Positions 1-64,000 of a stretch of 64,000 nucleotides of DNA are shown in pieces. Every line of letters begins with the position of its first letter. Within the stretch, counting starts at the first letter, position 1. The translations under genes and the position numbers were made by a program. Source of the stretch: Desulfobacterales bacterium (GTDB taxonomy: Bacteria; Desulfobacterota; Desulfobacteria; Desulfobacterales; UBA2245); assembly GCA_040771865.1 (NCBI GenBank), contig JAXGZF010000006.1, forward strand, positions 124,001 to 188,000, given 5' to 3'. The notes beneath the pieces were generated by a model. That model searched no databases and was not told the origin of the DNA. It saw only the letters and a list, made by a program, of their open reading frames with translations.

Positions 1-233
1 CGGGCGGGATTCTTTCCGTAGAGGGAGACTTCGGCGTCGGAGCGGCAGTTCAATTTAAAAAAGCCGGAGATGACGCGTTGCTGGGGGCCGGACTGGTCAA
101 CTACAGCGCCGCGGATATTCGAAAGATCATGGGTCTGCGTTCCGACCGGATCGCATATCGAATCGGATCCAAACCCTATGACGAGGTGATCCATCGGAAC
201 AACATGGTGATCATGGATCAATGCGATATCTGA
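1..233 (+). CDS. proB: Glutamate 5-kinase, C-terminal PUA domain (partial, 5' end outside window)
   Basis: Hand translation from base 3 gives GGILSVEGDFGVGAAV...GLVNYSAADIRKIMG...YDEVIHRNNMVI, the ProB PUA signature. Stop TGA at 231-233; lies directly upstream of proA. Confidence 0.9.
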   Translation, partial: GGILSVEGDFGVGAAVQFKKAGDDALLGAGLVNYSAADIRKIMGLRSDRIAYRIGSKPYDEVIHRNNMVIMDQCDI

Positions 234-327
234 TGAATCAAAAGTCCGGTTCCGCAGCATTTCCGGCCCGGCCTGATGCGAATGTCCGTCGGCCTTCGGT
301 TCAGTGACGGTTTCAAAGGGGGGAAAC

Positions 328-1584
328 ATGTCTTTGGAAGCAACCATTGTCCGAATTGCAAAGGCGGCCAGAGCCGCCTCCGTTCAAATGGCCCGATGCG
401 CGCAGGAGAAAAAAAATCAGGCTCTGCTGAATATCGCAAAGCTGCTGGAAGCCGGGTCATTGCGGATTCAGGAAGAAAACCAGAAGGATCTGGAACGGGC
501 TCGCGAGATGGGCCTTTCCGCCGCAATGATCGACCGGCTGACGGTCAATCCGAAAACCCTCGCTTCCATGACCGAGGGGCTTCGCGATGTGGTAGGGCTC
601 GAGGATCCGGTCGGAGCGATCGCCAGAACATGGCGGCGGCCCAACGGGCTTCAGGTGTCCCGAATGCGCATTCCGCTGGGGGTTATCGGAATCATTTACG
701 AGTCCAGGCCCAATGTGACTGTCGATGCCGCCGCTCTCTGCCTGAAGGCGGGAAACGCCGTGATCCTGAGGGGCGGATCCGAAGCGTTTTTATCCAACCG
801 GATTCTGTCCGACATCATCAGCCAGGGGCTTTCCCGGGCCGGCTTGCCCGCCGAAGCCGTCCAGCTGGTGCCGGTTCGCGAAAGAGAAGCCGTCAATATT
901 CTGCTCCGCCAGGAGGAGGATGTCGATCTGATCATTCCCCGGGGCGGCGAGGGGCTGATCCGCTTTGTCGTGAAAAACTCCAGAATACCGGTTTTAAAGC
1001 ACTACAAAGGGGTCTGCCATGTGTATGTGGATGCGGGCGCCGACCATTCCATGGCCGAAGAGATCTGCTTCAACGCCAAGGTGCAGCGTCCGGGCGTGTG
1101 CAACGCCATGGAAACCCTTCTCGTGCACCAGAGCGAGGCCAAGGCCTTTCTGCCGAAAGTGGCCGCACGGCTTCAAGCCGCCGGCGTGGAGCTTCGGGGA
1201 TGTTCGAGAACACTTGCCGTGCTTCCGGGGATTCGGGCCGCCGAGGAAAGCGACTGGCCCGCCGAATATCTGGATCTGATCCTGGCCGTCAGAGTGGTTC
1301 AGGACATGGACGAGGCCCTGGCCCATATCGATCAACACGGCTCCAAACATACCGAGGCCATCGTGACCTCGGATTACCGCCGGGCCCGGCGGTTCGTCGC
1401 CGAGGCGGATTCGTCCGTGGTTCTGGTCAATGCTTCCACAAGGTTCAATGACGGAGGACAGCTCGGGCTGGGCGCGGAAATCGGCATCAGCACGTCCAAA
1501 CTGCATGCTTTCGGGCCCATGGGCCTTGAAGAACTCACCACCACGAAGTTCGTGGTTTTCGGCGACGGCCAGATTCGAAGCTGA
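328..1584 (+). CDS. proA: Gamma-glutamyl phosphate reductase (glutamate-5-semialdehyde dehydrogenase)
   Basis: Motifs [37 protein letters not shown] and [22 protein letters not shown] 328 preferred to GTG 304. Confidence 0.97.
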
Positions 1585-1599
1585 CCGCGAAGGAGTCGG

Positions 1600-2253
1600 G
1601 TGAAGCGCATCGGCCTTTTCGGAGGAACGTTCAATCCCATCCATCTGGGACACCTGCGTACGGCCGTGGAGGTGGGCGAGAAACTGAGTCTGGATGTTGT
1701 GTTTCTCATTCCTTCGGCCCTTCCTCCGCACAAGGACTCGACCGCGTTGATCAGCGCCGAAGACCGCCTGGCCATGGCGCGCATCGCCGTTGAAGGCAGT
1801 GGGCTGTTTCAGGTGTCCGACGTGGAACTCATGCGCTCCGGTCCTTCTTATACCATCGATACGGTTCGGTATTTCAAGTCCCGTTTCGGCGATGCGGCGC
1901 TGTTCTGGATCGTCGGCGCCGACGCCTTCCTGGAACTGGATACCTGGAAGGACTACCAGACCCTTCTGGATGAAATCGCATTTGTCGTCATGACCCGGCC
2001 CGGCTTTCCGGCCGGGGAAAACATGCGGGATGCCATGGACGATTTTATCCGTTCGAAAATATCCGGCGAATACCGTTCGGAACCATCCGGATATTTCCAC
2101 CCTGAAAAAAAACCGATTCTGCCGGTTCGGGTCAGTCTGATCGAAATCTCTTCCTCCAGAATGCGCGAGCTGATTCAGGCCGGAAGATCCATCGAGTACA
2201 TGGCGCCTGAAAGGGTGCTGGCGTTTATCAAGGAAAAGAGGCTGTATATATGA
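1600..2253 (+). CDS. nadD: Nicotinate-nucleotide adenylyltransferase
   Basis: GGTFNPIHLGH (HxGH), SYTIDT, GADAF and ISSS motifs; conserved proA-nadD-rsfS order. Confidence 0.96.
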   Translation: MKRIGLFGGTFNPIHLGHLRTAVEVGEKLSLDVVFLIPSALPPHKDSTALISAEDRLAMARIAVEGSGLFQVSDVELMRSGPSYTIDTVRYFKSRFGDAALFWIVGADAFLELDTWKDYQTLLDEIAFVVMTRPGFPAGENMRDAMDDFIRSKISGEYRSEPSGYFHPEKKPILPVRVSLIEISSSRMRELIQAGRSIEYMAPERVLAFIKEKRLYI

Positions 2254-2654
2254 AACTGCAACCGGATCCCGCCCTGGCTTCCTACATCAAGGCCATACTG
2301 AGTAGAAAGGCCCTGGGCCTGACGGTTCTCGATGTCCGGAAGCTCACCTCACTGGCCGATGTGTTCATGATCTGCAGCGGACGGTCCAACCGGCAGGTGA
2401 CCGCCATTGCCGAGCACATTCAAAGAGATCTCAAGAATCAGGGCATCAAGCCGCTGAGCGTGGAGGGAATGCGGGAAGGGCACTGGGTTCTGCTGGATTA
2501 CGGGCATGTGATTATTCATGTCTTTTACGAGCCGGTTCGCGGTTTTTACGATCTGGAAGGCCTGTGGACCGACGCCGGAAGAATCGATGTGGAAGCCTCG
2601 TTTCCGGGAATTTCAAAAATCGCTTTTCAGCAGGAGGACCTGGAGAATGAATAA
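2250..2654 (+). CDS. rsfS: Ribosome silencing factor (Iojap family)
   Basis: WVLLDYGHVIIHVF...RGFYDLEGLW motif; ATGA overlap with nadD. Confidence 0.96.
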   Translation: MKLQPDPALASYIKAILSRKALGLTVLDVRKLTSLADVFMICSGRSNRQVTAIAEHIQRDLKNQGIKPLSVEGMREGHWVLLDYGHVIIHVFYEPVRGFYDLEGLWTDAGRIDVEASFPGISKIAFQQEDLENE

Positions 2655-4188
2655 GACGCGACCCTTTCTGCTGATGATTCTCGACGGCTGGGGAATCGGC
2701 CCCGAAACTCCTTCCAATGCCGTGGCCGCGGCACGTACCCCGTTTCTGGACCGCCTGGCTAAAGACTACCCCCATACCCGCCTGATCTGCTCCGGAGAAG
2801 CCGTGGGGCTTCCGCCGGGCGTGATGGGAAATTCAGAGGTGGGACACCTGAACATCGGCGCCGGTCGCATCGTCTACCAGGACCTGATGCGGATCAACCG
2901 GTCCATTCAGGACGGTTCCCTTGAAAAGAACGAGGCGCTTTGCCGCCTGATGGACCGGGTGAAAGCTTCCGGATCCGTTCTTCATCTTCTGGGACTGGTT
3001 TCGGACGGCGGGGTTCACAGTCATCTCGATCATTTGCTGGCCCTGGTGAAAATGGCCAGGAACCGGGGGCTTGACAGAGTTTTCATTCACGCCGTGCTGG
3101 ACGGCCGGGATACGCCGCCGGACAGCGGCGCCGGTTATGTTCGGCGCATTCAGGGCAGCGTCGGCCCCGGAAGGATCGCCACGATCTGCGGGCGCTACTT
3201 TGCCATGGACCGGGACAAGCGGTGGGATCGGGTGCAAAAGGCCTATCGGCTTTATACACAGGGGATCGGCATTCCCGAAACCGATCCGGTTTCGGCTGTT
3301 CAAAATGCGTACAGCCGGGGTGAAACCGACGAATTTGTCCGGCCGGTTGTGATGACCGATGCATCGGCAAAACCGCTGGCCGCCTTTGAAGACGGCGACG
3401 GGGCGATCTTTTTTAATTTTCGCGCCGACCGGGCCAGGGAAATTACGCAGGCGTTGACGGATCCCGGGTTTACGGGCTTTGCGCGGAGTGTGTTTCCCTC
3501 GCTGTGCGGCTTTGTCTGCATGACCCGGTATGATGAGAAATTCGATCTTCCGGTCGCCTTCGGTCCGGTTCATCTGGAACGGATTCTCGGCGAGACGATC
3601 AGCAGCCTGGGTCTTCGCCAGCTTCGCATCGCGGAAACGGAAAAATACGCCCACGTGACCTATTTCTTCAACGGCGGCGAGGAGACGAAATTTCCCCTTG
3701 AGGACCGGTGTCTGATTCCATCGCCCAGAGATGTGGCGACCTATGATCTCAAGCCGGAGATGAGCGCGCGCGAGGTGGCTGAGGAAACCGTTTCCCGCAT
3801 CCGGTCCGGTCAATATGATCTGATCGTTTTGAATTTTGCCAACATGGACATGGTGGGGCATACCGGCGTGTTCGAAGCCGCGGTGCGGGCCTGTGAAACC
3901 GTGGATCAATGCGTGGCGAAGGTCGTTTCCGAGATGCTGGCTCGAAACGGCACCGTGCTGGTGACGGCGGATCACGGCAACGCCGAAAGCATGGCCGATG
4001 AAAACGGGCATCCCCACACGGCCCATACGCTCAATCCGGTGCCCTTTATTCTGGTGGATGAAACGCGAAAATCCGTTTCCCTGAGAAGCGAAGGCGTTCT
4101 GGCCGATATTGCGCCCACCCTTCTGGAGATCATGGGAATAGAAATCCCCGGCCCGATGACGGGTCGGGGACTGATTCAGTCCGAATGA
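2647..4188 (+). CDS. gpmI: 2,3-bisphosphoglycerate-independent phosphoglycerate mutase
   Basis: LMILDGWG, MGNSEVGH, AETEKYAHVTYFFNGG, DMVGHTG and TADHGNAE motifs. Start re-assigned to ATG 2647, overlapping the rsfS end. Confidence 0.97.
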   Translation: MNKTRPFLLMILDGWGIGPETPSNAVAAARTPFLDRLAKDYPHTRLICSGEAVGLPPGVMGNSEVGHLNIGAGRIVYQDLMRINRSIQDGSLEKNEALCRLMDRVKASGSVLHLLGLVSDGGVHSHLDHLLALVKMARNRGLDRVFIHAVLDGRDTPPDSGAGYVRRIQGSVGPGRIATICGRYFAMDRDKRWDRVQKAYRLYTQGIGIPETDPVSAVQNAYSRGETDEFVRPVVMTDASAKPLAAFEDGDGAIFFNFRADRAREITQALTDPGFTGFARSVFPSLCGFVCMTRYDEKFDLPVAFGPVHLERILGETISSLGLRQLRIAETEKYAHVTYFFNGGEETKFPLEDRCLIPSPRDVATYDLKPEMSAREVAEETVSRIRSGQYDLIVLNFANMDMVGHTGVFEAAVRACETVDQCVAKVVSEMLARNGTVLVTADHGNAESMADENGHPHTAHTLNPVPFILVDETRKSVSLRSEGVLADIAPTLLEIMGIEIPGPMTGRGLIQSE

Positions 4189-4231
4189 CGGGTTAAAACG
4201 GCAGAATCAGGGTATGGCTTTCGCCCGTATC

Positions 4232-4430
4232 TTATTTCGGCAGTTGAGGGCGCAGGTTTTTTGCCGAAGTCGCCTCTCCGGGAAAGAACACAAATCCGTG
4301 CGCCAGGTTCCCCGAATCGATCGCCCTGTTTTGCTGCGATTTCTGATTCAGATCGGCAATCTCCCTTCGAGCGTCGTCGGCTTCATATCCGCCGCCGACT
4401 CCTCCTGTTGCGCGCCGGCGGCTGCTCCCG
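4232..4430 (-). pseudogene. Probable C-terminal gene remnant (no start codon; frameshifted)
   Basis: Minus frame ending at TAA 4232-4234 reads ...TGGVGGGYEADDARREIADLNQKSQQNRAIDSGNLAHGFVFFPGEATSAKNLRPQLPK*. A GAAAGA segment lies just upstream in a different frame. Confidence 0.4.
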
Positions 4431-4465
4431 GAAATTCTTTACAGGCGCTTCCTCTGATAACGCGT

Positions 4466-5242
4466 TTATTTCATTTTCCAGTTCGGGGAACGTTTTTCCT
4501 GAAAGGCGGCCAGCCCCTCCTGAGCATCTTCGGTAACGCAGAGCGACGCGAACAGATCGGTCAGATAATCCAGGCCCCTGTGGTAGGGCAAATCGTCCAT
4601 GGCATAAATTCCCTTCTTTCCGATCTGAAGCGCCAGTGGACTTTTTGCCGCCAGTTTTCCGGCCAGTTCCATCGTGGCGGCTTCCAGCTGATCGTCCGGG
4701 ACTACCTTGTTGACCAGGCCGAGCCGCAGGGCTTCGGCGGCGGAGATAATATCGCCGGTCAGCACCATTTCCAGGGCCTTCTTTCTTCCGGCCTGCCGCA
4801 TCAGGGGGGCCGCCGGCCCCAGGCAGATCAGCCCCACATTGATGGCCGTGGTGCCGAATTTGGCTCTTTCCGACGCAACCGCCATATCGCAGGCAAAGAC
4901 CAGTCCGGCGCCATTGGCAATGGCTATTCCGTGGACCGAGGCGATCACGGGTTTTTTCATCTTGGATATCGTGTGATTGTGCTCGTCCATCCCTTTCAGA
5001 AATTCTCGAAATTCCTTGTGGGATTTCCCCTTGAATTCATCCAGGGAGATGCCGGTTGAAAACTTACGGCCGTTTGCCCGAATCACAACGACGCGAACCT
5101 CGTCGTCGTTGTCCAGGGCCACAAGACTGTCATTCAGCTGGCGGGCAAAGGGAACGTTGAAGGTATTAAAGTCATCCGGCCGGTTCAGGGTAATGATGCC
5201 GATGTGCTGCTGCTTTTCAACGAGAATTTCCTTGTTGCTCAT
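4466..5242 (-). CDS. Enoyl-CoA hydratase/isomerase (crotonase superfamily) protein
   Basis: ITLNRP, KPVIASVHG, LVFACD, ISAAEALRLGLVNKVV and EGLAAFQEKRSP motifs; GGAGGA RBS. Confidence 0.92.
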   Translation of the reverse strand: MSNKEILVEKQQHIGIITLNRPDDFNTFNVPFARQLNDSLVALDNDDEVRVVVIRANGRKFSTGISLDEFKGKSHKEFREFLKGMDEHNHTISKMKKPVIASVHGIAIANGAGLVFACDMAVASERAKFGTTAINVGLICLGPAAPLMRQAGRKKALEMVLTGDIISAAEALRLGLVNKVVPDDQLEAATMELAGKLAAKSPLALQIGKKGIYAMDDLPYHRGLDYLTDLFASLCVTEDAQEGLAAFQEKRSPNWKMK

Positions 5243-5377
5243 GGTTCCATCCTCCTGTAGTATTGTTTATTCCCAAATTCTCGGAGTTTACGGCCTTCTA
5301 TGCCGGCGATGCCGGTTTTTCTTCATACGCTTCCGGCTGCACGTGCAGCGCCTGTTCGATCGGACGGGGGTTATGGA

Positions 5378-6601
5378 TCAGGCCAGGGCGGTCTTGATCC
5401 GTTCCATGGCTTTTTGCACGTTTTCATACTGGTTGAATGCGCTGATTCGTATATAGCCCCGTCCGCATCGGCCGAATCCGGCGCCCGGCGTGCATACCAC
5501 TCCGGCCTTATTGAGCAGCAGGTCGAAAAACTCCCACGAATCGCGCCGGCCGTCCACCCAGATGTACGGAGAATTTTCTCCGCCCGTGCATTCATACCCC
5601 AGCGCGGTCATTTCTTTTCGAATCAGCGCGGCGTTTTTCAGATAGTAGTCCACCAGCTGTCGCGTCTGGGCCTTTCCCTCATCGGAGTAAACCGCCTCGG
5701 CCGCCCGCTGAACCGGGTAGGATACGCCGTTGAATTTGGTGCAGTGGCGACGGTTCCAGAGGGAATGCAGCGCCTGAGGCCGGCCTTGTGCGTCAAAGGC
5801 CGCGCAGTTTTTGGGAATCACGGTAAACGCGCACCGGGTGCCGGTGAAGCCGGCGGTCTTGGAAAAACTTCGAAACTCGATGGCCACCTCGCGGGCGCCT
5901 TCGATCTCGTAAATGGACCGGGGAAGGGACGGATCGCGGATAAAGGCTTCGTAAGCGGCGTCATAGAGAATCAGGGCCTTGTTGTTTCGGGCATGGTCCA
6001 CCCATGATTTCAACTGGTTCCGGGTGATGGTCGCTCCCGTTGGATTGTTGGGAAAACACAGGTAGATCAGGTCCACAGGCTCCCGGGGCAGTTCGGGAAT
6101 AAACCCGTTTTCCCGGGTGCTCTCGAGGTAGTGCAGTCCCGTGTAGCGGCCGTCTTCAAACGCCCCGGTGCGGCCGGCCATGACATTGGTATCCACATAG
6201 ACCGGATACACCGGATCCGGAACCGCGATCCGGGTGTTGACGGCAAACAGCTCCTGAATATTTCCGGTATCGCACTTGGCGCCGTCGCTGATGAAGATTT
6301 CATCCGCAGAGATATCGGCGCCGTGGGCCTGAAAATCATTTTTCGCGATGGCTTCTCTTAAGAAGGCATAACCCTGTTCCGGACCGTAGCCGCGAAAGCT
6401 GTCCTCCCGCCCCATTTCATCGGCAGCCTTGTGCAGCGCCTCGATACAGGCGCGGGGAAGCGCGCGGGTTACATCCCCGATGCCCAGCTTGATCACCTCG
6501 CGTTCCGGGTTGGCCGCCTGAAAGGCCACAACCCGGCGGGCGATGTCCGTAAAGAGGTAAGAAGCCTGAAGTTTCAGATAATGTTCATTGATTGCGATCA
6601 T
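5378..6601 (-). CDS. dapL: LL-diaminopimelate aminotransferase
   Basis: [43 protein letters not shown] and TKFNGVSY motifs. Confidence 0.96.
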
Positions 6602-6730
6602 GAATGTATTCTTTCACTGTTTCAGTATGGCCCCAAGTATTGAAGCTGAACTATGCCCAAATGATTCTCATATGTCAAGCTGCGGCCGGAGCCCGCCAGT
6701 GCTGCAATAGAGATTGTCGACGCCTGCAAT

Positions 6731-8164
6731 TCAACCCTTGATCACCGCCATGGGACGAAGTCGGGCCACCTTGGTGGAGATTCCCGCGCCGTGAACCACC
6801 TCGACCACCTCGGAAACGTCCTTGTAGGCTTCCGGCATCTCCTCGGCCAGAGTGGATCGTCCCGTCCATCGCACCAGAATGCCCTGGTCTTCGAGTTCCC
6901 GGTAGATGGACCGGCCCTTGCTCTGCTTTTTGGCGGCTTTCCGGCTCAGCACGCGCCCGGCCCCGTGACAGGTCGATCCGAAGGTCTCGTCCATCGCCTT
7001 CTGGGTCCCCACCATGACGTACGAGGCGGTTCCCATGTCTCCGGGAACCAGTACGGGCTGACCGGTCTTCCGGTACTCGACGCACAGCGACTCGTGGCCC
7101 GGAGCAAAGGCCCGGGTGGCACCCTTCCGGTGAACGCACAGGGTCCGGGGTTTTCCCTCGATTCGGTGCGTTTCTTTTTTGGCGATGTTGTGACAGACAT
7201 CGTAAATTTGATTCATGGCCAGATCCCGGGGGCTGATTTCAAAGACACGCAAAAAAGCCTGCCGGGTATGATGAAGCAGAATCTGGCGGTTGGCCCAGGC
7301 GTAGTTGGCCGCGCAGGCCATGGCATGAAAGTATCGCTTCCCGAGTTCGGACTGGATCATGGCGCAGGCCAGCTGCCGGTCGGGCAGTTGAATGCCGAGC
7401 TTTTGAACCTCCCGGGCCATGGATGCCAGAAAATCATCGCATACCTGATATCCGAGTCCGCGTGATCCGGAGTGAAGCAGCACGGTGACCTGGCCGACAA
7501 ACAGTCCGAATGCTTCGGCAATTCGAGGATCGTAGATCTCGTCGACCCGGCCCACCTCAAGAAAATGGTTTCCGGATCCCAGGGTGCCCAGCTGATTTCG
7601 ACCTCTCTCCAGAGCCCTCTGACTGACGGCTTCGGCATCGGCGTCGGTCATGCATCCGTTGTCTTCGGTTCGAGCCAGGTCCGCATCCTCGCCGAAACCG
7701 CGGCTCACGGCCCACTGGCTGCCGTGTCGAAGCACGTTCTTTTCGTCCGAGGGACTGAGTTTGACCTGGCCCGTGGATCCGACCCCTGAGGGGATGCTCT
7801 GATACAGCGCATTGACCAGATCCTCGAGTCTGGGCCGGATATCCGAGGCGATCAGCTGCGTTGCGGCCAGACGCACCCCGCAGTTGATATCGTATCCGAC
7901 GCCTCCCGGAGAAATGACGCCTGTCTCCCAGTCAAAGGCGGCCACGCCGCCGATGGGGAATCCGTATCCCCAGTGCATGTCGGGCATGGCCAGGGATGCT
8001 TTGACAATGCCGGGCAGGGTCGCCACATTGGCCACCTGTTTGAGGGCCTCGTCCTGCTCCATGCCCTTGAGCAGCTTGCGGCTGGCATACACCATGCCGG
8101 GCACCCGCATGTTGCCGGATTGCGGAAGCTCCCAACGAAAATCGTCGATTTTTCTAAGTTCCAT
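6731..8164 (-). CDS. rtcB: RtcB family RNA 3'-phosphate ligase (archaeal/eukaryote-like length)
   Basis: MPDMHWGYGFPIG, GYDINCGVR, GTLGSGNHFLE, HSGSRG, HNIAK, HRKGAT, CHGAGR and EEMPEAYK motifs. Confidence 0.97.
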   Translation of the reverse strand: MELRKIDDFRWELPQSGNMRVPGMVYASRKLLKGMEQDEALKQVANVATLPGIVKASLAMPDMHWGYGFPIGGVAAFDWETGVISPGGVGYDINCGVRLAATQLIASDIRPRLEDLVNALYQSIPSGVGSTGQVKLSPSDEKNVLRHGSQWAVSRGFGEDADLARTEDNGCMTDADAEAVSQRALERGRNQLGTLGSGNHFLEVGRVDEIYDPRIAEAFGLFVGQVTVLLHSGSRGLGYQVCDDFLASMAREVQKLGIQLPDRQLACAMIQSELGKRYFHAMACAANYAWANRQILLHHTRQAFLRVFEISPRDLAMNQIYDVCHNIAKKETHRIEGKPRTLCVHRKGATRAFAPGHESLCVEYRKTGQPVLVPGDMGTASYVMVGTQKAMDETFGSTCHGAGRVLSRKAAKKQSKGRSIYRELEDQGILVRWTGRSTLAEEMPEAYKDVSEVVEVVHGAGISTKVARLRPMAVIKG

Positions 8165-8179
8165 AAGGCGCCTCCCTGG

Positions 8180-8608
8180 CTAGACATCGAAGATGATGCG
8201 GGCTTCCCAGCCGGACCCGGCTGGTTCCACCGCGATCTGATGATAGGTGACGGCCTTGATCTCTTCCTCGATGCGATGACGGTCCGGATCAAAGGAATCA
8301 TAATGGATTTCGGCGCTCAGATGATATTCCCGGAGCGTCAGAATCCGTGCCTGCTTGACGAGCCGCCGTTCTCCGTTCCAGAGATAGAGAAGTTCTCGAA
8401 GCCAGTTTACCATAAGATCCGGCCAGTCCGCACCGGATATTTCAAGAACCTGGCGCTCCATGCCCTGCAGGGCGCCGATATGCGTAATCCGGTCAAACAC
8501 GGCAAAGGCCGCGGCCTCGAACAGGTCGGGCAGATCCCTTCCGAAGATGCGCAAGCCGAGATCGGCCGTATGATCGATCAGTTCATAGCGTTTACGGGGC
8601 ATATGCAT
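8180..8608 (-). CDS. Archease (RtcB cofactor)
   Basis: N-terminal DHTAD, EIKAVTYH and C-terminal FDV; immediately upstream of rtcB. Confidence 0.95.
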   Translation of the reverse strand: MHMPRKRYELIDHTADLGLRIFGRDLPDLFEAAAFAVFDRITHIGALQGMERQVLEISGADWPDLMVNWLRELLYLWNGERRLVKQARILTLREYHLSAEIHYDSFDPDRHRIEEEIKAVTYHQIAVEPAGSGWEARIIFDV

Positions 8609-8619
8609 AACGGGTGTTT

Positions 8620-8695
8620 TAACAGACTGTTGAAAGACCGGGCATCAGGCCGCCATGCGACTTTGCATCCGGATTCCTGTTTTTCAGCAGTATTG
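8620..8695. mobile_element. Internally deleted copy of MITE-like element family A
   Basis: taacagactgttgaaagaccgggcatcaggccgccat aligns with the reverse complement of the right end of 14165-14313 (tagcaggctgttgaaaaactgcgcctgaggccgccat). The other end, gattcctgtttttcagcag, matches gatccttgtttttcaacac. Confidence 0.65.
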
Positions 8696-8701
8696 CGCTC
8701 T

Positions 8702-10639
8702 TCAGAATTCCGCTTTGAGCTTCCCCATGTCGTCGAGGCGATACCCGCCCATGGCCTGAACCCGCTTTTGAAACGAGGGGCTATGAAGAACGCTCAAAAG
8801 GTTCTGAATCATCGGAGTTTCAAAATGCACCCGTGGAATCACCAGGTCGTATTCTTCGGTGGCGACTGGAATAAAATCCAGACCCAGGGCCCTGGCCGCG
8901 GCGTAAATGCCGAGCCCGGCGTCGACGGCATTGCTCAGCACGGCCACGGCAACGTTCATGTGGGTGAATTCCTCAAGGGCATACCCGTTGATGGACTGCG
9001 GATCGATGCCCGATTGCTTCAGGTGATAGTCCAGCAGGATTCGGGTGCCCGAGCCAGCCTGGCGGTTGATGAACCGGATGCCCTTTCGGGTCAGATCTCC
9101 GATGCTTTCAATGGACCTGGGGTTTCCCGGAGAAACGATCAGGCCCTGTTCGCGGTGGACCAGGCGAACGATTTTGACCGGAATCCCCGGCAGATATTTT
9201 TGAACGTACGACAGATTGTAGGAGCCGTCGCTTTCATCCAGAAGATGGCAGCCGGCCATGTGGGCGACCCTGCGTTTCAGGGCCAGAAGTCCGCCCATGC
9301 TGCCCACGTGGTTCGAGGCAAGGCTCTGGGCCGGAAATTGTCTGTGAAGCTCGTCGGCCAGCACATCCAGGCAGTTGTCATGGCTTCCCACGACCATCAC
9401 CGTGTTGCAGACTGCTGAAAGGGGTTTGAGCAGCTCGGCTTCCACGGTCTCATGGGCGTTAATGCCTTCGACAAGTTCGGAAATGCGGATGATCCCGTCG
9501 GCCTGGGTTAAAGAGGTGATGGTTCCCGATCCGCGGGGCAGAGGCGAGGCGACCACTCGATCCCCCACGCGGCCGAGTTTGACCCGCACAAACTCCTCGG
9601 TTCCCAGCTTTGAAGGGATCTTGCGGGCCGGATTGACAGGGGTTCTGTTTCTTTCCGGTTCCTGCTGGGACAGCATGCGGCAGATCAGAGGCTGAACAAG
9701 CTGTTCAAAGGCGATAATGGCGGATACCGGGTATCCGGGAAGTCCGATGACCGGCTTATGGTTCACCTTTCCGATAACAACGGGTTTGCCGGGCATCATG
9801 GCCACGCCGTGAATCAGAACGGTTCCCAGGTCCTCGATCACCCGCCTGGTGAAGTCGGCGGACCCGGCCGAAGAGCCGCCGATCATCAGCACCAGGTCGT
9901 AATTCGATTCCGCGGCCTGTTTCACCGTCCGTCGCAGAATATCCAGATCGTCGGAGAGAATGGCATTTCTTTCAAACGTGCCGCCGCAGGCCTTGATCAG
10001 ATTTCCGATCACATGACTGTTGCTTTCGATCACCTGGCCGGGCTTTAAATTGCACGGATCGGTTGCATTGCAGTCCACCAGTTCAGATCCGGTGGGAATG
10101 ATAAGCGCTTCGGGCGCCTTGCGAACGCAAACCTCGAATATTCCCGCCGCCAGCAGCGCGCCGATGCAGTACGGCGTGATCCGGTGGTTCTGCGGAAAAA
10201 GCATCTCGGTGGCCACGATGTCTTCGCCCATTTTCCGGACATGCTGCCAGGGGAAGGCAGGCGCTTCGATGATCACCTGATTCTCCGAGGGCGATTGGAC
10301 ATGTTCGATCATGATCACCGCATTGGTTCCCTCGGGCAGGGGATGGCCGGTGTTGACATAAAAAGCCTCGGTTCCGACGGACAGGGTTCGGGGGGTCGAT
10401 TCATGGGCGCCGAAGGTGGTTTCGGCCGAAACCGCGATTCCATCCATGGCTGCGGCGTGAAAATGCGGTGAGCAGCATTGGGCCGTCACCGGTTCGGCCA
10501 GGATCCGGCCGACGGATTCAGGAACGGGCAGGATTTCAACCGCGTTGTTCCGGGCCGCGTCAAAAGCGCTCAGCATGATGCTTTTCGCCTCGGACAGGGT
10601 TTTCATCCTTAAATAGATATTCCGGCGATGATGGGTCAT
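8702..10639 (-). CDS. moeA: Molybdopterin biosynthesis MoeA fused to a C-terminal periplasmic-binding-protein-like domain
   Basis: AAMDG, PTGSEL, GGSSAGSADF and LPGYPVSA motifs, then a PBP-like part (GSHD, VGSMGG, REQGL, NRQAGSGTR, FTHMNVA). Confidence 0.92.
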   Translation of the reverse strand: MTHHRRNIYLRMKTLSEAKSIMLSAFDAARNNAVEILPVPESVGRILAEPVTAQCCSPHFHAAAMDGIAVSAETTFGAHESTPRTLSVGTEAFYVNTGHPLPEGTNAVIMIEHVQSPSENQVIIEAPAFPWQHVRKMGEDIVATEMLFPQNHRITPYCIGALLAAGIFEVCVRKAPEALIIPTGSELVDCNATDPCNLKPGQVIESNSHVIGNLIKACGGTFERNAILSDDLDILRRTVKQAAESNYDLVLMIGGSSAGSADFTRRVIEDLGTVLIHGVAMMPGKPVVIGKVNHKPVIGLPGYPVSAIIAFEQLVQPLICRMLSQQEPERNRTPVNPARKIPSKLGTEEFVRVKLGRVGDRVVASPLPRGSGTITSLTQADGIIRISELVEGINAHETVEAELLKPLSAVCNTVMVVGSHDNCLDVLADELHRQFPAQSLASNHVGSMGGLLALKRRVAHMAGCHLLDESDGSYNLSYVQKYLPGIPVKIVRLVHREQGLIVSPGNPRSIESIGDLTRKGIRFINRQAGSGTRILLDYHLKQSGIDPQSINGYALEEFTHMNVAVAVLSNAVDAGLGIYAAARALGLDFIPVATEEYDLVIPRVHFETPMIQNLLSVLHSPSFQKRVQAMGGYRLDDMGKLKAEF

Positions 10640-10692
10640 GGTCTGTGAATTTAATACTCCGTTAGCGGGTTATTCAAAAGGATTCAAGGAGT

Positions 10693-11922
10693 TCAGATCA
10701 GGATCACTCCGGTCTGGGCGCCCTGGTCGAGCCCTTCTGTGTGGCTGTCGATTTCGACTAGGCCGTCGGCCTTGACCATGGTATGAATCAGCCCGGATTT
10801 ACCCAGAACCGGTTCAGCCCACAGGCCGTCGGTTTTTTGAATCAGGCGCACGCGAACATAATCGGTTCGTCCCTGGGCCGAAGACAGATTGCGAGACAGG
10901 CGGGCCGGAATCCTCAAATGCCTCTGAGCGGTCAGATTCAGTCCCCCGATCTGTTCGATGGCCGGCCTGACCAGAATCAGAAACACCACCATGGCCGACA
11001 CGGCATTTCCGGGAAGGCCGAAGACGGGCTTTCCCGCAGCCGTGCCGATAATGGTGGGTTTTCCAGGGCTGATCGATACTCCGTGAAACAGAATGCGGGC
11101 GTCTTTTTGAGAGGTCAGGGCCTGAACCGTATAGTCGCGGGCCCCAACCGAACTGCCGCCGGAAATCAGCAGCATGTCGCAATCGTCCAGAGCCTGAGCG
11201 CATTTTTGAGTCAGCGCGTCCAGATCGTCCCTGACCAGCCCCAGCAAAACCGGTTCGGCCCCGGCCTGCAGAATCAGACCGGAAAGGGCGTAGGTGTTGA
11301 TGTCCCGAACCTGTCCGGGCGCCGGAGTCTCGTCCGGCGCCACGATTTCATCCCCAGTCGATACGATGCCGATTCGGGGGCGTTTAAAAACGCGAACCTC
11401 ATGAACGCCGATGGCGGCAAGCAGTCCGGCTTCCTGGGGGCGGATTTTTGTACCCTGGGTCAGAACCGTATCCCCCTTGTGAATATCCTCTCCGATTCCG
11501 ACAACATGCTGACCCGGCGCCGAGCTGCGGTAAACCTCTACCGTATCGTCGTCCACCAGCTCCGTGTGTTCGACCATCACCACGCTGTCCGCACCCTGGG
11601 GCATCATGCCTCCGGTGGAAATCCGGGCGGCTGTGCCCGGAGCAATCCGTATGTCCGCCGCCAGCCCCATGGGTACCGTTCCTTTTAATGCAAACAGGGC
11701 GGGATTCTGTTCCGAGGCGCCAAAGGTGGAAGCCGCCTGAACCGCATAGCCGTCCATGGTGGATCGGGCAAAATCCGGAACGTCGATTGCCGATGCGATG
11801 TCTTCGGCCAGAATGCGTCCGGTTGCCTGGACCAGCGAAACCGCCTCTGCGGCGACGGGCGCAAATTCACGGATCTGCGTCAGCGCCTGATTCACGGTGG
11901 CAACCTTGAAAAACGGCTTCAT
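10693..11922 (-). CDS. moeA: Molybdopterin molybdenum(/tungsten)transferase MoeA
   Basis: RSTMDGYAV, STGDEI, ISGGSSVGARDY, PGKP and LPGNAVS motifs. Confidence 0.94.
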   Translation of the reverse strand: MKPFFKVATVNQALTQIREFAPVAAEAVSLVQATGRILAEDIASAIDVPDFARSTMDGYAVQAASTFGASEQNPALFALKGTVPMGLAADIRIAPGTAARISTGGMMPQGADSVVMVEHTELVDDDTVEVYRSSAPGQHVVGIGEDIHKGDTVLTQGTKIRPQEAGLLAAIGVHEVRVFKRPRIGIVSTGDEIVAPDETPAPGQVRDINTYALSGLILQAGAEPVLLGLVRDDLDALTQKCAQALDDCDMLLISGGSSVGARDYTVQALTSQKDARILFHGVSISPGKPTIIGTAAGKPVFGLPGNAVSAMVVFLILVRPAIEQIGGLNLTAQRHLRIPARLSRNLSSAQGRTDYVRVRLIQKTDGLWAEPVLGKSGLIHTMVKADGLVEIDSHTEGLDQGAQTGVILI

Positions 11923-11995
11923 GAAATGTTCCTTTGCGGCGTCTTCAAAATCAATTTTGAAAAAGCCATATCACAAACTCAAAACAATGAAAACA

Positions 11996-12031
11996 TTCCC
12001 GGTCAAAACGATACGGCGTTTTGACCGGGAA
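11996..12031. terminator. Perfect 15-bp inverted repeat, probable terminator for amrS (minus strand)
   Basis: ttcccggtcaaaacg-atacgg-cgttttgaccgggaa, followed on the minus strand by T-rich tgttttcattgtttt. Confidence 0.6.
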
Positions 12032-12191
12032 CGCGGGAAGGATTCCGAACGGATCATCAGGCGGTCTTTGCGTGATCCTGCATCGCAATTTGCTTTTCAG
12101 GGCGGGCGGTCTGAACGAACTGAAAACAGGCTGCAAGAACCATCCCGGCAAGCTTCGCGGGAGCTGGTTGGCCTGGATCGGCAATCCTGCA

Positions 12192-13205
12192 TCAGAGATC
12201 GATTCCGGCCATCGCGGTTCCGCACGAGGGACAGCGGCCTTTTTCCAGCCGGTTTTCCCTGATGCTGTAACCGCGCCGGTCAATCAACAGTTCGCCGCAA
12301 TTCCAGCAAGAGGTCTTTTCTCCAATATCTCCGGGAACATTGCCTGTGTAAACATACCTCAGGCCCGATTTCATTCCGATTTCCCGGGCCGCCGCAAGCG
12401 CTTTGACCGGGGTCACGCTTCGGTCCAGCAGCCGGTATGCCGGATGAAAACGGCTGATATGCCAGGGAGTATCGGGCCCCAGGTCGTCGGCGATAAATCC
12501 GGCCAGATTTTCCAGCTCCCCGGGGTCGTCGTTCAGCCCGGGAATGAGCAAGGTGGTGATCTCGACAAAGACGCCCATGGATTTCATCTGCTTCAGGCTG
12601 TCTTTTACAGGTTCCAGACGGGCGCCGCAGTATTGCTTGTAAAAATTGTCGGTAAATCCCTTTAAATCGACGTTCGCCGCATCGAGATAAGGGTGGATTC
12701 TGTCCAGCGCCTCCGCCGTCATGTAGCCGTTGGTGACAAATACGTTGATCAATCCATTTTTATGGGCGATCCGGGCGGTATCGCAGGCAAATTCAAAGAA
12801 CACGGTCGGCTCGGTATAGGTATAGGCGATGCTTCTGCAGCCGCCCTGGACGGCCTCCTGAACCACGGACTCGGGAGAATGGTATTCGCCCAGAATCAAT
12901 CCATCCCGGTCCGCCGGCATCTGGGCGATCTCGGCGTTCTGGCAAAAAAGACACCTGAAATTGCATCCCGCCGTGGCCACCGAATAGGATAAGGAACCCG
13001 GCGCCACATGAAACAGGGGTTTTTTTTCGATCGGATCGATGTGCCGGGCGACCAGACGGCCATATACCAGGGTCTCCAGAATCCCCCGGCGGTTTTCCCG
13101 GACATGGCACCGTCCGCGGGCGCCTTCGGCGATCACGCACCGATGACGGCACAGATTGCAGCGAACCGTCTGATCTTTTAATTTTTCATACAACCAGGCT
13201 TCCAT
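12192..13205 (-). CDS. amrS: AmmeMemoRadiSam system radical SAM enzyme
   Basis: N-terminal CNLCRHRC, DPIEKKPLFH, CNFRCLFCQN (CxxxCxxC), YTYTEP, RFHPAY, YTGNV and a C-terminal Zn ribbon. Confidence 0.92.
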   Translation of the reverse strand: MEAWLYEKLKDQTVRCNLCRHRCVIAEGARGRCHVRENRRGILETLVYGRLVARHIDPIEKKPLFHVAPGSLSYSVATAGCNFRCLFCQNAEIAQMPADRDGLILGEYHSPESVVQEAVQGGCRSIAYTYTEPTVFFEFACDTARIAHKNGLINVFVTNGYMTAEALDRIHPYLDAANVDLKGFTDNFYKQYCGARLEPVKDSLKQMKSMGVFVEITTLLIPGLNDDPGELENLAGFIADDLGPDTPWHISRFHPAYRLLDRSVTPVKALAAAREIGMKSGLRYVYTGNVPGDIGEKTSCWNCGELLIDRRGYSIRENRLEKGRCPSCGTAMAGIDL

Positions 13206-13223
13206 GTTGCGTTGTCCTCCGAT

Positions 13224-13979
13224 TCAGGGAATTAGGCTCACCAGCATTCCGGTACGCGTTTCTGCAGGACATCTGATATGAAGAGGCCGAACGCGGTATC
13301 GGGGAATCAGGCTGATCACCATGCCTGCAAACCCGCCGAAAGGAGACGATTTTGCAGGTTCAAAGGTTTCCAGATTTCGAAGCATCCACCCGCACCCCCT
13401 GGGAATTCCGCTCTGGGTTTTCCAGGAAATCGGAACATCTCCCAGGATATCTCGAAGCATCCGCTTGATCTCCCAGATGCTGAAAAACCGTGCATGACGG
13501 TAGGGAGATCCGGTAAAAAACCCCGAAAGTCGATACTCAACGCTCTGGATGGAGTATCGATTCACGATGCCCACAAAGATTCGGTCTTTGGTCACCCGGC
13601 AGGCCTCGGCAAGCGCCTGAAAGGGATTTTCGACAAATTCCAGAGTCGTCACCAGGCACGAAAAATTGAAAGCATTGTCTTCAAAGGGCAGATCCTCCGC
13701 CGCAGCCTGACGAAGCTCGACGCGGGATCCGGTTTTTTGTGCTGCAGCCCGGATCATGTGCTTTGACAGATCAACGGCGGTCACATCCAGTCCCAGCTCC
13801 AGAAGCGGCATCAGCCGGGCGCCGGTCCCGCAGCCGATATCCAGCACAGACTGTCCGCGCATCGGCTTGAGCATATCGATCATCAGCCGGTTCTGACGAT
13901 CCAGGGCCAAGCGGTTTCTTGGCTGTGCAAGACGGCGTTCAATCATTCTGGCATCATTATGATCGAAGTCATAGCCCAT
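13224..13979 (-). CDS. Class I SAM-dependent methyltransferase
   Basis: VLDIGCGTG, AEDLPFEDNAF and LAEACRV motifs. Start taken at ATG 13979 because the longer ORF begins inside a repeat element. Confidence 0.85.
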   Translation of the reverse strand: MGYDFDHNDARMIERRLAQPRNRLALDRQNRLMIDMLKPMRGQSVLDIGCGTGARLMPLLELGLDVTAVDLSKHMIRAAAQKTGSRVELRQAAAEDLPFEDNAFNFSCLVTTLEFVENPFQALAEACRVTKDRIFVGIVNRYSIQSVEYRLSGFFTGSPYRHARFFSIWEIKRMLRDILGDVPISWKTQSGIPRGCGWMLRNLETFEPAKSSPFGGFAGMVISLIPRYRVRPLHIRCPAETRTGMLVSLIP

Positions 13980-14164
13980 GGTCTTTAACTTAGTGAAAAA
14001 ACCGCAATTTATCAAGCGAAACCATAAGTAATGCCGAATCGAATGGAATGAAACCTGCTGAAATGCAAAGGCCGCCGGCTGAATGATGTTTTTATCGAGC
14101 GGATAAAATGAGAATCTCTTCCTTATGGTGGAATAATTGATGCCAATATAACAATGGGTTTCCC

Positions 14165-14313
14165 TAACAGGGTGTTGAAAAACAAGGATCAGGCCGTCAG
14201 GCAAGGCGCGCGGCGATACGACAAGCGCAGCATATTCAAGCATATGTGAGCATTGGCGAGAGCCGCGCAACGCTGAATGGCGGCCTCAGGCGCAGTTTTT
14301 CAACAGCCTGCTA
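14165..14313. mobile_element. MITE-like element family A (~150 bp)
   Basis: Imperfect 18-bp terminal inverted repeats taacagggtgttgaaaaa / tttttcaacagcctgcta; non-coding; homologous copies at 8620 and 41427. Confidence 0.8.
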
Positions 14314-14328
14314 AAGACATGATCGTCC

Positions 14329-15756
14329 TTATCCGTGCAGCGGTTTTCCCAGCGACTTCAAGGATGCCTCCAGCATGATTTCCGAAAGCGAAGGGTGTGC
14401 ATGAATGGCGCTGGCCAAGTCCTTGACGCTTGACCCGAGCCTGAGCGCCAGAGTTCCTTCGGCAATCAGATCCGACGCATGGGGACCCACGATATGAACC
14501 CCCAGCACCTTTCCGGTGCGGGCATCGGAGAGCATCTTGACCTGCCCTTCAATGGTTCCCAGCACATGAGCCATTCCCAGGCTTCTGAACAAAACGGTTT
14601 CGGATCTCGCCTCAATCCTCTTTTCCCCTGCCTGGCTTTCGGTCAGCCCCGCATGGGCGGCTTCGGGCATCGTGTAGATGACGCCAGGAATCGCGTCGTA
14701 ATTCATGAAAGTTTTTTCGCCCATGGCATTTTGCGCGGCTGTGATCCCTTCGGTCGAGGCCACGTGTGCCAGCATTGGCCGCCGGGGACCCAGCGCATCT
14801 CCGATGGCGTACACGTCTGGCGCGCTGGTCTGCATCCGGTCATCGGCCAGAATCCAGCCTTTTTCATCCGTTGTAACTCCGATCTTATCAAGCCCGAGGC
14901 CCGCGCTCAGGGACCGCCGTCCGATGCACACCACGGCGGTTTGAACTTCAACGATCACCTGCGCGGATGCTTTTTCCCCAGGCCCGGGACCGGCAAGGTT
15001 TCCAATGGAGGCTCGGATTCCCTGCGGAGTCTTTTCGATGGTTTCAAGAATCCGGTTGACCAGAATCCGGATCTTTCGCTTTTTCATTTCGCGCTGAAGC
15101 ACGGCGCACATGTCCGGATCCACATGGGAGCCCGGCAGAATGCGGTCCATGGCTTCCACCAGGGTGACCTTGGAACCCAGCGCCGAAAGCATGCAGGCAA
15201 ATTCGCATCCGATGGCTCCGGCGCCGACAATCAGAATGGATTCGGGAATCTGTTGCAGATTCAAAGCATCGGTGCTCGACTGAATCGTTTTCCCGTCAAA
15301 CGGAAAGGACGAAAGAGGCAGCGGCTCGGATCCCGTGGCAATGATCAGCCGGTCCCAGGGAACCTCGACCTCAGTCCGATCGTCTTGAACGGCCGCGGCC
15401 AGGTTGGGACCCTTGAGAAAACCGCGTCCCTTCAGATGGCGGATTCCGTGATGCTTTAAAAGCTTGAGAATTCCGGTCGCCTGGTTCTCGATCAGCCTTT
15501 GCTTTCTGTCCTGCACGAGTTTCATATCAACGCGCGCATCCCTTATTTCGATGCCGAACTGACCGGATCGCTGCATGTCTTCGAACATCTGCGCCGTGTG
15601 TTTTAGCATCTTGGAAGGAATGCACCCCCGGTTCAGGCAGGTTCCTCCCGCCTTGTCCTGTTCTATGACGGCGACCTCGGCGCCAAGCTGGGCCGCGCGC
15701 ACGGCGGCAATGTATCCGCCGGGCCCCGCACCGATCACAACGATCCTGACAGCCAT
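14329..15756 (-). CDS. lpdA: Dihydrolipoyl dehydrogenase (glycine cleavage L protein)
   Basis: GAGPGGY, GGTCLNRGCIPSK, GAGAIGCE and HAHPSLSE motifs; start MAVRIVVIG at 15756. Confidence 0.96.
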   Translation of the reverse strand: MAVRIVVIGAGPGGYIAAVRAAQLGAEVAVIEQDKAGGTCLNRGCIPSKMLKHTAQMFEDMQRSGQFGIEIRDARVDMKLVQDRKQRLIENQATGILKLLKHHGIRHLKGRGFLKGPNLAAAVQDDRTEVEVPWDRLIIATGSEPLPLSSFPFDGKTIQSSTDALNLQQIPESILIVGAGAIGCEFACMLSALGSKVTLVEAMDRILPGSHVDPDMCAVLQREMKKRKIRILVNRILETIEKTPQGIRASIGNLAGPGPGEKASAQVIVEVQTAVVCIGRRSLSAGLGLDKIGVTTDEKGWILADDRMQTSAPDVYAIGDALGPRRPMLAHVASTEGITAAQNAMGEKTFMNYDAIPGVIYTMPEAAHAGLTESQAGEKRIEARSETVLFRSLGMAHVLGTIEGQVKMLSDARTGKVLGVHIVGPHASDLIAEGTLALRLGSSVKDLASAIHAHPSLSEIMLEASLKSLGKPLHG

Positions 15757-16039
15757 AATTTCAAGCCTCCTGTATGCCCGTTTGATTTGCTCAGACCTTG
15801 AATTCCCATATCGTCTATTGACAGATTCATCAATCTCAATTACTCGGTAAATCATGTCGGCCGCACGCAGCGCCGGGTCCACCGGGCCGAACAGCCCGCC
15901 CGAAAAAATCCGATTCGGCGTCTGAAAGCAATTGAATATCAAGCTGTTTAAATTCAGCGCGCCGCAAAAACCCGTTTGTCCTGCTTGAAAAAACGCCCCA
16001 TTTTCATGATTCCGGAGCGCACTGATGCGGAAGGAAAAC

Positions 16040-17329
16040 ATGATTCAAGACGAGCCCAAAAAGACATTGCTTCATGGATGGCACACGGCCCATGGCGCCA
16101 ACATGGCTGATTTCGGCCAGTACAACATGCCCCTGTGGTATCCGGCGGGGGCGAAACAGGAACACCTGGCCGTACTCACCGCAGCCGGCATGTTTGACAC
16201 CAGCCATATGGCCACGGTGCTCGTCTCCGGCCCGCAAAGCTTTGAACTGCTCCAGCGGTGCTTCACCAGAGACCTGAATGCCTGTGCAGGGAGGGAGAAA
16301 ACCGCCCTGACGCCGGGAAATTGTACCTATGGTGCGTTTCTGGACGAAAACGGCTTTGTGATCGATGACGCCATTGTCTATCAACTGGCGGATCAGTCCT
16401 ATATGGTGATCGTCAACGCCGGCATGGGAGGTCCGATCGCCAGTCACCTGGAAGCCCAGGCAGGAGGGCAGGTTCCCCGAATCCTGGATCTTTCCGACCG
16501 ACTGGGAAAATTCGACCTTCAGGGTCCCAGGGCGGCCGCCATCCTGATGAGAGTACTGGAAAACCCGGAAAAAGTTATGGAGAGCATGCGATATTTTACC
16601 TTTAAGGGCTGCATGGACCCCATGGCCTGCTTTTCCGACGCCGTCCGACTGACCGATGGCACGCCCGTCCTGCTTTCCCGCACCGGTTACACTGGCGAGT
16701 TCGGTTTTGAAATCTTCCTTCCTCCCGAGTATTTCATACAGACCTGGGAGCGGGTGCTTGAAGCCGGCCGTGATTTCGGCCTGCTCCCCTGCGGGCTTGC
16801 CGCACGGGATTCCCTTCGCGCCGGCGCCGTGCTGCCCCTTTCCCATCAGGATATCGGCCGCTGGCCCTTTATCAACCACCCTTGGGAATTTGCCCTGCCC
16901 TTTGTTTCCCAGGGCAGAAGCTTTTCCAAGGCATTTATCGGAGACCGGGCGCTTTTAAACATCCGATCTCCCGAATACACGCATGCCTTTGTCGGCCATG
17001 ACCTGAGAAAGGTTTCCGCCCACGACCGCGCCAGTGTGCTCGACGTCGGAGGAAGGAAGATCGGAGAAGTTCTTACCTGCGTGACGGATATGGGTATCGG
17101 CCGCTTTGAAGGCCGCATTTACAGCATTGCAAGCCCGGACAGACCGGAAAACTTTCAACCAAAGGGCCTGAGCTGCGGATTTGTCAAAACATCGATCCGT
17201 TTGTCCCCCGGCCAGACAATCACGCTGAAAGACAACCGGCGAAAAATCGAGGTCGTCATTGCCGAGGACATCCGCCCGGATCGCACGGCCCGACAATCGA
17301 TCCGGAAAATGATGGCTTTCGGCCGATAG
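16040..17329 (+). CDS. gcvT: Glycine cleavage system aminomethyltransferase T
   Basis: FDTSHM, DLQGP, SRTGYTGEFGFEI and GLAARDSLR motifs; AAGGA RBS before ATG 16040; first gene of the gcv cluster. Confidence 0.88.
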   Translation: MIQDEPKKTLLHGWHTAHGANMADFGQYNMPLWYPAGAKQEHLAVLTAAGMFDTSHMATVLVSGPQSFELLQRCFTRDLNACAGREKTALTPGNCTYGAFLDENGFVIDDAIVYQLADQSYMVIVNAGMGGPIASHLEAQAGGQVPRILDLSDRLGKFDLQGPRAAAILMRVLENPEKVMESMRYFTFKGCMDPMACFSDAVRLTDGTPVLLSRTGYTGEFGFEIFLPPEYFIQTWERVLEAGRDFGLLPCGLAARDSLRAGAVLPLSHQDIGRWPFINHPWEFALPFVSQGRSFSKAFIGDRALLNIRSPEYTHAFVGHDLRKVSAHDRASVLDVGGRKIGEVLTCVTDMGIGRFEGRIYSIASPDRPENFQPKGLSCGFVKTSIRLSPGQTITLKDNRRKIEVVIAEDIRPDRTARQSIRKMMAFGR

Positions 17330-17395
17330 CGGATCACCCTTTGTCCCGAATCGCGGAAACGCCGAAAAACAGACAATCTGAAGATGGAGGAATCA

Positions 17396-17791
17396 ATGAA
17401 AGAGATCGATGATTTGGTCATACCGGATCTTCGTTTCGCACAGGATCACGAGTGGGCGAAACTCGAAGACGGGGGAGTGCGCGTGGGCATCAGCGACTAT
17501 GCCCAGGATCAGCTCGGAGACGTCGTTTACGTGGAGCTTCCCCAGGTCGGTGAAACCTTTGAACAGGGAGCGGTTTTCGGCGTCGTGGAATCGGTGAAGG
17601 CCGTATCCGAGCTTTACATGCCCGTCGGCGGCAGGATTCTTGCCGTCAACGAAAAGCTCGAGAAAGCGCCGGAGCTGGTCAATACCGATCCTTACGGAGA
17701 CGGGTGGATGGTCGTGGTCGAACCCGTCGATCTCGGGCAGCTTGACGCCCTGATGAATTCAGCCCAATACCTTGCCGTGCTGAAAGGATAA
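17396..17791 (+). CDS. gcvH: Glycine cleavage system H protein
   Basis: HEW, GISDYAQDQLGDVVYVELP, VESVKAVS (lipoyl Lys) and DPYGDGW motifs; GGAGG RBS. Confidence 0.97.
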   Translation: MKEIDDLVIPDLRFAQDHEWAKLEDGGVRVGISDYAQDQLGDVVYVELPQVGETFEQGAVFGVVESVKAVSELYMPVGGRILAVNEKLEKAPELVNTDPYGDGWMVVVEPVDLGQLDALMNSAQYLAVLKG

Positions 17792-17794
17792 AAA

Positions 17795-19126
17795 ATGCGA
17801 TATTTGCCGCATACCCCGGACGATATTGCCGCCATGCTTCGGGTGGCGGGGGCCGGGGACCTGGATGGCCTATTTTCGACCATCCCTTTGAACTGCCGCC
17901 GGGAGAAAAACCTGACGCTTCCCGAACCGCTGACTGAGTGGGAGCTCAAGGCGCATATGAACGCGCTGTCAGACGCCATGGCGGCCGCCCCGGATTATCA
18001 GGTGTACATGGGGGCCGGAAGCTACGAGCATTTCATACCCGAAACCGTGCCCTGTCTGCTCGGCCGCTCCGAGTTTGTCACCGCCTACACCCCGTATCAG
18101 CCGGAAATCAGCCAGGGCACGCTTCAGGCCATTTACGAATATCAGACCCTCACGACCCGGCTTCTGGGCATGGAGGTCGCCAACGCCTCGATCTACGACG
18201 GGGCCTCGGCCCTTGCCGAAGCGCTTCTCATGGCGGCACGAATCACCAGGCGGAAAAAAGTCGCCCTTTCGCGCCTGATCCATCCGATGTACCGGCGCGT
18301 GGTGCGCACCTATCTTGAACCCGGAGGCCATGAGATCGTCGAGTTGCCTTATCTTGAAGACGGACGCACCGATCTGAGTCCTCTGGACGGCATCGACGAT
18401 CTGGCGGCGGCGGCCGTTCAGTCGCCCAATTTTTTCGGATGCATCGAGGATCTGAAAATTGCGGCAGCAAAGATTCACAACAAAGGCGGCCTCATGATCG
18501 CCGCTTTTACCGAACCGCTGGCCTTCGGCATGCTGAAAAATCCGGGAGATCAGGGGGCCGACATCGCCTGCGGCGAGGGGCAGAGCCTCGGCATTCCCCA
18601 GGCTTTCGGGGGACCCGCGCTGGGCATGTTTGCCAGCAGGATGAAGTACGTCCGGAGCATGCCGGGCCGTCTGGTGGGAAAAACCCTGGACCGCGAGGGC
18701 AAGAAGGGCTTTGTGCTCACCCTGGCCACCCGCGAGCAGCACATCCGGCGGGAAAAAGCCACCTCCAACATCTGCACCAACAACACCCTCTGCGCCCTAG
18801 CCGCTGCCGTTTACATGGCTTCTCTGGGCGGCACGGGCATTCATAAACTGGCCGCCATGAACCGCGACAAGGCCGAGTACCTGAAAAAGGAGCTGAAAGC
18901 AGCGGGATTTTCCGTCTGTTTTGAGGCGCCCACGTTCAATGAATTTGTCGTCAGGTTTCCGGCGGGTTTTGAAAAAACCCATCGTCGTCTGATGGATCGG
19001 AAAATCGTGGCCGGCCTTGCCCTGGCGCCTTATTATCCCGAACTTTCCGAACACTACCTGCTGTGCGTCACGGAAACCAAGACCCGGCAGGATCTGGACG
19101 CGCTGGTCAAGGAGGTTTCGAAATGA
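17795..19126 (+). CDS. gcvPA: Glycine dehydrogenase subunit 1
   Basis: MRYLPHT, TAYTPYQPEISQGTLQ and REQHIRREKATSNICTN motifs. Confidence 0.97.
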   Translation: MRYLPHTPDDIAAMLRVAGAGDLDGLFSTIPLNCRREKNLTLPEPLTEWELKAHMNALSDAMAAAPDYQVYMGAGSYEHFIPETVPCLLGRSEFVTAYTPYQPEISQGTLQAIYEYQTLTTRLLGMEVANASIYDGASALAEALLMAARITRRKKVALSRLIHPMYRRVVRTYLEPGGHEIVELPYLEDGRTDLSPLDGIDDLAAAAVQSPNFFGCIEDLKIAAAKIHNKGGLMIAAFTEPLAFGMLKNPGDQGADIACGEGQSLGIPQAFGGPALGMFASRMKYVRSMPGRLVGKTLDREGKKGFVLTLATREQHIRREKATSNICTNNTLCALAAAVYMASLGGTGIHKLAAMNRDKAEYLKKELKAAGFSVCFEAPTFNEFVVRFPAGFEKTHRRLMDRKIVAGLALAPYYPELSEHYLLCVTETKTRQDLDALVKEVSK

Positions 19127-20580
19127 AAGCATTCTCAGGAACCACCGGTTTGATTCTCAATGAACCCCTGCTCTGGGAAAAAGGAAAGAAAGGCCGGTGC
19201 GCCTTTTCCTTTCCCAGGGATGACGTGGATTCAAGCCCCCTGGATCCGGAACTGGCCTCCGAGGGACCGGATTTTCCGGATCTTGACGAGGTGGAGGTGG
19301 TGCGCCACTACACCCGGCTTTCCCAGTGGAACTTCGGCGTGGATACAGGCATGTATCCGCTGGGTTCATGCACCATGAAATACAACCCCAAGGTCAATGA
19401 AAAGATGGCCGGCCTCAAGGGACTGGCCGGAGCCCATCCGCTGCTTGCCGGTCATCTGTCCCAGGGCGCGCTGAAGATGATGTTTGAACTCGAGCGCCTG
19501 CTCGCCGAGATCACCGGCATGGATGCGGCCACCCTCCAGCCGGCCGCCGGGGCCCACGGCGAGCTTACCGGCATGCTGGTGATTCACGCCTATCATCAAA
19601 GCCGCGGATCCGCCCGCACCAAGATCATCGTGCCGGACACGGCTCACGGCACCAATCCGGCCAGCGCGGCGCTATGCGGCTATCAGCCCGTGCCGGTTGC
19701 CTCCAGCGAGCAGGGAATTCTTTCTCCGGAAGCCATTGCCGCGGTCATGGACGAGGACACGGCCGGCATCATGGTCACCAACCCCAACACCCTGGGGCTT
19801 TTCGAGGAAAACATCAACAAGATCGCCGACATCGTTCATGCCAAGGGCGGTCAGGTCTACTGCGACGGCGCCAACATGAACGCGGTGATGGGCATTGTCA
19901 GCATGGGGGCCATGGGCGTTGACGTGCTGCACCTGAACCTTCACAAGACCTTTTCCACGCCGCATGGATGCGGCGGTCCGGGCTCCGGACCGGTATGCGT
20001 CCGCAAGCACCTGACCCCGTTTCTGCCCGTCCCCCGAGTGATCGAGGAAAATGGTTTCTATGCGCTTTGCGAAGACTGCCCCAAGTCCATCGGAAAACTT
20101 CATGCGTTTTATGGAAATTTCGGGGTCATGGTCAAAGCCTACAGCTATATTCGCACCATGGGGGCCGAGGGCCTGAAAAAGGCCAGCCAGCTTGCGGTTT
20201 TAAACGCCAATTACATCAAGGAGCGTCTGAAGGGCGTCTTGCACCTGCCCTACGACCGCCCGTGCATGCATGAGTGCGTCTTTTCCGACAAGATTCAAAG
20301 CGCCTTTAAGATCGCGACCCTGGATATGGCCAAGCGGCTGATGGATTACGGGTTTCATCCGCCCACCATCTACTTTCCGCTGGTGGTGCACGGCGCGCTC
20401 ATGATCGAGCCCACCGAGACCGAATCCAGGGAAAACATCGATCTTTTCATCGATGCGCTCAAGGCCATTGCCAGGGAGGCCGAGGAAAACCCGGACCTGC
20501 TGCACGATGCGCCGCACAAGCCCAAGGTGACCCGGCTCGACGAGGTGGCCGCGGCCAGAAAGCCGCAGCTGGCTGGTTGA
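19123..20580 (+). CDS. gcvPB: Glycine dehydrogenase subunit 2
   Basis: YPLGSCTMKYNP, AHGTNPAS, HLNLHKTFSTPHG and IEPTETES motifs; ATG 19123 overlaps the gcvPA stop. Confidence 0.97.
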   Translation: MKAFSGTTGLILNEPLLWEKGKKGRCAFSFPRDDVDSSPLDPELASEGPDFPDLDEVEVVRHYTRLSQWNFGVDTGMYPLGSCTMKYNPKVNEKMAGLKGLAGAHPLLAGHLSQGALKMMFELERLLAEITGMDAATLQPAAGAHGELTGMLVIHAYHQSRGSARTKIIVPDTAHGTNPASAALCGYQPVPVASSEQGILSPEAIAAVMDEDTAGIMVTNPNTLGLFEENINKIADIVHAKGGQVYCDGANMNAVMGIVSMGAMGVDVLHLNLHKTFSTPHGCGGPGSGPVCVRKHLTPFLPVPRVIEENGFYALCEDCPKSIGKLHAFYGNFGVMVKAYSYIRTMGAEGLKKASQLAVLNANYIKERLKGVLHLPYDRPCMHECVFSDKIQSAFKIATLDMAKRLMDYGFHPPTIYFPLVVHGALMIEPTETESRENIDLFIDALKAIAREAEENPDLLHDAPHKPKVTRLDEVAAARKPQLAG

Positions 20581-20645
20581 AAAATTTGCGATTCACACGA
20601 AGCGCCATGAAGAAGTTCTCTTTGCTTTTTCATGGCCTTCATGTC

Positions 20646-20823
20646 TGATGAAGTCGTAATAAGTCAAAATTTAGATGGCAAAGTAAAAAGACCAAGTTCA
20701 AGGCGTCGTAAATCCCGAGGAATGAGGCGCACTGAGGGTGCGCCGCAATGACGAGGGATGCAGCGCAACGAAGAAATTGGACTTTTTACGAAGCCATCAT
20801 GTTTGAGGGTATCGTAAAAAGTC
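20646..20823. repeat. MITE/REP-like element family B with extra flanking half-sites
   Basis: Core 20674-20798 is bounded by imperfect inverted repeats gatggcaaagtaaaaag / ctttttacgaagccatc and has an internal hairpin ggcgcac-tgagg-gtgcgcc. Further end-like copies: tgatgaagtcgtaataagtc (20646) and tgagggtatcgtaaaaagtc (20804). Confidence 0.7.
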
Positions 20824-20849
20824 GAAATTGCAATGAGTCAGATAAAACC

Positions 20850-21548
20850 ATGTCGTTAAAATGGCTGTGCGTCCAGATCACATCCATGGACTACGCCGAG
20901 GCTCTGGATCTTCAGCGCCGTCTGGTTGCGGCCAGAATCTCCGGGGATCTTGACAAAGACATAGTCCTGATCCTCGAGCATCCGCCTGTGTTTACCCTTG
21001 GCCGGAGAGGGGGCCTGGAAAACCTGAAAGTGCCGGAAAGCTTTCTGAAACAATCCGGCATTCCGGTCGTCCAGGTCGAGCGGGGCGGCACGATCACCTA
21101 CCACGGCCCGGGCCAGCTGGTGGTCTATCCGATTGTCCGTCTTCGGGACCTGAAAATGCGCGTGGCGGATTATGTCGAGCGCCTCGAAGAAATCATGATC
21201 CGCACGGCCGCAGACCTTGGAGTTCAGGTTGAGCGAAACGCGCAGAACCGGGGCGTGTGGGTTAAAAACCGCAAACTGGGCAGCATCGGGGTTGCCATCC
21301 GCCGGGGGGTGAGCTTTCACGGTCTGGCTTTAAATGTCGATCCGTCATTGACGCCGTTTGAATGGGTGCATCCCTGCGGGCTTCAGGGAATTCGAATGAC
21401 CTCTATTGCTAAGGAACGCGCCTGCACGGTTTCGATGACGCAGGCAAGAGAGGTTTTGACGCGCCGGATCGAAGATGTTTTCGGCGTCAAGCTGATGATG
21501 ACGGATATTGAAAATTTACCAATCTTTGTGAGACAAACTGATCGATGA
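20850..21548 (+). CDS. lipB: Lipoyl(octanoyl) transferase
   Basis: EHPPVFTLG, RGGTITYHGPGQLVVYPI, KLGSIG, FHGLALN and PCG motifs. Start at 20850; the upstream extension lies in the repeat. Confidence 0.96.
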   Translation: MSLKWLCVQITSMDYAEALDLQRRLVAARISGDLDKDIVLILEHPPVFTLGRRGGLENLKVPESFLKQSGIPVVQVERGGTITYHGPGQLVVYPIVRLRDLKMRVADYVERLEEIMIRTAADLGVQVERNAQNRGVWVKNRKLGSIGVAIRRGVSFHGLALNVDPSLTPFEWVHPCGLQGIRMTSIAKERACTVSMTQAREVLTRRIEDVFGVKLMMTDIENLPIFVRQTDR

Positions 21549-22423
21549 GCGCTGAAAATCCAACCAGAATCCGAAAGCCCGTCTGGCTCAAGCAAAAGCT
21601 TCCCACCGGCGATGCCTACGAGCACATCCGGGGCATGTTAAAGCAAAACCGGCTTCACACCGTCTGCCAGGAAGCCAAATGCCCAAACATGTGGCAGTGT
21701 TTTTCCCGTCAGACCTCGACCTTTCTGATCATGGGGCCGCGATGCACCCGAAACTGCCGGTTCTGCGCGGTGGAACACGGACCGACGGGGCCGCCGGACC
21801 CGGAAGAACCCGCCAGAGTGGCCGAGGTGGTCAAAAACATGGGCCTGGAATATGCGGTGATTACCTCCGTGAGCCGGGACGATCTGCCCGACGGCGGTGC
21901 GCATTGTTTTGTCAAAACCGTGCAGGAAATTCACAAGGTCCTGCCCGATGCCCAGGTGGAGGTTCTGATCCCGGATTTTCAGGGAAACGCCGATGCGCTT
22001 TACGCGGTTCTGGATTCGGGAATCGCTGTTTTAAACCACAACCTTGAAACCGTGCCCCGGCTTTATCCCTCGGTTCGCCCGGAAGCGATCTACCGGCGAT
22101 CGCTGGATCTTCTGTCGCAGGCAAAAAAATACAATGCACGCATTGCCACCAAATCCGGCCTCATGTTCGGCCTGGGGGAAACCTCGGATGAAATTCGCCG
22201 CACGCTTGAGGACTTAAGGAATTCCGGCTGCGATCTGTTAACCCTCGGGCAGTATCTTCAGCCCTCGGCCAGCCGCCTGCCCGTGGAACGCTTCGTTCAT
22301 CCGGATGAATTTGCATCATGGCGGCAAACCTCCCTCGAAATGGGTTTTGCAGCCGTTGCATCCGGGCCGTTTGTGCGAAGTTCTTACAAGGCAAAAGAGC
22401 TTTTCAATGCCGCAACCGCATGA
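21545..22423 (+). CDS. lipA: Lipoyl synthase
   Basis: CQEAKCPNMWQC, CTRNCRFC, HNLETV, GQYLQP and VRSSY motifs. Confidence 0.97.
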   Translation: MSAENPTRIRKPVWLKQKLPTGDAYEHIRGMLKQNRLHTVCQEAKCPNMWQCFSRQTSTFLIMGPRCTRNCRFCAVEHGPTGPPDPEEPARVAEVVKNMGLEYAVITSVSRDDLPDGGAHCFVKTVQEIHKVLPDAQVEVLIPDFQGNADALYAVLDSGIAVLNHNLETVPRLYPSVRPEAIYRRSLDLLSQAKKYNARIATKSGLMFGLGETSDEIRRTLEDLRNSGCDLLTLGQYLQPSASRLPVERFVHPDEFASWRQTSLEMGFAAVASGPFVRSSYKAKELFNAATA

Positions 22424-22674
22424 CGTCCCGCACCTCATCTAACAGTTTTCTATCTGTTGTTGACATATCGCATGAAATGAGATTTTAAGAATTGATATTA
22501 TTTCAGGGCAAATATGCCCGAAAATACCCTTAATTTTATAATCACGGCAAATCGACCTGATAGTCAATGGTTCCCGCGGCGCTTCGCGCCTCCCGGCAAC
22601 CGACTTGCCGTTATCCGGTGAAAATTCGCCCGTCAACTCACCGTTCGGCAGTACAACACAAATTATAATGAGGT

Positions 22675-23166
22675 ATGATAATGAAAATAAGTAATAAAGT
22701 TTATTATCTGATAATATTTTTAGTTGTTTGGCATTTGTTGCCTCTTTCTTTGCAGGCCGGTGAAAATTCTGAATTGTCAAAAGGTCAAACCTTATATGTG
22801 CCTGCATATTCCCATATATACAGTGGCGATAATGAAAAACCATTCTTGTTGACTATAACGCTCAGCATTAGAAATATTGATATGAAGCAGTCGATCACAG
22901 TTACGAAGGTTGATTATTATGAAACAAAAGGTGATCTATTAAAAAAGATGTTGGATACATCAGTCACTTTAAAACCGTTAGAATCAATTCGATACGTTAT
23001 ACCGCAAAAAGACAAAACCGGAGGATCTGGCGCTAATTTTATTGTTGAATGGGAGGCCGTCGACTACGTTAACCCACCAATTGTTGAAACAGTAATGATT
23101 GGGACGCAGGCTCAACAAGGTGTTTCATTCACCTCCCGCGGTCATGCAATTAAAACCACAAAATAA
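22675..23166 (+). CDS. DUF3124-like exported protein (AT-rich gene)
   Basis: Signal-peptide-like N-terminus; GQTLYVPAYSHIY, TLSIRN, GGSGANFIVEW and SFTSRG motifs. Confidence 0.8.
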   Translation: MIMKISNKVYYLIIFLVVWHLLPLSLQAGENSELSKGQTLYVPAYSHIYSGDNEKPFLLTITLSIRNIDMKQSITVTKVDYYETKGDLLKKMLDTSVTLKPLESIRYVIPQKDKTGGSGANFIVEWEAVDYVNPPIVETVMIGTQAQQGVSFTSRGHAIKTTK

Positions 23167-23331
23167 GAGTGCTTGCCAATCCTGGCGACGGTCTCTTGTA
23201 GAATGAAAACCCATCAATAGATTATTCTTTACACCCTAGGGTGGCGAACAGAAATTCCGACTTGCGCCGAAGACCCGACGATGGTAAAAAGGGGGTCATT
23301 GCGATTACACCCTGAATCACAGGAGGCTTTC

Positions 23332-23610
23332 ATGAGTGATGCAGCCAAGCTCGACGCAGTTCGCCAACTTCTGCAAAACGCATTTCCAAAGGGAACCATC
23401 AAGGAGGATGTGGATCCGGACGAAATCGGCCGGCGATTCACCGTAACGTGCCAGGGCGCCAGATACATCACCGTCATTTCCCGGGAGTTTCTCGATTCCC
23501 ACGCTCCGGAACGGATTGCCGACAAGCTCAACTCCTTTCTGCTGATCGAACATCTTCGGGACATGAAAGACACGACCGTCATTGTGACCAACGGAGGCCT
23601 GAGCCTCTGA
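23332..23610 (+). CDS. Hypothetical protein (92 aa)
   Basis: AGGAGG RBS before ATG 23332; fills the gap co-directionally. Confidence 0.7.
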   Translation: MSDAAKLDAVRQLLQNAFPKGTIKEDVDPDEIGRRFTVTCQGARYITVISREFLDSHAPERIADKLNSFLLIEHLRDMKDTTVIVTNGGLSL

Positions 23611-23640
23611 TTTTTTGAAAGGAATATTTAACTAACTGTC

Positions 23641-24075
23641 ATGACGTTTGAATCCGAAATCATCATCGAAAAACCCGTTCAAACGGTTTTTGAATTTACC
23701 ACGCGTTTTGAAAACAATGTCCAGTGGCAAACCGGGCTGCTGGAGTCTGTCCAGACATCGCCGGGTCCCATCGGGCCCGGCGCCACCTACCGTTGCCTGA
23801 ACCGCTTTCTCGGGCGGGAAATCGAAACCCAGGGCATTGTCACCAACTACGAGCCGCACTCGAAATGCGCCTACAGCATCGAATCCGGGCCGGTCGCCGG
23901 CCGAAGCAGTTTCGAATTCGAGCCGGTCGCCGAAGGCACCCGGGTCGTCTTCAGCGGGGATGCCGACCTGAGCGGTTTTTCCTTTGCCAAGATGCTGATG
24001 GTTCCAAAGATCAGAAAACAGATTGCCAACGATCTGGCCGCGCTGAAAAAGTTTCTGGAGAATCATGACGTCTGA
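23641..24075 (+). CDS. SRPBCC (polyketide cyclase/START-like) family protein
   Basis: IIIEKPVQTVFEF...W, GPIGPGATY, FEPVAEGTRV and a C-terminal helix DLAALKKFLE. Confidence 0.85.
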   Translation: MTFESEIIIEKPVQTVFEFTTRFENNVQWQTGLLESVQTSPGPIGPGATYRCLNRFLGREIETQGIVTNYEPHSKCAYSIESGPVAGRSSFEFEPVAEGTRVVFSGDADLSGFSFAKMLMVPKIRKQIANDLAALKKFLENHDV

Positions 24076-24168
24076 TCCGGTACGGCGGAAAGCCATTCGA
24101 TCATTGCGCCAGACGACTCCTCTTTTTTTGAGCATCCGGCAACCCATTTTGCACTGAATTCCCGCAAT

Positions 24169-25131
24169 ATGGAGCCTTTAATCTACCTGGCGCCCATGCA
24201 GGGCTATACGGACGTGGTTTTCCGCCAGACCTGGGCGCGGTTTTTTGAAGGCATCGATCTGGCCGTCGCTCCTTTCATCACGCCGCTGAAGGGCCGCCGC
24301 AACACCGCCGCTCGATTCAGGGACCTGGTTCCGGAAAACAACGCCGCCATGCCGGTGATTCCCCAGATTCTGACCCGGCATTCGGAAGAATTCATTGACA
24401 CCGCCGGACCGCTTTACGATCTGGGCTACGATGCGGTCAACTGGAATCTGGGCTGTCCGTTTCCCATGGTGGCAAAGAAACAAAAAGGCTCGGGCATGCT
24501 GCCCTATCCGGACCGAATCGACCGGTTTCTCGAAACCGTGATTCCGGCCATTCCCAACCGGGTTTCCATCAAGACCCGGATCGGCCGCAACCACAGGGAG
24601 GAGATTCTGGACCTGCTGCCCGTATTCAACCGGTATCCGCTGGAAACCGTCATCATTCATCCCCGAACCGGGGTTCAGATGTATGAAGGCGCTCCGGATC
24701 TGGCTGTTTTTAAGACCTGCCTGGAAAATCTCAAGACTCCGGTGGTTTACAACGGAGACATTCGTTCCAAAGCTGATTTTGAAGCGCTTCGCGAAAGCTT
24801 TCCCGGAGTTTCCGGGTGGATGGTGGGCCGGGGAGCGCTGGCGGATCCTTTTCTGCCGGCGACCATGAAGGGGCGGACTCGAAGCCGTCTTCAAAGAATT
24901 GAAACCTTCAGGGCCTTTCACGACGCCCTGGTTGAAAACTACGCACAGGTCATGGACGGACCCGGCCATCTGATCTCCAGAATGAAGGGGTTCTGGTCCT
25001 ATTTTGCCATCGGGTTTGAAAACGGAGCCCGAATATTGAAAAAAATTCGCAAAACCCACGGCATCGCGCCTTACCGGGAACTGACAGCGGCGTTTTTCGA
25101 AGCGCAGGGCCAGACAGCGGACCGGGACTGA
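24169..25131 (+). CDS. tRNA-dihydrouridine synthase family protein
   Basis: LAPMQGYTD, NLGCP, SIKTRIG, IHPRT, YNGDI and MVGRG motifs. Confidence 0.92.
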   Translation: MEPLIYLAPMQGYTDVVFRQTWARFFEGIDLAVAPFITPLKGRRNTAARFRDLVPENNAAMPVIPQILTRHSEEFIDTAGPLYDLGYDAVNWNLGCPFPMVAKKQKGSGMLPYPDRIDRFLETVIPAIPNRVSIKTRIGRNHREEILDLLPVFNRYPLETVIIHPRTGVQMYEGAPDLAVFKTCLENLKTPVVYNGDIRSKADFEALRESFPGVSGWMVGRGALADPFLPATMKGRTRSRLQRIETFRAFHDALVENYAQVMDGPGHLISRMKGFWSYFAIGFENGARILKKIRKTHGIAPYRELTAAFFEAQGQTADRD

Positions 25132-25217
25132 AAAGCCGTCGGCGATCGCCTTTTATATCGACAATCCGGTTGACAATTCAAGGATTTGTCCTTATATGAA
25201 GCCAATGCGAAAAACTG

Positions 25218-25242
25218 CGGGCCGGAAACCGGCCCGTTTTTT
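25218..25242 (+). terminator. Intrinsic terminator-like hairpin between dus and prfC
   Basis: cgggccgg-aaa-ccggcccg followed by tttttt. Confidence 0.65.
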
Positions 25243-25265
25243 ATTTATGTTTTTTTTGAGGATGC

Positions 25266-26855
25266 ATGGACGTCAAACAACATCGTAAAGAAGTCGATCG
25301 CCGAAGAACCTTTGGCATCATCAGCCATCCGGACGCCGGAAAAACCACCCTGACGGAAAAGCTGCTGCTGTTCGGCGGCGCCATTCAGATGGCCGGCGCG
25401 ATCAAGGCGCGCAAAGCAGCCCGCCACGCCACCAGCGACTGGATGGCCATTGAAAAGGAACGCGGCATTTCGGTGACCACCTCGGTGATGAAATTCAATC
25501 ACCGGCATTTTGAAATCAACCTTCTGGACACGCCGGGTCACCAGGATTTTTCCGAAGACACCTACCGGGTGCTGACCGCCGTGGACAGCGCATTAATGGT
25601 TATCGACAGCGCCAAGGGCGTGGAAACCCAGACGGAAAAGCTGATGGAGGTGTGCCGGATGCGGAATATACCGATCATCACCTTCATCAACAAGATGGAC
25701 CGGGAAGGCATGGCGCCCCTGGACCTGATCGCCGACATCGAGGACAAGCTTCAGATCGAATGCGTGCCGTTTTCCTGGCCCATCGGCGCCGGGAAAGCCT
25801 TCAAGGGCGTTTACAATCTTTACCGGAAGGAACTTCAGCTGTTCACCCCCGGTGGACAGGTGCGTCACCAGGATGCGCTCGTCATCTCGAATCTCAACGA
25901 TTCCAGGCTGGACGAAATTCTGGATTCCCAGGCGGCAACGCTTCGCGATGACGTTGAACTTCTCAAGGGCGCGACCGCTTCCTTTGACGCCGATCACTAC
26001 GGCCGGGGCAATCAGTCTCCGGTTTTCTTCGGAAGCGCGATCAACAACTTCGGCATTCGGGAACTGCTCGACGCCCTGGTGGAAATCACGCCGGGCCCCA
26101 GGCCCCGTCAGGCCGCATCCAGAACCGTATCGCCTTACGAGCCGGCCTTCTCCGGATTCGTCTTTAAGATTCAGGCCAACATGGACCCGGCCCACCGCGA
26201 CCGGATCGCTTTTTTCCGCATCTGTTCGGGACGGTTTCAACGGGGCATGAAGGTGATGCACCACCGGCTCGGCAAGGAAATCGCCATTGCCAACGCAACG
26301 ATCTTCCTTGCCCAGGACCGGACCAACGTGGAAGACGCCTATCCCGGAGACATCATCGGCATTCACAACCACGGCACGATCAAAATCGGCGATACCTTCA
26401 CGGAAAAAGAGCCCCTGCAGTTCACCGGGATTCCCAACTTCGCGCCGGAGCATTTCCGCCGGATCCGGCTGAAGAACCCCCTGAAGGCCAAGCAGCTTCA
26501 CAAGGGCCTGGTTCAGCTCAGCGAGGAGGGGGCCGTGCAGATCTTCCGCCCCCTGATGAGCAGCGATTATATCCTGGGCGCCGTAGGCGTTCTGCAGTTT
26601 GACGTCACCATCGACCGGCTCCGTAACGAATACGGAGTGGATGCGGTTTATGAGCCTGTGGATTACGCCACGGCCAGGTGGGTCGCCTGCCCGGACAAGA
26701 TGATGCTGGAACGCTTTGAAAAGGAAAAGCGCGCCGATCTGGCCAGAGACGGCCAGGGGCATCTGGCTTTCCTGGCCCCCAGCCAGTGGCGGCTGGAATA
26801 CACCATGGAACAATGGCTGGATATCGAGTTTCACAAAACCTCCGAACACGGATAA
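25266..26855 (+). CDS. prfC: Peptide chain release factor 3
   Basis: [34 protein letters not shown] and [14 protein letters not shown] motifs. Confidence 0.98.
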
Positions 26856-26927
26856 ATTCCGGGTGCATTCATTCCGGCGCGCAGCTCGCCGGCTGTTCGT
26901 TAATTTTACAGAATTCCGGGACGATAG

Positions 26928-27542
26928 ATGAAACGATTCTTTCTAACACTGCTTTACGGCGGCATTTTATTTCTTCTCATTCGGATGTTTCTGCCCCAGG
27001 CTCCGGCGCTAAGAAATCCTTCGCCGGACGGGGAAAACATCATCTGTTTCGGTGACAGCCTGACGTATGGAATCGGCGCAAGTCCCGGCATGGACTATCC
27101 CGCCCAGCTGTCCGGAATGATATCCCTGCCGGTCATCAATGCCGGCCGGCCGGGCGACACCACGGCGGATGCGCTCGCTCGCCTTGAGGACGATGTTCTG
27201 TCCAGATCGCCGCGGATCGTTCTGATAACCCTCGGAGGAAACGATTTTAAAAACCGTCTTCCCCGGAACAAGGCCTTTGAAAACCTGAGGCAGATCATTG
27301 GAAAGATTCAGGATCAGGGGGCTCTTGTCGTTATCGGGGGAATCAAGATTCCCCTGTGGGGCGCGGAACTGGAAAAGGAATACCGGCAGCTGGCCCGAGA
27401 AACCGGGTCCCTGATTGTTCCGAATATTTATAAAGACGTATTCGGCAACTCCAGCCGCATGAGTGATCCCATTCACCCGAATGACGCCGGATACCGGGTC
27501 ATCGCGGACAGATTCCGGGAAGTTGTCGCTCCTTATCTCTGA
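26928..27542 (+). CDS. SGNH/GDSL arylesterase-like lipase
   Basis: FGDSLT, GGND and DPIHPN motifs; hydrophobic N-terminus. Confidence 0.9.
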   Translation: MKRFFLTLLYGGILFLLIRMFLPQAPALRNPSPDGENIICFGDSLTYGIGASPGMDYPAQLSGMISLPVINAGRPGDTTADALARLEDDVLSRSPRIVLITLGGNDFKNRLPRNKAFENLRQIIGKIQDQGALVVIGGIKIPLWGAELEKEYRQLARETGSLIVPNIYKDVFGNSSRMSDPIHPNDAGYRVIADRFREVVAPYL

Positions 27543-27907
27543 TCGGAATTCCCAACCGGCGCGACCCGGAACATCCGGATTCCGAAATGTCCGCGTAAGC
27601 AAAATTTCTCTTTGATGCCGGGCTTTGACCGTGGCTTGAGAGATCGGAGCCCGGCCCCGTCCAGAAAAACCGGGGTTCCGGCTAAATCCCCAATTTTAAT
27701 ATTTCAATTTATATCAAAATGTTATAAATACAAACAGGACTTCTGCCAGCGGCGTTCGTAAAATCGGCGCTGCCTGCAGGAGGTCTGAATGGCGTTTTTC
27801 CGCCGAAAGCGGAACATGCCGCAAAAACCAGCAAACGGTTTAACGCGGTATTTCCGTAATTCCGGAAGCGCCGGAACCATCCGCCTTTTACAGAAAGGAA
27901 ATTCTGA

Positions 27908-28204
27908 ATGCAAAGATATGCGATTTATGAACCGACTACCATCACCGGAACCGTTCAGGTTCTGAATTGGAACGAAGCGGATGATACGATGACCATTCGC
28001 ATTATCACCGCAGGAGCCGTATATACGGTTGTTCCGACCAAAAAAGGAAACGAGCTCTTTTATCTTGAAAACGAGAAAGTCGAGGTTACCGGCGCCGTTA
28101 CCGAAAGCGACCAGGGGTTGATGATCGACGTTTCAACCTACGACGTTCCGGATACCGAATCCGCCACGGACTACAAGTACCTGCTGGACGACAACAGCGA
28201 GTAG
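27908..28204 (+). CDS. Hypothetical protein (98 aa, acidic, beta-rich)
   Basis: AAAGGA RBS, plausible composition and a downstream terminator. Confidence 0.7.
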   Translation: MQRYAIYEPTTITGTVQVLNWNEADDTMTIRIITAGAVYTVVPTKKGNELFYLENEKVEVTGAVTESDQGLMIDVSTYDVPDTESATDYKYLLDDNSE

Positions 28205-28243
28205 ACATGGATCGTGTTTCGTTTTGAAACGAGCCAGAAAATT

Positions 28244-28285
28244 TGACCCGATGCACGGATTTCCCTGCATCGGGTTTTCTTTTTT
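28244..28285 (+). terminator. Intrinsic terminator
   Basis: acccgatgca-cggatttccc-tgcatcgggt followed by tttctttttt. Confidence 0.7.
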
Positions 28286-28578
28286 CCGGTTTGATCACTT
28301 GCGGGTAGCCAGGAAAACCCCAATCGTGATATAAAACGGCAAGCAGCGGTGCCTGTGTATTCGACCCGAAAAAAGGCAATTCAGCTGAAAATTAAATTAT
28401 TATTTTCAACCGGTCCGGCGGTTTCTGGAATAATCGGAAGCATCGTTCGGGCGGTTCCGGGGGCCGAAACCTTTCGCCGCAATGGATCTTGTTTTCCGGA
28501 CTTTTTCGAACGGTTTGCCGAAGAGCCGCCGGCATGAGCCAGCAGATAAAATAATTTTATCATGAAAGGGGATGGACG

Positions 28579-28875
28579 ATGAACGCCGGAATTTTTTTTA
28601 CAGGCACGGGACCGATTCTGATTCTCACCACATTTGATTCGCTTGCAAATGACAAGATCGTAAAAAAGCTCGCCTCAAAAGGGGTTCGGAAATATATTGC
28701 CTACGAGGCGCCTCTGGACCTCGTCAGAGAAAAATACGGCACCTATTTCACCACGATCGCTGGCGATCTGAATCCGGAAGACGATCTGCGCGTGCTGGAT
28801 TACGACGGCCACAATGTCTTTGAGAACTTCTGTTTTGAAGAACTCGGGGCGCCGATTTTCCACGAACCCGAATAA
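28579..28875 (+). CDS. Hypothetical cytoplasmic protein (98 aa)
   Basis: Purine-rich RBS region; globular-looking sequence (FTGTGPILILT, DLRVLDYDGH). Confidence 0.75.
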   Translation: MNAGIFFTGTGPILILTTFDSLANDKIVKKLASKGVRKYIAYEAPLDLVREKYGTYFTTIAGDLNPEDDLRVLDYDGHNVFENFCFEELGAPIFHEPE

Positions 28876-28887
28876 AATACCATGTTT

Positions 28888-29109
28888 TCAAAGGGGATGA
28901 ATGCCGCCGGTTTCCACGCGGCCTGCCAGAGCTTCCTGTAAGGCCCGCTGATCCTGGGGGGAAAATCGAATGCACACCCCGCAATCCGAACTCAGATTCC
29001 GGGGCACGGGGATCATCTTGATGACGATGCCCGCCTCTTTGAGCAGTTTTTCCGCTAGCAGCGTATGGTTGACGGACTGAAACAGGGCCACGCAGTAGGA
29101 GCCGCTCAT
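28888..29109 (-). CDS. DUF3343-like small protein (putative Se/S carrier)
   Basis: F.S....L.AEK.LK and IPVPRNLSSDCGVCIRF pattern; downstream of a class V aminotransferase. Confidence 0.82.
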   Translation of the reverse strand: MSGSYCVALFQSVNHTLLAEKLLKEAGIVIKMIPVPRNLSSDCGVCIRFSPQDQRALQEALAGRVETGGIHPL

Positions 29110-29173
29110 CGGTTCACCTGTCCGCCGGGGCTGAGAAGAAAGTGCATAGGGGCGCTGAAACGCATCGCATCGA

Positions 29174-30355
29174 CTATGCCGGGCATGATGATTTCCTTCG
29201 GGATAAAAAAGAAAGGCCTTCGATCGCGTTCAAGGCCATATCGATCTGCTTCCGGGTGTTGAAGTAACCGAAGCTGAAGCGAACGGTTCCGTGAGGCGCG
29301 GTTCCCAGGGTCCGATGGGCCGAAGGAGCGCAGTGCAGCCCTGGCCGGCACATGATCCCGTTGGCGTCGTCGAGTTGCAGTCCGACATCCGAAGCGCGCA
29401 TGCCGTCGATGTTAAAAGAGACTACCGGAACCCTGCCTCCCGGATCCGGATCTCCGTAAACCGTGACTCCGGATATGCATGAAGCGCCCTCCATGAAGGC
29501 GGCGGTCAGTTCCAGCTCTTTTTGCCGTATCTTCTCGATTCCGACCGAACCGATTTCCCTGATTCCCGCTCCCAGACCGATCAGTCCGATCGTGTTGAGC
29601 GTGCCGGATTCGTACTTGTCCGGCATGAACTCGGGCTGATGTTCGTGCTCGGAACGACTGCCGGTTCCGCCCATCATCAGCGGCCGCATGAAGGCATCAA
29701 TGCCTTTTCTTGCATAAAGTCCGCCGGTTCCCTGGGGCCCCAGCAGGCTCTTGTGGCCGGTGAATGCCAGAAGATCGATGTTCATCGCCTCTACATCGAT
29801 GGGAACCGCGCCGGCGCTCTGGGCCGCATCCACACAGAAGAGCACCTCATGCTCCCGGCAGACGCGGCCGACCTCGGCCACCGGCATGATCGTCCCCGTT
29901 ACATTGGAGGCGTGGGTGAGAAAAACAATCCGGGTGTTCTTTCGAATGGCGCGACGGACATCTTCCGAATCCAGCTGGCCGAGCGGGTTGCAGGGGACGA
30001 CGGTCAGCTCGGCTTTTAGAGCGGCTGTTGCCGCTCTCAGCGGCCGCATGACCGAATTGTGCTCCATGCTCGAAACGATCACGTGATCTCCGGATTGAAT
30101 CAGGCCGAAGATCACGATATTGAGGGCCTCGGTGGCATTTTTGGAGAAAACGATTCTCAGCGGATCATTTGCCCCGAAAAGCGAGGCCAGGGCATTCCGG
30201 GTTTCAAACACTTCCCGGCCGGCCTCAATGGACAGCCGGTGGCCGGAGCGTCCGGGACTTGCGCCGACAAACCGGAAATAGTTTTCCATGGCCGCGAGAA
30301 CGGCGTCGGGCTTCGGCCATGATGTGGCCGCATTATCAAAATAGATCGTTTCCAT
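29174..30355 (-). CDS. Class V aminotransferase, cysteine desulfurase/selenocysteine lyase-like
   Basis: IYFDNAATSWPKP, EHNSV, HASNVTG, DAAQSAG, FTGHK (PLP Lys) and GLHCAP (catalytic Cys) motifs. Confidence 0.92.
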   Translation of the reverse strand: METIYFDNAATSWPKPDAVLAAMENYFRFVGASPGRSGHRLSIEAGREVFETRNALASLFGANDPLRIVFSKNATEALNIVIFGLIQSGDHVIVSSMEHNSVMRPLRAATAALKAELTVVPCNPLGQLDSEDVRRAIRKNTRIVFLTHASNVTGTIMPVAEVGRVCREHEVLFCVDAAQSAGAVPIDVEAMNIDLLAFTGHKSLLGPQGTGGLYARKGIDAFMRPLMMGGTGSRSEHEHQPEFMPDKYESGTLNTIGLIGLGAGIREIGSVGIEKIRQKELELTAAFMEGASCISGVTVYGDPDPGGRVPVVSFNIDGMRASDVGLQLDDANGIMCRPGLHCAPSAHRTLGTAPHGTVRFSFGYFNTRKQIDMALNAIEGLSFLSRRKSSCPA

Positions 30356-30602
30356 GTGACACGAACCTGAATGGGATTTTATTTCCCAGTCGATTAATTC
30401 ACCGGCCGGACTTTGTCAATTCGATAAAATCAATCTTAAAGCTCAACTATATCCAGATTTTGAATCCTTCCGGAACATGCATAGGGATATGCCGCAGATC
30501 CTTTTTTCAAACCGACCCGAATTTCTTGATTGAATCGTTTTGACTTATCATGATGAGTCGGTTATGAGAAATATTATTTGAGAATAATTTTAATAAATCA
30601 GG

Positions 30603-31904
30603 ATGCCCATGGAATCACTCAATTCAGATCAGAAATTAGATGGATTTTTCAGCGCCCACCTGGATGAACAGGACATCGTCAAGCTCTACCAGTCCGCGTC
30701 TATTCAGGTGCTTGTCGACGAAGAGCAAGCTGTTCTGAAATCGGACAAGTTCCCGGCTGTTTATATCGTTTCGGGTCGGAAGATTGAGCTTATGAAATCC
30801 GATCAGCCGGTGGGTTACTTTAACTTCGAAGGCCCGGCCGTGATTTTGCCGGCGGGATTCCGGGTTCAGGTTTCCTCACCGGGTGCAGTGATGCATCTTC
30901 CGCTGATCGGCCTGGAAACATTGAGTGAAAAGAGCCGGCGGTTCTTCTGGGAACAAATTTATCAGTTCAACGCACAGGTCGTCGAAAAATGTCTGAATGA
31001 ATTCGAAACCATTTCCATACAAAACGCCCGGCTTCAGGAGGTCCTGTTCGACCGGCAGACCCGGTATTATTCAGACTATGAACGGCAGGAATTTGTCCAG
31101 GAAATTCTCGGCAAAATTCCCCAGCTTCCGGCTTTTGTCTATGATTTGACCGAAAAATTGATGGACGACAGCGTATCACAAACGGAAATCGTATCCAGGG
31201 TTCAGCAGGACCCTTCGATGGCGGCAAACATCCTGAAAGTCGTCAACTCGCCCCTCTACGGTTTTTCGCAGAAGATTCAGGATATCAACCAGGCTGTCAT
31301 GCTGCTGGGTCTTAATGAACTGCACAACATTCTGGTAGTCATCGGCTTCAGAATGACCATGCCGGTGCTGCCCCAGTTCATGGAGCTTTACATCCATTCA
31401 ACCGCCATATCGCGGATCGTTCTGGCCATTGCTCTGGAAACGCGTTTCGGACACCCCGCCCAGCTCAGAACCATCGGCCTGCTTCATGATGTGGGCCAAA
31501 GCGTCGTTCTGCTGCTCAAAAAGCAAAACGCCCGCCTGGCAATGCTGATCGACAGCCTGGATTCCGCCCGGCTCGGAGGGCTCCTCCTTTCCAGATGGAA
31601 ACTTCCGCCCGCTATCTGCGAGACGGTCCATTATCAGTTCTACCCGGATTTTTCAACACCCGAGAACATTCCTCAAGATCTTCGTCAGAATGTGGCGACC
31701 CTTTATCTGGCGCATCTGTGTTACGATTACCTGACGGGAAAGAAAAATCCCGCCCCGGTGTTCTTGCCGGCGTACCAGAACCTGCTGAATTTGTCGGAAT
31801 CGCCATTGGATGAACTGGTGGAAAAAAGGATTGTTCCGAGACTGAAAAAAGAGATACAAATTTTTCCGGCCTTTTTCCGCAAGATCCTCGAAAAGCGGAT
31901 TTAG
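30603..31904 (+). CDS. HDOD domain-containing signalling protein
   Basis: DPSMAANILKVVNSPLYG, AVMLLG, GLLHDVG and W.LP..I motifs; extra N-terminal region of unclear (possibly degenerate cNMP-binding) type. Confidence 0.88.
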   Translation: MPMESLNSDQKLDGFFSAHLDEQDIVKLYQSASIQVLVDEEQAVLKSDKFPAVYIVSGRKIELMKSDQPVGYFNFEGPAVILPAGFRVQVSSPGAVMHLPLIGLETLSEKSRRFFWEQIYQFNAQVVEKCLNEFETISIQNARLQEVLFDRQTRYYSDYERQEFVQEILGKIPQLPAFVYDLTEKLMDDSVSQTEIVSRVQQDPSMAANILKVVNSPLYGFSQKIQDINQAVMLLGLNELHNILVVIGFRMTMPVLPQFMELYIHSTAISRIVLAIALETRFGHPAQLRTIGLLHDVGQSVVLLLKKQNARLAMLIDSLDSARLGGLLLSRWKLPPAICETVHYQFYPDFSTPENIPQDLRQNVATLYLAHLCYDYLTGKKNPAPVFLPAYQNLLNLSESPLDELVEKRIVPRLKKEIQIFPAFFRKILEKRI

Positions 31905-31955
31905 CCGATCTTCTGATCCGGCGTGCCGGGTTTTGCCCCGGCCATGCGCAACCCG

Positions 31956-32633
31956 TCAATTTGAAAGATTTCGGCGCCTGACCCAGTAATCGTATTCATA
32001 CGGCCACTGATCCTTTCGAAAAATCATCAGCCGTTTCATGCGCTGATAAAAAGCATCCATTTCAGCCGCCACGCTTTCAGGTTTTTCCTTTTTTTCCCAG
32101 TCGGTTACAATTTTTTTGCCCAGATCAAAGGCCCTTGTCCGGATTTCCTTCGGAAAATCATCGCCCGAGATGGCGCCCATGGTTGCCCATACGGCGCCTA
32201 CCGGAACAACGCCTGTAATCGTCAGAAAATGATTCATGAATTCGGCGATCGGGGCTTCATCGCCGCCGCCGGAGGTGATGACCGACGCTCCGTATTTTCC
32301 TTCAAACCCGATGCAATGGAGGATTCCGCAACATCGGTCCATGAATGCCTTCAGCTGGGCGCTGACGCCGAATATGTAATTGGGACTGGCCAGTACCAGC
32401 CCGTCGGCTTCGAAAATTTTATTCTTAATGGCCTCAAAATCATCTTTTTGAATGCAGACACCTTTCTGATGGCAGACATCGCATCCCCTGCAGGGCAGAA
32501 CGGTGTCGCCTTTCAGCGATATGATTTCGGTTTTAGCGCCCTGACTTTCTGAACCACTTAGAACAATCCGCAGCAAACGCGCGGTGTTCCCCTTCATGCC
32601 GCGCGGGCTTCCCAGCAAGCTGATGATTCTCAT
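31956..32633 (-). CDS. Flavodoxin-like iron-sulfur flavoprotein / NADPH-dependent FMN reductase family
   Basis: GSPR..GNT, CRGCDVC-x5-C cluster motif, ASPNY and LKAFMDR. Confidence 0.9.
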   Translation of the reverse strand: MRIISLLGSPRGMKGNTARLLRIVLSGSESQGAKTEIISLKGDTVLPCRGCDVCHQKGVCIQKDDFEAIKNKIFEADGLVLASPNYIFGVSAQLKAFMDRCCGILHCIGFEGKYGASVITSGGGDEAPIAEFMNHFLTITGVVPVGAVWATMGAISGDDFPKEIRTRAFDLGKKIVTDWEKKEKPESVAAEMDAFYQRMKRLMIFRKDQWPYEYDYWVRRRNLSN

Positions 32634-32967
32634 ACCTACCTCCCGAATAAATAAAATGGACTATGGGGAAAGATATCAGATTTTCAGCCGGATTGGGGGA
32701 AATTTCATCCAAATTCTTTTTCATCGCAAGCCCTCTGAAAATCGGTTTTCCTTGTTCGTTCCCGGTCCGGTCGTTTGCCGGTTGATCAGAGCCGAAACTT
32801 CCTATATGATGCACCTGATTTTTCGAAGGGCTTCCTGCCCTGAACGGGCCGCGTTGAGGCGCCGCCTATTCGGACCTGCGCCGTTGCGCCCAGGCGGGGG
32901 TGAAAAAACGCCCCCTTTTTGTTGAAGTTGAAAGGAAAATCAGCTGCGGAAGAAAAACATATTTAAA

Positions 32968-34377
32968 TTGATGAGAATTTCTTCTTTCATACCGCTTCTT
33001 TTAATGGCAGCCGCCTTTTTTTCCCTGGAATCGTGCAGCTGTTTTGCCCCGAAAACCCGAATGTCTCCGGAAGGCGAGCTTCCTGCCGCTTTTTCCCTCT
33101 ATCCGGGAGACCGCGACCCGTCGTTGCGGTGGTGGGAGGAATTTTCCGACCCGGAGTTGAATGCGCTGATTGAATCCGCCTTTTCCGATAACCTGACGCT
33201 GAAAAAGGCCTGGGCGCGTCTTGCCCAGGCACGGGCGATCGCCGTTCAGGCAGGATCCGGAATATATCCGAATCTGACCGGGGTTGCGGACGCGGCCCAT
33301 TCCCGAAGCAGCGCAAACAGTTCCCACACGGCAAGAGAGTATTCCGTGGGACTGATGAGCAGTTACGAACTGGATCTGTGGGGGAAAATCCGTTCGCAAC
33401 AGGAGGCGGCAAATCTGGAAGCGGGCGCCGTTCGCGAAGATCTCAACGCGGCCGCCGTAACCCTGGCCGCCGAGGTGGCAATCCGCTGGGCGAATATCAT
33501 TTCCCGAAGAATGCAGAAAAGTCTTCTGGAAAAACAGCTCAAGACCAATGAAACTTATCTGGAACTCGTTGAGCTTCGCTTCCGAAAAGCCATGGCCTCG
33601 GCTCTGGACGTGTATCAGCAGCGCCAGCTGGTGGAACAGGTGCGGGCGGAAATTCCGCTGGTGGAATCCGGTGAACAGCTGCTGCTGCATGAGATGGCGC
33701 TGCTGCTGGGAAAGCCCCCGCGCACCCGGCTTGAAATCAACCGGAATAACCTGCCGATTCCCGTGCAGACACCGGCGACCGGGCTTCCTGCCGATCTTCT
33801 CCTGTCAAGACCCGACGTGCGGGCAGCCGGGCTGCGGCTTCAGTCTGCGGACTGGGATACGGCCGCTGCCCGGGCAGATCGCCTTCCGGCCATCCGTCTG
33901 ACGGCGCAGGCGATTTACAGCGGAGATGAAATCGTCCGGGTCTTTGACAACTGGCTGATCAGCCTGGCGGGCAATCTGAGCGCTCCGATTCTGGACGGAA
34001 ATAAACGCGTCGCGGAAGTGGACCGTACCGAAGCGGTTGCGGACGAAAATCTGGCCGCTTTTCGGGAAACGGCGTTAACGGCCGTCAAGGAAGTGGAAGA
34101 CGCGCTTGCCGGCGAGGCTGGGCAGCGTCTTCACATCGAAGGGCTTGAACGGGAAATCGATGCCGCAAACAACGCTTTGAATGAGGCCCGGGAGCGGTAC
34201 CGAAAGGGGCTCAACGATTACCTGCCCGTACTTGCCGAGCTTCTGGCGGTTCAGAGGCTGGAAAGGGATCTGGTTTTGCAGCGCACGGAACTCTTTATCA
34301 ACCGGATCAACCTCCACCGGGCACTTGGCGGCGTCTGGACCCGATCGCTGGCTCCGGATGCCGGATCAAAAGGATGA
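32968..34377 (+). CDS. RND efflux outer-membrane lipoprotein (NodT/OprM family)
   Basis: WWEEFSDPELNALI, YELDLWG, RPDVRAA, KEVEDAL and RALGG motifs. Confidence 0.92.
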   Translation: MMRISSFIPLLLMAAAFFSLESCSCFAPKTRMSPEGELPAAFSLYPGDRDPSLRWWEEFSDPELNALIESAFSDNLTLKKAWARLAQARAIAVQAGSGIYPNLTGVADAAHSRSSANSSHTAREYSVGLMSSYELDLWGKIRSQQEAANLEAGAVREDLNAAAVTLAAEVAIRWANIISRRMQKSLLEKQLKTNETYLELVELRFRKAMASALDVYQQRQLVEQVRAEIPLVESGEQLLLHEMALLLGKPPRTRLEINRNNLPIPVQTPATGLPADLLLSRPDVRAAGLRLQSADWDTAAARADRLPAIRLTAQAIYSGDEIVRVFDNWLISLAGNLSAPILDGNKRVAEVDRTEAVADENLAAFRETALTAVKEVEDALAGEAGQRLHIEGLEREIDAANNALNEARERYRKGLNDYLPVLAELLAVQRLERDLVLQRTELFINRINLHRALGGVWTRSLAPDAGSKG

Positions 34378-34398
34378 TGTATTTTTGAAAGACACGGC

Positions 34399-35661
34399 AT
34401 GAAGAAAGAACAGATCGAGGATAGAGGCGGAAACGAACGGACAGCGGATGGATGGCGCGTTTGGCTGAAAATCGTTCTGCCCCTGCTGATACTTGCCCTG
34501 GGCATCGCCGGTGCCGTCTATCTTAAAAACACCGGCCCGGAAGCGCCGCTAAAGTCCCCCGAAAAAGTGGTTCCGCAGGTTCAGACGATTGTTGTGCATC
34601 CAGGTTCTCGGCGCGTGTCGGCGCCGGCCATGGGAACCGTGGTTCCTTCCCGTGAAATTATGTTAAAGAGCCGTGTGTCCGGTGAAATTGTCTTTGCGCA
34701 TCCAGAATTTGTGGATGGCGGGCTGATCCGGAAAGACGAGGTGATATTGGAGATCGATCCGGCGGATTACGCGCTGATCGTTACCCAGAAGGAAAGCGGC
34801 TTGACCGAGGCGCGTTACGAGCTGCAGCTGGAACTGGGGCGCCAGGACGTGGCCGAAAGGGAGTGGAAAATGCTGAACGGCGATGCGCCGGCCGATCCTT
34901 CGGATGAATTCCTGGCACTGAGAAAGCCGCACCTTGAAAAGGCCCGTGCGGATCTGAGGGCCGCCGAGGCGGATCTTGAAAAGGCGCGTCTGGATCTGGC
35001 CCGCACCCGGATTACGGCGCCCTTTGATGCTGTTGTTCGAAGCAGAAACGTGGAAACGGGATCGCAGACAACCGCCGGCGAGTTGCTGGCAACCCTGGTG
35101 GGAACCGACTCATACTGGATTCAGGCATCCCTTTCGGTCAGCCGCCTGAAATGGATTCAGGCGCCGCGAAAGACCGGGCAGCCCGGATCACCGGTGCGGG
35201 TCTTCTATTCGGAAGGTCGCGAGCGACGGGGAACGGTAATCCGCCTGTTGAGCGATCTTCAGACCGACGGGCGCCTGGCGCGGCTGCTGATCGAGGTTCC
35301 GGACCCGCTCAACATCCGTCCGGCTCCCGCAAACCTGCCGCCGCTGCTGCTCGGCGAGTACGTACGCCTTGAAATCGAAGGCGCGGAGATCGCCAATGCC
35401 TTTGTGATTCCAAGACCCGCGCTTCGGGACGGTTCCCGCATCTGGGTTGCCAGTTCGAATTCCAGGCTCGAAATCCGTTCCGTTGAACCCGTCTGGAGCG
35501 ACGAACAAACAATTTATCTCAATCAGGGACTTGCCGATGGCGAACAGCTGATTGTTTCGGATCTTGCCGTTCCGGTTGACGGCATGGAACTGCGCATCGA
35601 AAAGACCGGACAAAAATCGCCGTTACAGACCGACGCAACGCAGGCCGGTCATCAACCATGA
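34399..35661 (+). CDS. RND efflux periplasmic adaptor (membrane fusion protein)
   Basis: Single TM, SRVSGEI, coiled coil and RTRITAPFDA; lies between the OMP and permease genes. Confidence 0.92.
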   Translation: MKKEQIEDRGGNERTADGWRVWLKIVLPLLILALGIAGAVYLKNTGPEAPLKSPEKVVPQVQTIVVHPGSRRVSAPAMGTVVPSREIMLKSRVSGEIVFAHPEFVDGGLIRKDEVILEIDPADYALIVTQKESGLTEARYELQLELGRQDVAEREWKMLNGDAPADPSDEFLALRKPHLEKARADLRAAEADLEKARLDLARTRITAPFDAVVRSRNVETGSQTTAGELLATLVGTDSYWIQASLSVSRLKWIQAPRKTGQPGSPVRVFYSEGRERRGTVIRLLSDLQTDGRLARLLIEVPDPLNIRPAPANLPPLLLGEYVRLEIEGAEIANAFVIPRPALRDGSRIWVASSNSRLEIRSVEPVWSDEQTIYLNQGLADGEQLIVSDLAVPVDGMELRIEKTGQKSPLQTDATQAGHQP

Positions 35662-35699
35662 AGCATGATTCGTAAACTTCATGATGAAATAATAGTCCT

Positions 35700-38600
35700 A
35701 TGACGCATGACGCCTTCGAAACAGAGATCAAACGGGGCCCGATCGCCTGGATGGCCGGCAACAGCGTGGCCGCCAACCTGATCATGGTCGTTTTTCTGAT
35801 CGGCGGGCTGATCTGGGCAAACCGCGTCAAGCAGGAAGTATTTCCGGAATTTGAAACCGATACGGTGACGATTTCGGTTGCTTATCCCGGCGCCAGCCCG
35901 GAGGAGGTGGAACAGGGCATCATACTGGCAGCCGAGGAGGCGGTTCAGGGTCTGGACGGGATTGACGAAGTCACTTCCAGCGCCCGGGAAGGCTCCGGAA
36001 CGGTAACGGTTAAAGCGCTTCAGGGCGCCGACCTTCAGAAACTTGCCCAGGATGTTCAAAACGAGGTGGACCGCATCACCTCCTTTCCCGAAGATTCTGA
36101 AAAACCGCAAGTCGAAATTTCAACCCACCGTCATGAGGTGGTTTCCCTGGTGGTTTACGGGGATCAGGACGAACATCTGCTGCGGGAAACAGCCGAGCAC
36201 CTCCGGGACGGGCTGTTGCAGGAACCCGGCATCACCCAGGTGGATCTTTCCGGTATTCGGGATCTTGAAATCAGCATCGAGGTGCCTCAGGCGAATCTTC
36301 GCACCTACAACCTGACCCTGGAAGAAATCGCCCGGCGCGTCGGAAACAATGCAGTGGAACTGGCCGGCGGGCAGCTCAAGACTCAAGCCGGCGAAATTCT
36401 CGTGCGCATGAAAGAACGCCGGGACTGGGGACGCGAGTTCGGCCGGATTCCCATCATCACCGCCAACGACGGAACCGTAGTGCTGCTGGACGACATCGCC
36501 TCGGTCATCGACGGATTCGAGGACAGTGATTACCAGGCTTCCTATAACGGCAAGCCGGCCGTGATGGTGGATGTCTACCGGGTAGGTGAACAGACGCCGA
36601 TCGCCGTTTCCAGGGCAGTAAACCATTACCTGGACAGAGTAAGACCGAGTCTGGCGCCGGGAATTTTTGTTGAATCCCGGAACGACCGTTCCGAGGTCTA
36701 TCGCCAGCGGCTGGACCTTCTCATGACCAACGGCTATGTGGGCCTCGGACTGGTGTTCATTTTTCTCGGATTCTTCCTGGAGCTCCGCCTGGCCTTCTGG
36801 GTGGCCATGGGCATTCCGGTATCCTTTCTGGGCTCCCTGCTCTTTCTGCCGGCATTGGGCGTGAGCATCAACATGATGTCCATGTTCGCCTTTATCATCG
36901 CCCTGGGAATCGTGGTGGACGATGCCATTGTCGTGGGGGAGAACATATACCACTATCGACAGGCGGGGATGCCCTTTCTGGCGGCCTCCATTCGGGGAGC
37001 GAAGGAAGTGGCCATGCCGGTGACCTTCAGCATTCTGACCAACATCGCCGCCTTTTTACCACTGGCCTTTGTCCCGGGCGACATGGGAAAGGTTTTCAAG
37101 GCCATACCGCTTGTCGTTATTACGGTTTTCATCATCTCGCTTGTGGAAAGCCTTTTTGTGCTGCCCGCGCATCTGGCTCACGATCACCGGCGCGGTCTCA
37201 AGGGTTTCAGAAAATGGCTGCATCAGCGGCAGCAGGATTTCAGCGAAGGCTTCTCCCTGCTGGTGCGACGACGCTATGGTCCTTTTCTGAATTTTGCGCT
37301 TCGAAACCGCTACACGACATTTTCCACCGGCTGTGTGGTTCTGCTGCTGGCCGTCGGATTCGTTCAGAGCGGGCGCATGGGCATGACCCTTATGCCCCGC
37401 GTTGAATCGGACTATGCGTTTGCAGAAGCATCGCTCCCCTATGGTTCGCCGGTGTCAAAAACCCGGGCTGTTCAGGACCGCCTCGTGCAGGCTGCCCGAA
37501 TGGTGGCCGACGAAAACGGCGGAGACAAGCTGGTGGAAGGAATCTATTCGGAAATCGGCAAATCCACCACCGGCGCTTCGGGAGGCCATTGCCTTCAGGT
37601 CAGAGTGTATCTGACCGACCCGGGAATCCGCCCCATCGGAACAGCCCGTTTCATCGAACTCTGGCGCCAGAAGGCGGGAGAAATTTCAGGACTTGAGAAT
37701 ATTTCTTTGCAGTCCGATCGCGGAGGTCCTGGATCCGGCAAGGCCCTGACCATCGAACTGGCCCACCGTGACCTGACCGTTCTGGAACAGGCAGGCGTGG
37801 ACCTTGCGCAAACCCTGGATAATTTTGCCAACGTCAAGGACATCGACGATGGATTTTCTCCGGGAAAACAGCAGCTGAATTTCATTGTCCGGCCCGAAGG
37901 CCGGGCACTGGGACTGACGTCCCGGGAAGCGGCCCGGCAGGTACGAAACGCCTTTTACGGCGCCGAGGCCCTGCGTCAGCAGCGCGGTCGAAACGAAGTC
38001 AAGGTTATGGCGCGTTTGCCGGAAAAGGAACGGATCTCGGAATACCACGTGGAAACGCTGATGCTTAAAGCGCCCAACGGCGCAGAGATTCCGCTGCTGG
38101 AAGCCTTTGAGGTCAGCCGGGGCCGGGCCTATACCGAGATCAACCGGAGAAACGGACGGCGCGTCATTACGGTGACCGGGGATGTGGATCCGCCCAGCCA
38201 GGCGGCATGGGTCGTCAAGGCCCTTGAGAAAGAGGCCCTGCCTGATCTGACTCGTCGATACCAGGGCCTGAGCTACGGCTTTGAAGGCCGTCAGGCCGAC
38301 ATGGCGGAAAGCATGCAGAGCCTAGTGACGGGCCTGATGATGGCCCTGCTGGTCATGTACGCGCTTCTGGCCGTTCCGTTCAGAAGCTATATTCAGCCGG
38401 CCATCGTCATGATCAGCATTCCTTTTGGAATCGTCGGAGCGGTTCTGGGACACCTTCTGATGGGATACGGTCTCAGCGTGATGAGCATGTTCGGCGTGGT
38501 GGCCCTGTCCGGAGTGGTGGTCAACGACTCCCTGGTGCTGATTGAATTTGCCAACCGCATGCGCAGGCTGGGCGTGTCCCCGGCCGAGGCGATCAATGCT

Positions 38601-38861
38601 TCCGGAATACAGCGCTTCCGGCCCATTCTGCTTACCACCCTGACCACCTTCGGCGGTCTTGCGCCGATGATCTTCGAGACCTCCCGTCAGGCGCGTTTCA
38701 TGATACCCATGGCCATTTCCCTGGGGTTCGGCATCCTGTTTGCGACGGTGATCACTCTGGTGATCGTTCCCTGCCTTTATCTTATCGTTGAGGACGTAAA
38801 ACACCAGGGAATTCGGATTTTCGGCCATAAAGAGCTCGAAAAAACGGAACACGCTCCATAA
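35700..38861 (+). CDS. RND efflux permease (AcrB/AcrD/AcrF family)
   Basis: YPGASPEEVE, GIVVDDAIVVGENI, GVVVNDSLVL and RFRPILLTTLTT motifs; 1053 aa. Confidence 0.96.
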   Translation: MTHDAFETEIKRGPIAWMAGNSVAANLIMVVFLIGGLIWANRVKQEVFPEFETDTVTISVAYPGASPEEVEQGIILAAEEAVQGLDGIDEVTSSAREGSGTVTVKALQGADLQKLAQDVQNEVDRITSFPEDSEKPQVEISTHRHEVVSLVVYGDQDEHLLRETAEHLRDGLLQEPGITQVDLSGIRDLEISIEVPQANLRTYNLTLEEIARRVGNNAVELAGGQLKTQAGEILVRMKERRDWGREFGRIPIITANDGTVVLLDDIASVIDGFEDSDYQASYNGKPAVMVDVYRVGEQTPIAVSRAVNHYLDRVRPSLAPGIFVESRNDRSEVYRQRLDLLMTNGYVGLGLVFIFLGFFLELRLAFWVAMGIPVSFLGSLLFLPALGVSINMMSMFAFIIALGIVVDDAIVVGENIYHYRQAGMPFLAASIRGAKEVAMPVTFSILTNIAAFLPLAFVPGDMGKVFKAIPLVVITVFIISLVESLFVLPAHLAHDHRRGLKGFRKWLHQRQQDFSEGFSLLVRRRYGPFLNFALRNRYTTFSTGCVVLLLAVGFVQSGRMGMTLMPRVESDYAFAEASLPYGSPVSKTRAVQDRLVQAARMVADENGGDKLVEGIYSEIGKSTTGASGGHCLQVRVYLTDPGIRPIGTARFIELWRQKAGEISGLENISLQSDRGGPGSGKALTIELAHRDLTVLEQAGVDLAQTLDNFANVKDIDDGFSPGKQQLNFIVRPEGRALGLTSREAARQVRNAFYGAEALRQQRGRNEVKVMARLPEKERISEYHVETLMLKAPNGAEIPLLEAFEVSRGRAYTEINRRNGRRVITVTGDVDPPSQAAWVVKALEKEALPDLTRRYQGLSYGFEGRQADMAESMQSLVTGLMMALLVMYALLAVPFRSYIQPAIVMISIPFGIVGAVLGHLLMGYGLSVMSMFGVVALSGVVVNDSLVLIEFANRMRRLGVSPAEAINASGIQRFRPILLTTLTTFGGLAPMIFETSRQARFMIPMAISLGFGILFATVITLVIVPCLYLIVEDVKHQGIRIFGHKELEKTEHAP

Positions 38862-38901
38862 GTTATCCCCCTTGACGGCGGTTCGTATAATGGATGATCC
38901 A

Positions 38902-39162
38902 TCATGCCTTGTTTCGCCGCTTATCCTCAAGAATGTCGCCCGCCCGTTTTAACAAAATTGATTTCCAGTTCTTGATCTGATTGGGGTGGAGCTGATAGTG
39001 CTCGGCCAGCTCTTTGAGGCGCCGTTTTCTATTGATGAATTCGGACACGACCTTTGCTTTGAAAGCACCGCTGTATGTGTTGCGTTTTCCTGCCGTTTCC
39101 GTACCTTTCGAGGGAACGTTTTCCGTTGACGCGGCGCTTTCCGGCGTTGTGGTATGATGCAT
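38902..39162 (-). CDS. Stand-alone IS3-family OrfA-like helix-turn-helix protein
   Basis: RNTYSGAFKAKVV...LKELAEHYQLHPNQIKNWK resembles the transposase OrfA HTH. No OrfB/DDE frame follows. Start uncertain (39162 or 39180). Confidence 0.7.
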   Translation of the reverse strand: MHHTTTPESAASTENVPSKGTETAGKRNTYSGAFKAKVVSEFINRKRRLKELAEHYQLHPNQIKNWKSILLKRAGDILEDKRRNKA

Positions 39163-39413
39163 GATGCTCTGTCCCCGCATGTTATTGATTCGGTTTTCCA
39201 ACCAGCAGCACACAGCCTTACATTCGGTTCAGTCGAAAATATTGATGAAATGGTTATACTTCGAAAGGGGTTTCCCCACTTTTTTTCTGCAAAATGATTG
39301 AACCTCATGGACAATTCATTGCTCGCGCCCCCTATCGAATCGTATTCCCATGGCTCCCGGAAGATGATATGCTTGAATCAAACGGGTGTAACTATTTTCC
39401 AAAGGAAACTGAA

Positions 39414-40661
39414 ATGGCGCCTTTTTTTAACATATTTTCCGGCCCGTCCGCCGAAAAGCTGGAGCAAAAGGGAGATGCCCTGTTCGAGGCCAAAGCCTGG
39501 GGCCAGGCCAAGCAGACTTACGAGCGTGCGCTGGAAAAGCTGGAAAAGCGTCCGGACCCTGATTCCGCTGATTGGAACAGGATACGCGACAAGATTCATC
39601 AGACCCGGGAAGCCCTGGCCGCGGAGCATCGGCAGAGCGCGGAAGATTTTGCGGAAAACGGATATCCGGACGAGGCCCGGAATCTGTTTGCCCTGGCATG
39701 GGAGCTCACCACGGATGCGGTATTCAAAAAGGAACTGGAAGAACGGATCCGTCAGATCGCATTGTTACGGACCCGGCAGGTGGATGAAGAATCGCCGGAT
39801 CTCTCTTATGCATTCGAAGAAGAATATGCGGAACAAACCTCGGACGATGAATATTTTATAGCTTTGTGCAGCGCCCTGCCCGAAAAGGTTCGCGATGTCT
39901 ATCCGCACTATGGAGAAGACTTTAAAACCGGGTATGTCGCACTGAACCTCGGTGATTTTGAGGTCGCCGCAGAGAATCTTTTACGCGCCATGGAGCAGAA
40001 CCCGCATCCGGAGAGTTACGTCCCTTTGGAACTGGCGACCGCCTATCTGAATCTGAACCGCCTCAACGAAGCTCAAGAGTTGCTCGAAGGCTTTCTGAAG
40101 CACCATCCTGAAGCCCTGCCCGCATATCAGCTTCTGTGCGAAATCTTCTGGGAACAAAGAGAGTTTCAACAGGCAGACGCCCTGCTTGCCTCCGTACCGG
40201 ATGAATTTGCCGAATCCGTGGCCGTTTCGCTTCTGAAGGGCGAAACGCTCTGCCGCGCCGGAAATTATCAAGAGGCCCGGAATTATTATTCCAGATTTCT
40301 GAAAACCTATGGCTGGAATCTGGCCGTCTCCCGCGAACTTGCCAAGATCTATGAAATCCACGGGGAGTCGCGAATGGCTCGTGGAATCTACAAGGAAATC
40401 CTCGACCGATATAAAAACTGCCGCGCACCGATCGACCCGGAAATCAAGCATCGATATGCGGAACTGTGTTTTTCGGCCGGCATGCACGGCCCCGAATTAT
40501 TGGAATTGTATCTTTCCCTGGTGCGGGAGGCGCCGGACAAAGCGGCGCAGCACTATGACCGCATCAGCCGGATTTACGAGGCCCAGGGCAATACGTATGA
40601 GGCAGAACGGTTCCGCGCGTTTTCAATCAAAGCCGGCGGTGGAAATTCCACCGAAGGCTGA
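39414..40661 (+). CDS. Tetratricopeptide-repeat protein
   Basis: Repeated helical TPR-like units (GDALFEAKAWGQAKQTYERAL, GDFEVAAENLLRA); AAGGA RBS before ATG 39414. Confidence 0.85.
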   Translation: MAPFFNIFSGPSAEKLEQKGDALFEAKAWGQAKQTYERALEKLEKRPDPDSADWNRIRDKIHQTREALAAEHRQSAEDFAENGYPDEARNLFALAWELTTDAVFKKELEERIRQIALLRTRQVDEESPDLSYAFEEEYAEQTSDDEYFIALCSALPEKVRDVYPHYGEDFKTGYVALNLGDFEVAAENLLRAMEQNPHPESYVPLELATAYLNLNRLNEAQELLEGFLKHHPEALPAYQLLCEIFWEQREFQQADALLASVPDEFAESVAVSLLKGETLCRAGNYQEARNYYSRFLKTYGWNLAVSRELAKIYEIHGESRMARGIYKEILDRYKNCRAPIDPEIKHRYAELCFSAGMHGPELLELYLSLVREAPDKAAQHYDRISRIYEAQGNTYEAERFRAFSIKAGGGNSTEG

Positions 40662-40902
40662 TCAAACGCGGAAAAATTCGAAATTAGGTCGAGGCCTGGT
40701 GAAACAGGGGTTGGTGACATCCGACTTCGAAAGGGAGTATTCAAAATTCTGTGTCACGGGCCAAAAAAAAATCCTCAGTACGGTCTTCGGCCCTTTTCAT
40801 GAGAACAAAGCAGCGCCATTTTTTGGGCCTGACGTTAAAGAAAAAGGATTCCCGCTCCTGTCATCGGCCGATCAAAAATTGCAGATAATACGCGAAGATT
40901 TT

Positions 40903-41061
40903 TCAGACGATATGTAAATCCGGATTGCCCTTGCGCCGTCGAATGACTCTGGCGCCGCAGGTTGCATTTTCGGAGGGCGAACTGTCTTTTTTGTCCTGAT
41001 CGATCTGTGAAAGCATCTGGTACAATCTGGCTTCAATCTCTTTTCTTTTGGCTTCGTCCAT
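40903..41061 (-). CDS. Small hypothetical protein (52 aa)
   Basis: MDEAKRKEIEARLYQMLSQI...ARVIRRRKGNPDLHIV; protein-like, with a purine-rich upstream region. Confidence 0.55.
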   Translation of the reverse strand: MDEAKRKEIEARLYQMLSQIDQDKKDSSPSENATCGARVIRRRKGNPDLHIV

Positions 41062-41426
41062 TAATCTTTCTCTGTTTTGACGGATTGTTTCCGTAGCACT
41101 CACCGTCCTCTGCATGCCGCCATCCACAGTAAAACGGCCGCGTAAGCCCCCGATGGCTTATTGGTGAGCCTTTGCGGTTCCATGGTACACCTGTGAATAC
41201 AGGAGTTTTTTAATGAAACGCAAACAACGGAATGCAAACCTGATTATGAATGCTGTCTGGTGCAGAGGGTTCTGAATTCCTGTTTTATTGCCGAAGTACA
41301 GCAATTTTTTTGTCTCTATACCAAATGGCGGGCATTGGCAAGCATTAAATGCGGAGGGCAAATCGTTTTAATTTCGAGAAGGAAATCTGTCTGCGTAGTT
41401 GCTTCGAAGAGCTCATACCCGATTTG

Positions 41427-41571
41427 GTAGGTTGTTGAAAACTAAGCCAAGGGCTGCCATGCTGTGTTGCGCCGTTCTATTCAATGCTTCACGCATGTGC
41501 TTGAATAGGATGCGCTTTTCGTATCGCCACGCGCCTTGCATGACGATTGGATTCCCGTTTTCCAACACCCT
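41427..41571. mobile_element. Diverged, inverted copy of MITE-like element family A
   Basis: The reverse complement (agggtgttggaaaac...gcaaggcgcgtggcgatacgaaaagcgcatcctattcaagcacat...ttttcaacaacct) aligns end to end with 14165-14313. Confidence 0.8.
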
Positions 41572-41585
41572 TTTCGGTATCGGAA

Positions 41586-41635
41586 CAAGGGGTTCGATGT
41601 TTTATATATTCAATGAATTGTCTTCGAACCCCTTG
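41586..41635. repeat. Perfect 12-bp inverted repeat with AT-rich 26-nt spacer
   Basis: caaggggttcga ... tcgaaccccttg, just downstream of the 67-aa ORF. Confidence 0.6.
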
Positions 41636-41680
41636 CCCCCTCCCTGTTTCCAGCCCCGATCAAGGACTTTGAGAACCCGG

Positions 41681-41884
41681 TTAAACGACCCTTACTGCCG
41701 ATGTGCGCGTTATACCGGTTCCGCTTTTAAAAAACACAAAAAAGGGCTGATCAACAGATAGGTTGTCCAGATGGATCTTATTTCCCTTATTGTCCTCCAG
41801 ATAACAGGCAAACATGTTCAGGCTTTTCCGATAAAGTCTTCCCATACTGGAAACCTCGAAGATCCGATCACGAATTTCCGACAT
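41681..41884 (-). CDS. Small hypothetical protein (67 aa) downstream of cobalamin riboswitch
   Basis: Strong RBS AAAGGAG 8 nt before the ATG; the only clear ORF after the riboswitch. Confidence 0.7.
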   Translation of the reverse strand: MSEIRDRIFEVSSMGRLYRKSLNMFACYLEDNKGNKIHLDNLSVDQPFFVFFKSGTGITRTSAVRVV

Positions 41885-42033
41885 TTGAATTGCTCCTTTC
41901 TTTAATGTGGTTTGTGTTCCGTGCGTCTTGCAGTAGCGGGTTTTCCTTGACAGGCCCGCTCGATGGCAGTCGCAGGTAACTCTTTGAAGACACGGATTAT
42001 TTCCGCATGCAATGTTTAAAAACTCCGGTTGCC

Positions 42034-42072
42034 AAAAAAAATCCCCGAACCTGACAGAACAGGTCCGGGGAT
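42034..42072 (-). terminator. Intrinsic terminator in riboswitch expression platform
   Basis: Minus strand atccccggacctg-ttctgt-caggttcggggat followed by a run of T. Confidence 0.85.
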
Positions 42073-42139
42073 ACCGTTTTTAATCCTCGGTCGAAAAGCC
42101 ATGCCCTTTTACCGCGAAAGGCAATGCAAAAAAACTGGC

Positions 42140-42296
42140 TGCAAGCAGGTCTTCCGGCTTCCGGATCATCCTACTGGTCGCGTCTTCCCATCCTTTCAGA
42201 CAGTGACATGCTTGCGACGTTCGTCCCCGGTTACGGCGGCGGGTCCGCGACGGATTCACACCGTCTTCCCGATTAAGGCCCTTAGGGCCGCTTGCA
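42140..42296 (-). promoter_or_regulatory. Cobalamin (B12) riboswitch
   Basis: Minus strand has aatcgggaagacggtgtgaatccgtcgcggacccgccgccgtaa, cactg...gggaag and B12-box agccggaagacctgc. P1 is formed by tgcaagcgg / ctgcttgca. Confidence 0.92.
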
Positions 42297-42509
42297 ATGA
42301 TTGAACACTTACAATAACTTATTAAAAATTGTCAAGAATTTTCTCACAGAATTTTCTCAAATTCAAAGTGGAATCAATCCGACGGTGATTTTTACGACTG
42401 TCTGTTTCTGTCTCGGCCTTTCTGAAACCGCCCGTCTGCACAGAGGAGATCATAAGCGCTGCTCCGATTGATGGGATGTTGAGATATGGTTTCGGTTCGT
42501 CGGCATGTG

Positions 42510-42538
42510 TTGACTTTTCCTGCCGGTTTTTCTATAAG
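42510..42538 (+). promoter_or_regulatory. Putative sigma70 promoter for the HTH-PBP regulator
   Basis: TTGACT-17 nt-TATAAG, about 50 nt upstream of ATG 42589. Confidence 0.55.
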
Positions 42539-42588
42539 AGACCTGTAAGAAGCTTGTTTCAATATAAAATCAACCTATTCGATTTCAC

Positions 42589-43509
42589 ATGCAAAAACTG
42601 CTTTCCACCAAAGAGGTCGCCCAATTTTTAGGTGTAAACGAAAAGATGGTTTACACCCTGATATCCGAAAAGAAACTGCCCGCCACCAAAATTACGGGGA
42701 AGTGGATTTTCCCCCAGCATCTTGTCGAGCAGTGGATCGAGGTAAACACCAGCAATTATCCGACTTCCCGTCAGATGCCTGAAAATCAGGGGCTGCTGGT
42801 TATTATCGGCAGCCATGATCCGCTTCTGGAAAAAACCATATCGCTGTTCAATGCGCTTTCCGGCGACTTTACGGCGGTTTTCGGATGCACGGGAAGCATG
42901 GGCGGACTCAAGGCCCTTCGCCAAAAACGCTGCCACATCGCCACAAGTCATCTGGTCGAGGAAAGCTCCGGAGAATACAATTTTGATTTTGCACACCGGG
43001 AGCTTGAGGTACAGCCCGCGGTGATCAATTTCAGCCGCAGGGAACAGGGTCTGATGGTCCGGCAGGGCAATCCGAAACATATTTTGAAAATCTCCGATCT
43101 TTCCAGGCCGGGACTTCGTATTGCCAACCGGCCCCTTGGAACCGGAACCCGTCTTCTGCTGGACCGGGAACTCAGAAAAAACGAAATCCCCGTCGATCAT
43201 ATTTCCGGATATGAAAAGGAATTTTTTACCCATTTGGATGCAGGGCTTGAGATTCTGGCCGGCCGTGCGGATGCGGCTTTAGGCATTCGTGCTGTGGCCG
43301 CGATGCTGGGCTTGGCCTTCATTCCGGTCTGCTGGGAACGCTATGATCTGCTGATTTCAAAAGACCGGTTCTTTGAGCCCGGCGTACAGCAATTTATTGA
43401 AATGCTCAACTCCAAAGCCTTTGCCGATACGGCCAGAACCTTTCCAGAAGGTTATGATCTTAGCCTGTGCGGCAAAATGCTTTTCGGTCCAAAGCCATCG
43501 AGCTCCTGA
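42589..43509 (+). CDS. Excisionase-type HTH + PBP-like (molybdate/tungstate-binding) transcriptional regulator
   Basis: LLSTKEVAQFLGVNEKMVY..ITGKWIFP HTH, then GSHD, GSMGG, REQGL, NRPLGTGTR and FTHLD, similar to the PBP domain of the MoeA fusion. Confidence 0.88.
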   Translation: MQKLLSTKEVAQFLGVNEKMVYTLISEKKLPATKITGKWIFPQHLVEQWIEVNTSNYPTSRQMPENQGLLVIIGSHDPLLEKTISLFNALSGDFTAVFGCTGSMGGLKALRQKRCHIATSHLVEESSGEYNFDFAHRELEVQPAVINFSRREQGLMVRQGNPKHILKISDLSRPGLRIANRPLGTGTRLLLDRELRKNEIPVDHISGYEKEFFTHLDAGLEILAGRADAALGIRAVAAMLGLAFIPVCWERYDLLISKDRFFEPGVQQFIEMLNSKAFADTARTFPEGYDLSLCGKMLFGPKPSSS

Positions 43510-43629
43510 TTTTTTCAAGCGGGCACTTCTCCTTCTACCCGTTTGCCGAAAAACATTAACGCGGCTTTTCTGTCCGATTCATTGTCTATAAGGGTGATCA
43601 AGGGGCTTGAAGCTTCTCAAAAAGGAATG

Positions 43630-43863
43630 ATGAATTTGAAAACATACGGATGGCGCGGCTGGAAAATGCCCCTGAACGACCCGAATGATCCGGACTACTG
43701 CGAAGATGGTTGTCCGATCTGCCGGAAAGCAAGGGAAGGCAACCCCTTTGCGGCGGTTTTGCAAAAAGCGGAGCTGTTTCTAACCCGCGGCGGGTGCTGC
43801 TGGGGCAAGGCCCGGAAAAGGAAATACGGGGTCAATCCCGACGAACCCCTTTCCGCCCGATGA
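43630..43863 (+). CDS. Small Cys-rich hypothetical protein
   Basis: YCEDGCPIC ... GCCWG pattern; start uncertain (43627, 43630 or 43666). Confidence 0.6.
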   Translation: MNLKTYGWRGWKMPLNDPNDPDYCEDGCPICRKAREGNPFAAVLQKAELFLTRGGCCWGKARKRKYGVNPDEPLSAR

Positions 43864-43910
43864 ATCGCCGTAAAAGCAGACTGTTTGCCGCAAAAAGATA
43901 TTTGGGGCGG

Positions 43911-45896
43911 TTAGAACAGCTGAAGCCGATTTCGGTAAGCGTCGATCACGACATCGGGATCTCCGGTGATGATGATGTTGTCCGCGATCCATTCGGGTGC
44001 GCGGCGGGACCGGATCATCTCCAGAATCTGGGTGTGCAGCCCCCCCCAGTAATCTCCCTTTCCCTCGGTGTCAAAAAGAATCACCGGAACGCGGTCCAAA
44101 ATTGCAAGCTTCATATTGCACAGGGTAATGCCCAGTTCTTCCAGAGAGCCGATGCCGCCGATGTTGAATATGGGAAAAGAGGCCACCTCGAACCATTTCT
44201 GCCGGCTGTGGCGGCAGGTGGCTTGAAACACCTGACAGAAATCCACATCCGTGGTCATGGGCTGATCGGTAATATCCAGATAGTTGGCGCCGGACAGGAT
44301 TCCATGTTTTCTTGCCAGGGTGTTGACGTGCTCCATCACACCGCTGCCGCCGCCGGTAACGATGCCGATGTTCTGTCCCCAGTAGTCCACCAGTGCCTTA
44401 ATCAGTTCTTCCAGCCGCCGGACTCCTGCCTCTGAAAGTTCCAGGTTGGAACCGAAAAATGCAAACAGCATGGACCTGTGGAAGTCTGTCAGGCGTTCCG
44501 GCGCTACGAAATAGCCTTTGCCGTCGCGCATGGCATGAACCATCAGGCGGCTGTTCAGACGTGAAACCCAGAACACATCGATGCCGAAGTCATGATAATC
44601 CTGAAGCCGGTTGTGATCCAGCTGGGAAAGAAACTGGCCGTGCTCCCGGGAGGGCTCGAAAAAATAAAAAGATTCGATCTGGTTGGTTCCATTGCAGGCC
44701 AGATTGATGATATCCCGATGCTCGATGATATTGGGGAAATATTTCAGCGCCAGACTGACCGATTCGCCGTTAAGCGCCCTGGCGATTTTGGATGTGGCAA
44801 ATACCTGAGCGCAGGAACTGTTGCGTGTGAAAATCCGTCGCTGAAGCGCGCAGACCGGCTGGCTGACCGTACATTGTTCGTCCGGGCCGTTCACATATAT
44901 CTCGGCTTTTGCCAGGGCCTTGGGCTGAGGGCGAACGATGGCCGCCGGCTTTGCCAGAAAGGGGCAGGTATCGGATTTGACCTCGCTCAGGCGATTTTCA
45001 AACCAGCGCATCTCATCGTATGTATAGGTCGGCGCGTTGCTGAATGTGTTTTCTCCTACATCAAGGAATTCGGGCTTCGGCGCCCGATAAATTCTGGCCG
45101 AAATGAGCGGATTGACGATGGGATGTCTGCTCCGGTTCACGATTTCCAGATAGATTCCGATTCCTCGTGTTTTGATCGGATCCAGAATGGTTGCCGGAAG
45201 ATGCCGGCCGAGTTCGGATCCGGCCTGAAGCACGACGTAATGTTCATTGAGAAACATGGAACAGGTGGTGATTACCCCCTGCCCCGGAGGAATGATCAGC
45301 GCCGATACCTTTTCCTTGATCTGATAGCGGTTGAGAATTTCCCGGCCGTTTTCCTTGAAAAGAATTCGGCCCAATATTTCCTGGCTCAGAGGCTCCCTGA
45401 GCTTGCATACCGCCCGGTGAGGCGCAATCAGAATGCTTCCGTCGCTGGAAATCGTCGTGGATGCAGGCAGCTTGAGCTGGGCCCGTTCAATGGCCTCAAG
45501 AACCTCATCGGAGGTCAACATGGCCTCCGGATCGCAGAACACCAGGCGGCCTACGGCAAGACCGGTGGTAAAAAAATCCTTGAACGCATACAGACCCGGG
45601 TAACCCGGGATTTCCGACGAGGCTGTCAGCGTCAGGGTCAGAATGTCCTTCTCAAGGCAGTTCGTTTGGGGAGATTGACATTCGATCTGGATTCCCAGCC
45701 GGGCGATTCGCGACCTTTCGCTGAAGATCAGATTCTCAGGCTGCGTCTTGAGCCTGTGGATCAGAATTTCTGAAACCCTGAAGGCCGTTCGGAAGGTGAT
45801 GGTTTCCGTATTGGATTCCAAAACCTCGGTGATAATTCCGTCCTCGGACTGGAGCAGGCCTCGAAACAGGGAATCTTCCATGGATTTTTTCAACAT
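43911..45896 (-). CDS. Large multidomain LOG (SLOG) family protein
   Basis: C-terminal FFGS, VTGGGSGVME, RQ and GGIGSLEE (PGGxGTxxE-like) motifs; about 470-aa N-terminal extension. Confidence 0.85.
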   Translation of the reverse strand: MLKKSMEDSLFRGLLQSEDGIITEVLESNTETITFRTAFRVSEILIHRLKTQPENLIFSERSRIARLGIQIECQSPQTNCLEKDILTLTLTASSEIPGYPGLYAFKDFFTTGLAVGRLVFCDPEAMLTSDEVLEAIERAQLKLPASTTISSDGSILIAPHRAVCKLREPLSQEILGRILFKENGREILNRYQIKEKVSALIIPPGQGVITTCSMFLNEHYVVLQAGSELGRHLPATILDPIKTRGIGIYLEIVNRSRHPIVNPLISARIYRAPKPEFLDVGENTFSNAPTYTYDEMRWFENRLSEVKSDTCPFLAKPAAIVRPQPKALAKAEIYVNGPDEQCTVSQPVCALQRRIFTRNSSCAQVFATSKIARALNGESVSLALKYFPNIIEHRDIINLACNGTNQIESFYFFEPSREHGQFLSQLDHNRLQDYHDFGIDVFWVSRLNSRLMVHAMRDGKGYFVAPERLTDFHRSMLFAFFGSNLELSEAGVRRLEELIKALVDYWGQNIGIVTGGGSGVMEHVNTLARKHGILSGANYLDITDQPMTTDVDFCQVFQATCRHSRQKWFEVASFPIFNIGGIGSLEELGITLCNMKLAILDRVPVILFDTEGKGDYWGGLHTQILEMIRSRRAPEWIADNIIITGDPDVVIDAYRNRLQLF

Positions 45897-46167
45897 TTAT
45901 ACTCTCCCGGTGAAACCGATTTGAAATGGAATGGCGCCGTTCGACGGTGATCGTAAAAATATACAAGAAGCAAAAACCATGTCAAGATTGTTGGGTATTT
46001 TGATGCCTGATCGAGAATTAACCGTTGCCGCTATCTGATCAATTTTCATAACATGCAGCATCAGGGCTCCTTCGGTTTTGGGAAATCCGTTCCGGAAGGC
46101 AAAATTATCAGAATTTTTCAAAACGGCTCATGAATTCACCCGGAGATTCAAGAAGAAAGATAAATTC

Positions 46168-46198
46168 TTGACAAACAGAAATTTCTTTGATTATTAAT
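46168..46198 (+). promoter_or_regulatory. Putative sigma70 promoter upstream of leader peptide
   Basis: TTGACA at 46168, AT-rich -10 region (tattaat) 18 nt later. Confidence 0.55.
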
Positions 46199-46239
46199 CT
46201 AAAAAATTAATCGGCATTACACCGGAGATTCAGCGAGTC

Positions 46240-46287
46240 ATGAATGCGGAAAGGCAAAAATACTACTGGTGGTGGCGCGGCTTCTGA
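46240..46287 (+). CDS. Trp-rich attenuator leader peptide MNAERQKYYWWWRGF
   Basis: ATG AAT GCG GAA AGG CAA AAA TAC TAC TGG TGG TGG CGC GGC TTC TGA; GGAG upstream; followed by hairpins and a terminator. Confidence 0.85.
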   Translation: MNAERQKYYWWWRGF

Positions 46288-46372
46288 GGCTGCTCACCCC
46301 TGAACAAAATATTCAGAGCCGTGGGCGGTTTCGCAATGCAAGGCGGAAGCAGCTTACGGCTTTTTCGGTTTC

Positions 46373-46405
46373 AAGGCCGGGGTTCTTCTGACCCGGCCTT
46401 TTTTT
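46373..46405 (+). terminator. Attenuator (intrinsic terminator) before dctP
   Basis: aaggccggg...cccggcctt then ttttt, about 40 nt before the dctP start. Confidence 0.85.
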
Positions 46406-46443
46406 ATGGTTATGGACGTCAACCGCTTTTAAGGAGGATTGTT

Positions 46444-47469
46444 ATGAAACAAAATGCTTTCAGAATGACATTCGTACTGCTGGCGGCCATCTTCGCATGC
46501 ACACTGCTGCCGCAAACACCTGTCCACGCGGAAACCATCAGTCTGAGCTACGCGAACTTCCCCGCAGCAACCACATTTCCCTGCGTTCAGATGGAACGAT
46601 GGAAAACAGAGGTCGAGAAGCGAACCGCAGGAAAGGTCGTCATCAATACCTTTCCCGGCGGCACGCTTCTGGACGCCAAGGACATGATGGACGGCGTTAT
46701 TGCCGGTCAGGCCGATATCGGAAATCTGTGTATGGCCTACCAGCCCGGCCGGTTTGTTCTGACCAACGCCATGGGTCTGCCCCTGGGCGTGCCCAACGCC
46801 AGGGTCGGGAGCCTTGTGCTCTGGGATCTTTATCAGAAATACAATCCTGAAGCATTTTCCAAGGTCAAGGTGCTGACTATGTTCACCACGGCTCCTTCGA
46901 ACATCATGTCCCGAAAACCGGTCCAAAGCCTGGCGGACTTAAAAGGCATGAATATTCGGGCATCCGGAGGCGCCGCTGAAATTATCAAGCTCTGGGGCGC
47001 GAATCAGGTGGGCATGCCCATGTCGTCCACCCCCGAAGCGCTTCAGCGGGGGGTGGTTCAGGGACTGTTTTCTTCTCTGGAAGTCATGAAGGATTACCAG
47101 TTCGCCGAGGTTTGCCGTTATGTCACCCTGACCGAGACGGTGGTGTATCCATTTGCCGTGGTCATGAATCTGGAACGCTGGAATTCACTGCCCCCCGAAA
47201 TTCAGAAGGTCATGAACGACCTTTCTGTAGAGCAGTCCGAATGGACCGGAACCTACATGGACGATCATGTCCGGGAAGCGGTCGAGTGGTCCAAAAAGGA
47301 GCACCAGGTCGTGTTTACGAAGTTTTCCGAAGCGGATCAGGCCCAAAGCCAGTCGCTGCTCACGCCCATGGTCAACACCTGGATTCAGGAAGCCCAGGCC
47401 AAAGGGATTCCCGGGCAGGCGGTTGTCGATGATATTCATGCGCTGATTCAAAAATACAATGCCAAGTAA
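46444..47469 (+). CDS. dctP: TRAP transporter substrate-binding protein
   Basis: Signal peptide, FPGGTLL, DLKGMNIRASG (conserved Arg) and ALQRGVV; AAGGAGG RBS. Confidence 0.93.
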   Translation: MKQNAFRMTFVLLAAIFACTLLPQTPVHAETISLSYANFPAATTFPCVQMERWKTEVEKRTAGKVVINTFPGGTLLDAKDMMDGVIAGQADIGNLCMAYQPGRFVLTNAMGLPLGVPNARVGSLVLWDLYQKYNPEAFSKVKVLTMFTTAPSNIMSRKPVQSLADLKGMNIRASGGAAEIIKLWGANQVGMPMSSTPEALQRGVVQGLFSSLEVMKDYQFAEVCRYVTLTETVVYPFAVVMNLERWNSLPPEIQKVMNDLSVEQSEWTGTYMDDHVREAVEWSKKEHQVVFTKFSEADQAQSQSLLTPMVNTWIQEAQAKGIPGQAVVDDIHALIQKYNAK

Positions 47470-47502
47470 ACGCAACGCCCATCTTGAATGGGTTGAAAAT
47501 TC

Positions 47503-48009
47503 ATGGAAATTTCAATGATTGCCTTTCTGGATAAAATCAATGCTCACGCCAACCGCATTCTGGTTTTTATCGGCGGCGCCTGTCTGGTCGGCATGATCGT
47601 TCTGACATGCGCCAATATTCTGTTCCGGTTGACCTGGGTCCCCATTCAGGGCGCTTTTGAATTGATGGGCCTTTTCGGCGCCGTGGTCACGGCCTTTGCC
47701 CTGGGGCCGACCCAGCGCAAAAGAGGCCATGTATGCGCCGATGTGCTGGTCAATACATTTCCCGTAAATATTCAAAGAATGCTCCGTGCGCTGGCGAATC
47801 TGATCGGTATGGCATTTTTTGCGATCCTTGGCCGGCAGGTCGTCAAAATCGGCGTCATCCTTTTCTCCAGCGGCGAGGTGACGGAAACGCTGCGCATTAT
47901 TTACTATCCCTTCACCTTTGCCGTGGCTCTGGGATGTGCGGATATGATGCTGGTCCTGTTCACGGATTTTATCAAGGAGGTTTTACCTGACAAGGAAGGT
48001 GGCCGATGA
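47503..48009 (+). CDS. dctQ: TRAP transporter small permease
   Basis: Four TM segments, GH..DV motif; lies between dctP and dctM. Confidence 0.9.
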   Translation: MEISMIAFLDKINAHANRILVFIGGACLVGMIVLTCANILFRLTWVPIQGAFELMGLFGAVVTAFALGPTQRKRGHVCADVLVNTFPVNIQRMLRALANLIGMAFFAILGRQVVKIGVILFSSGEVTETLRIIYYPFTFAVALGCADMMLVLFTDFIKEVLPDKEGGR

Positions 48010-49310
48010 GTCTGGCGGCGATCGGCATTCTTGGCATTCTGGCGCTGCTGGCTGCGATATTTTTACTGGCGGTTCCGGTCGGATTGGCCATGGGCGTTGT
48101 CGGTTTTCTGGGGTTTTCCTATATCGTGAGCTTTAAGGCGAGCATCAACATGACCGGATCGGCGATCTGGTCCACCTTTTCCCATTATGGATTCACCGTC
48201 ATACCCATGTTTATCTTCATGGGACAGATCGCCTACTATTCCGGGGTCAACGAGAAGCTTTACAGATGCGCCCACAAATGGGTCGGCCATATCCGGGGAG
48301 GCATTGCCATGGCTACGGTGCTCGCCTGCGCCGCCTTTTCCGCCATATGCGGATCCAACGCCGCCACCGCCGCCACCATGTCGACCGTGGCCCTGCCTGA
48401 AATGAAAAAATACCGGTACAATCCGAAACTGAGCACCGGATCGGTTGCCTGCGGATCCACGCTGGGCGTGGTGATACCCCCCAGCGTGGTTCTGATCGTC
48501 ATCGGGCTGTCGACCGAGCAGTCCATCGCCAGGCTGTTTTACGGAGGCGTCAGCGCCGGTCTTGTTCTGGCGGCCTTGCTGATGATCACGATCTGGTGTC
48601 TGTGCTGTTTCTACCCGGAATGGGGTCCGGTTGCCCCTCCCAGTTCCTGGAAGGAGAAGATCCGGTCCCTTGCCGGCGCCTATGAAATGGCTGTTCTGTT
48701 TCTGCTGGTCATGCTCGGGTTGTATACCGGCATTTTTACTCCATCAGAAGCCGGCGCGGCGGGTGCATTTCTGGCGGTTTGCATTACCGCGTTTCAGGGA
48801 AAACTGACATGGAAGGTGTTTTCCGCCGCCGTCAACGATACGCTGAGAATCTCGTGCATGGTGATCTTCATCGTGACAGGGGCCGTGATCTTCGGCCGCT
48901 TTCTGGCCGTGACCCGCGTGCCTTACGACATTGCCTCATGGGTGGTGGGGCTTCCCTTTTCCAAGACCGCCATCATGCTGGTAATTTTCGGCATTTACAT
49001 TCTGGGCGGAGCGATCATGGATGCGCTGGCCCTTTTGATGATTACCATTCCGATCTTTTTTCCCGTCGCCGTCGAGCTCGGATATGATCCGCTCTGGTTT
49101 GCCGTGGTCATCACGGTGATCACGACCCTGGGCGCCGTCACGCCGCCGGTGGGCGCCACCACCTATGTGGTTGCCGCCATGGCCAGGGACGTTTCTCTGG
49201 AAGCGGTTTTCCGCGGAGTGGCATTCTTTTTGCCGGCCTATATCCTGTGCATCCTTTTGTTGATGGCCTTTCCCTGGCTGATAACCTTTTTACCGGCTCT
49301 CATGCATTGA
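48006..49310 (+). CDS. dctM: TRAP transporter large permease
   Basis: IPMFIFMG, FSAICGSNAATAA, GVVIPPS, FTPSEAGA and TPPVG motifs. Confidence 0.95.
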   Translation: MSLAAIGILGILALLAAIFLLAVPVGLAMGVVGFLGFSYIVSFKASINMTGSAIWSTFSHYGFTVIPMFIFMGQIAYYSGVNEKLYRCAHKWVGHIRGGIAMATVLACAAFSAICGSNAATAATMSTVALPEMKKYRYNPKLSTGSVACGSTLGVVIPPSVVLIVIGLSTEQSIARLFYGGVSAGLVLAALLMITIWCLCCFYPEWGPVAPPSSWKEKIRSLAGAYEMAVLFLLVMLGLYTGIFTPSEAGAAGAFLAVCITAFQGKLTWKVFSAAVNDTLRISCMVIFIVTGAVIFGRFLAVTRVPYDIASWVVGLPFSKTAIMLVIFGIYILGGAIMDALALLMITIPIFFPVAVELGYDPLWFAVVITVITTLGAVTPPVGATTYVVAAMARDVSLEAVFRGVAFFLPAYILCILLLMAFPWLITFLPALMH

Positions 49311-49331
49311 AAGCCCGCATTAAGGTATGAG

Positions 49332-50363
49332 ATGATGCGCTTCAGGGAAGAGACTGAAAACGCGGGCCGGAAATCGGTTTTCGACGTTCTGACGCCGGAA
49401 TTGATTTTCCGGTCCGTGGAAAAAGCAACCGGAAAAGTCCTCAGCGGACTGATCTATCCGCTTCCCAGTTATATCAACCGGGTCTACGAGCTACAGGATG
49501 AGGACAGGGGCCGGCTGATCGCCAAGTATTACCGGCCGGGCCGGTGGACGCGGGCCGCCTTGCAGGAAGAACACGATTTTGTGCTGGACTGCGCGGCGGA
49601 CGAGATACCCGTGGTGCCGCCGATTCGCCTTTTAAACGGAAGGACTCTCGACGAGGTCGAGGGAGTGTATTTTGCCGTTTATCCGAAACGGCTCGGCCGG
49701 CAGTTTGAAATTACCTGCGATGAGGACTGGACCCGGGTCGGAAGGCTTGCGGCCAGGATTCACGTCGCCGGCGCAAGGCGCAAAGCCGAGCATAGAGTGC
49801 GCCTGGATCCGAAAGTCTCGACGGCGGAAGACATCCGGCTGCTGACCAGCGGCGATCTGATGCCGCCTCAGATGAAGGCCTCGTTTCTGGATATCGGCAA
49901 CGGAATTCTCGATGAAATCTCGGAACTTTTTTCCCGTTCGGAGTTCATCCGGCTTCACGGGGACTGCCACCGGGGCAATCTTCTGGAACATCCCGACGAG
50001 GGTCTGCGAATCATCGATTTTGACGATATGATGATCGGTCCTCCGATTCAGGACATCTGGCTGCTGCTGCCTTCCCGGGCTCAGGATTGCCGCCGGGAGA
50101 TCGACCTGATTCTCAAGGGCTACGAACAGTTCCGGGCATTTGATGCGACCAGCCTTCGGCTCATCGAACCGCTGCGGGCCATGCGCATGATCTATTTTCT
50201 GGCCTGGTGCGGCCGTCAGAAGGACGACTACCGGTTCCGGGAAACTTTTCCGGACTGGGGAAAACCGGGTTTCTGGCAGCGGGAAATTGCGGATCTGACC
50301 CGCCAGCTTCAGGTGATTCAGGCGGAAAAACGGCTTCGGAAAGCCGTGTTATCGTTTTCCTGA
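49332..50363 (+). CDS. srkA: SrkA/RdoA-like serine/threonine kinase (APH family)
   Basis: SYINRVY, KYYRPGRW, EEH, LHGDCHRGN, DFDD, QDIW and FPDWG motifs. Confidence 0.88.
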   Translation: MMRFREETENAGRKSVFDVLTPELIFRSVEKATGKVLSGLIYPLPSYINRVYELQDEDRGRLIAKYYRPGRWTRAALQEEHDFVLDCAADEIPVVPPIRLLNGRTLDEVEGVYFAVYPKRLGRQFEITCDEDWTRVGRLAARIHVAGARRKAEHRVRLDPKVSTAEDIRLLTSGDLMPPQMKASFLDIGNGILDEISELFSRSEFIRLHGDCHRGNLLEHPDEGLRIIDFDDMMIGPPIQDIWLLLPSRAQDCRREIDLILKGYEQFRAFDATSLRLIEPLRAMRMIYFLAWCGRQKDDYRFRETFPDWGKPGFWQREIADLTRQLQVIQAEKRLRKAVLSFS

Positions 50364-50379
50364 GCGCTTGATTCGGCAA

Positions 50380-50868
50380 TCATGCGCCTTGAAATTCCAG
50401 CCTCAGGCTCTCATAAAGGACAATCCCGACAGCCGTCGAAAGGTTCAGGCACCGGATCGCATCACGGATCGGAATCCGGTAGGTGCAGGACGCGTACCGG
50501 TCGAGAATTCCGGCGGGAATGCCCCTGGTTTCGGATCCGAACACCAGAAAAAGGCGATTTACGCGGGGAAGATTCCAGAAGAGCTTTTTTCCGCTTTTGG
50601 TGATCAGCGCCACCTCTTCGGGCTTCAGGGCAAAAGCCTGGGTCAATTCGCTGAAGTCCTCCCATACGCAGAGCTTGACCCTGGGCCAGTAATCCAGGCC
50701 GGCCCGCTTGACCTGACGGCTTTCCAGGGAAAAACCCAGCGGCTTGATCAGATGCAGAAAAACACCGGCGCCCAGACAGGTCCGGCCGATGTTTCCCGTA
50801 TTCCAGTGCACCTCCGGGGCGATGAGGACCACATGACGCTGAAGATTCGGGCAAGCATTTTCCTTCAT
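50380..50868 (-). CDS. trmL: tRNA (cytidine/uridine-34 2'-O)-methyltransferase
   Basis: PEVHWNTGNIGRTC, KRAGLDYW, FGSETRG and RCLNLS motifs. Confidence 0.93.
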   Translation of the reverse strand: MKENACPNLQRHVVLIAPEVHWNTGNIGRTCLGAGVFLHLIKPLGFSLESRQVKRAGLDYWPRVKLCVWEDFSELTQAFALKPEEVALITKSGKKLFWNLPRVNRLFLVFGSETRGIPAGILDRYASCTYRIPIRDAIRCLNLSTAVGIVLYESLRLEFQGA

Positions 50869-51176
50869 ACCGGCCTTCCGCAGTACGGGCAGAATCGAAA
50901 TTTTTTTTCAAGAACCCGGCCGCAGTCCCGGCACCGGGTTTGATCAAAAAGCGCCGCATCTTCCGGTACAGGTGCGTTTGAATCGCCGGCATGACCGCAG
51001 CGGCCGCAGACCAGAACCGGCCGGCCGGTCTTCACCCGCAGTATGGGAATGAAAAACAGGTTCAGGTAATGGTCGATGCGGCACAGACGAGCCTGGGCCA
51101 GGCCGCATGCCGGGCAGGTCCTTGAAACCGGATCCAGAACCCTTGTTTTCGGCGAAATGCCGGCAATCAGAAACAT
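50865..51176 (-). CDS. Zinc-ribbon domain protein
   Basis: Four CxxC pairs and LFFIP. Confidence 0.85.
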   Translation of the reverse strand: MFLIAGISPKTRVLDPVSRTCPACGLAQARLCRIDHYLNLFFIPILRVKTGRPVLVCGRCGHAGDSNAPVPEDAALFDQTRCRDCGRVLEKKFRFCPYCGRPV

Positions 51177-51181
51177 GAGAA

Positions 51182-51739
51182 CTAAAAATTCCGCGGTTTG
51201 CAGATGATTTCCCGAATCCTGAGATCAAACAATCCGCTTTGATGCGCCGGTTTGATCACCAGGGCCGTATCCGCTCCGTGAGCGCTTCCCCCGACCGATA
51301 CGATGTCCTTTCCGCTCAGAGCTCCCGCATCCGCCGCCATGATGGAAATTTCCACGGCCACCTTGGTTCCCTGGCCGAAAAGCCTCAGGGTGTCGGCTAT
51401 CAACAGCACCGGGCATGAACCCGAGTATTTGTCGAAAATCGAACGCTCCACTCCGGAAAGCGCATGGGTGGCCGACACGACGCGAACGCCTATGGATTCG
51501 AGATCCTTTCGAACGTCCTCGGGCATCACCGGTTTAAAAGCCTCATCAAACCCGCAATGGTAGGTCACCGCAACAATCCTGAGCGCCTTGCATATCTCCA
51601 GGGCCTTGAAGGCGGTTCGACCGCTGGTCGTTGCCACCGCCATCTCGGCAATGCCCAGAATCTTTGCCCTTTCAGCGGCCAGTTGCAGGGTCTTTTCGGT
51701 ATTTTCCAGGCCCGGTGCATCGAAATACGTCATATCCAC
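51182..51739 (-). CDS. Stand-alone pyruvate-kinase C-terminal-like (alpha/beta) domain protein
   Basis: YFDAPGLENT, VATTSGRTA, HALSGVERS, LFGQGTKVAVEI.IMAADAG and GADTA motifs. Confidence 0.8.
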   Translation of the reverse strand: MDMTYFDAPGLENTEKTLQLAAERAKILGIAEMAVATTSGRTAFKALEICKALRIVAVTYHCGFDEAFKPVMPEDVRKDLESIGVRVVSATHALSGVERSIFDKYSGSCPVLLIADTLRLFGQGTKVAVEISIMAADAGALSGKDIVSVGGSAHGADTALVIKPAHQSGLFDLRIREIICKPRNF

Positions 51740-51821
51740 CTCCTGAGGTTGAAAAAGAATCCCATCTCGTATAGTCTGAATTTCACCTGAGGTTTTTTAC
51801 CATGATCGATGAATATTACAA

Positions 51822-52670
51822 GTGGAGCCTGCCGTGATCATCGACTTTCACGCTCATCTTTTTCCAAAAGCCATTCGAGACAACCGTGAGAAATATTTTC
51901 AGGATCCGGGGTTCCGGCTCCTGTACGACTGCCCGAAAGCGCCCACGGCCGGGGTCGATGCGCTTCTGGACTCCATGAACGCTCACGGCGTGAACCGGTC
52001 CGTGGTTTTCGGCTTTCCCTGGCAGGACTCGAAGATTCTGAGCATGCACAACGATTATATCATCGAAACGGTTCAAAAACATCCGGACCGGCTGACCGGA
52101 TTCTGCTGTGTGAACCCCCTGCGCCCCGATGCGGTGAACGAGGCTCGCCGGTGTCTGAATGCCGGTCTTTCGGGAATCGGTGAACTGGCTTTTTACGACA
52201 GCGGACTGGATGCGCCGGTATTGACAGCCCTTTCCCCCCTGATGGCGCTTTGCCGGTCGCGAAGCCTGCCGGTGCTGATTCACACTAACGAACCGGTGGG
52301 CAGGCACTATCCGGGAAAAGCCCCGATGACCCTGGCCCAGATCTACAGCCTCGTCAAAAGATTTGCCGATAACACGATCATCCTGGCGCACTGGGGCGGA
52401 GGGCTTTTGTTTTATCATCTTCTGAAAAGTGAGGCGAAATCAGCGCTGAAGAACGTCTTCTTTGATACGGCGGCATCCCCGTATCTTTACGATTCGGCGA
52501 TTTTTTCTGCTGCCGCATTCATCGCGGGTTCCGAAAAAATCCTGTTCGGAAGCGATTTTCCGCTGATCGGTCCGGAAAAATACCTCAGCCAGATTCAACA
52601 AAGCGGCCTTTCTGCTATTGATCAGGCGCGGATTGTGGGATTAAACGCGGCCCGCCTGCTCAAGCTCTGA
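51822..52670 (+). CDS. Amidohydrolase family (amidohydro_2) protein
   Basis: IDFHAH, GIGEL, LAHWGGG, FDTAA and FGSDFP motifs. Confidence 0.9.
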   Translation: MEPAVIIDFHAHLFPKAIRDNREKYFQDPGFRLLYDCPKAPTAGVDALLDSMNAHGVNRSVVFGFPWQDSKILSMHNDYIIETVQKHPDRLTGFCCVNPLRPDAVNEARRCLNAGLSGIGELAFYDSGLDAPVLTALSPLMALCRSRSLPVLIHTNEPVGRHYPGKAPMTLAQIYSLVKRFADNTIILAHWGGGLLFYHLLKSEAKSALKNVFFDTAASPYLYDSAIFSAAAFIAGSEKILFGSDFPLIGPEKYLSQIQQSGLSAIDQARIVGLNAARLLKL

Positions 52671-53906
52671 TGTTTTCATGCATTCAAGCGCCTGAATGCG
52701 GGACAGCACCGGAGGGTGGGAATAATTCAGGGCCACATAAAATTCATGGGGTTCAAGCTGGCTCAGGTTGTCGACGGACAGTTTTTTCAGGGCATCTACC
52801 AGCGACTTTGAATCTCCGGTGGTCCGGGCGGCGAAACGGTCCGCCGCATACTCCTGCCTGCGGGACATCCAGTTCATGGCGATGCCGGTAAAAAAATTGA
52901 CCGGCCCAAACAGGATCGAAAAAAACACCAGCCCGGCGTAGGTGGATTCGTGGGTCATGTAAAAGGCCTCGAAAAGTCTTGAATCGGAAATCACGATGCC
53001 CAGGAGGAACAGGAGAACGCCGGTGTGGACGATTCCCGCCGCCATGCGGACAGCGACGTGGCGCATTCGATAATGCCCCATTTCATGGGCCAGCACCGCC
53101 ACCAGTTCTGAAATGCCGTGCCGAGCGATCAGGGTGTCAAACAGGACGATGCGCCGGTTTTTTCCCAATCCGGTAAAAAAGGCGTTGGACCTGCTCGACC
53201 GCCTGGACCCGTCCATGACGACGATATTGCTGAGCGCAAAACCGATTCGTTTGGCGTATTCGAGAATAGCGGACCTGAGAGGTCCGGATTCAAGCGGGGT
53301 AAACCGGTTGAACAGGGGCAGAAGCCAGACCGGCGCGACAAACTGAACGCACAGCGTAAAACAGGCCGTTGCGGCCCAGGCCCACAGCCAGGCCCGGGGG
53401 CCGAAGCATTCAAAAAAATACAGAATGCCGGCGAGAAGCGGACCGCCCAGAATGACAAGCAGAAAAGCGCTCTTGAGTCGGTCCGTGAAAAAGGTACGCA
53501 GATCGGTTCTGTTGAATCCAAACCGGGCCTCGATGCTGAAGGTCCGGTATAGATCGAACGGCAGGGACCCGATCGACAGCGCCAGCAGCAGCGCGCCCAC
53601 ATACAGCAGCCCGCAGAATACCGGCCCCAGCTCAAGTCCACGAAGCGTCATATCGAGATGGTCAAACCCGGCGCCGAACCAGAACAGCAGCAGGGCGGCA
53701 AATCCCAGGCCGCGAACCGTCCAGCTCAGACGGGTTTTTGCGCACAGATAGGCCTGAGCGGCCTCATAGCGCTCCGGATCGTAAACGCCCCGAAAAGGCG
53801 CCGGTATCTCCCTGCCGGTATGCCTGGAATTCAGGACCTGGGCCCAAGTTTCCAGCAGTATCTGAAACGAAATGCCCGCCAGAATGAGGAGGGTCCATAT
53901 ATTCAT
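52641..53906 (-). CDS. M48 family (Ste24-like) membrane zinc metallopeptidase
   Basis: NAFFTG, AHEMGH (HExxH), EYAAD and SHPP motifs; multiple TMs. Confidence 0.94.
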   Translation of the reverse strand: MNIWTLLILAGISFQILLETWAQVLNSRHTGREIPAPFRGVYDPERYEAAQAYLCAKTRLSWTVRGLGFAALLLFWFGAGFDHLDMTLRGLELGPVFCGLLYVGALLLALSIGSLPFDLYRTFSIEARFGFNRTDLRTFFTDRLKSAFLLVILGGPLLAGILYFFECFGPRAWLWAWAATACFTLCVQFVAPVWLLPLFNRFTPLESGPLRSAILEYAKRIGFALSNIVVMDGSRRSSRSNAFFTGLGKNRRIVLFDTLIARHGISELVAVLAHEMGHYRMRHVAVRMAAGIVHTGVLLFLLGIVISDSRLFEAFYMTHESTYAGLVFFSILFGPVNFFTGIAMNWMSRRQEYAADRFAARTTGDSKSLVDALKKLSVDNLSQLEPHEFYVALNYSHPPVLSRIQALECMKTSELEQAGRV

Positions 53907-53923
53907 CAGACGCCTTTGCCCGA

Positions 53924-55861
53924 TCAGCCGCCGAGAGCCGACGCCATGAGCGATTCAACAATCCGGTTGAATCCGGAAGCGTCTTCCACCTTGCCCCCCT
54001 CGCCGATCACCGCCAGATCCATCAACAGCGCGCTGTAATCCTTGAGCGCAGGGTCATTCGGATCCTTTTCGAATACCATACGGATCTTTTCCATCACCGG
54101 ATGCTTCAGATTGAGTTCCAGTATCCGCTTGACCTCCGGCGGTTTTTGCCCGGATGCTTTCAGAATCTTTTCCATAAAGGGGCTCATGTCGTCGGCGTCC
54201 GCGGCCAGGCAGGACATCGATCGGGTCAGCCTGGTGGAAGGCTTGACGTCCTTGACCCTGTCGCCCAGCTGATTTTTGAAAAACGCGATCAGGCTTGAAA
54301 AATTGTCGGCATTCTTGTCTGCTGCTTGATCTTCAAGCTCGAGGTCCCCCTTTCCAACGCTGATAAGCGGTTTTCCGTCGTATTCGGTCAATGCCTGAAC
54401 CACCCATTCGTCCACCGGATCCGTCATCAGCAGAACCTCGAAGTCCTTTTCCCGAAGCTTTTCCAGGTGCGGACTGCGGGCAAGCGCGGCGGGGTTGTCG
54501 CCGGTAAGATAGTAGATCCGTTTCTGGTCCGGCTTCATGCCGGACACGTACTCCTTCAACGACACCGGTTTCTCCAGGGATCGGGTGGTCTTAAAGCGTA
54601 TCAGATCGGCGAGTTTGTCCCGGTTGGCCGCATCGGTGTAAACTCCCATTTTCAGAATCTGGCCGAATTCCCCATAAAACTTGAGATATTTTTCGGCTTC
54701 CATGCCGGCCAGAAGTTCCAGTATTTTTTTGACCAGATTCTTTTGAATGTTTCTCACCAGGCTGTCCTGCTGAAGAATCTCCCGGCTTACGTTGAGGTTC
54801 AGATCCGGGGCGTCGACCACTCCGCGGACAAAGCCCAGATATTCGGGAATCAGATCCTTGCAGTCTTCCATGATAAAAACCCGTTTGGAGTATAGCTGAA
54901 TCCCGTGTTTTCCATTCGGATGGAACAGATCCCAGGGCGCTTTTGCCGGAATGTACAACAGCGCGTCGTATTCGGCGGCGCCTTCGAATTTCATGTGAAC
55001 ATGGGCCAGCGGCTCGTTCCAGTCGTGACTGATGTGCTGGTAGAACTCCCGGTACGCCTCGTCGGTGATCTCTTTTTTATCCTTGGCCCAGATGGCCTTC
55101 ATGGAGTTCAGGGTTTCTTCCCGGACCACGGTGCGGGTCTTTTCGCCCACCGGCTTTCCGTCCGGACCGGTCAGGCGCTCGCTGTCCGGAACGGCTTCCT
55201 GAATCTCCACATCCATGACGATCGGGTACGCAACAAAATCCGAGTGCTTCTTAACCACCTCGCGCAGAGTCCAGGTCTGCGTAAAATCCGGATCTCCCTC
55301 CTCGGGTTCCTTGAGATGCAGAATGACCGTCGTTCCGCGTTTTTCTCTGACGGCGGGCTCTATGGTGTAGGCGCCGTCGCCGGCCGACTCCCACCGGACC
55401 GCGGTATCGGAACCGGCGGCGCGGGTAATCAGCGTCACCTTGGCGGCAACGATAAATGCGCTGTAAAAACCCACGCCGAACTGGCCGATCAGCTCCGAGG
55501 TGGAAGCGCCGTTCTTGCCGGCCTGATTCAAGGCCTCGCGAAAAGCGGCCGTACCGCTCTTGGCGATGGTGCCGATGTTTTCCATCACCTCTTCCTGGGT
55601 CATTCCGATTCCATTGTCGGACACCTTCAGAATGCGGTTTTTGGCATCCACCTCCAGCCGGATCTTCAATTCCCCGTCATCTTCGATAATATCGGGATCC
55701 GTCTGGGCCTTGAAACGCAAACGGTCCAGTGCATCGGACGCATTGGAGATCAGTTCCCGTAAAAATACCGTCTTGTTGGAATAAATCGAATTGATGATGA
55801 GCTTGAGAAGCTGCTGAACCTCTGTTTTGAATTCATGGGTCTGTCTGGCTGTTTCCGTCAC
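53924..55861 (-). CDS. htpG: Molecular chaperone Hsp90
   Basis: FLRELISNASDA, DNGIGM, IGQFGVGFYS and LNVSREILQ motifs; GTG start at 55861 after GGAGG. Confidence 0.97.
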   Translation of the reverse strand: MTETARQTHEFKTEVQQLLKLIINSIYSNKTVFLRELISNASDALDRLRFKAQTDPDIIEDDGELKIRLEVDAKNRILKVSDNGIGMTQEEVMENIGTIAKSGTAAFREALNQAGKNGASTSELIGQFGVGFYSAFIVAAKVTLITRAAGSDTAVRWESAGDGAYTIEPAVREKRGTTVILHLKEPEEGDPDFTQTWTLREVVKKHSDFVAYPIVMDVEIQEAVPDSERLTGPDGKPVGEKTRTVVREETLNSMKAIWAKDKKEITDEAYREFYQHISHDWNEPLAHVHMKFEGAAEYDALLYIPAKAPWDLFHPNGKHGIQLYSKRVFIMEDCKDLIPEYLGFVRGVVDAPDLNLNVSREILQQDSLVRNIQKNLVKKILELLAGMEAEKYLKFYGEFGQILKMGVYTDAANRDKLADLIRFKTTRSLEKPVSLKEYVSGMKPDQKRIYYLTGDNPAALARSPHLEKLREKDFEVLLMTDPVDEWVVQALTEYDGKPLISVGKGDLELEDQAADKNADNFSSLIAFFKNQLGDRVKDVKPSTRLTRSMSCLAADADDMSPFMEKILKASGQKPPEVKRILELNLKHPVMEKIRMVFEKDPNDPALKDYSALLMDLAVIGEGGKVEDASGFNRIVESLMASALGG

Positions 55862-56094
55862 CTTTCTGTCCTCCTGTTCTGAACCGGCAATACCGGGTTG
55901 ATATTCCAAATAATGGAATAAGATTATCCTGATTCCGTTTTTGTCAACCCATAAAAGTCTTTATGCGGCCGTATGTTTTTGACGTTCGAGTCCGCCTGAA
56001 AATAACGCGCTTTCGTTGATCCTGAGTTCAAGCCGTCTTGATTCCAACCGTTAACCCTGATAGTTTGACCGTCAAAAAGGCGGATCGATACCTC

Positions 56095-56949
56095 ATGTTT
56101 TCCATTTTAAAACGATTGCTGAAACTGTTTTCCTTTCGAAAACCGCGCGACATTGCGCAGCCGGAAGCGCCTTCGATTCCGGAACAGCCGGTCATTCCAA
56201 CGCCGGAAGTCGAAAAAAAGATCTTCCAGGCGGGCGCTGCGGAAAAACCGACTCAGAAGAAAATCAAGGTTCCGAAAACCAACCGCCACGGCCTGCTCCT
56301 GATCGACCCGAAGGAAGATCTCAATGCCCTTTTTACCCAAACGTCTCAGGAGAAGCCGATTCCGGAAAAGAGGGCTCGAACCCGCCCCAGGAATCGACAC
56401 GGAATCCGCCGGCTCACTTCATCCGACGATCTTTTCAGGCTTTTCGAAGAACAGAATCCGGACGCAACAACGCGGGCCGGTTCTCCCGATGAAGCGCAAA
56501 GCGTTGTTCTTCGGCGATTCGAGAAGGACAAACCGGCCGGACAGAACGAATTTGCCCGCATGCTCGAACGCCTTCTGGCCGGAAAAAGTCAGAAAGATCT
56601 GCTGCGGGAAAAGACGGACGGAGTTCAACCCAAGACCCTCCCGGTCAGCCTTCGGATCAAGCGCTATCCCGGCCCCCAGGCCGAGCTGGATCTTCATGGG
56701 GACACCGCCCGGCGGGCTGTGGAGAAAACCGCCCTGTTCATCGAGTCGTCCCGGCGTCACGGGCTTCTCACCCTTCGCATCATCGTGGGCAGGGGGTCGC
56801 ATTCTTCAGACGGACCGGTGCTTCCCGATGCGGTGGCCGGGAAGCTCTCGGAGCTGAAAAGCAGCGGCCGGATTCTGGATTTCCGCTGGGAGCCGCAGGG
56901 AAAGTCCAAAAGCGGGGCCGTGATCGTCTATCTGAATACGGAGGCATAA
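56095..56949 (+). CDS. Smr/MutS2 C-terminal domain protein
   Basis: ELDLHG, IIVGRGSHS and GAVIVYL motifs, after a long low-complexity N-terminus. Confidence 0.88.
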   Translation: MFSILKRLLKLFSFRKPRDIAQPEAPSIPEQPVIPTPEVEKKIFQAGAAEKPTQKKIKVPKTNRHGLLLIDPKEDLNALFTQTSQEKPIPEKRARTRPRNRHGIRRLTSSDDLFRLFEEQNPDATTRAGSPDEAQSVVLRRFEKDKPAGQNEFARMLERLLAGKSQKDLLREKTDGVQPKTLPVSLRIKRYPGPQAELDLHGDTARRAVEKTALFIESSRRHGLLTLRIIVGRGSHSSDGPVLPDAVAGKLSELKSSGRILDFRWEPQGKSKSGAVIVYLNTEA

Positions 56950-56953
56950 AGTC

Positions 56954-57694
56954 TTGATCGACGTTCTGAATTCAATTCCCGTGATAGCAATCGGAAGCGG
57001 CTGGCTGGCCGTGGAAAAACCCGAAGGCCTGAGCGTGCACAATGATCCTGAAAACGATCTGTGTTCACGCATTCAGGCGGCCATCGAAGCCGACGCGATC
57101 CTTCATGCCGCGCTGGATTATGATTCAGACTTTGGCGTGCATCCGGTTAACCGCCTGGACAGGGAAACCAGCGGCGTGATGGTGCTGGCCTGTTCGGCCG
57201 TCGCCTTTCGACATATCGCCCGCCTGTTCGAGGCGCATCAGGTGGAAAAGATCTATCAGGCCCTTTTGCATGGAAGGCTTGAAGCGGAGGCTCCTGAACA
57301 GGGCCTGTGGGACTGGCCGCTTTCCAGGGAAGCCGGAGGCCGCCGTCATCCGGCCGGAACCGGGAAAAAGGCACCCTGCCGGACCCGATTCGAGATACTG
57401 GATTACAGCGCCCATTATACCCGGGTCCTGTTCCGGCTTGAAACCGGACGAAAGCACCAGATCCGGCGCCACGCCAAACTCGCCGGTCACCCGGTGGTCG
57501 GAGACGAGCGCTACGGCTCTACCAGGGCGATCGTCCATCTGAAATCTAAAGGATTCAACCGTCTGGCCCTTCACTGCATGGCGATCGGCTTTGTCCCTCC
57601 CGGAAATTCAGAGTTTCTGGTCGTCCGGTCCCCGGAACTTCCCGAATCCATCCGCCTGCTGTTTGAAAAAGACAAGGCGATTTCAGCCCTTTAA
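56954..57694 (+). CDS. RluA-family RNA pseudouridine synthase
   Basis: KPEGLSVH, NRLDRETSG, TGRKHQIRRH, GDERYG and LALH motifs. Confidence 0.92.
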   Translation: MIDVLNSIPVIAIGSGWLAVEKPEGLSVHNDPENDLCSRIQAAIEADAILHAALDYDSDFGVHPVNRLDRETSGVMVLACSAVAFRHIARLFEAHQVEKIYQALLHGRLEAEAPEQGLWDWPLSREAGGRRHPAGTGKKAPCRTRFEILDYSAHYTRVLFRLETGRKHQIRRHAKLAGHPVVGDERYGSTRAIVHLKSKGFNRLALHCMAIGFVPPGNSEFLVVRSPELPESIRLLFEKDKAISAL

Positions 57695-58714
57695 ATGCCG
57701 GTTTCCCAGCTGCCCGCAGGCGCCGAGGATGGTCCGCCCTCGGGCGGGGCGTTTTCGCGCAATGACTCCTTCGGCTGCCAGCAGCTCGCAGAAACGGTCC
57801 AGCGCTGCCTCGTCAGGCGGCAAAAAATTGGGTTCCGACACCGGATTGCAGGCAATCACATTCACCTCGGCCCGAATCGGCGCCAGATATTCAGCCAGCT
57901 CCCGGGCATGTTCCGGGCGGTCGTTGCACCCTTTGATCAAAACATAGGCGATCATGATTTTTTCGAATTTTTTCAGGGGAAAGGCCATGAGGCTGGCCCG
58001 AAGCCTTTGCATGGAATGCCTTTGATTGATGGGCATCAGCCTGGATCGAAGGGCATCGCTGGAAGCGTTTAGAGACACGCCCAGATTCGGCCTGAACGGA
58101 TGCAGCGCGGCCAGTTTTTCGATCCCGTCGATAATGCCCGCTGTGGACAGTGTGATGTAACGATACGCGATATCCAGGCCACGGGGATCGTTCATCACGC
58201 GAACGGCCTGAATCACGGCGTCGAAATTGTCAAAAGCCTCCCCCATGCCCATGAAGACGACGTTTCGAATATCGCGGCCCAGTTCGTTGCGGGCGGCGGT
58301 CACCTGTCCCACGATTTCGGATGCGGTCAGATTGCGGATCAGCCCCATCCTGCCGGTCTCGCAAAACCGGCATCCCATCCGGCATCCCACTTGGCAGGAA
58401 ACGCAGAGCGTGGTGCGGCCGGTCATCGGAATGACGACGGATTCGATTTCCAGCCCGTCGGAAAGCCGGGTGACGAACTTGATCACATCGTCTTCCCGGT
58501 GCTGATCGCACACGCTTCCCGCATCGGCAACCAGGTTGGTTTCCATGGCCCGGGCCAGCCCCGAAGATGCATGGAATTCAGGCAGGGCGGAAAAATCCGT
58601 CCGACCGGTGCGGTAAAAATGCTTGTAAGCGGCCGACGCATGAAAACTTCCCCTGCCGTACCGTTCCTGAATCTGTTTCTCGAAATCAGCGTAAGTCAGT
58701 TCCAGAATATTCAA
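57683..58714 (-). CDS. rlmN: RlmN-family radical SAM RNA methyltransferase
   Basis: IESV, SCQVGCRMGCRFCETG, FMGMGE and ACGQL motifs. Likely TTG start at 58714, after the small upstream ORF. Confidence 0.88.
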   Translation of the reverse strand: MNILELTYADFEKQIQERYGRGSFHASAAYKHFYRTGRTDFSALPEFHASSGLARAMETNLVADAGSVCDQHREDDVIKFVTRLSDGLEIESVVIPMTGRTTLCVSCQVGCRMGCRFCETGRMGLIRNLTASEIVGQVTAARNELGRDIRNVVFMGMGEAFDNFDAVIQAVRVMNDPRGLDIAYRYITLSTAGIIDGIEKLAALHPFRPNLGVSLNASSDALRSRLMPINQRHSMQRLRASLMAFPLKKFEKIMIAYVLIKGCNDRPEHARELAEYLAPIRAEVNVIACNPVSEPNFLPPDEAALDRFCELLAAEGVIARKRPARGRTILGACGQLGNRHLKG

Positions 58715-58739
58715 CTGAGGTGTTCCTGTGCTGCATTCT

Positions 58740-58940
58740 CTATTGTTTTTTGATAATTCGTACAGGCCGGGGAGGCTGGGTGAAATCGCAGGTCCACCAC
58801 AGAGTCCCTTCAAGCTGCACTTCGGTCACCTCGCCGTAACTGGCCAGAGTCCGTTGATTCTCATCGTAAAGATTCTCGGGGTCGATCTCTTCCCAGCAGC
58901 AGGGAAAGAGTTCTATCTCGAATTCAATTTTGCGGCTCAT
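58740..58940 (-). CDS. Small acidic hypothetical protein (66 aa)
   Basis: GGAAGGA RBS; fits between the transporter and rlmN on the same strand. Confidence 0.6.
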   Translation of the reverse strand: MSRKIEFEIELFPCCWEEIDPENLYDENQRTLASYGEVTEVQLEGTLWWTCDFTQPPRPVRIIKKQ

Positions 58941-58988
58941 CGGTCTTTCCTTCCAGATTATTTCATTGATATTCCGGTCTCAGGAAGC

Positions 58989-60188
58989 TTACACTCGAAA
59001 ATGCCTGAACCTCAACAAAATTGCCAGAACCAGGCCGACGAGAAATCCCGTAGCCAGATTTGTTGTCAAGGTAATGGCCAGAATTGTGAGAATGACAAAC
59101 AGATCTTTCCGGTCCTGAATATCCAGAATGCTTCGCCCCAGCTCGGCGCCGGCGAAAATCAGCAGAACTCCGAGAACGGCCATGGGGAGCAACTGGAACA
59201 ATTTCATTGCCTGAAATCCCAGGAACAAGGCAAGACCGGTAAAAATCGATCCAACGATCAGATTGGAGCCGGCGCTTCTCGCCCCGAAGCGGTAGTGGGC
59301 CGCAAGGCCTCCGGCGCCATGGCACAAGGGCATGCCGCCCAGAAAAAAGCATGCAAGATTGGCCAGACCCATGCTGATGCAAAGCGCCCTGGAAGTCACT
59401 CTATGAGCCTTCGGTCCATAGTAGATACCGGCCAGATCTCCGGTGGCCACCACGGCATTGGTCAGCGTCATGGGCAGCTGGGGCAGCACGAGAGACACCA
59501 GGGCGACAATGAAATCCGAGATTCTTAATTCGCTGAGTTCAGGACCTTCGGGAAAAAAGAATCCCAATGAAAGACCATCCAGATTGAGATGGCCGCCGAA
59601 CAGCAATCCGACACTCATCCCTCCGAACAGGAGGACGGCGGCCGCGGGAAACCTTTTATGATCCATCAGCATCAAAACAATCAGGACGCCGATGACCGCA
59701 ACGGGCCATCCGACAGGCATTGGCCCGATATGCTGTAAGGACAGAAACGGTTCGGCTGCTCCGGAAAGCGCCTGAAAACGCGACGTGCCCAGCGCCAGAC
59801 GAACCCCTTCAGCCATCAGCATCACGCCCGTGGACAGCTGCACCCCCCGGATTACGGATCTGGGAATTCGCTGAACGAGGCTGCCCAGAACCGGAATGAC
59901 CCCGATGAGCAGCAAACAGGCGCCCATGAACAGCGTGGAGGCCAGGATCTGTGAAGCGCTCAGGCCGGCGGCAATGGCATAGGCGCCGATCACCTTCATC
60001 GGCTGAACGGGCATGGAAATTCGAAAATACAGGCCGGAAACGATGTAGTACAATCCGATGGAAAAAAATATTCCCGTGGAATCGAGTCCGTTGACCATGA
60101 TCAGCCCTACTGCCAGAGGAATCAGCGTTCCGAGGTCTGCGAGAGAGCCTGAAAATTCCATTCGGTCGAACCTGAGATCTGATTTCAC
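58989..60188 (-). CDS. Putative sulfate/molybdate transporter (MOT1-like)
   Basis: EFSGSLADLGTLIP, PVQPMK, PQLPMTLTNAV and MPLCHGAGGLAAHYRFGARS motifs. Confidence 0.9.
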   Translation of the reverse strand: MKSDLRFDRMEFSGSLADLGTLIPLAVGLIMVNGLDSTGIFFSIGLYYIVSGLYFRISMPVQPMKVIGAYAIAAGLSASQILASTLFMGACLLLIGVIPVLGSLVQRIPRSVIRGVQLSTGVMLMAEGVRLALGTSRFQALSGAAEPFLSLQHIGPMPVGWPVAVIGVLIVLMLMDHKRFPAAAVLLFGGMSVGLLFGGHLNLDGLSLGFFFPEGPELSELRISDFIVALVSLVLPQLPMTLTNAVVATGDLAGIYYGPKAHRVTSRALCISMGLANLACFFLGGMPLCHGAGGLAAHYRFGARSAGSNLIVGSIFTGLALFLGFQAMKLFQLLPMAVLGVLLIFAGAELGRSILDIQDRKDLFVILTILAITLTTNLATGFLVGLVLAILLRFRHFRV

Positions 60189-60519
60189 GATTCAAATGCC
60201 CAGTTTGTATTGCAAAAGATATTACGCACATGAGAAGATGCGCGGCTTGTCATGAATGATTCCTTATCGAAAATTCCGGAAAATCACAATTTTCAATTCA
60301 ACAACGTTCGATTTGACAACCTCTGAACCGTGTTTATGTTTTAAAACGAAATTAAGCAATTGCAGTTAATCCGACCCGTTTTGCCGAGCTGAAACAGATC
60401 CATACAGTACAAAAAATTTTTAAGTATAAAAAACAACATATTTTTCGTTTTATGCCCGGTGCTTTCACCGTTTTTCAGGAACGGCTCAAACCGGGTAAAA
60501 TGGAAATCAGGAGGCTTTC

Positions 60520-63108
60520 ATGCGTTTTGACAAATTCACCATAAAATCACAGGAACTCATTCAAAGTGCCCAGTCGCTGGCCGCAGATCACGGCAACCAG
60601 CAGATTGAGCCGGAGCATTTTCTCAGCGCCATGCTCAAGGAAAAGGAAAGCGTCGCGCGATCCATGCTTCGAAAGCTCGGCGTATCTCCGGGATCGGTGG
60701 CGCAGGAAATTGCGATGGCCATCGAAAAATTTCCTAAGGTCAGCGGCGGTGCGGGCACGGAATCCTATATTTCTCCCAGATCCCGGGCCATGCTGGATGT
60801 GGCGTTTGCCGAGGCCGCCAAGATGAAGGACGAATATGTGAGCATCGAGCACTTGCTTCTGGCCATCGCCGATGAAAAGCAGGGAGAGGCGTCTCGCATA
60901 CTCGCCCGAAACGGCATTTTCCGGGAGTCGATTCTCAAGGTGCTCATGGACATTCGCGGCACCCAGCGGATCACCGATCCCAACCCGGAGGAAAAATATC
61001 AGGCTCTGGACAAGTTCAGCCGGGATCTGACCGCCCTGGCCCGGCTGGGTAAACTCGATCCCGTCATCGGCCGGGACGAGGAGGTCCGGCGCATTGTCCA
61101 GGTGCTGTCCCGAAGAACCAAGAACAACCCCGTGCTGATCGGAGAGCCCGGCGTGGGAAAAACCGCGATCGTCGAGGGGCTGGCCCAGCGGATCGTGGCC
61201 GGCGATGTATCGGAAAGCCTGAAGAACCGGAAACTGGTGGCCCTGGACATGGGCGCCCTGATTGCCGGGGCAAAATACCGGGGCGAGTTTGAAGACCGGC
61301 TCAAGGCGGTATTGAAAGAGGTTGAAAGCGCCGAGGGCGAGGTGATCCTTTTCATCGACGAGCTGCACACGCTGGTGGGCGCCGGCGCCGCCGAGGGGTC
61401 CATGGATGCGTCCAACATGCTGAAACCGGCGCTTGCCCGGGGCACGCTCCGCTGTGTGGGGGCCACCACCCTGAACGAATACCGCAAATACATCGAAAAG
61501 GATGCTGCCCTGGAAAGACGGTTTCAGCCGGTGCTGGTTACGGAACCCACCGTTGAAGACACCATCTCGATTCTTCGCGGGCTCAAGGAAAAATACGAGG
61601 TGCACCACGGGGTTCGCATCAAGGACTCGGCCATCGTGGCGGCGGCCGTCCTGTCCAACCGGTATATCTCGGACCGTTTTCTTCCGGACAAGGCCATAGA
61701 CCTGATCGATGAATGCGCCTCCAGGCTGCGAATCGAGATCGACAGCATGCCAATGGAGATCGACGAGATTCAGCGCAAGATCACCCAGTCGGAAATCGAG
61801 CGCGAGGCGCTCAAGAAAGAAACCGATGAAGTCTCCCGCCAGCGCCTGGAAAAGCTGGAGGAGGAGCTCGCCGAGATGAATGGCGAGCTGACCACGATGA
61901 AGGCCCACTGGAAAAATGAAAAGGACATGATTCAGAACATTCGGGAGGTCAAGGAGGCGCTGGAGCACCTGGGCGTCGAGGAGCAGCAGGCCGAACGCGA
62001 GGGCAATCTGGCCCGGGTGGCCGAGCTTCGATATGGAAAGGCCATAGAACTCAAACGCCGGCTGGAATCGGCCAAGGACGATCTTGCGAGACTTCAGAAG
62101 GACCGGAAGATGCTCAAGGAGGAGGTCGACGACGAGGATATTGCCGAGGTGATCTCCAAGTGGACCGGAATTCCGGTTCGAAAGATGCTCGAAGGAGAAA
62201 GGGAAAAGCTGGTTTCCATGGAAGACCGGATTTCGCTTCGCGTGGTCGGACAGGATGCGGCCGTCAGGGCGGTTTCCGATGCCGTGCGCCGGGCCCGCTC
62301 CGGGCTTCAGGATCCCAACCGGCCCATCGGCTCCTTTATCTTCATGGGGCCCACCGGGGTCGGAAAAACCGAGCTCGCCAAGGCCCTGGCCGAATTTCTC
62401 TTTGACACGGAGCAGGCCATGGTCCGCATCGACATGTCCGAATTCATGGAAAAGCATACCGTGTCCCGTCTGATCGGCGCGCCTCCCGGCTATGTGGGGT
62501 ATGACGAGGGCGGTTATCTGACCGAGGCGGTTCGCCGCCGTCCGTATTCGGTGATCCTCTTTGACGAGATCGAGAAGGCCCACCCGGACGTTTTCAACGT
62601 GCTCCTTCAGATTCTGGACGACGGACGGTTGACCGACGGCCACGGACGCACCGTGGATTTCAAGAACACGATCATCATCATGACCTCGAACGTGGGCAGC
62701 CAGTGGATTCAGCAGTACGCAGGCGCGGGGCCCAGGGAAATGGAACAGAAGATCACCGAGGCCCTTCGCGCGGTTTTCAAGCCGGAATTTCTGAACCGGA
62801 TCGACGAGACGATCATTTTTCAAAACCTGTCCCAGGAGCAGATCGGCGAGATCGTCGAAATTCAGATTCGAAAGCTGTCCAAGCGCCTTGCGGAGCGGCA
62901 GATTCAACTGGAACTGGATGAAAGCGCCAAAAAATTTCTCGCGGAAATCGGATATGATCCGGTTTACGGGGCAAGGCCCCTGAAGCGGGCCATTCAGCGA
63001 TACATTGAAAATCCGCTGGCCATGACCTTTCTCAAGGGGGAAATTCCGGAGGGGGCGAGAATTCGTGCAACAGCCTCGGGCGACCGCATCGTGTTTTCCG
63101 CCCAATAA
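60520..63108 (+). CDS. clpB: ATP-dependent chaperone ClpB
   Basis: Two Walker A motifs ([16 protein letters not shown]), a long coiled-coil middle domain and GARPLKR. Confidence 0.98.
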
Positions 63109-63120
63109 AGCGGATTTGAA

Positions 63121-63151
63121 AAAAGAGCCCCGGAAGTCTCCGGGGCTCTTT
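63121..63151. terminator. Bidirectional intrinsic terminator between convergent genes
   Basis: aaagagccccgga-agtc-tccggggctcttt, with an A-run on the left and T on the right. Confidence 0.8.
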
Positions 63152-63188
63152 GGCTATATGCAATACGGCGTCAAGCCGTTTAGGGCAT

Positions 63189-64000
63189 TTAGGCCGGTTT
63201 GAAAACCATCAGCCAGACCTGACAGATGATGATGCTGATGATCATGTAGGGGAAGGCCACCTTCAGGAAGGCGCCAAAGGTGATCTTGTATCCCTTGGAC
63301 TCGGCGATACCCATGGTGACGACGTTGGCGGAGGCGCCGATCATCGTGCCGTTTCCACCGAAGCAGGCGCCCAGCGCCAGTGCCCACCACAGGGTGTTTT
63401 CCGCGCCGGGAATCACCTTGGACAGGTAGGCCACGATGGGCAGCATGGTGGCGGTGAAGGGGATGTTGTCGACAAACGCCGACATGATCGCGGCCACCCA
63501 GAGGATCAGGGTCATGGATATCAGATAGTCGCCGCCGGAAACCTTGAGAATCCAGTCGGCGATCACGGCCAGAAGCCCGGCTTCCTCAACGGCGCCGACG
63601 AGAACAAACAGGAAGATGAAGAACATCAGGGTCGGCCATTCGATGTCTTTCTCGATCAGGTGAATCATGTCCACCTTGTGGGTGAGGACGGCGATTGTGA
63701 AAAGGGCCGCCGCGCCGGTCAGGGCCGCGATGCTCACCTCCATGTGCCAGTAGCCGTGGGAGAGGAAGAGGGACACGACGACGGCCAGCACGATCAGACC
63801 GTAGGTGAGAAGCTGGGAATCCTTGATCTTGTATTTTTCCTTAAGCTCGGCGGTGAACTCGTCCACATTTTTCACCGTTGCCTGGGAGGCGGCGTAGGCT
63901 TTTCCCCACACAACCTTGGAGTACAGAAAAAGGGCGATCATGGCCACAATGCAGATCGCGGTCAGGGCCACCACGAAATCCATGAAGGTCAGGCCGGCAT
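63189..64000 (-). CDS. ArsB/NhaD (SLC13-like) ion transporter, 5' end outside window
   Basis: IEWPTLMFF, SAFVDNIPF and WWALALGACFGGNGTMIGASANVV motifs. Confidence 0.9.
   Translation of the reverse strand, partial: AGLTFMDFVVALTAICIVAMIALFLYSKVVWGKAYAASQATVKNVDEFTAELKEKYKIKDSQLLTYGLIVLAVVVSLFLSHGYWHMEVSIAALTGAAALFTIAVLTHKVDMIHLIEKDIEWPTLMFFIFLFVLVGAVEEAGLLAVIADWILKVSGGDYLISMTLILWVAAIMSAFVDNIPFTATMLPIVAYLSKVIPGAENTLWWALALGACFGGNGTMIGASANVVTMGIAESKGYKITFGAFLKVAFPYMIISIIICQVWLMVFKPA

Follow-up and report, generated by a model that had tools for sequence, protein, structure and literature searches.

Cobalamin riboswitches of the RF00174 class in δ-proteobacteria consist of a full aptamer followed by an intrinsic terminator, as with btuCDF, cbiK-cbiL and nrdDG, and in Desulfovibrio such B12 elements control cbiK-cbiL and btuCDF, according to the available portion of PMC545781. 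In this same portion, B12 scarcity is the condition under which corrinoid uptake genes of δ-proteobacteria are expressed. The riboswitch described here lies in a 64-kb stretch of Desulfobacterales DNA (hereafter the window, meaning the whole stretch that was analysed); it is an ordinary member of this known class, and its novelty lies in its target. Unlike the usual targets of RF00174 elements, the gene that it precedes encodes neither a transporter nor a biosynthetic enzyme nor a B12-independent isozyme but a 67-aa protein of no known family. Riboswitches provide ligand-specific clues to the roles of uncharacterised genes, and the high-confidence B12 switch in the window has one evident target, a member of a conserved small-protein family that carries neither annotation nor known domain. 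Small proteins are routinely overlooked in annotation, and B12 exchange shapes anaerobic communities, sulfate reducers included.

The nearest functional parallels come from haem acquisition. HemP, HmuP and ChuP are small proteins from TonB-dependent haem-uptake operons and act as positive regulators of receptor genes, as stated in the part of PMC9131926 available to us. Insofar as that text characterises them, the 67-aa protein is like HemP/HmuP/ChuP in being small and soluble and in being encoded, in three of four lineages (L002–L004), within TonB-dependent tetrapyrrole-uptake loci (PMC9131926). The available text also has HemP/HmuP/ChuP expressed when the nutrient is scarce (PMC9131926), a likeness that the window protein would share by its predicted switch logic. 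The window protein is unlike HemP and HmuP in showing no sequence kinship with them, in that none of 14 family members matched Pfam hemP at E ≤ 10, and in being placed under a B12 riboswitch rather than Fur. Nor did Foldseek comparison against the PDB link its fold to HemP/HmuP or to any characterised protein.

The riboswitch and its expression platform

Read in the direction of transcription, the locus comprises the following features.

42330–42335, minus strand: candidate -35 hexamer TTGACA of the riboswitch promoter, with an indistinct -10 (read from the sequence)
42127–42310, minus strand: cobalamin riboswitch aptamer, RF00174 (covariance-model match)
42033–42126, minus strand: expression platform, made up of a linker hairpin (42123–42102) and an intrinsic terminator (terminator scan and fold)
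41885–42032, minus strand: leader from terminator to start codon (sequence)
41681–41884, minus strand: 67-aa ORF with ATG start, of an unnamed Desulfobacterota small-protein family (ORF list, homologues, dN/dS, AlphaFold2)
41582–41639, minus strand: 3′ stem-loop of up to 15 pairs with a 26-nt A+T-rich loop and no U-run (inverted-repeat search)

The Rfam match to the aptamer scored 109.9 bits (gathering score 31.5; E 1.2e-26) and spanned model positions 1–189 of 189, i.e. the full length of RF00174. It was the sole Rfam match across the 64-kb window, and a permissive Rfam rescan of 40500–42600 again gave the cobalamin aptamer as the only convincing match. The orthologous aptamer in L001, a Desulfobacteraceae MAG that is syntenic with the window and has its riboswitch directly 5′ of the small ORF, scored 103.5 bits; the two aptamers are 92–97% identical, while nearby intergenic flanks are 65–82% identical. 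The sequence CTTGACA is invariant just 5′ of the aptamers in the window, L001 and L003 and is a candidate for the -35 element of the riboswitch promoter. A consensus promoter scan called no full promoter upstream of the window aptamer, and at the equivalent place in L003 the same scan called TTGACA-18-AATACT.

Fifty-five nucleotides (55 nt) separate the aptamer from a terminator-like hairpin at 42072–42041 (minus strand), which in the terminator scan has 13 pairs, 8 of them G-C, a loop of 6 and a T-run after it. The platform region as a whole (42135–42025) folds at -40.9 kcal/mol, with z = -3.16 relative to 200 shuffles. The 5′ arm of the terminator is complementary to the aptamer segment CCGGGGA, forming a duplex of -15.1 kcal/mol versus -23.7 kcal/mol for the two terminator arms, and this pairing is present in the MFE structure of a transcript truncated before the 3′ arm, suggestive of a possible antiterminator. 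By thermodynamic prediction, then, the platform has the properties of a terminator/antiterminator switch. The L003 riboswitch is followed by an identical terminator stem sequence.

The leader that follows is 156 nt long and contains no promoter-like site on the same strand in the consensus promoter scan; the ORF is thus expected to be transcribed from the riboswitch promoter. Its identity to L001, 75–90%, is below that of the aptamer and the ORF. An AAGGAG ribosome-binding site at 41893–41898 (minus strand) ends 8 nt before the ATG. The complete minus-strand B12 aptamer, the strong intrinsic terminator and the excellent ribosome-binding site that the initial annotation had proposed were thus all borne out; the aptamer extends 14 nt past the upper coordinate given there.

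Conservation of the 67-aa ORF

The peptide encoded by the ORF is identical to the one quoted in the initial annotation. Three more clusters, each with a length of exactly 67 aa and 69–88% identical to it, came from a word-indexed search, and an unrestricted HMMER search over 1.84 billion representatives returned 10 proteins at E ≤ 0.001, nine of which are 62–88 aa in length. The tenth, P0013, a eukaryotic 1363-aa Ig-repeat protein matched in 4 stretches at E 1.5e-4, was judged to be spurious and was excluded from every alignment. With a profile of 14 members the family grew to at least 56 clusters of 62–91 aa, all labelled hypothetical. Its taxonomic range was taken from the names given among the 56 clusters, and every named member belongs to the Desulfobacterota (Desulfobacterales, Desulfococcaceae, "Deltaproteobacteria bacterium" and Desulfogranum). 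By these sequence comparisons the family appears to be an unnamed one that is so far known from Desulfobacterota; no homologues were found on plasmids. A published description of such a small protein was not found in the literature, which is weak evidence that it is undescribed, since the family has no name to search by. Because the cultured species Desulfosarcina cetonica carries a homologue, the ideas developed below are testable.

The doubt raised at the outset that the ORF might be a fragment or an orphan is removed by this set of homologues. As to derivation from a larger gene, the HMMER relatives of 62–88 aa rule it out together with a profile search of proteins of 155–2000 aa, which revealed no longer or fused form, although by the tool's own note this search is weak evidence. 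In six of six pairwise codon comparisons among the window, L001, L002 and L003, dN/dS was 0.13–0.25. Between the window and L001 the ORF, intact and full length in both, has 9 synonymous and 7 non-synonymous differences (dN/dS 0.19) and is 88–97% identical. These patterns of substitution indicate that the ORF is a real, conserved gene and that it is under purifying selection.

Sequence and predicted fold of the protein

Relatives of the protein were found in none of Pfam, NCBIfam or the PDB sequences, either with the protein by itself or with 14 members as queries at E ≤ 10. The Pfam scan of the 14 members at that threshold yielded just two unrelated single-member matches, the window protein itself matched 0 Pfam families at E ≤ 0.1, and its sole PHROG match (E 0.041), to an entry whose own annotation is function-less, was insignificant. 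AlphaFold2 models built from 14 and 58 sequences (pLDDT 86.5 and 87.8, respectively) contain five strands and one helix, arranged as strands 8–11 and 15–18, a helix at 19–25, a strand at 26–30, a loop, and a long hairpin at 47–54/57–65. Foldseek searches of the PDB with two monomer models gave 0 matches at E ≤ 0.001, the best E-values being 1.1 and 1.6. Two passes through the ESM Atlas were set aside, the first with weak integrase-N-terminal look-alikes whose recognition fell under the stated threshold, and the second with generic beta-sandwich rows that derived from the Atlas's own low-confidence model (pLDDT 0.57). The N-terminal strand-strand-helix-strand half bears what we take to be a resemblance to the swapped-hairpin DNA-binding domain of AbrB/MazE; no Pfam match to AbrB/MazE was obtained at E ≤ 10, and no such chain was among the Foldseek PDB matches listed for the monomer models.

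In the 58-sequence alignment, G15, S21, F25, F52 and R65 are invariant and L22, G34, T56, T59, R60 and T61 nearly so, the latter forming an SGTG-x-TRTS hairpin. A membrane-like segment is present in 0 of the 58 members, so the protein should be soluble and is presumably cytoplasmic. Cys is absent in 44 of the 58 members and His in 32, no column is dominated by either residue, and the median pI of the family is 6.2. Neither a B12-binding domain, in Pfam and NCBIfam, nor conserved His/Cys ligands, in the alignment, were found. As judged from the alignment, the usual kinds of metal or corrin ligand are not conserved in the family, which is not uniformly basic either.

Gene context in relatives and in the window

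Gene contexts were read in the window and in four loci (L001–L004), compared with at least 56 clusters in the family; the four loci came from a scan of genome contigs with narrow peptide patterns. Because the window and L001 are about 93% identical in nucleotide sequence they were counted as one lineage, leaving four independent lineages.

In L002, a Desulfobacterales MAG, the small ORF follows genes for DUF3450, long ExbB-like, ExbB, ExbD, TonB and TPR proteins, and it is itself followed by CcsA-like, ResB-like, Peripla_BP_2, FecCD and ABC ATPase genes. L004, from D. cetonica JCM 12296, where the homologue lies at 4684–4896, keeps this order from the long ExbB-like gene to the ResB-like gene. 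The set directly upstream of the small ORF in both loci has the composition of TonB2-type clusters, in the same order; in Vibrio the names TtpB, TtpC and TtpD are used for such clusters. The described TonB2-type clusters end, to our knowledge, with the TPR gene, whereas in L002 and L004 the gene for the small, presumably cytoplasmic protein and the CcsA-/ResB-like pair come after it. In L004 the small ORF starts either at a GTG that overlaps the stop codon of the TPR gene or at an ATG 5 nt past it, an arrangement that suggests translational coupling of the two. A TonB2-type cluster is absent from the window itself. No riboswitch was detected in L002 or L004 at E ≤ 1, a result that is uninformative because the operon starts lie beyond the stretches scanned, and for the same reason these two systems could have haem or a siderophore, and not a corrinoid, as their substrate. 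As an observation in its own right, both loci (L002 1–10201, L004 1–6925) join a TonB2-type energiser set, including the TPR lipoprotein, to a CcsA-like/ResB-like pair and a BtuFCD-like ABC importer; it is unusual for cytochrome-c-biogenesis-type haem handlers to accompany an uptake system in this way.

L003, another Desulfobacterales MAG, carries a cobalamin riboswitch of 124.2 bits and its terminator, followed in order by genes for DUF2162, an ExbB-like protein, DUF2149 and a TonB-dependent receptor, the small ORF, and cbiK. The receptor (636 aa) has as its best NCBIfam match the TonB-B12 model, under the cut-off of that model. The gap of 542 nt between the receptor gene and the small ORF holds a promoter-like site, so that the small ORF of L003 may escape the riboswitch. 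A direct repeat of ~65 nt (4502–4565 and 4916–4980), each copy with an A+T-rich palindrome as seen by eye, flanks ~350 nt directly upstream of the small ORF and could be an operator/promoter duplication or an insertion scar. The DUF2162, ExbB-like and DUF2149 genes (756–2576), which are the first behind the 124-bit riboswitch and precede the BtuB-like receptor gene, may constitute another set of energiser or transporter components through which corrinoid or cobalt is taken up.

A same-strand upstream cobalamin riboswitch is therefore present in two of the four independent lineages. On whether homologues also follow B12 riboswitches, a check that the initial annotation had asked for, these two lineages support a tie to B12; none was detected in the L002 and L004 stretches. 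TonB/ABC uptake genes adjoin the small ORF in three lineages (L002, L003 and L004), and cbiK is the next gene in one (L003). Judged by gene content (a BtuB-like receptor, a TonB2-type set, a BtuFCD-like transporter, CcsA-/ResB-like proteins and cbiK), the loci of the relatives probably serve the uptake of a tetrapyrrole-type nutrient, and the small gene recurs with TonB-system genes on one side and BtuFCD-/CcsA-/ResB-like genes on the other, which suggests that its product is a so far unrecognised part of the machinery for acquiring corrinoids or tetrapyrroles.

In the window, Pfam identified no cobalamin or cobalt gene among those ORFs of the 29–56 kb interval that were examined, so the reported absence of a B12 gene near the riboswitch holds for this interval. 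The Pfam neighbours there include RND efflux, TPR, HTH_17+PBP_like regulator, LOG-like, TRAP transporter, APH phosphotransferase, HtpG and other proteins. A tblastn search of the window with 20 proteins from the operons of relatives (E ≤ 0.01) found no operon relics; the small protein alone matched.

The region 3′ of the ORF

The inverted repeat noted earlier beyond the ORF was located as a perfect 12-nt repeat with arms at 41586–41597 and 41624–41635, 26 nt between them, lying 46 nt after the stop codon. The window, L001 and L002 share a consensus structure for this stem-loop, in which 2 of 15 pairs have been maintained by changes in both arms; the region is not alignable in L003 or L004. The hairpin may mark the 3′ end of the message or stabilise it. 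An integron attC reading was dropped upon inspection by eye, as a core-site-like motif is lacking and the gene is operon-embedded elsewhere.

The MITE that had been placed beyond the repeat was not upheld. No second copy is present in the window, the terminal repeats are unconvincing (the best terminal inverted pair is 14 nt at 86%), and the stretch is collinear, without a large indel, in the 91%-identical relative L001. The copy search covered the window, and presence or absence was compared with L001; the repeats found in the window amount to six short direct-repeat families and one inverted pair, none of which falls in 40.6–41.7 kb. DNA downstream of the ORF is 65–85% identical to L001. A second small ORF is found at 40903–41127 (minus strand), ~620 nt downstream of the 67-aa gene and on the same strand, which encodes 74 aa from a GTG start or 52 aa from an ATG at 41061. 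It is 93–97% identical in nucleotide sequence to L001, with flanks at 65–85%, is absent from L002–L004, and has no Pfam or PHROG family beyond E ~0.03–0.1.

Proposed role of the protein and alternative explanations

The reading that we prefer, and in which we place roughly even confidence, is that the 67-aa protein assists corrinoid (tetrapyrrole) uptake as a cytoplasmic accessory factor repressed by B12, and is expressed from a monocistronic mRNA that is led by a terminating riboswitch; its biochemical role is deduced from context. By this proposal the transcription-terminating cobalamin riboswitch would form the 5′ leader of the message. When adenosylcobalamin is plentiful, the aptamer would fold, the 13-bp terminator would form, and the gene would be off. 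Conversely, when B12 is scarce, CCGGGGA would pair with the 5′ arm of the terminator, permitting read-through along the leader into the ORF, and the protein would be made only under this condition. We infer this off-switch logic, and hence induction under B12 limitation, from the predicted structures. The protein would then serve as a protein-binding adaptor or regulator of the uptake machinery, in the manner of HemP/HmuP/ChuP without being their kin. Its assignment as an accessory factor of corrinoid acquisition follows from its recurrent place in TonB/ABC uptake loci and beside cbiK. With neither Cys nor His conserved and a median pI of 6.2, the family offers no positive indication that it binds a ligand or nucleic acid. 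Counting against a role in uptake is the absence of the presumed partner genes from the window.

The new element is an unannotated family of small proteins for which no relatives were detectable, in sequence or among solved folds, and whose context ties it to B12 and to TonB-dependent uptake. A bolder proposal, which we regard as speculative and unlikely, is that B12 starvation induces a hitherto unrecognised class of small regulators or adaptors, of which this protein is the first and whose fold has no precedent among solved structures; it would either sense corrinoid supply or couple the TonB2-type energiser and the CcsA/ResB-like pair to corrinoid import. If this is true, the protein would be to corrinoids what HemP/HmuP are to haem, and would fill a cytoplasmic gap in what is known of B12 uptake by sulfate-reducing Desulfobacterota.

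The initial annotation had suggested an undescribed B12-linked small protein, perhaps a cobalt or corrinoid chaperone or a regulator, and the first part of this suggestion is sustained by the unnamed family and its contextual tie to B12. A cytoplasmic chaperone that binds corrinoid or cobalt and takes over the cofactor or metal once imported would suit the B12 riboswitch control, the uptake genes and the cobaltochelatase gene cbiK that neighbour the gene in relatives, and the haem binding reported for the functional analogues ChuP and HmuP in the available part of PMC9131926. The lack of conserved Cys or His weakens this idea, however, as does the failure of the Pfam and NCBIfam searches to place the protein in a B12-binding or metal-chaperone family, and 67 aa is small for enclosing a corrinoid unless the protein is oligomeric, all of which makes a chaperone unlikely. 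The stump of a deleted operon, also suggested there, would require that the transport genes were deleted from an L003-like riboswitch-led operon, so that the riboswitch came to stand directly before the final small gene, which would now have no role. As a history this is possible: relatives carry the gene within operons, the window lacks the partner genes, and the window riboswitch shares its promoter -35 and terminator stem sequences with the riboswitch of the L003 operon, although the common terminator stem is also explicable by the need to mimic a conserved aptamer segment. That the gene is now a mere leftover is nonetheless improbable in view of its intact, full-length state in both the window and L001 with the dN/dS indicative of purifying selection, the better conservation of aptamer and ORF than of their flanks, and the failure of the tblastn search with operon proteins to uncover remnants in the window.

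It is also conceivable that the 67-aa gene is not the real target, and that a longer transcript reads through the 3′ hairpin into the second small ORF (41061–40903) or runs antisense into the convergent TPR gene. The hairpin after the 67-aa ORF has no U-run, the next terminator-like site on the minus strand is at 40654–40633, and the second ORF on this strand is as well conserved in L001 as noted above, all of which would accommodate such a transcript. Yet the second ORF is without family and does not occur in L002–L004, the ~620 nt between the two ORFs is poorly conserved (65–85%), and a conserved extended -10-like stretch seen by eye before the second ORF may provide it with a promoter of its own; we consider this explanation very unlikely. 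The accessory factor of corrinoid uptake encoded by a monocistronic message is thus the reading that we retain.

Other features of the window

The intergenic region upstream of the candidate -35 element is shared with a divergent regulator gene at 42589–43509 (plus strand), the product of which combines an excisionase-type HTH with a PBP_like (molybdate/tungstate-type) domain and is conserved in L001. Within this common region, just upstream of the candidate -35, is a palindrome, GAATTT-N4-AAATTC, at 42349–42364; this pattern occurs at 2 sites in the window versus 0.28 expected, and the palindrome is poorly kept in L001. Beyond the regulator gene lies that for a 661-aa protein (43911–45896, minus strand), also conserved in L001, the last ~100–170 residues of which weakly match the LOG/TIGR00730 Rossmann family, near or below curated cut-offs, while its long N-terminal part is without family. 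On the other side of the locus, between the RND pump gene and the TPR gene, a lone 103-aa ORF (38902–39213, minus strand) with an HTH_Tnp_1 transposase domain has the appearance of an insertion-sequence orfA-like remnant.

Follow-up and report, generated by a model that had tools for sequence, protein, structure and literature searches.

We identified a leader region upstream of dctPQM, a TRAP transporter operon in a Desulfobacterales bacterium, that combines a short open reading frame (ORF) containing three consecutive Trp codons with competing RNA helices and two intrinsic terminators. We propose that this region is a ribosome-mediated, trp-type attenuator and that the transporter is a Trp-starvation-induced importer of indole acids within a Trp-supply regulon, a reading to which we assign a probability of roughly 70%. 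A preliminary description of the same DNA had suggested a Trp-codon attenuator acting on a TRAP importer for aromatic or indole-acid salvage; this is supported in silico by RNA folds, sequence constraint, homologous leaders, and the relatives of DctP. The window is the whole 64,000-nucleotide stretch that was analyzed (contig JAXGZF010000006.1, positions 124,001 to 188,000). Coordinates count from its first letter, and features lie on the + strand unless stated otherwise.

The leader ORF, MNAERQKYYWWWRGF, spans 46240–46287 (ATG at 46240, TGA at 46285–87) and comprises 15 codons, with TAC TAC at 46261–66 followed by the regulatory TGG TGG TGG at 46267–75, the arrangement that had first been noted. 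A GGAG motif (46224–27) is separated from the leader ATG by 12 nt. The peptide MNAERQKYYWWWRGF is also present in relatives (L001/L026, L056, L057, and L073), among which the ORF varies only by a synonymous TTC>TTT change. Further upstream, the −35 hexamer TTGACA (46168–46173), read from the sequence, is unchanged in the sister genome, and CTTGACAAAC is again found upstream of iorA in L002, L007, and L062. The candidate −10 element (46191–46197) can be read as TTATTA, with a 17-nt spacer, or as TATTAA, with an 18-nt spacer. Of the promoter claimed in the preliminary description, the −35 is perfect and the −10 is weak, and a promoter scan called zero promoters on the + strand, the imperfect −10 leaving the site below the scan criteria. 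Short RNA-library contigs (46224–46415 and 46232–46438) span the leader and provide weak evidence of expression.

The leader RNA can adopt a series of mutually exclusive helices. Region 1 (46271–46283), which covers the last Trp codons and the RGF codons, forms the 5′ arm of the 1:2 hairpin in the fold and the family alignment. Region 2 (46285–46298) pairs either with region 1 or, as an antiterminator, with region 3, according to masked folds and the alignment. The 1:2 hairpin over the Trp codons (46271–46298) has a folding energy of −14.5 kcal/mol (z −2.2 against dinucleotide shuffles), and the 2:3 antiterminator (46285–97 with 46321–33), inside which the folds place a small hairpin B (46300–46316), has an energy of −20.9 kcal/mol (z −3.2). 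Two intrinsic terminators lie between the leader ORF and dctP. Terminator 1 (46317–46365), identified from the fold and from covariation, is composed of region 3 (46317–33), region 4 (46344–61), and T5, its hairpin (46317–46361) reaching −25.4 kcal/mol (z −4.65). Terminator 2 (46373–46405), found by folding and by a terminator scan, pairs 46373–81 with 46392–400 ahead of T7 (−17.6 kcal/mol, z −3.5). The two are connected by a 4:5 helix (46344–46390), which would serve as a further antiterminator by pairing the 5′ arm and loop of terminator 2 with the 3′ arm of terminator 1 (46344–63 with 46373–90; −18.4 kcal/mol, z −3.0). Individual helices thus range in z from −2.2 to −4.65, and the entire leader fold has a z of −2.9, with 1 of 200 shuffles equally stable.

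In the folds, the switch consists of five competing helices and two terminators, which corrects the preliminary description. Among the pairings that it did list, the stem over the Trp codons corresponds to the 1:2 hairpin, agccgtgggc/gcttacggct to the hairpin of terminator 1 with its T5, and aaggccggg/cccggcc-T7 to terminator 2, while cggcttt/aaggccg forms part of the longer 4:5 helix. The pairing of cggcttctga with tcagagccg, by contrast, is absent from all minimum-energy folds, and the 2:3 helix takes its place.

The switch logic was tested in silico by folding the nascent RNA under a ribosome mask. The 2:3 helix is the minimum-energy fold, at about −21 kcal/mol, when W1, W2, or W3 occupies the A site; a ribosome located at the stop codon makes this helix impossible (−7.6), and with no ribosome in the same series the 1:2 hairpin forms. 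In these masked folds, the antiterminator appears specific to a stall at the regulatory codons. For a transcript ending at 46391 in which 2:3 is enforced, the 4:5 helix becomes the minimum-energy fold. Equilibrium folds of the full leader keep both terminators under every ribosome mask, so relief of termination would have to be kinetic, as it is in E. coli trp. The further suggestion that the YY and F codons add Tyr and Phe sensing receives a mixed answer: judged by position in the masked folds, a ribosome stalled at these codons should not relieve termination, yet F or Y beside the W run is frequent in a by-eye tally (13 of 22 salvage leaders versus 1 of 16 trpE leaders).

From folding and comparison, we propose the following sequence of events. 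Transcription would begin downstream of the promoter with TTGACA, followed by translation of the 15-codon leader. When charged tRNA-Trp is ample, the ribosome would reach the stop codon and cover region 2 (46285–98), allowing 3:4 with T5 and then 5:6 with T7 to form, and transcription would stop before dctP. Under a shortage of charged tRNA-Trp, the ribosome would stall on TGG TGG TGG and cover region 1, and the 2:3 pairing would block terminator 1; the freed 3′ arm would then form the 4:5 helix, permitting read-through into dctPQM. If the leader is not translated, the 1:2 hairpin would form and both terminators would be active.

Comparison with relatives points to constraint on this architecture. 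Between the leader ATG and the dctP ATG (204 nt), the sister genome differs by 2 substitutions and 2 indels, versus 37 of 342 third codon positions within dctP; on this comparison, the leader and its RNA are more constrained than synonymous sites. Three natural variants of region 2 retain both 1:2 (−14.5, −13.7, and −15.6) and 2:3 (−20.9, −19.3, and −19.6), and C46378T, seen in relatives, retains a G-U pair in terminator 2. The outer part of 1:2 (GGUGG/UCACC, 5 pairs) is retained in 13 of 13 family members, where it is invariant and without covariation, while the 7 inner pairs are lineage-specific. Counted on structures derived from the window sequence, which biases the counts in their favor, 92.3% of cells in the 2:3 helix are paired across the 13 sequences, versus 40–49% when the helix is slid, with one-sided changes only; on the same basis, 88% are paired in the 3:4 helix, where three pairs are altered on both sides. 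Covariation in 3:4 is 0.306 versus 0.258 in shuffles, a value attained by 2 of 500. In all 13 aligned sequences the W run sits immediately 5′ of region 2, and the remaining peptide is variable. The alignment supports the predicted 3:4 helix by covariation and the predicted 2:3 helix by retained pairing.

To assess the distribution of the leader, we used R1, a covariance model built from iorA and dctP leaders. Of the 58 dctP-orthologue loci sampled, R1 matches 18, in every case on the gene strand: 16 matches lie upstream of iorA (29 loci had an iorA start in the stretch) and 2 directly upstream of dctP. Across the order Desulfobacterales, matches occur in 56 of 151 genomes, and in the genome studied here at exactly one site. 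Among the best 30 matches, the downstream genes are iorA (16), stand-alone TrpB2 (6), a PaaK-like ligase (4), dctP (2), and trpE (2). Among 87 windows upstream of orthologous operons, a WWW upstream ORF (uORF) is present in 12 on the gene strand and in none on the reverse complement; for TGGTGGTGG, the corresponding counts in the same 87 windows are 13 and 0. The check for W-rich uORFs upstream of orthologous dctP operons, called for in the preliminary description, thus finds them, upstream of iorA or dctP. In addition, of 30 regions upstream of trpE in the order, 15 contain a uORF with WW(W)(W), and in the sister genome trpE is preceded by a separate WWW leader whose two terminators follow the same logic in folds. 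Judged by these matches, the attenuator is not limited to this genus, and homologous W-rich leaders precede iorAB-ligase-dctPQM, trpE, and TrpB2.

As originally described, the leader is followed by dctPQM: Pfam identifies dctP, a TRAP solute-binding protein that its closest structures place in an aromatic/indole-acid clade (46444–47469; DctP, E 1.8e-42), dctQ, the small membrane subunit (47503–48009; DctQ), and dctM, the large membrane subunit (48006–49310; DctM, E 7e-84), encoded consecutively. The dctP start at 46444 is preceded by AAGGAGG. A gene for an SrkA/YihE-like protein kinase (49332–50363; NCBIfam PRK11768, 332.7 bits, cut-off 194) starts 21 nt after dctM on the same strand; no hairpin with a T-run is visible in this 21-nt gap, and the kinase may share the dctPQM operon. 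Since terminator 2 and dctP are separated by 37 nt and the gene upstream of the leader lies on the opposite strand, transcription of dctPQM must pass through the leader.

The preliminary description had left open whether DctP is orthologous to a Desulfovibrio TRAP binding protein crystallized with indole acids; the sequence comparison shows a close relationship. By sequence, DctP matches Desal_3247 (PDB: 4n6d; E 6e-121) and Dde_0634 (PDB: 4pgn, 4pgp, 4nap; about E 1e-95, 9.9e-96 for 4pgn), both over the full length, and these two also lead the matches in a fold search; both come from another bacterial order (Desulfovibrio). By full-length sequence, DctP would fall in the Dde_0634 group, with roughly half of its residues shared with Dde_0634, as estimated by eye on the alignment. 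R172 of DctP is conserved in all 9 orthologues compared and aligns with an Arg in 4n6d and 4pgn; it is presumably the Arg that holds the substrate carboxylate in TRAP binding proteins. The AlphaFold model of DctP is poor (pLDDT 58.7). We know of no ligand assigned to 4n6d. Dde_0634 binds indole-3-acetate (PMC9973260), and indole acids appear among listed TRAP ligands (PMC5812351). The induced system would import an indole carboxylic acid, for example indole-3-acetate or indole-3-pyruvate.

The genomic context in relatives suggests how such a substrate might be used. Elsewhere in the Desulfobacterales, orthologues of dctP belong to an iorA-iorB-(PaaK-like ligase)-dctPQM operon, and a homologous W-rich leader precedes iorA. 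In the genome studied here, iorAB (contig C12) and the ligase (contig C5) are unlinked from dctPQM, and no W leader was found at either; we infer the link between dctPQM and the IorAB/ligase pathway in this genome from other genera. Within this genus, the attenuator would have been retained by dctPQM alone, or possibly by dctPQM together with the kinase. The imported indole acid would be converted to Trp by an aryl-acid CoA ligase, a carboxylating indolepyruvate:ferredoxin oxidoreductase (IOR), and a transaminase. Because of the IOR and ligase context, anthranilate, an earlier candidate substrate, is unlikely as cargo.

The attenuator could operate as proposed on a transporter that carries Trp, or aromatic acids more broadly (phenylacetate, phenylpyruvate, 4-hydroxyphenylacetate), and not indole acids specifically, which we consider unlikely but a serious contender. 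The Dde_0634 structure 4NAP contains a D-amino acid (PMC10443332). Aromatic-acid TarP proteins rank next in the fold search, and these next-closest structures bind coumarate, cinnamate, and 4-hydroxyphenylacetate. The ligand of 4NAP is presumably D-tryptophan, and direct Trp uptake would need no extra enzymes in a genus where dctPQM stands apart from iorAB and the ligase. Imported Trp would, however, make IorAB and the aryl-acid CoA ligase, conserved partners elsewhere, needless; and although the frequent F/Y codons flanking the W run fit a broad aromatic cargo, the W run is the sole conserved feature of leader peptides across the family. It is improbable that the iorAB-ligase-dctPQM operon is catabolic, oxidizing imported aromatic 2-oxo acids or aryl acetates for energy with the leader as mere tuning and no role in Trp supply. 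IOR is classically an oxidative decarboxylase of amino-acid fermentation, and Desulfobacterales degrade aromatic compounds, but Trp-related compounds would then be degraded precisely when Trp is short, and the same RNA family precedes the Trp-making genes trpE and TrpB2.

The uORF might instead be untranslated and its WWW incidental, the locus being a small RNA gene or a protein- or metabolite-dependent terminator. The poor Shine-Dalgarno spacing, the lack of a matching Rfam family, and RNA-library contigs that span just the leader fit this account, which we nonetheless regard as very improbable: the WWW uORF is confined to the gene strand in the 87 windows, the W run is fixed 5′ of region 2 while other residues vary, and dctPQM would be read through the leader given the 37-nt gap and the opposite-strand neighbor. 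We give almost no credence to a TnaC-like sensor, in which a nascent W-rich peptide would sense free Trp and induce at Trp excess. TnaC requires one critical Trp together with a conserved C-terminal Pro, and the termination it controls is Rho-dependent. A short Trp-containing leader before a Trp-related operon is common to both, but here the Trp codons are in tandem, the peptide is not conserved beyond the W run, and the two intrinsic terminators accompany a 1:2/2:3/3:4 topology.

The trp-type attenuator preferred here resembles the E. coli trpL type (RF00513) in its short tandem-Trp leader ORF, its exclusive 1:2/2:3/3:4 pairings, its intrinsic terminator, and, as we propose, read-through upon stalling on the Trp codons. 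It differs in that the stop codon lies just 3 codons past the W run, two serial terminators are joined by the 4:5 helix, and the regulated genes encode an importer (elsewhere with iorAB and the ligase) and no biosynthetic trp genes. The Rfam Trp_leader model RF00513 has no match within 45900–46500 at E up to 10 and none at the gathering score in 16 related loci; the window leader is predicted to work like the Trp_leader family and is not a member of it. The sister-genome trpE leader (L055 4254–4334) likewise has two tandem terminators and 4:5 complementarity, although it aligns with the window leader in short stretches only. R1 also matches the WWW/WWWW trpE leaders of the order, though more weakly; these differ in their downstream genes and in a peptide that is longer after the W run.

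To our knowledge, no TRAP importer or attenuator belongs to the aryl-acid route of Methanococcus maripaludis. In that archaeon, external aryl acids enter aromatic amino-acid synthesis via IOR (Porat et al., cited in PMC4162585), comparable to IorAB and the ligase beside dctPQM in other genera; a bacterial pathway of this kind is our proposal. Leader-peptide attenuation is usually tied to biosynthetic operons (PMC3766115). A literature search, whose scope excluded most subscription journals, found no report joining a TRAP transporter with Trp leader-peptide attenuation, and for indolepyruvate oxidoreductase with such attenuation its sole match, judging by the title and the opening of the abstract, was a review article on immunity and the Trp metabolites of microbes. 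The mechanism is already known in kind; the importer as its target is new within the literature searched.

These results suggest a physiological role for an orphan group of TRAP importers related to a protein of solved structure that binds auxin-like indole acids, and they would extend leader-peptide attenuation to an uptake and salvage regulon, with the double-terminator relay of 1:2, 2:3, 3:4, 4:5, and 5:6 as a compact design. A single Trp-supply regulon in Desulfobacterales would comprise the attenuator together with the trpE operon, TrpB2, and iorAB-ligase-dctPQM. It is conceivable, at somewhat less than even odds, that this regulon joins three routes to Trp, namely trpE-dependent synthesis, TrpB2-dependent indole salvage, and a novel indole-acid salvage by TRAP import, CoA ligation, reductive carboxylation by IorAB, and transamination, and that the F/Y codons also read Phe and Tyr. 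Such a route would imply an anabolic indolepyruvate oxidoreductase in bacteria, through which Trp may be made from indole acids scavenged in anaerobic sediments and digesters.

The W-rich leader upstream of dctPQM is, in silico, a real trp-type leader-peptide attenuator with a two-terminator relay, and it is predicted from sequence to control an aromatic-acid TRAP importer belonging to a regulon for Trp supply. Its mechanism is of a type already known. The three genes 3' of the leader encode the TRAP transporter proteins DctP, DctQ and DctM. On the + strand, the sequence reads TTGACA at 46168-73, a leader ORF of 15 codons at 46240-46287 (peptide MNAERQKYYWWWRGF, then a stop) with TGG TGG TGG at 46267-75, and the dctP ATG at 46444, preceded by a strong AAGGAGG. 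A GGAG lies 12 nt from the leader ATG. The leader ORF, tandem TGG codons, TTGACA and dctPQM of the preliminary description are thus all present. No + strand promoter was called in a promoter scan of the leader region, owing to an imperfect -10 element. The whole leader folds better than its shuffles (z = -2.9), and the structured stretch ends in a T7 run. Because the gene upstream lies on the opposite strand and terminator 2 is separated from dctP by only 37 nt, transcription of dctPQM must pass through the leader.

The divergent upstream gene (43911-45896, - strand) encodes a 661-aa product whose sole family match is a weak C-terminal one to LOG / 'possible lysine decarboxylase', the remainder having no family assignment. 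At the other end, an SrkA/YihE-like kinase gene (49332-50363) begins 21 nt 3' of dctM on the same strand; no terminator is visible in this 21-nt gap, and the gene may be co-transcribed with the importer. The promoter core CTTGACAAAC (46167-46176) is also found upstream of iorA in three loci of relatives, L002, L007 and L062, with TTGGATAA about 12 nt 3' of it; in L007 and L062 there is no leader or attenuator behind this core.

Assembled contigs of four metatranscriptome runs, in which ends, strand and level are not readable and DNA carry-over is possible, cover 46224-46415 and 46232-46438 (two runs of one study), in the variant of the related locus L056. Further contigs from these libraries contain parts of dctP, dctQ and dctM, and none from the four runs lies over 45900-46200 or 49222-50400.

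The leader RNA contains a chain of five overlapping helices, named here by the numbered regions that pair. These comprise helix 1:2 (46271-98; -14.5 kcal/mol, z -2.2 against shuffles), helix 2:3 (46285-97 with 46321-33; -20.9 kcal/mol, z -3.2), helix 3:4, which is followed by T5 and constitutes terminator 1 (46317-61; -25.4 kcal/mol, z -4.65), helix 4:5 (46344-63 with 46373-90; -18.4 kcal/mol, z -3.0), and helix 5:6, which is followed by T7 and constitutes terminator 2 (46373-81 with 46392-400; -17.6 kcal/mol, z -3.5). Four of the pairings proposed in the preliminary description recur among these helices, and one, cggcttctga with tcagagccg, is absent from all of these folds. Folding of the nascent RNA was modelled under the constraint that bases beneath the ribosome stay single-stranded. 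Helix 2:3 is the minimum-energy fold whichever of the three Trp codons occupies the A site; a ribosome at the stop codon makes 2:3 impossible, and with no ribosome 1:2 forms. When 2:3 is enforced, the 3' arm of 3:4 becomes free and captures the 5' arm of terminator 2 before the 3' arm of the latter exists. At equilibrium both terminators prevail in every state, so relief must be kinetic. In these models the leader follows the logic of a classical trp attenuator with a relay to a second terminator. The window leader is not a member of the Rfam Trp_leader family, and no relevant Rfam family was found in it or in 16 related loci.

Scans of the DNA immediately 5' of dctP orthologues recovered the leader from the sister species and three near-identical metagenome contigs, and from no others. 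Outside the genus, a W-rich uORF directly upstream of dctP was found in 0 of 17 other genome loci (L002-L018), 0 of 28 loci from a genome search (L027-L054) and 0 of 14 scanned loci among 15 other metagenome loci, the fifteenth (L068) having no upstream sequence. We rejected the resulting picture of a leader confined to the genus as an artefact, since dctP sits there behind iorB or the ligase and the scanned DNA was coding. In other genera iorA and iorB precede dctP, often together with a PaaK-like CoA ligase gene, and iorA is thus the first gene of the operon. W-rich leaders do occur upstream of iorA (MKFLLWFWWWQATG... in L002-L004), and in the related locus L065 the RNA at this position is visibly homologous to the window leader. 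The proposed search for W-rich uORFs upstream of orthologous dctP genes therefore came out negative directly upstream of dctP outside the genus in these first scans, and positive upstream of iorA at the operon start. Within the close group of sister species and metagenome contigs, the 204 nt from leader ATG to dctP carry 2 substitutions and 2 indels, and 37 of 342 third codon positions of dctP differ in the same comparison; region 2 occurs there in three variants, all of which keep 1:2 and 2:3.

For a wider count, we used the 4.8 kb preceding each of the 58 + strand dctP matches that had enough room. Of 87 upstream windows, 12 carry a WWW uORF on the gene strand and none does so on the reverse complement. 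In an alignment of 13 leader RNAs, 2:3 is 92.3% paired, as against 40-49% with the partner slid, and its changes are one-sided only. In the main stem of 3:4, pairing stands at 88%, three pairs have changes in both partners, and covariation exceeds that of 498 of 500 shuffles; in 1:2 the outer five pairs are kept but invariant and the inner seven are specific to the lineage. From this alignment we built a covariance model, which matches 18 of the 58 loci, every one on the gene strand and nine outside the training set. Sixteen of these matches lie upstream of iorA (29 loci show an iorA start) and two directly upstream of dctP. In a second genus (L125, 4535-4656; L146, 4486-4606), the attenuator likewise sits directly upstream of dctP, and no iorA lies within 4.8 kb. 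Together, the masked folds, the covariance-model matches and the W uORF counts support the original proposal of a Trp attenuator before a TRAP importer.

The probable cargo was approached through the binding protein. The nearest solved protein to DctP is Desal_3247 (4n6d; E 6e-121), followed by Dde_0634 (4pgn, 4pgp, 4nap; about E 1e-95) and then by binders of aromatic acids. AlphaFold modelling of DctP, with an alignment of 9 rows as input, gave a poor structure (pLDDT 58.7), and the fold search with it served only to name the closest entries. We take the ligand of 4pgn to be indole pyruvate and that of 4nap to be D-tryptophan. The literature reports binding of indole-3-acetate by Dde_0634 (PMC9973260), a D-amino acid in 4NAP (PMC10443332) and, among the TRAP ligands that Vetting et al. 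2015 identified, indole acids (PMC5812351). Methanococcus maripaludis has a known aryl-acid route by way of IOR (cited in PMC4162585). Given the IorAB and aryl-acid ligase partners and the predicted induction when Trp is short, anabolic salvage of indole acids is the simplest reading. In this putative pathway, an indole acid would be imported by the TRAP system, converted to its CoA ester, reductively carboxylated to indolepyruvate and transaminated to Trp.

In this genome iorAB lies on contig C12 and the ligase on C5, both apart from dctPQM and both without the Trp switch. The assembly gave no match to trpA, IGPS or chorismate-binding enzymes, and only sub-threshold matches to canonical trpB and PRAI. 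A complete trpEGDCFBA operon is present in the sister genome (L055, G001:C8:153000-172900); this operon and its 4.4 kb of upstream DNA have no match in the present assembly, and the DNA just 3' of the sister trpA is the start of contig C9 here, at base 25. As the missing operon coincides with a contig break, Trp auxotrophy is not established and we dropped it; the operon may be missing because of a gap in the assembly or because it is a strain-variable island. A TrpD-family gene (C5:99689-100699; 254 bits) is above the curated cut-off, despite other trp genes not being found in the assembly. On contig C11 (66258-66764, - strand), a 237-aa ORF matches the TrpB2 model at positions 1-135 and 377-418 only and resembles an internally deleted TrpB2 gene; relatives have intact TrpB2 genes behind the same Trp attenuator, and the covariance model found no attenuator near the remnant.

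Across the order, the covariance model matches 66 places in 56 of 151 genomes, exactly one of them in this genome. The downstream genes of the 30 best matches were checked, and comprise iorA (16), TrpB2-type tryptophan synthase beta (6; the two scanned against NCBIfam both exceeded the cut-offs), a PaaK-like ligase (4), trpE (2) and dctP (2, this genus only). The 36 weaker matches were placed by coordinates and matched by eye: 13 precede trpE, four belong to iorA-dctP clusters, one is near trpA and 18 are unplaced. A scan independent of the model found a WW(W)(W) uORF in 15 of 30 trpE upstream regions. The trpE leader of the sister genome, MNTLIHKGVQNWWWQARNEGFADDAL, has two terminators and a perfect 4:5 complement, and behaves in masked folds as the window leader does. 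When compared for common origin, these two leaders are alignable in short stretches only. The L125 and L146 leader peptides (..GWWWQNGREGSV.., ..RWWWQDREEGSV..) are closer to trpE leaders (..WWWWNRREGSADG.., ..WWWQARNEGFADD..) than the window leader is, and the attenuator may have been recruited more than once. F or Y falls inside the W run or up to two residues before it in 13 of 22 iorA, ligase, dctP and TrpB2 leaders versus 1 of 16 trpE leaders, as judged by eye among related, non-independent genomes. As the genomes are related and TrpB2 leaders have it too, this trait may stem from shared ancestry and not from sensing of Phe or Tyr.

The importer as an attenuator target, and the regulon, appear to be undescribed in the literature open to search. 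The model matches before iorA, ligase or dctP, before TrpB2 and before trpE, together with the W uORFs of trpE, point to one kind of Trp switch, which is predicted to control de novo synthesis, TrpB2 and the IorAB-ligase-TRAP cluster alike.
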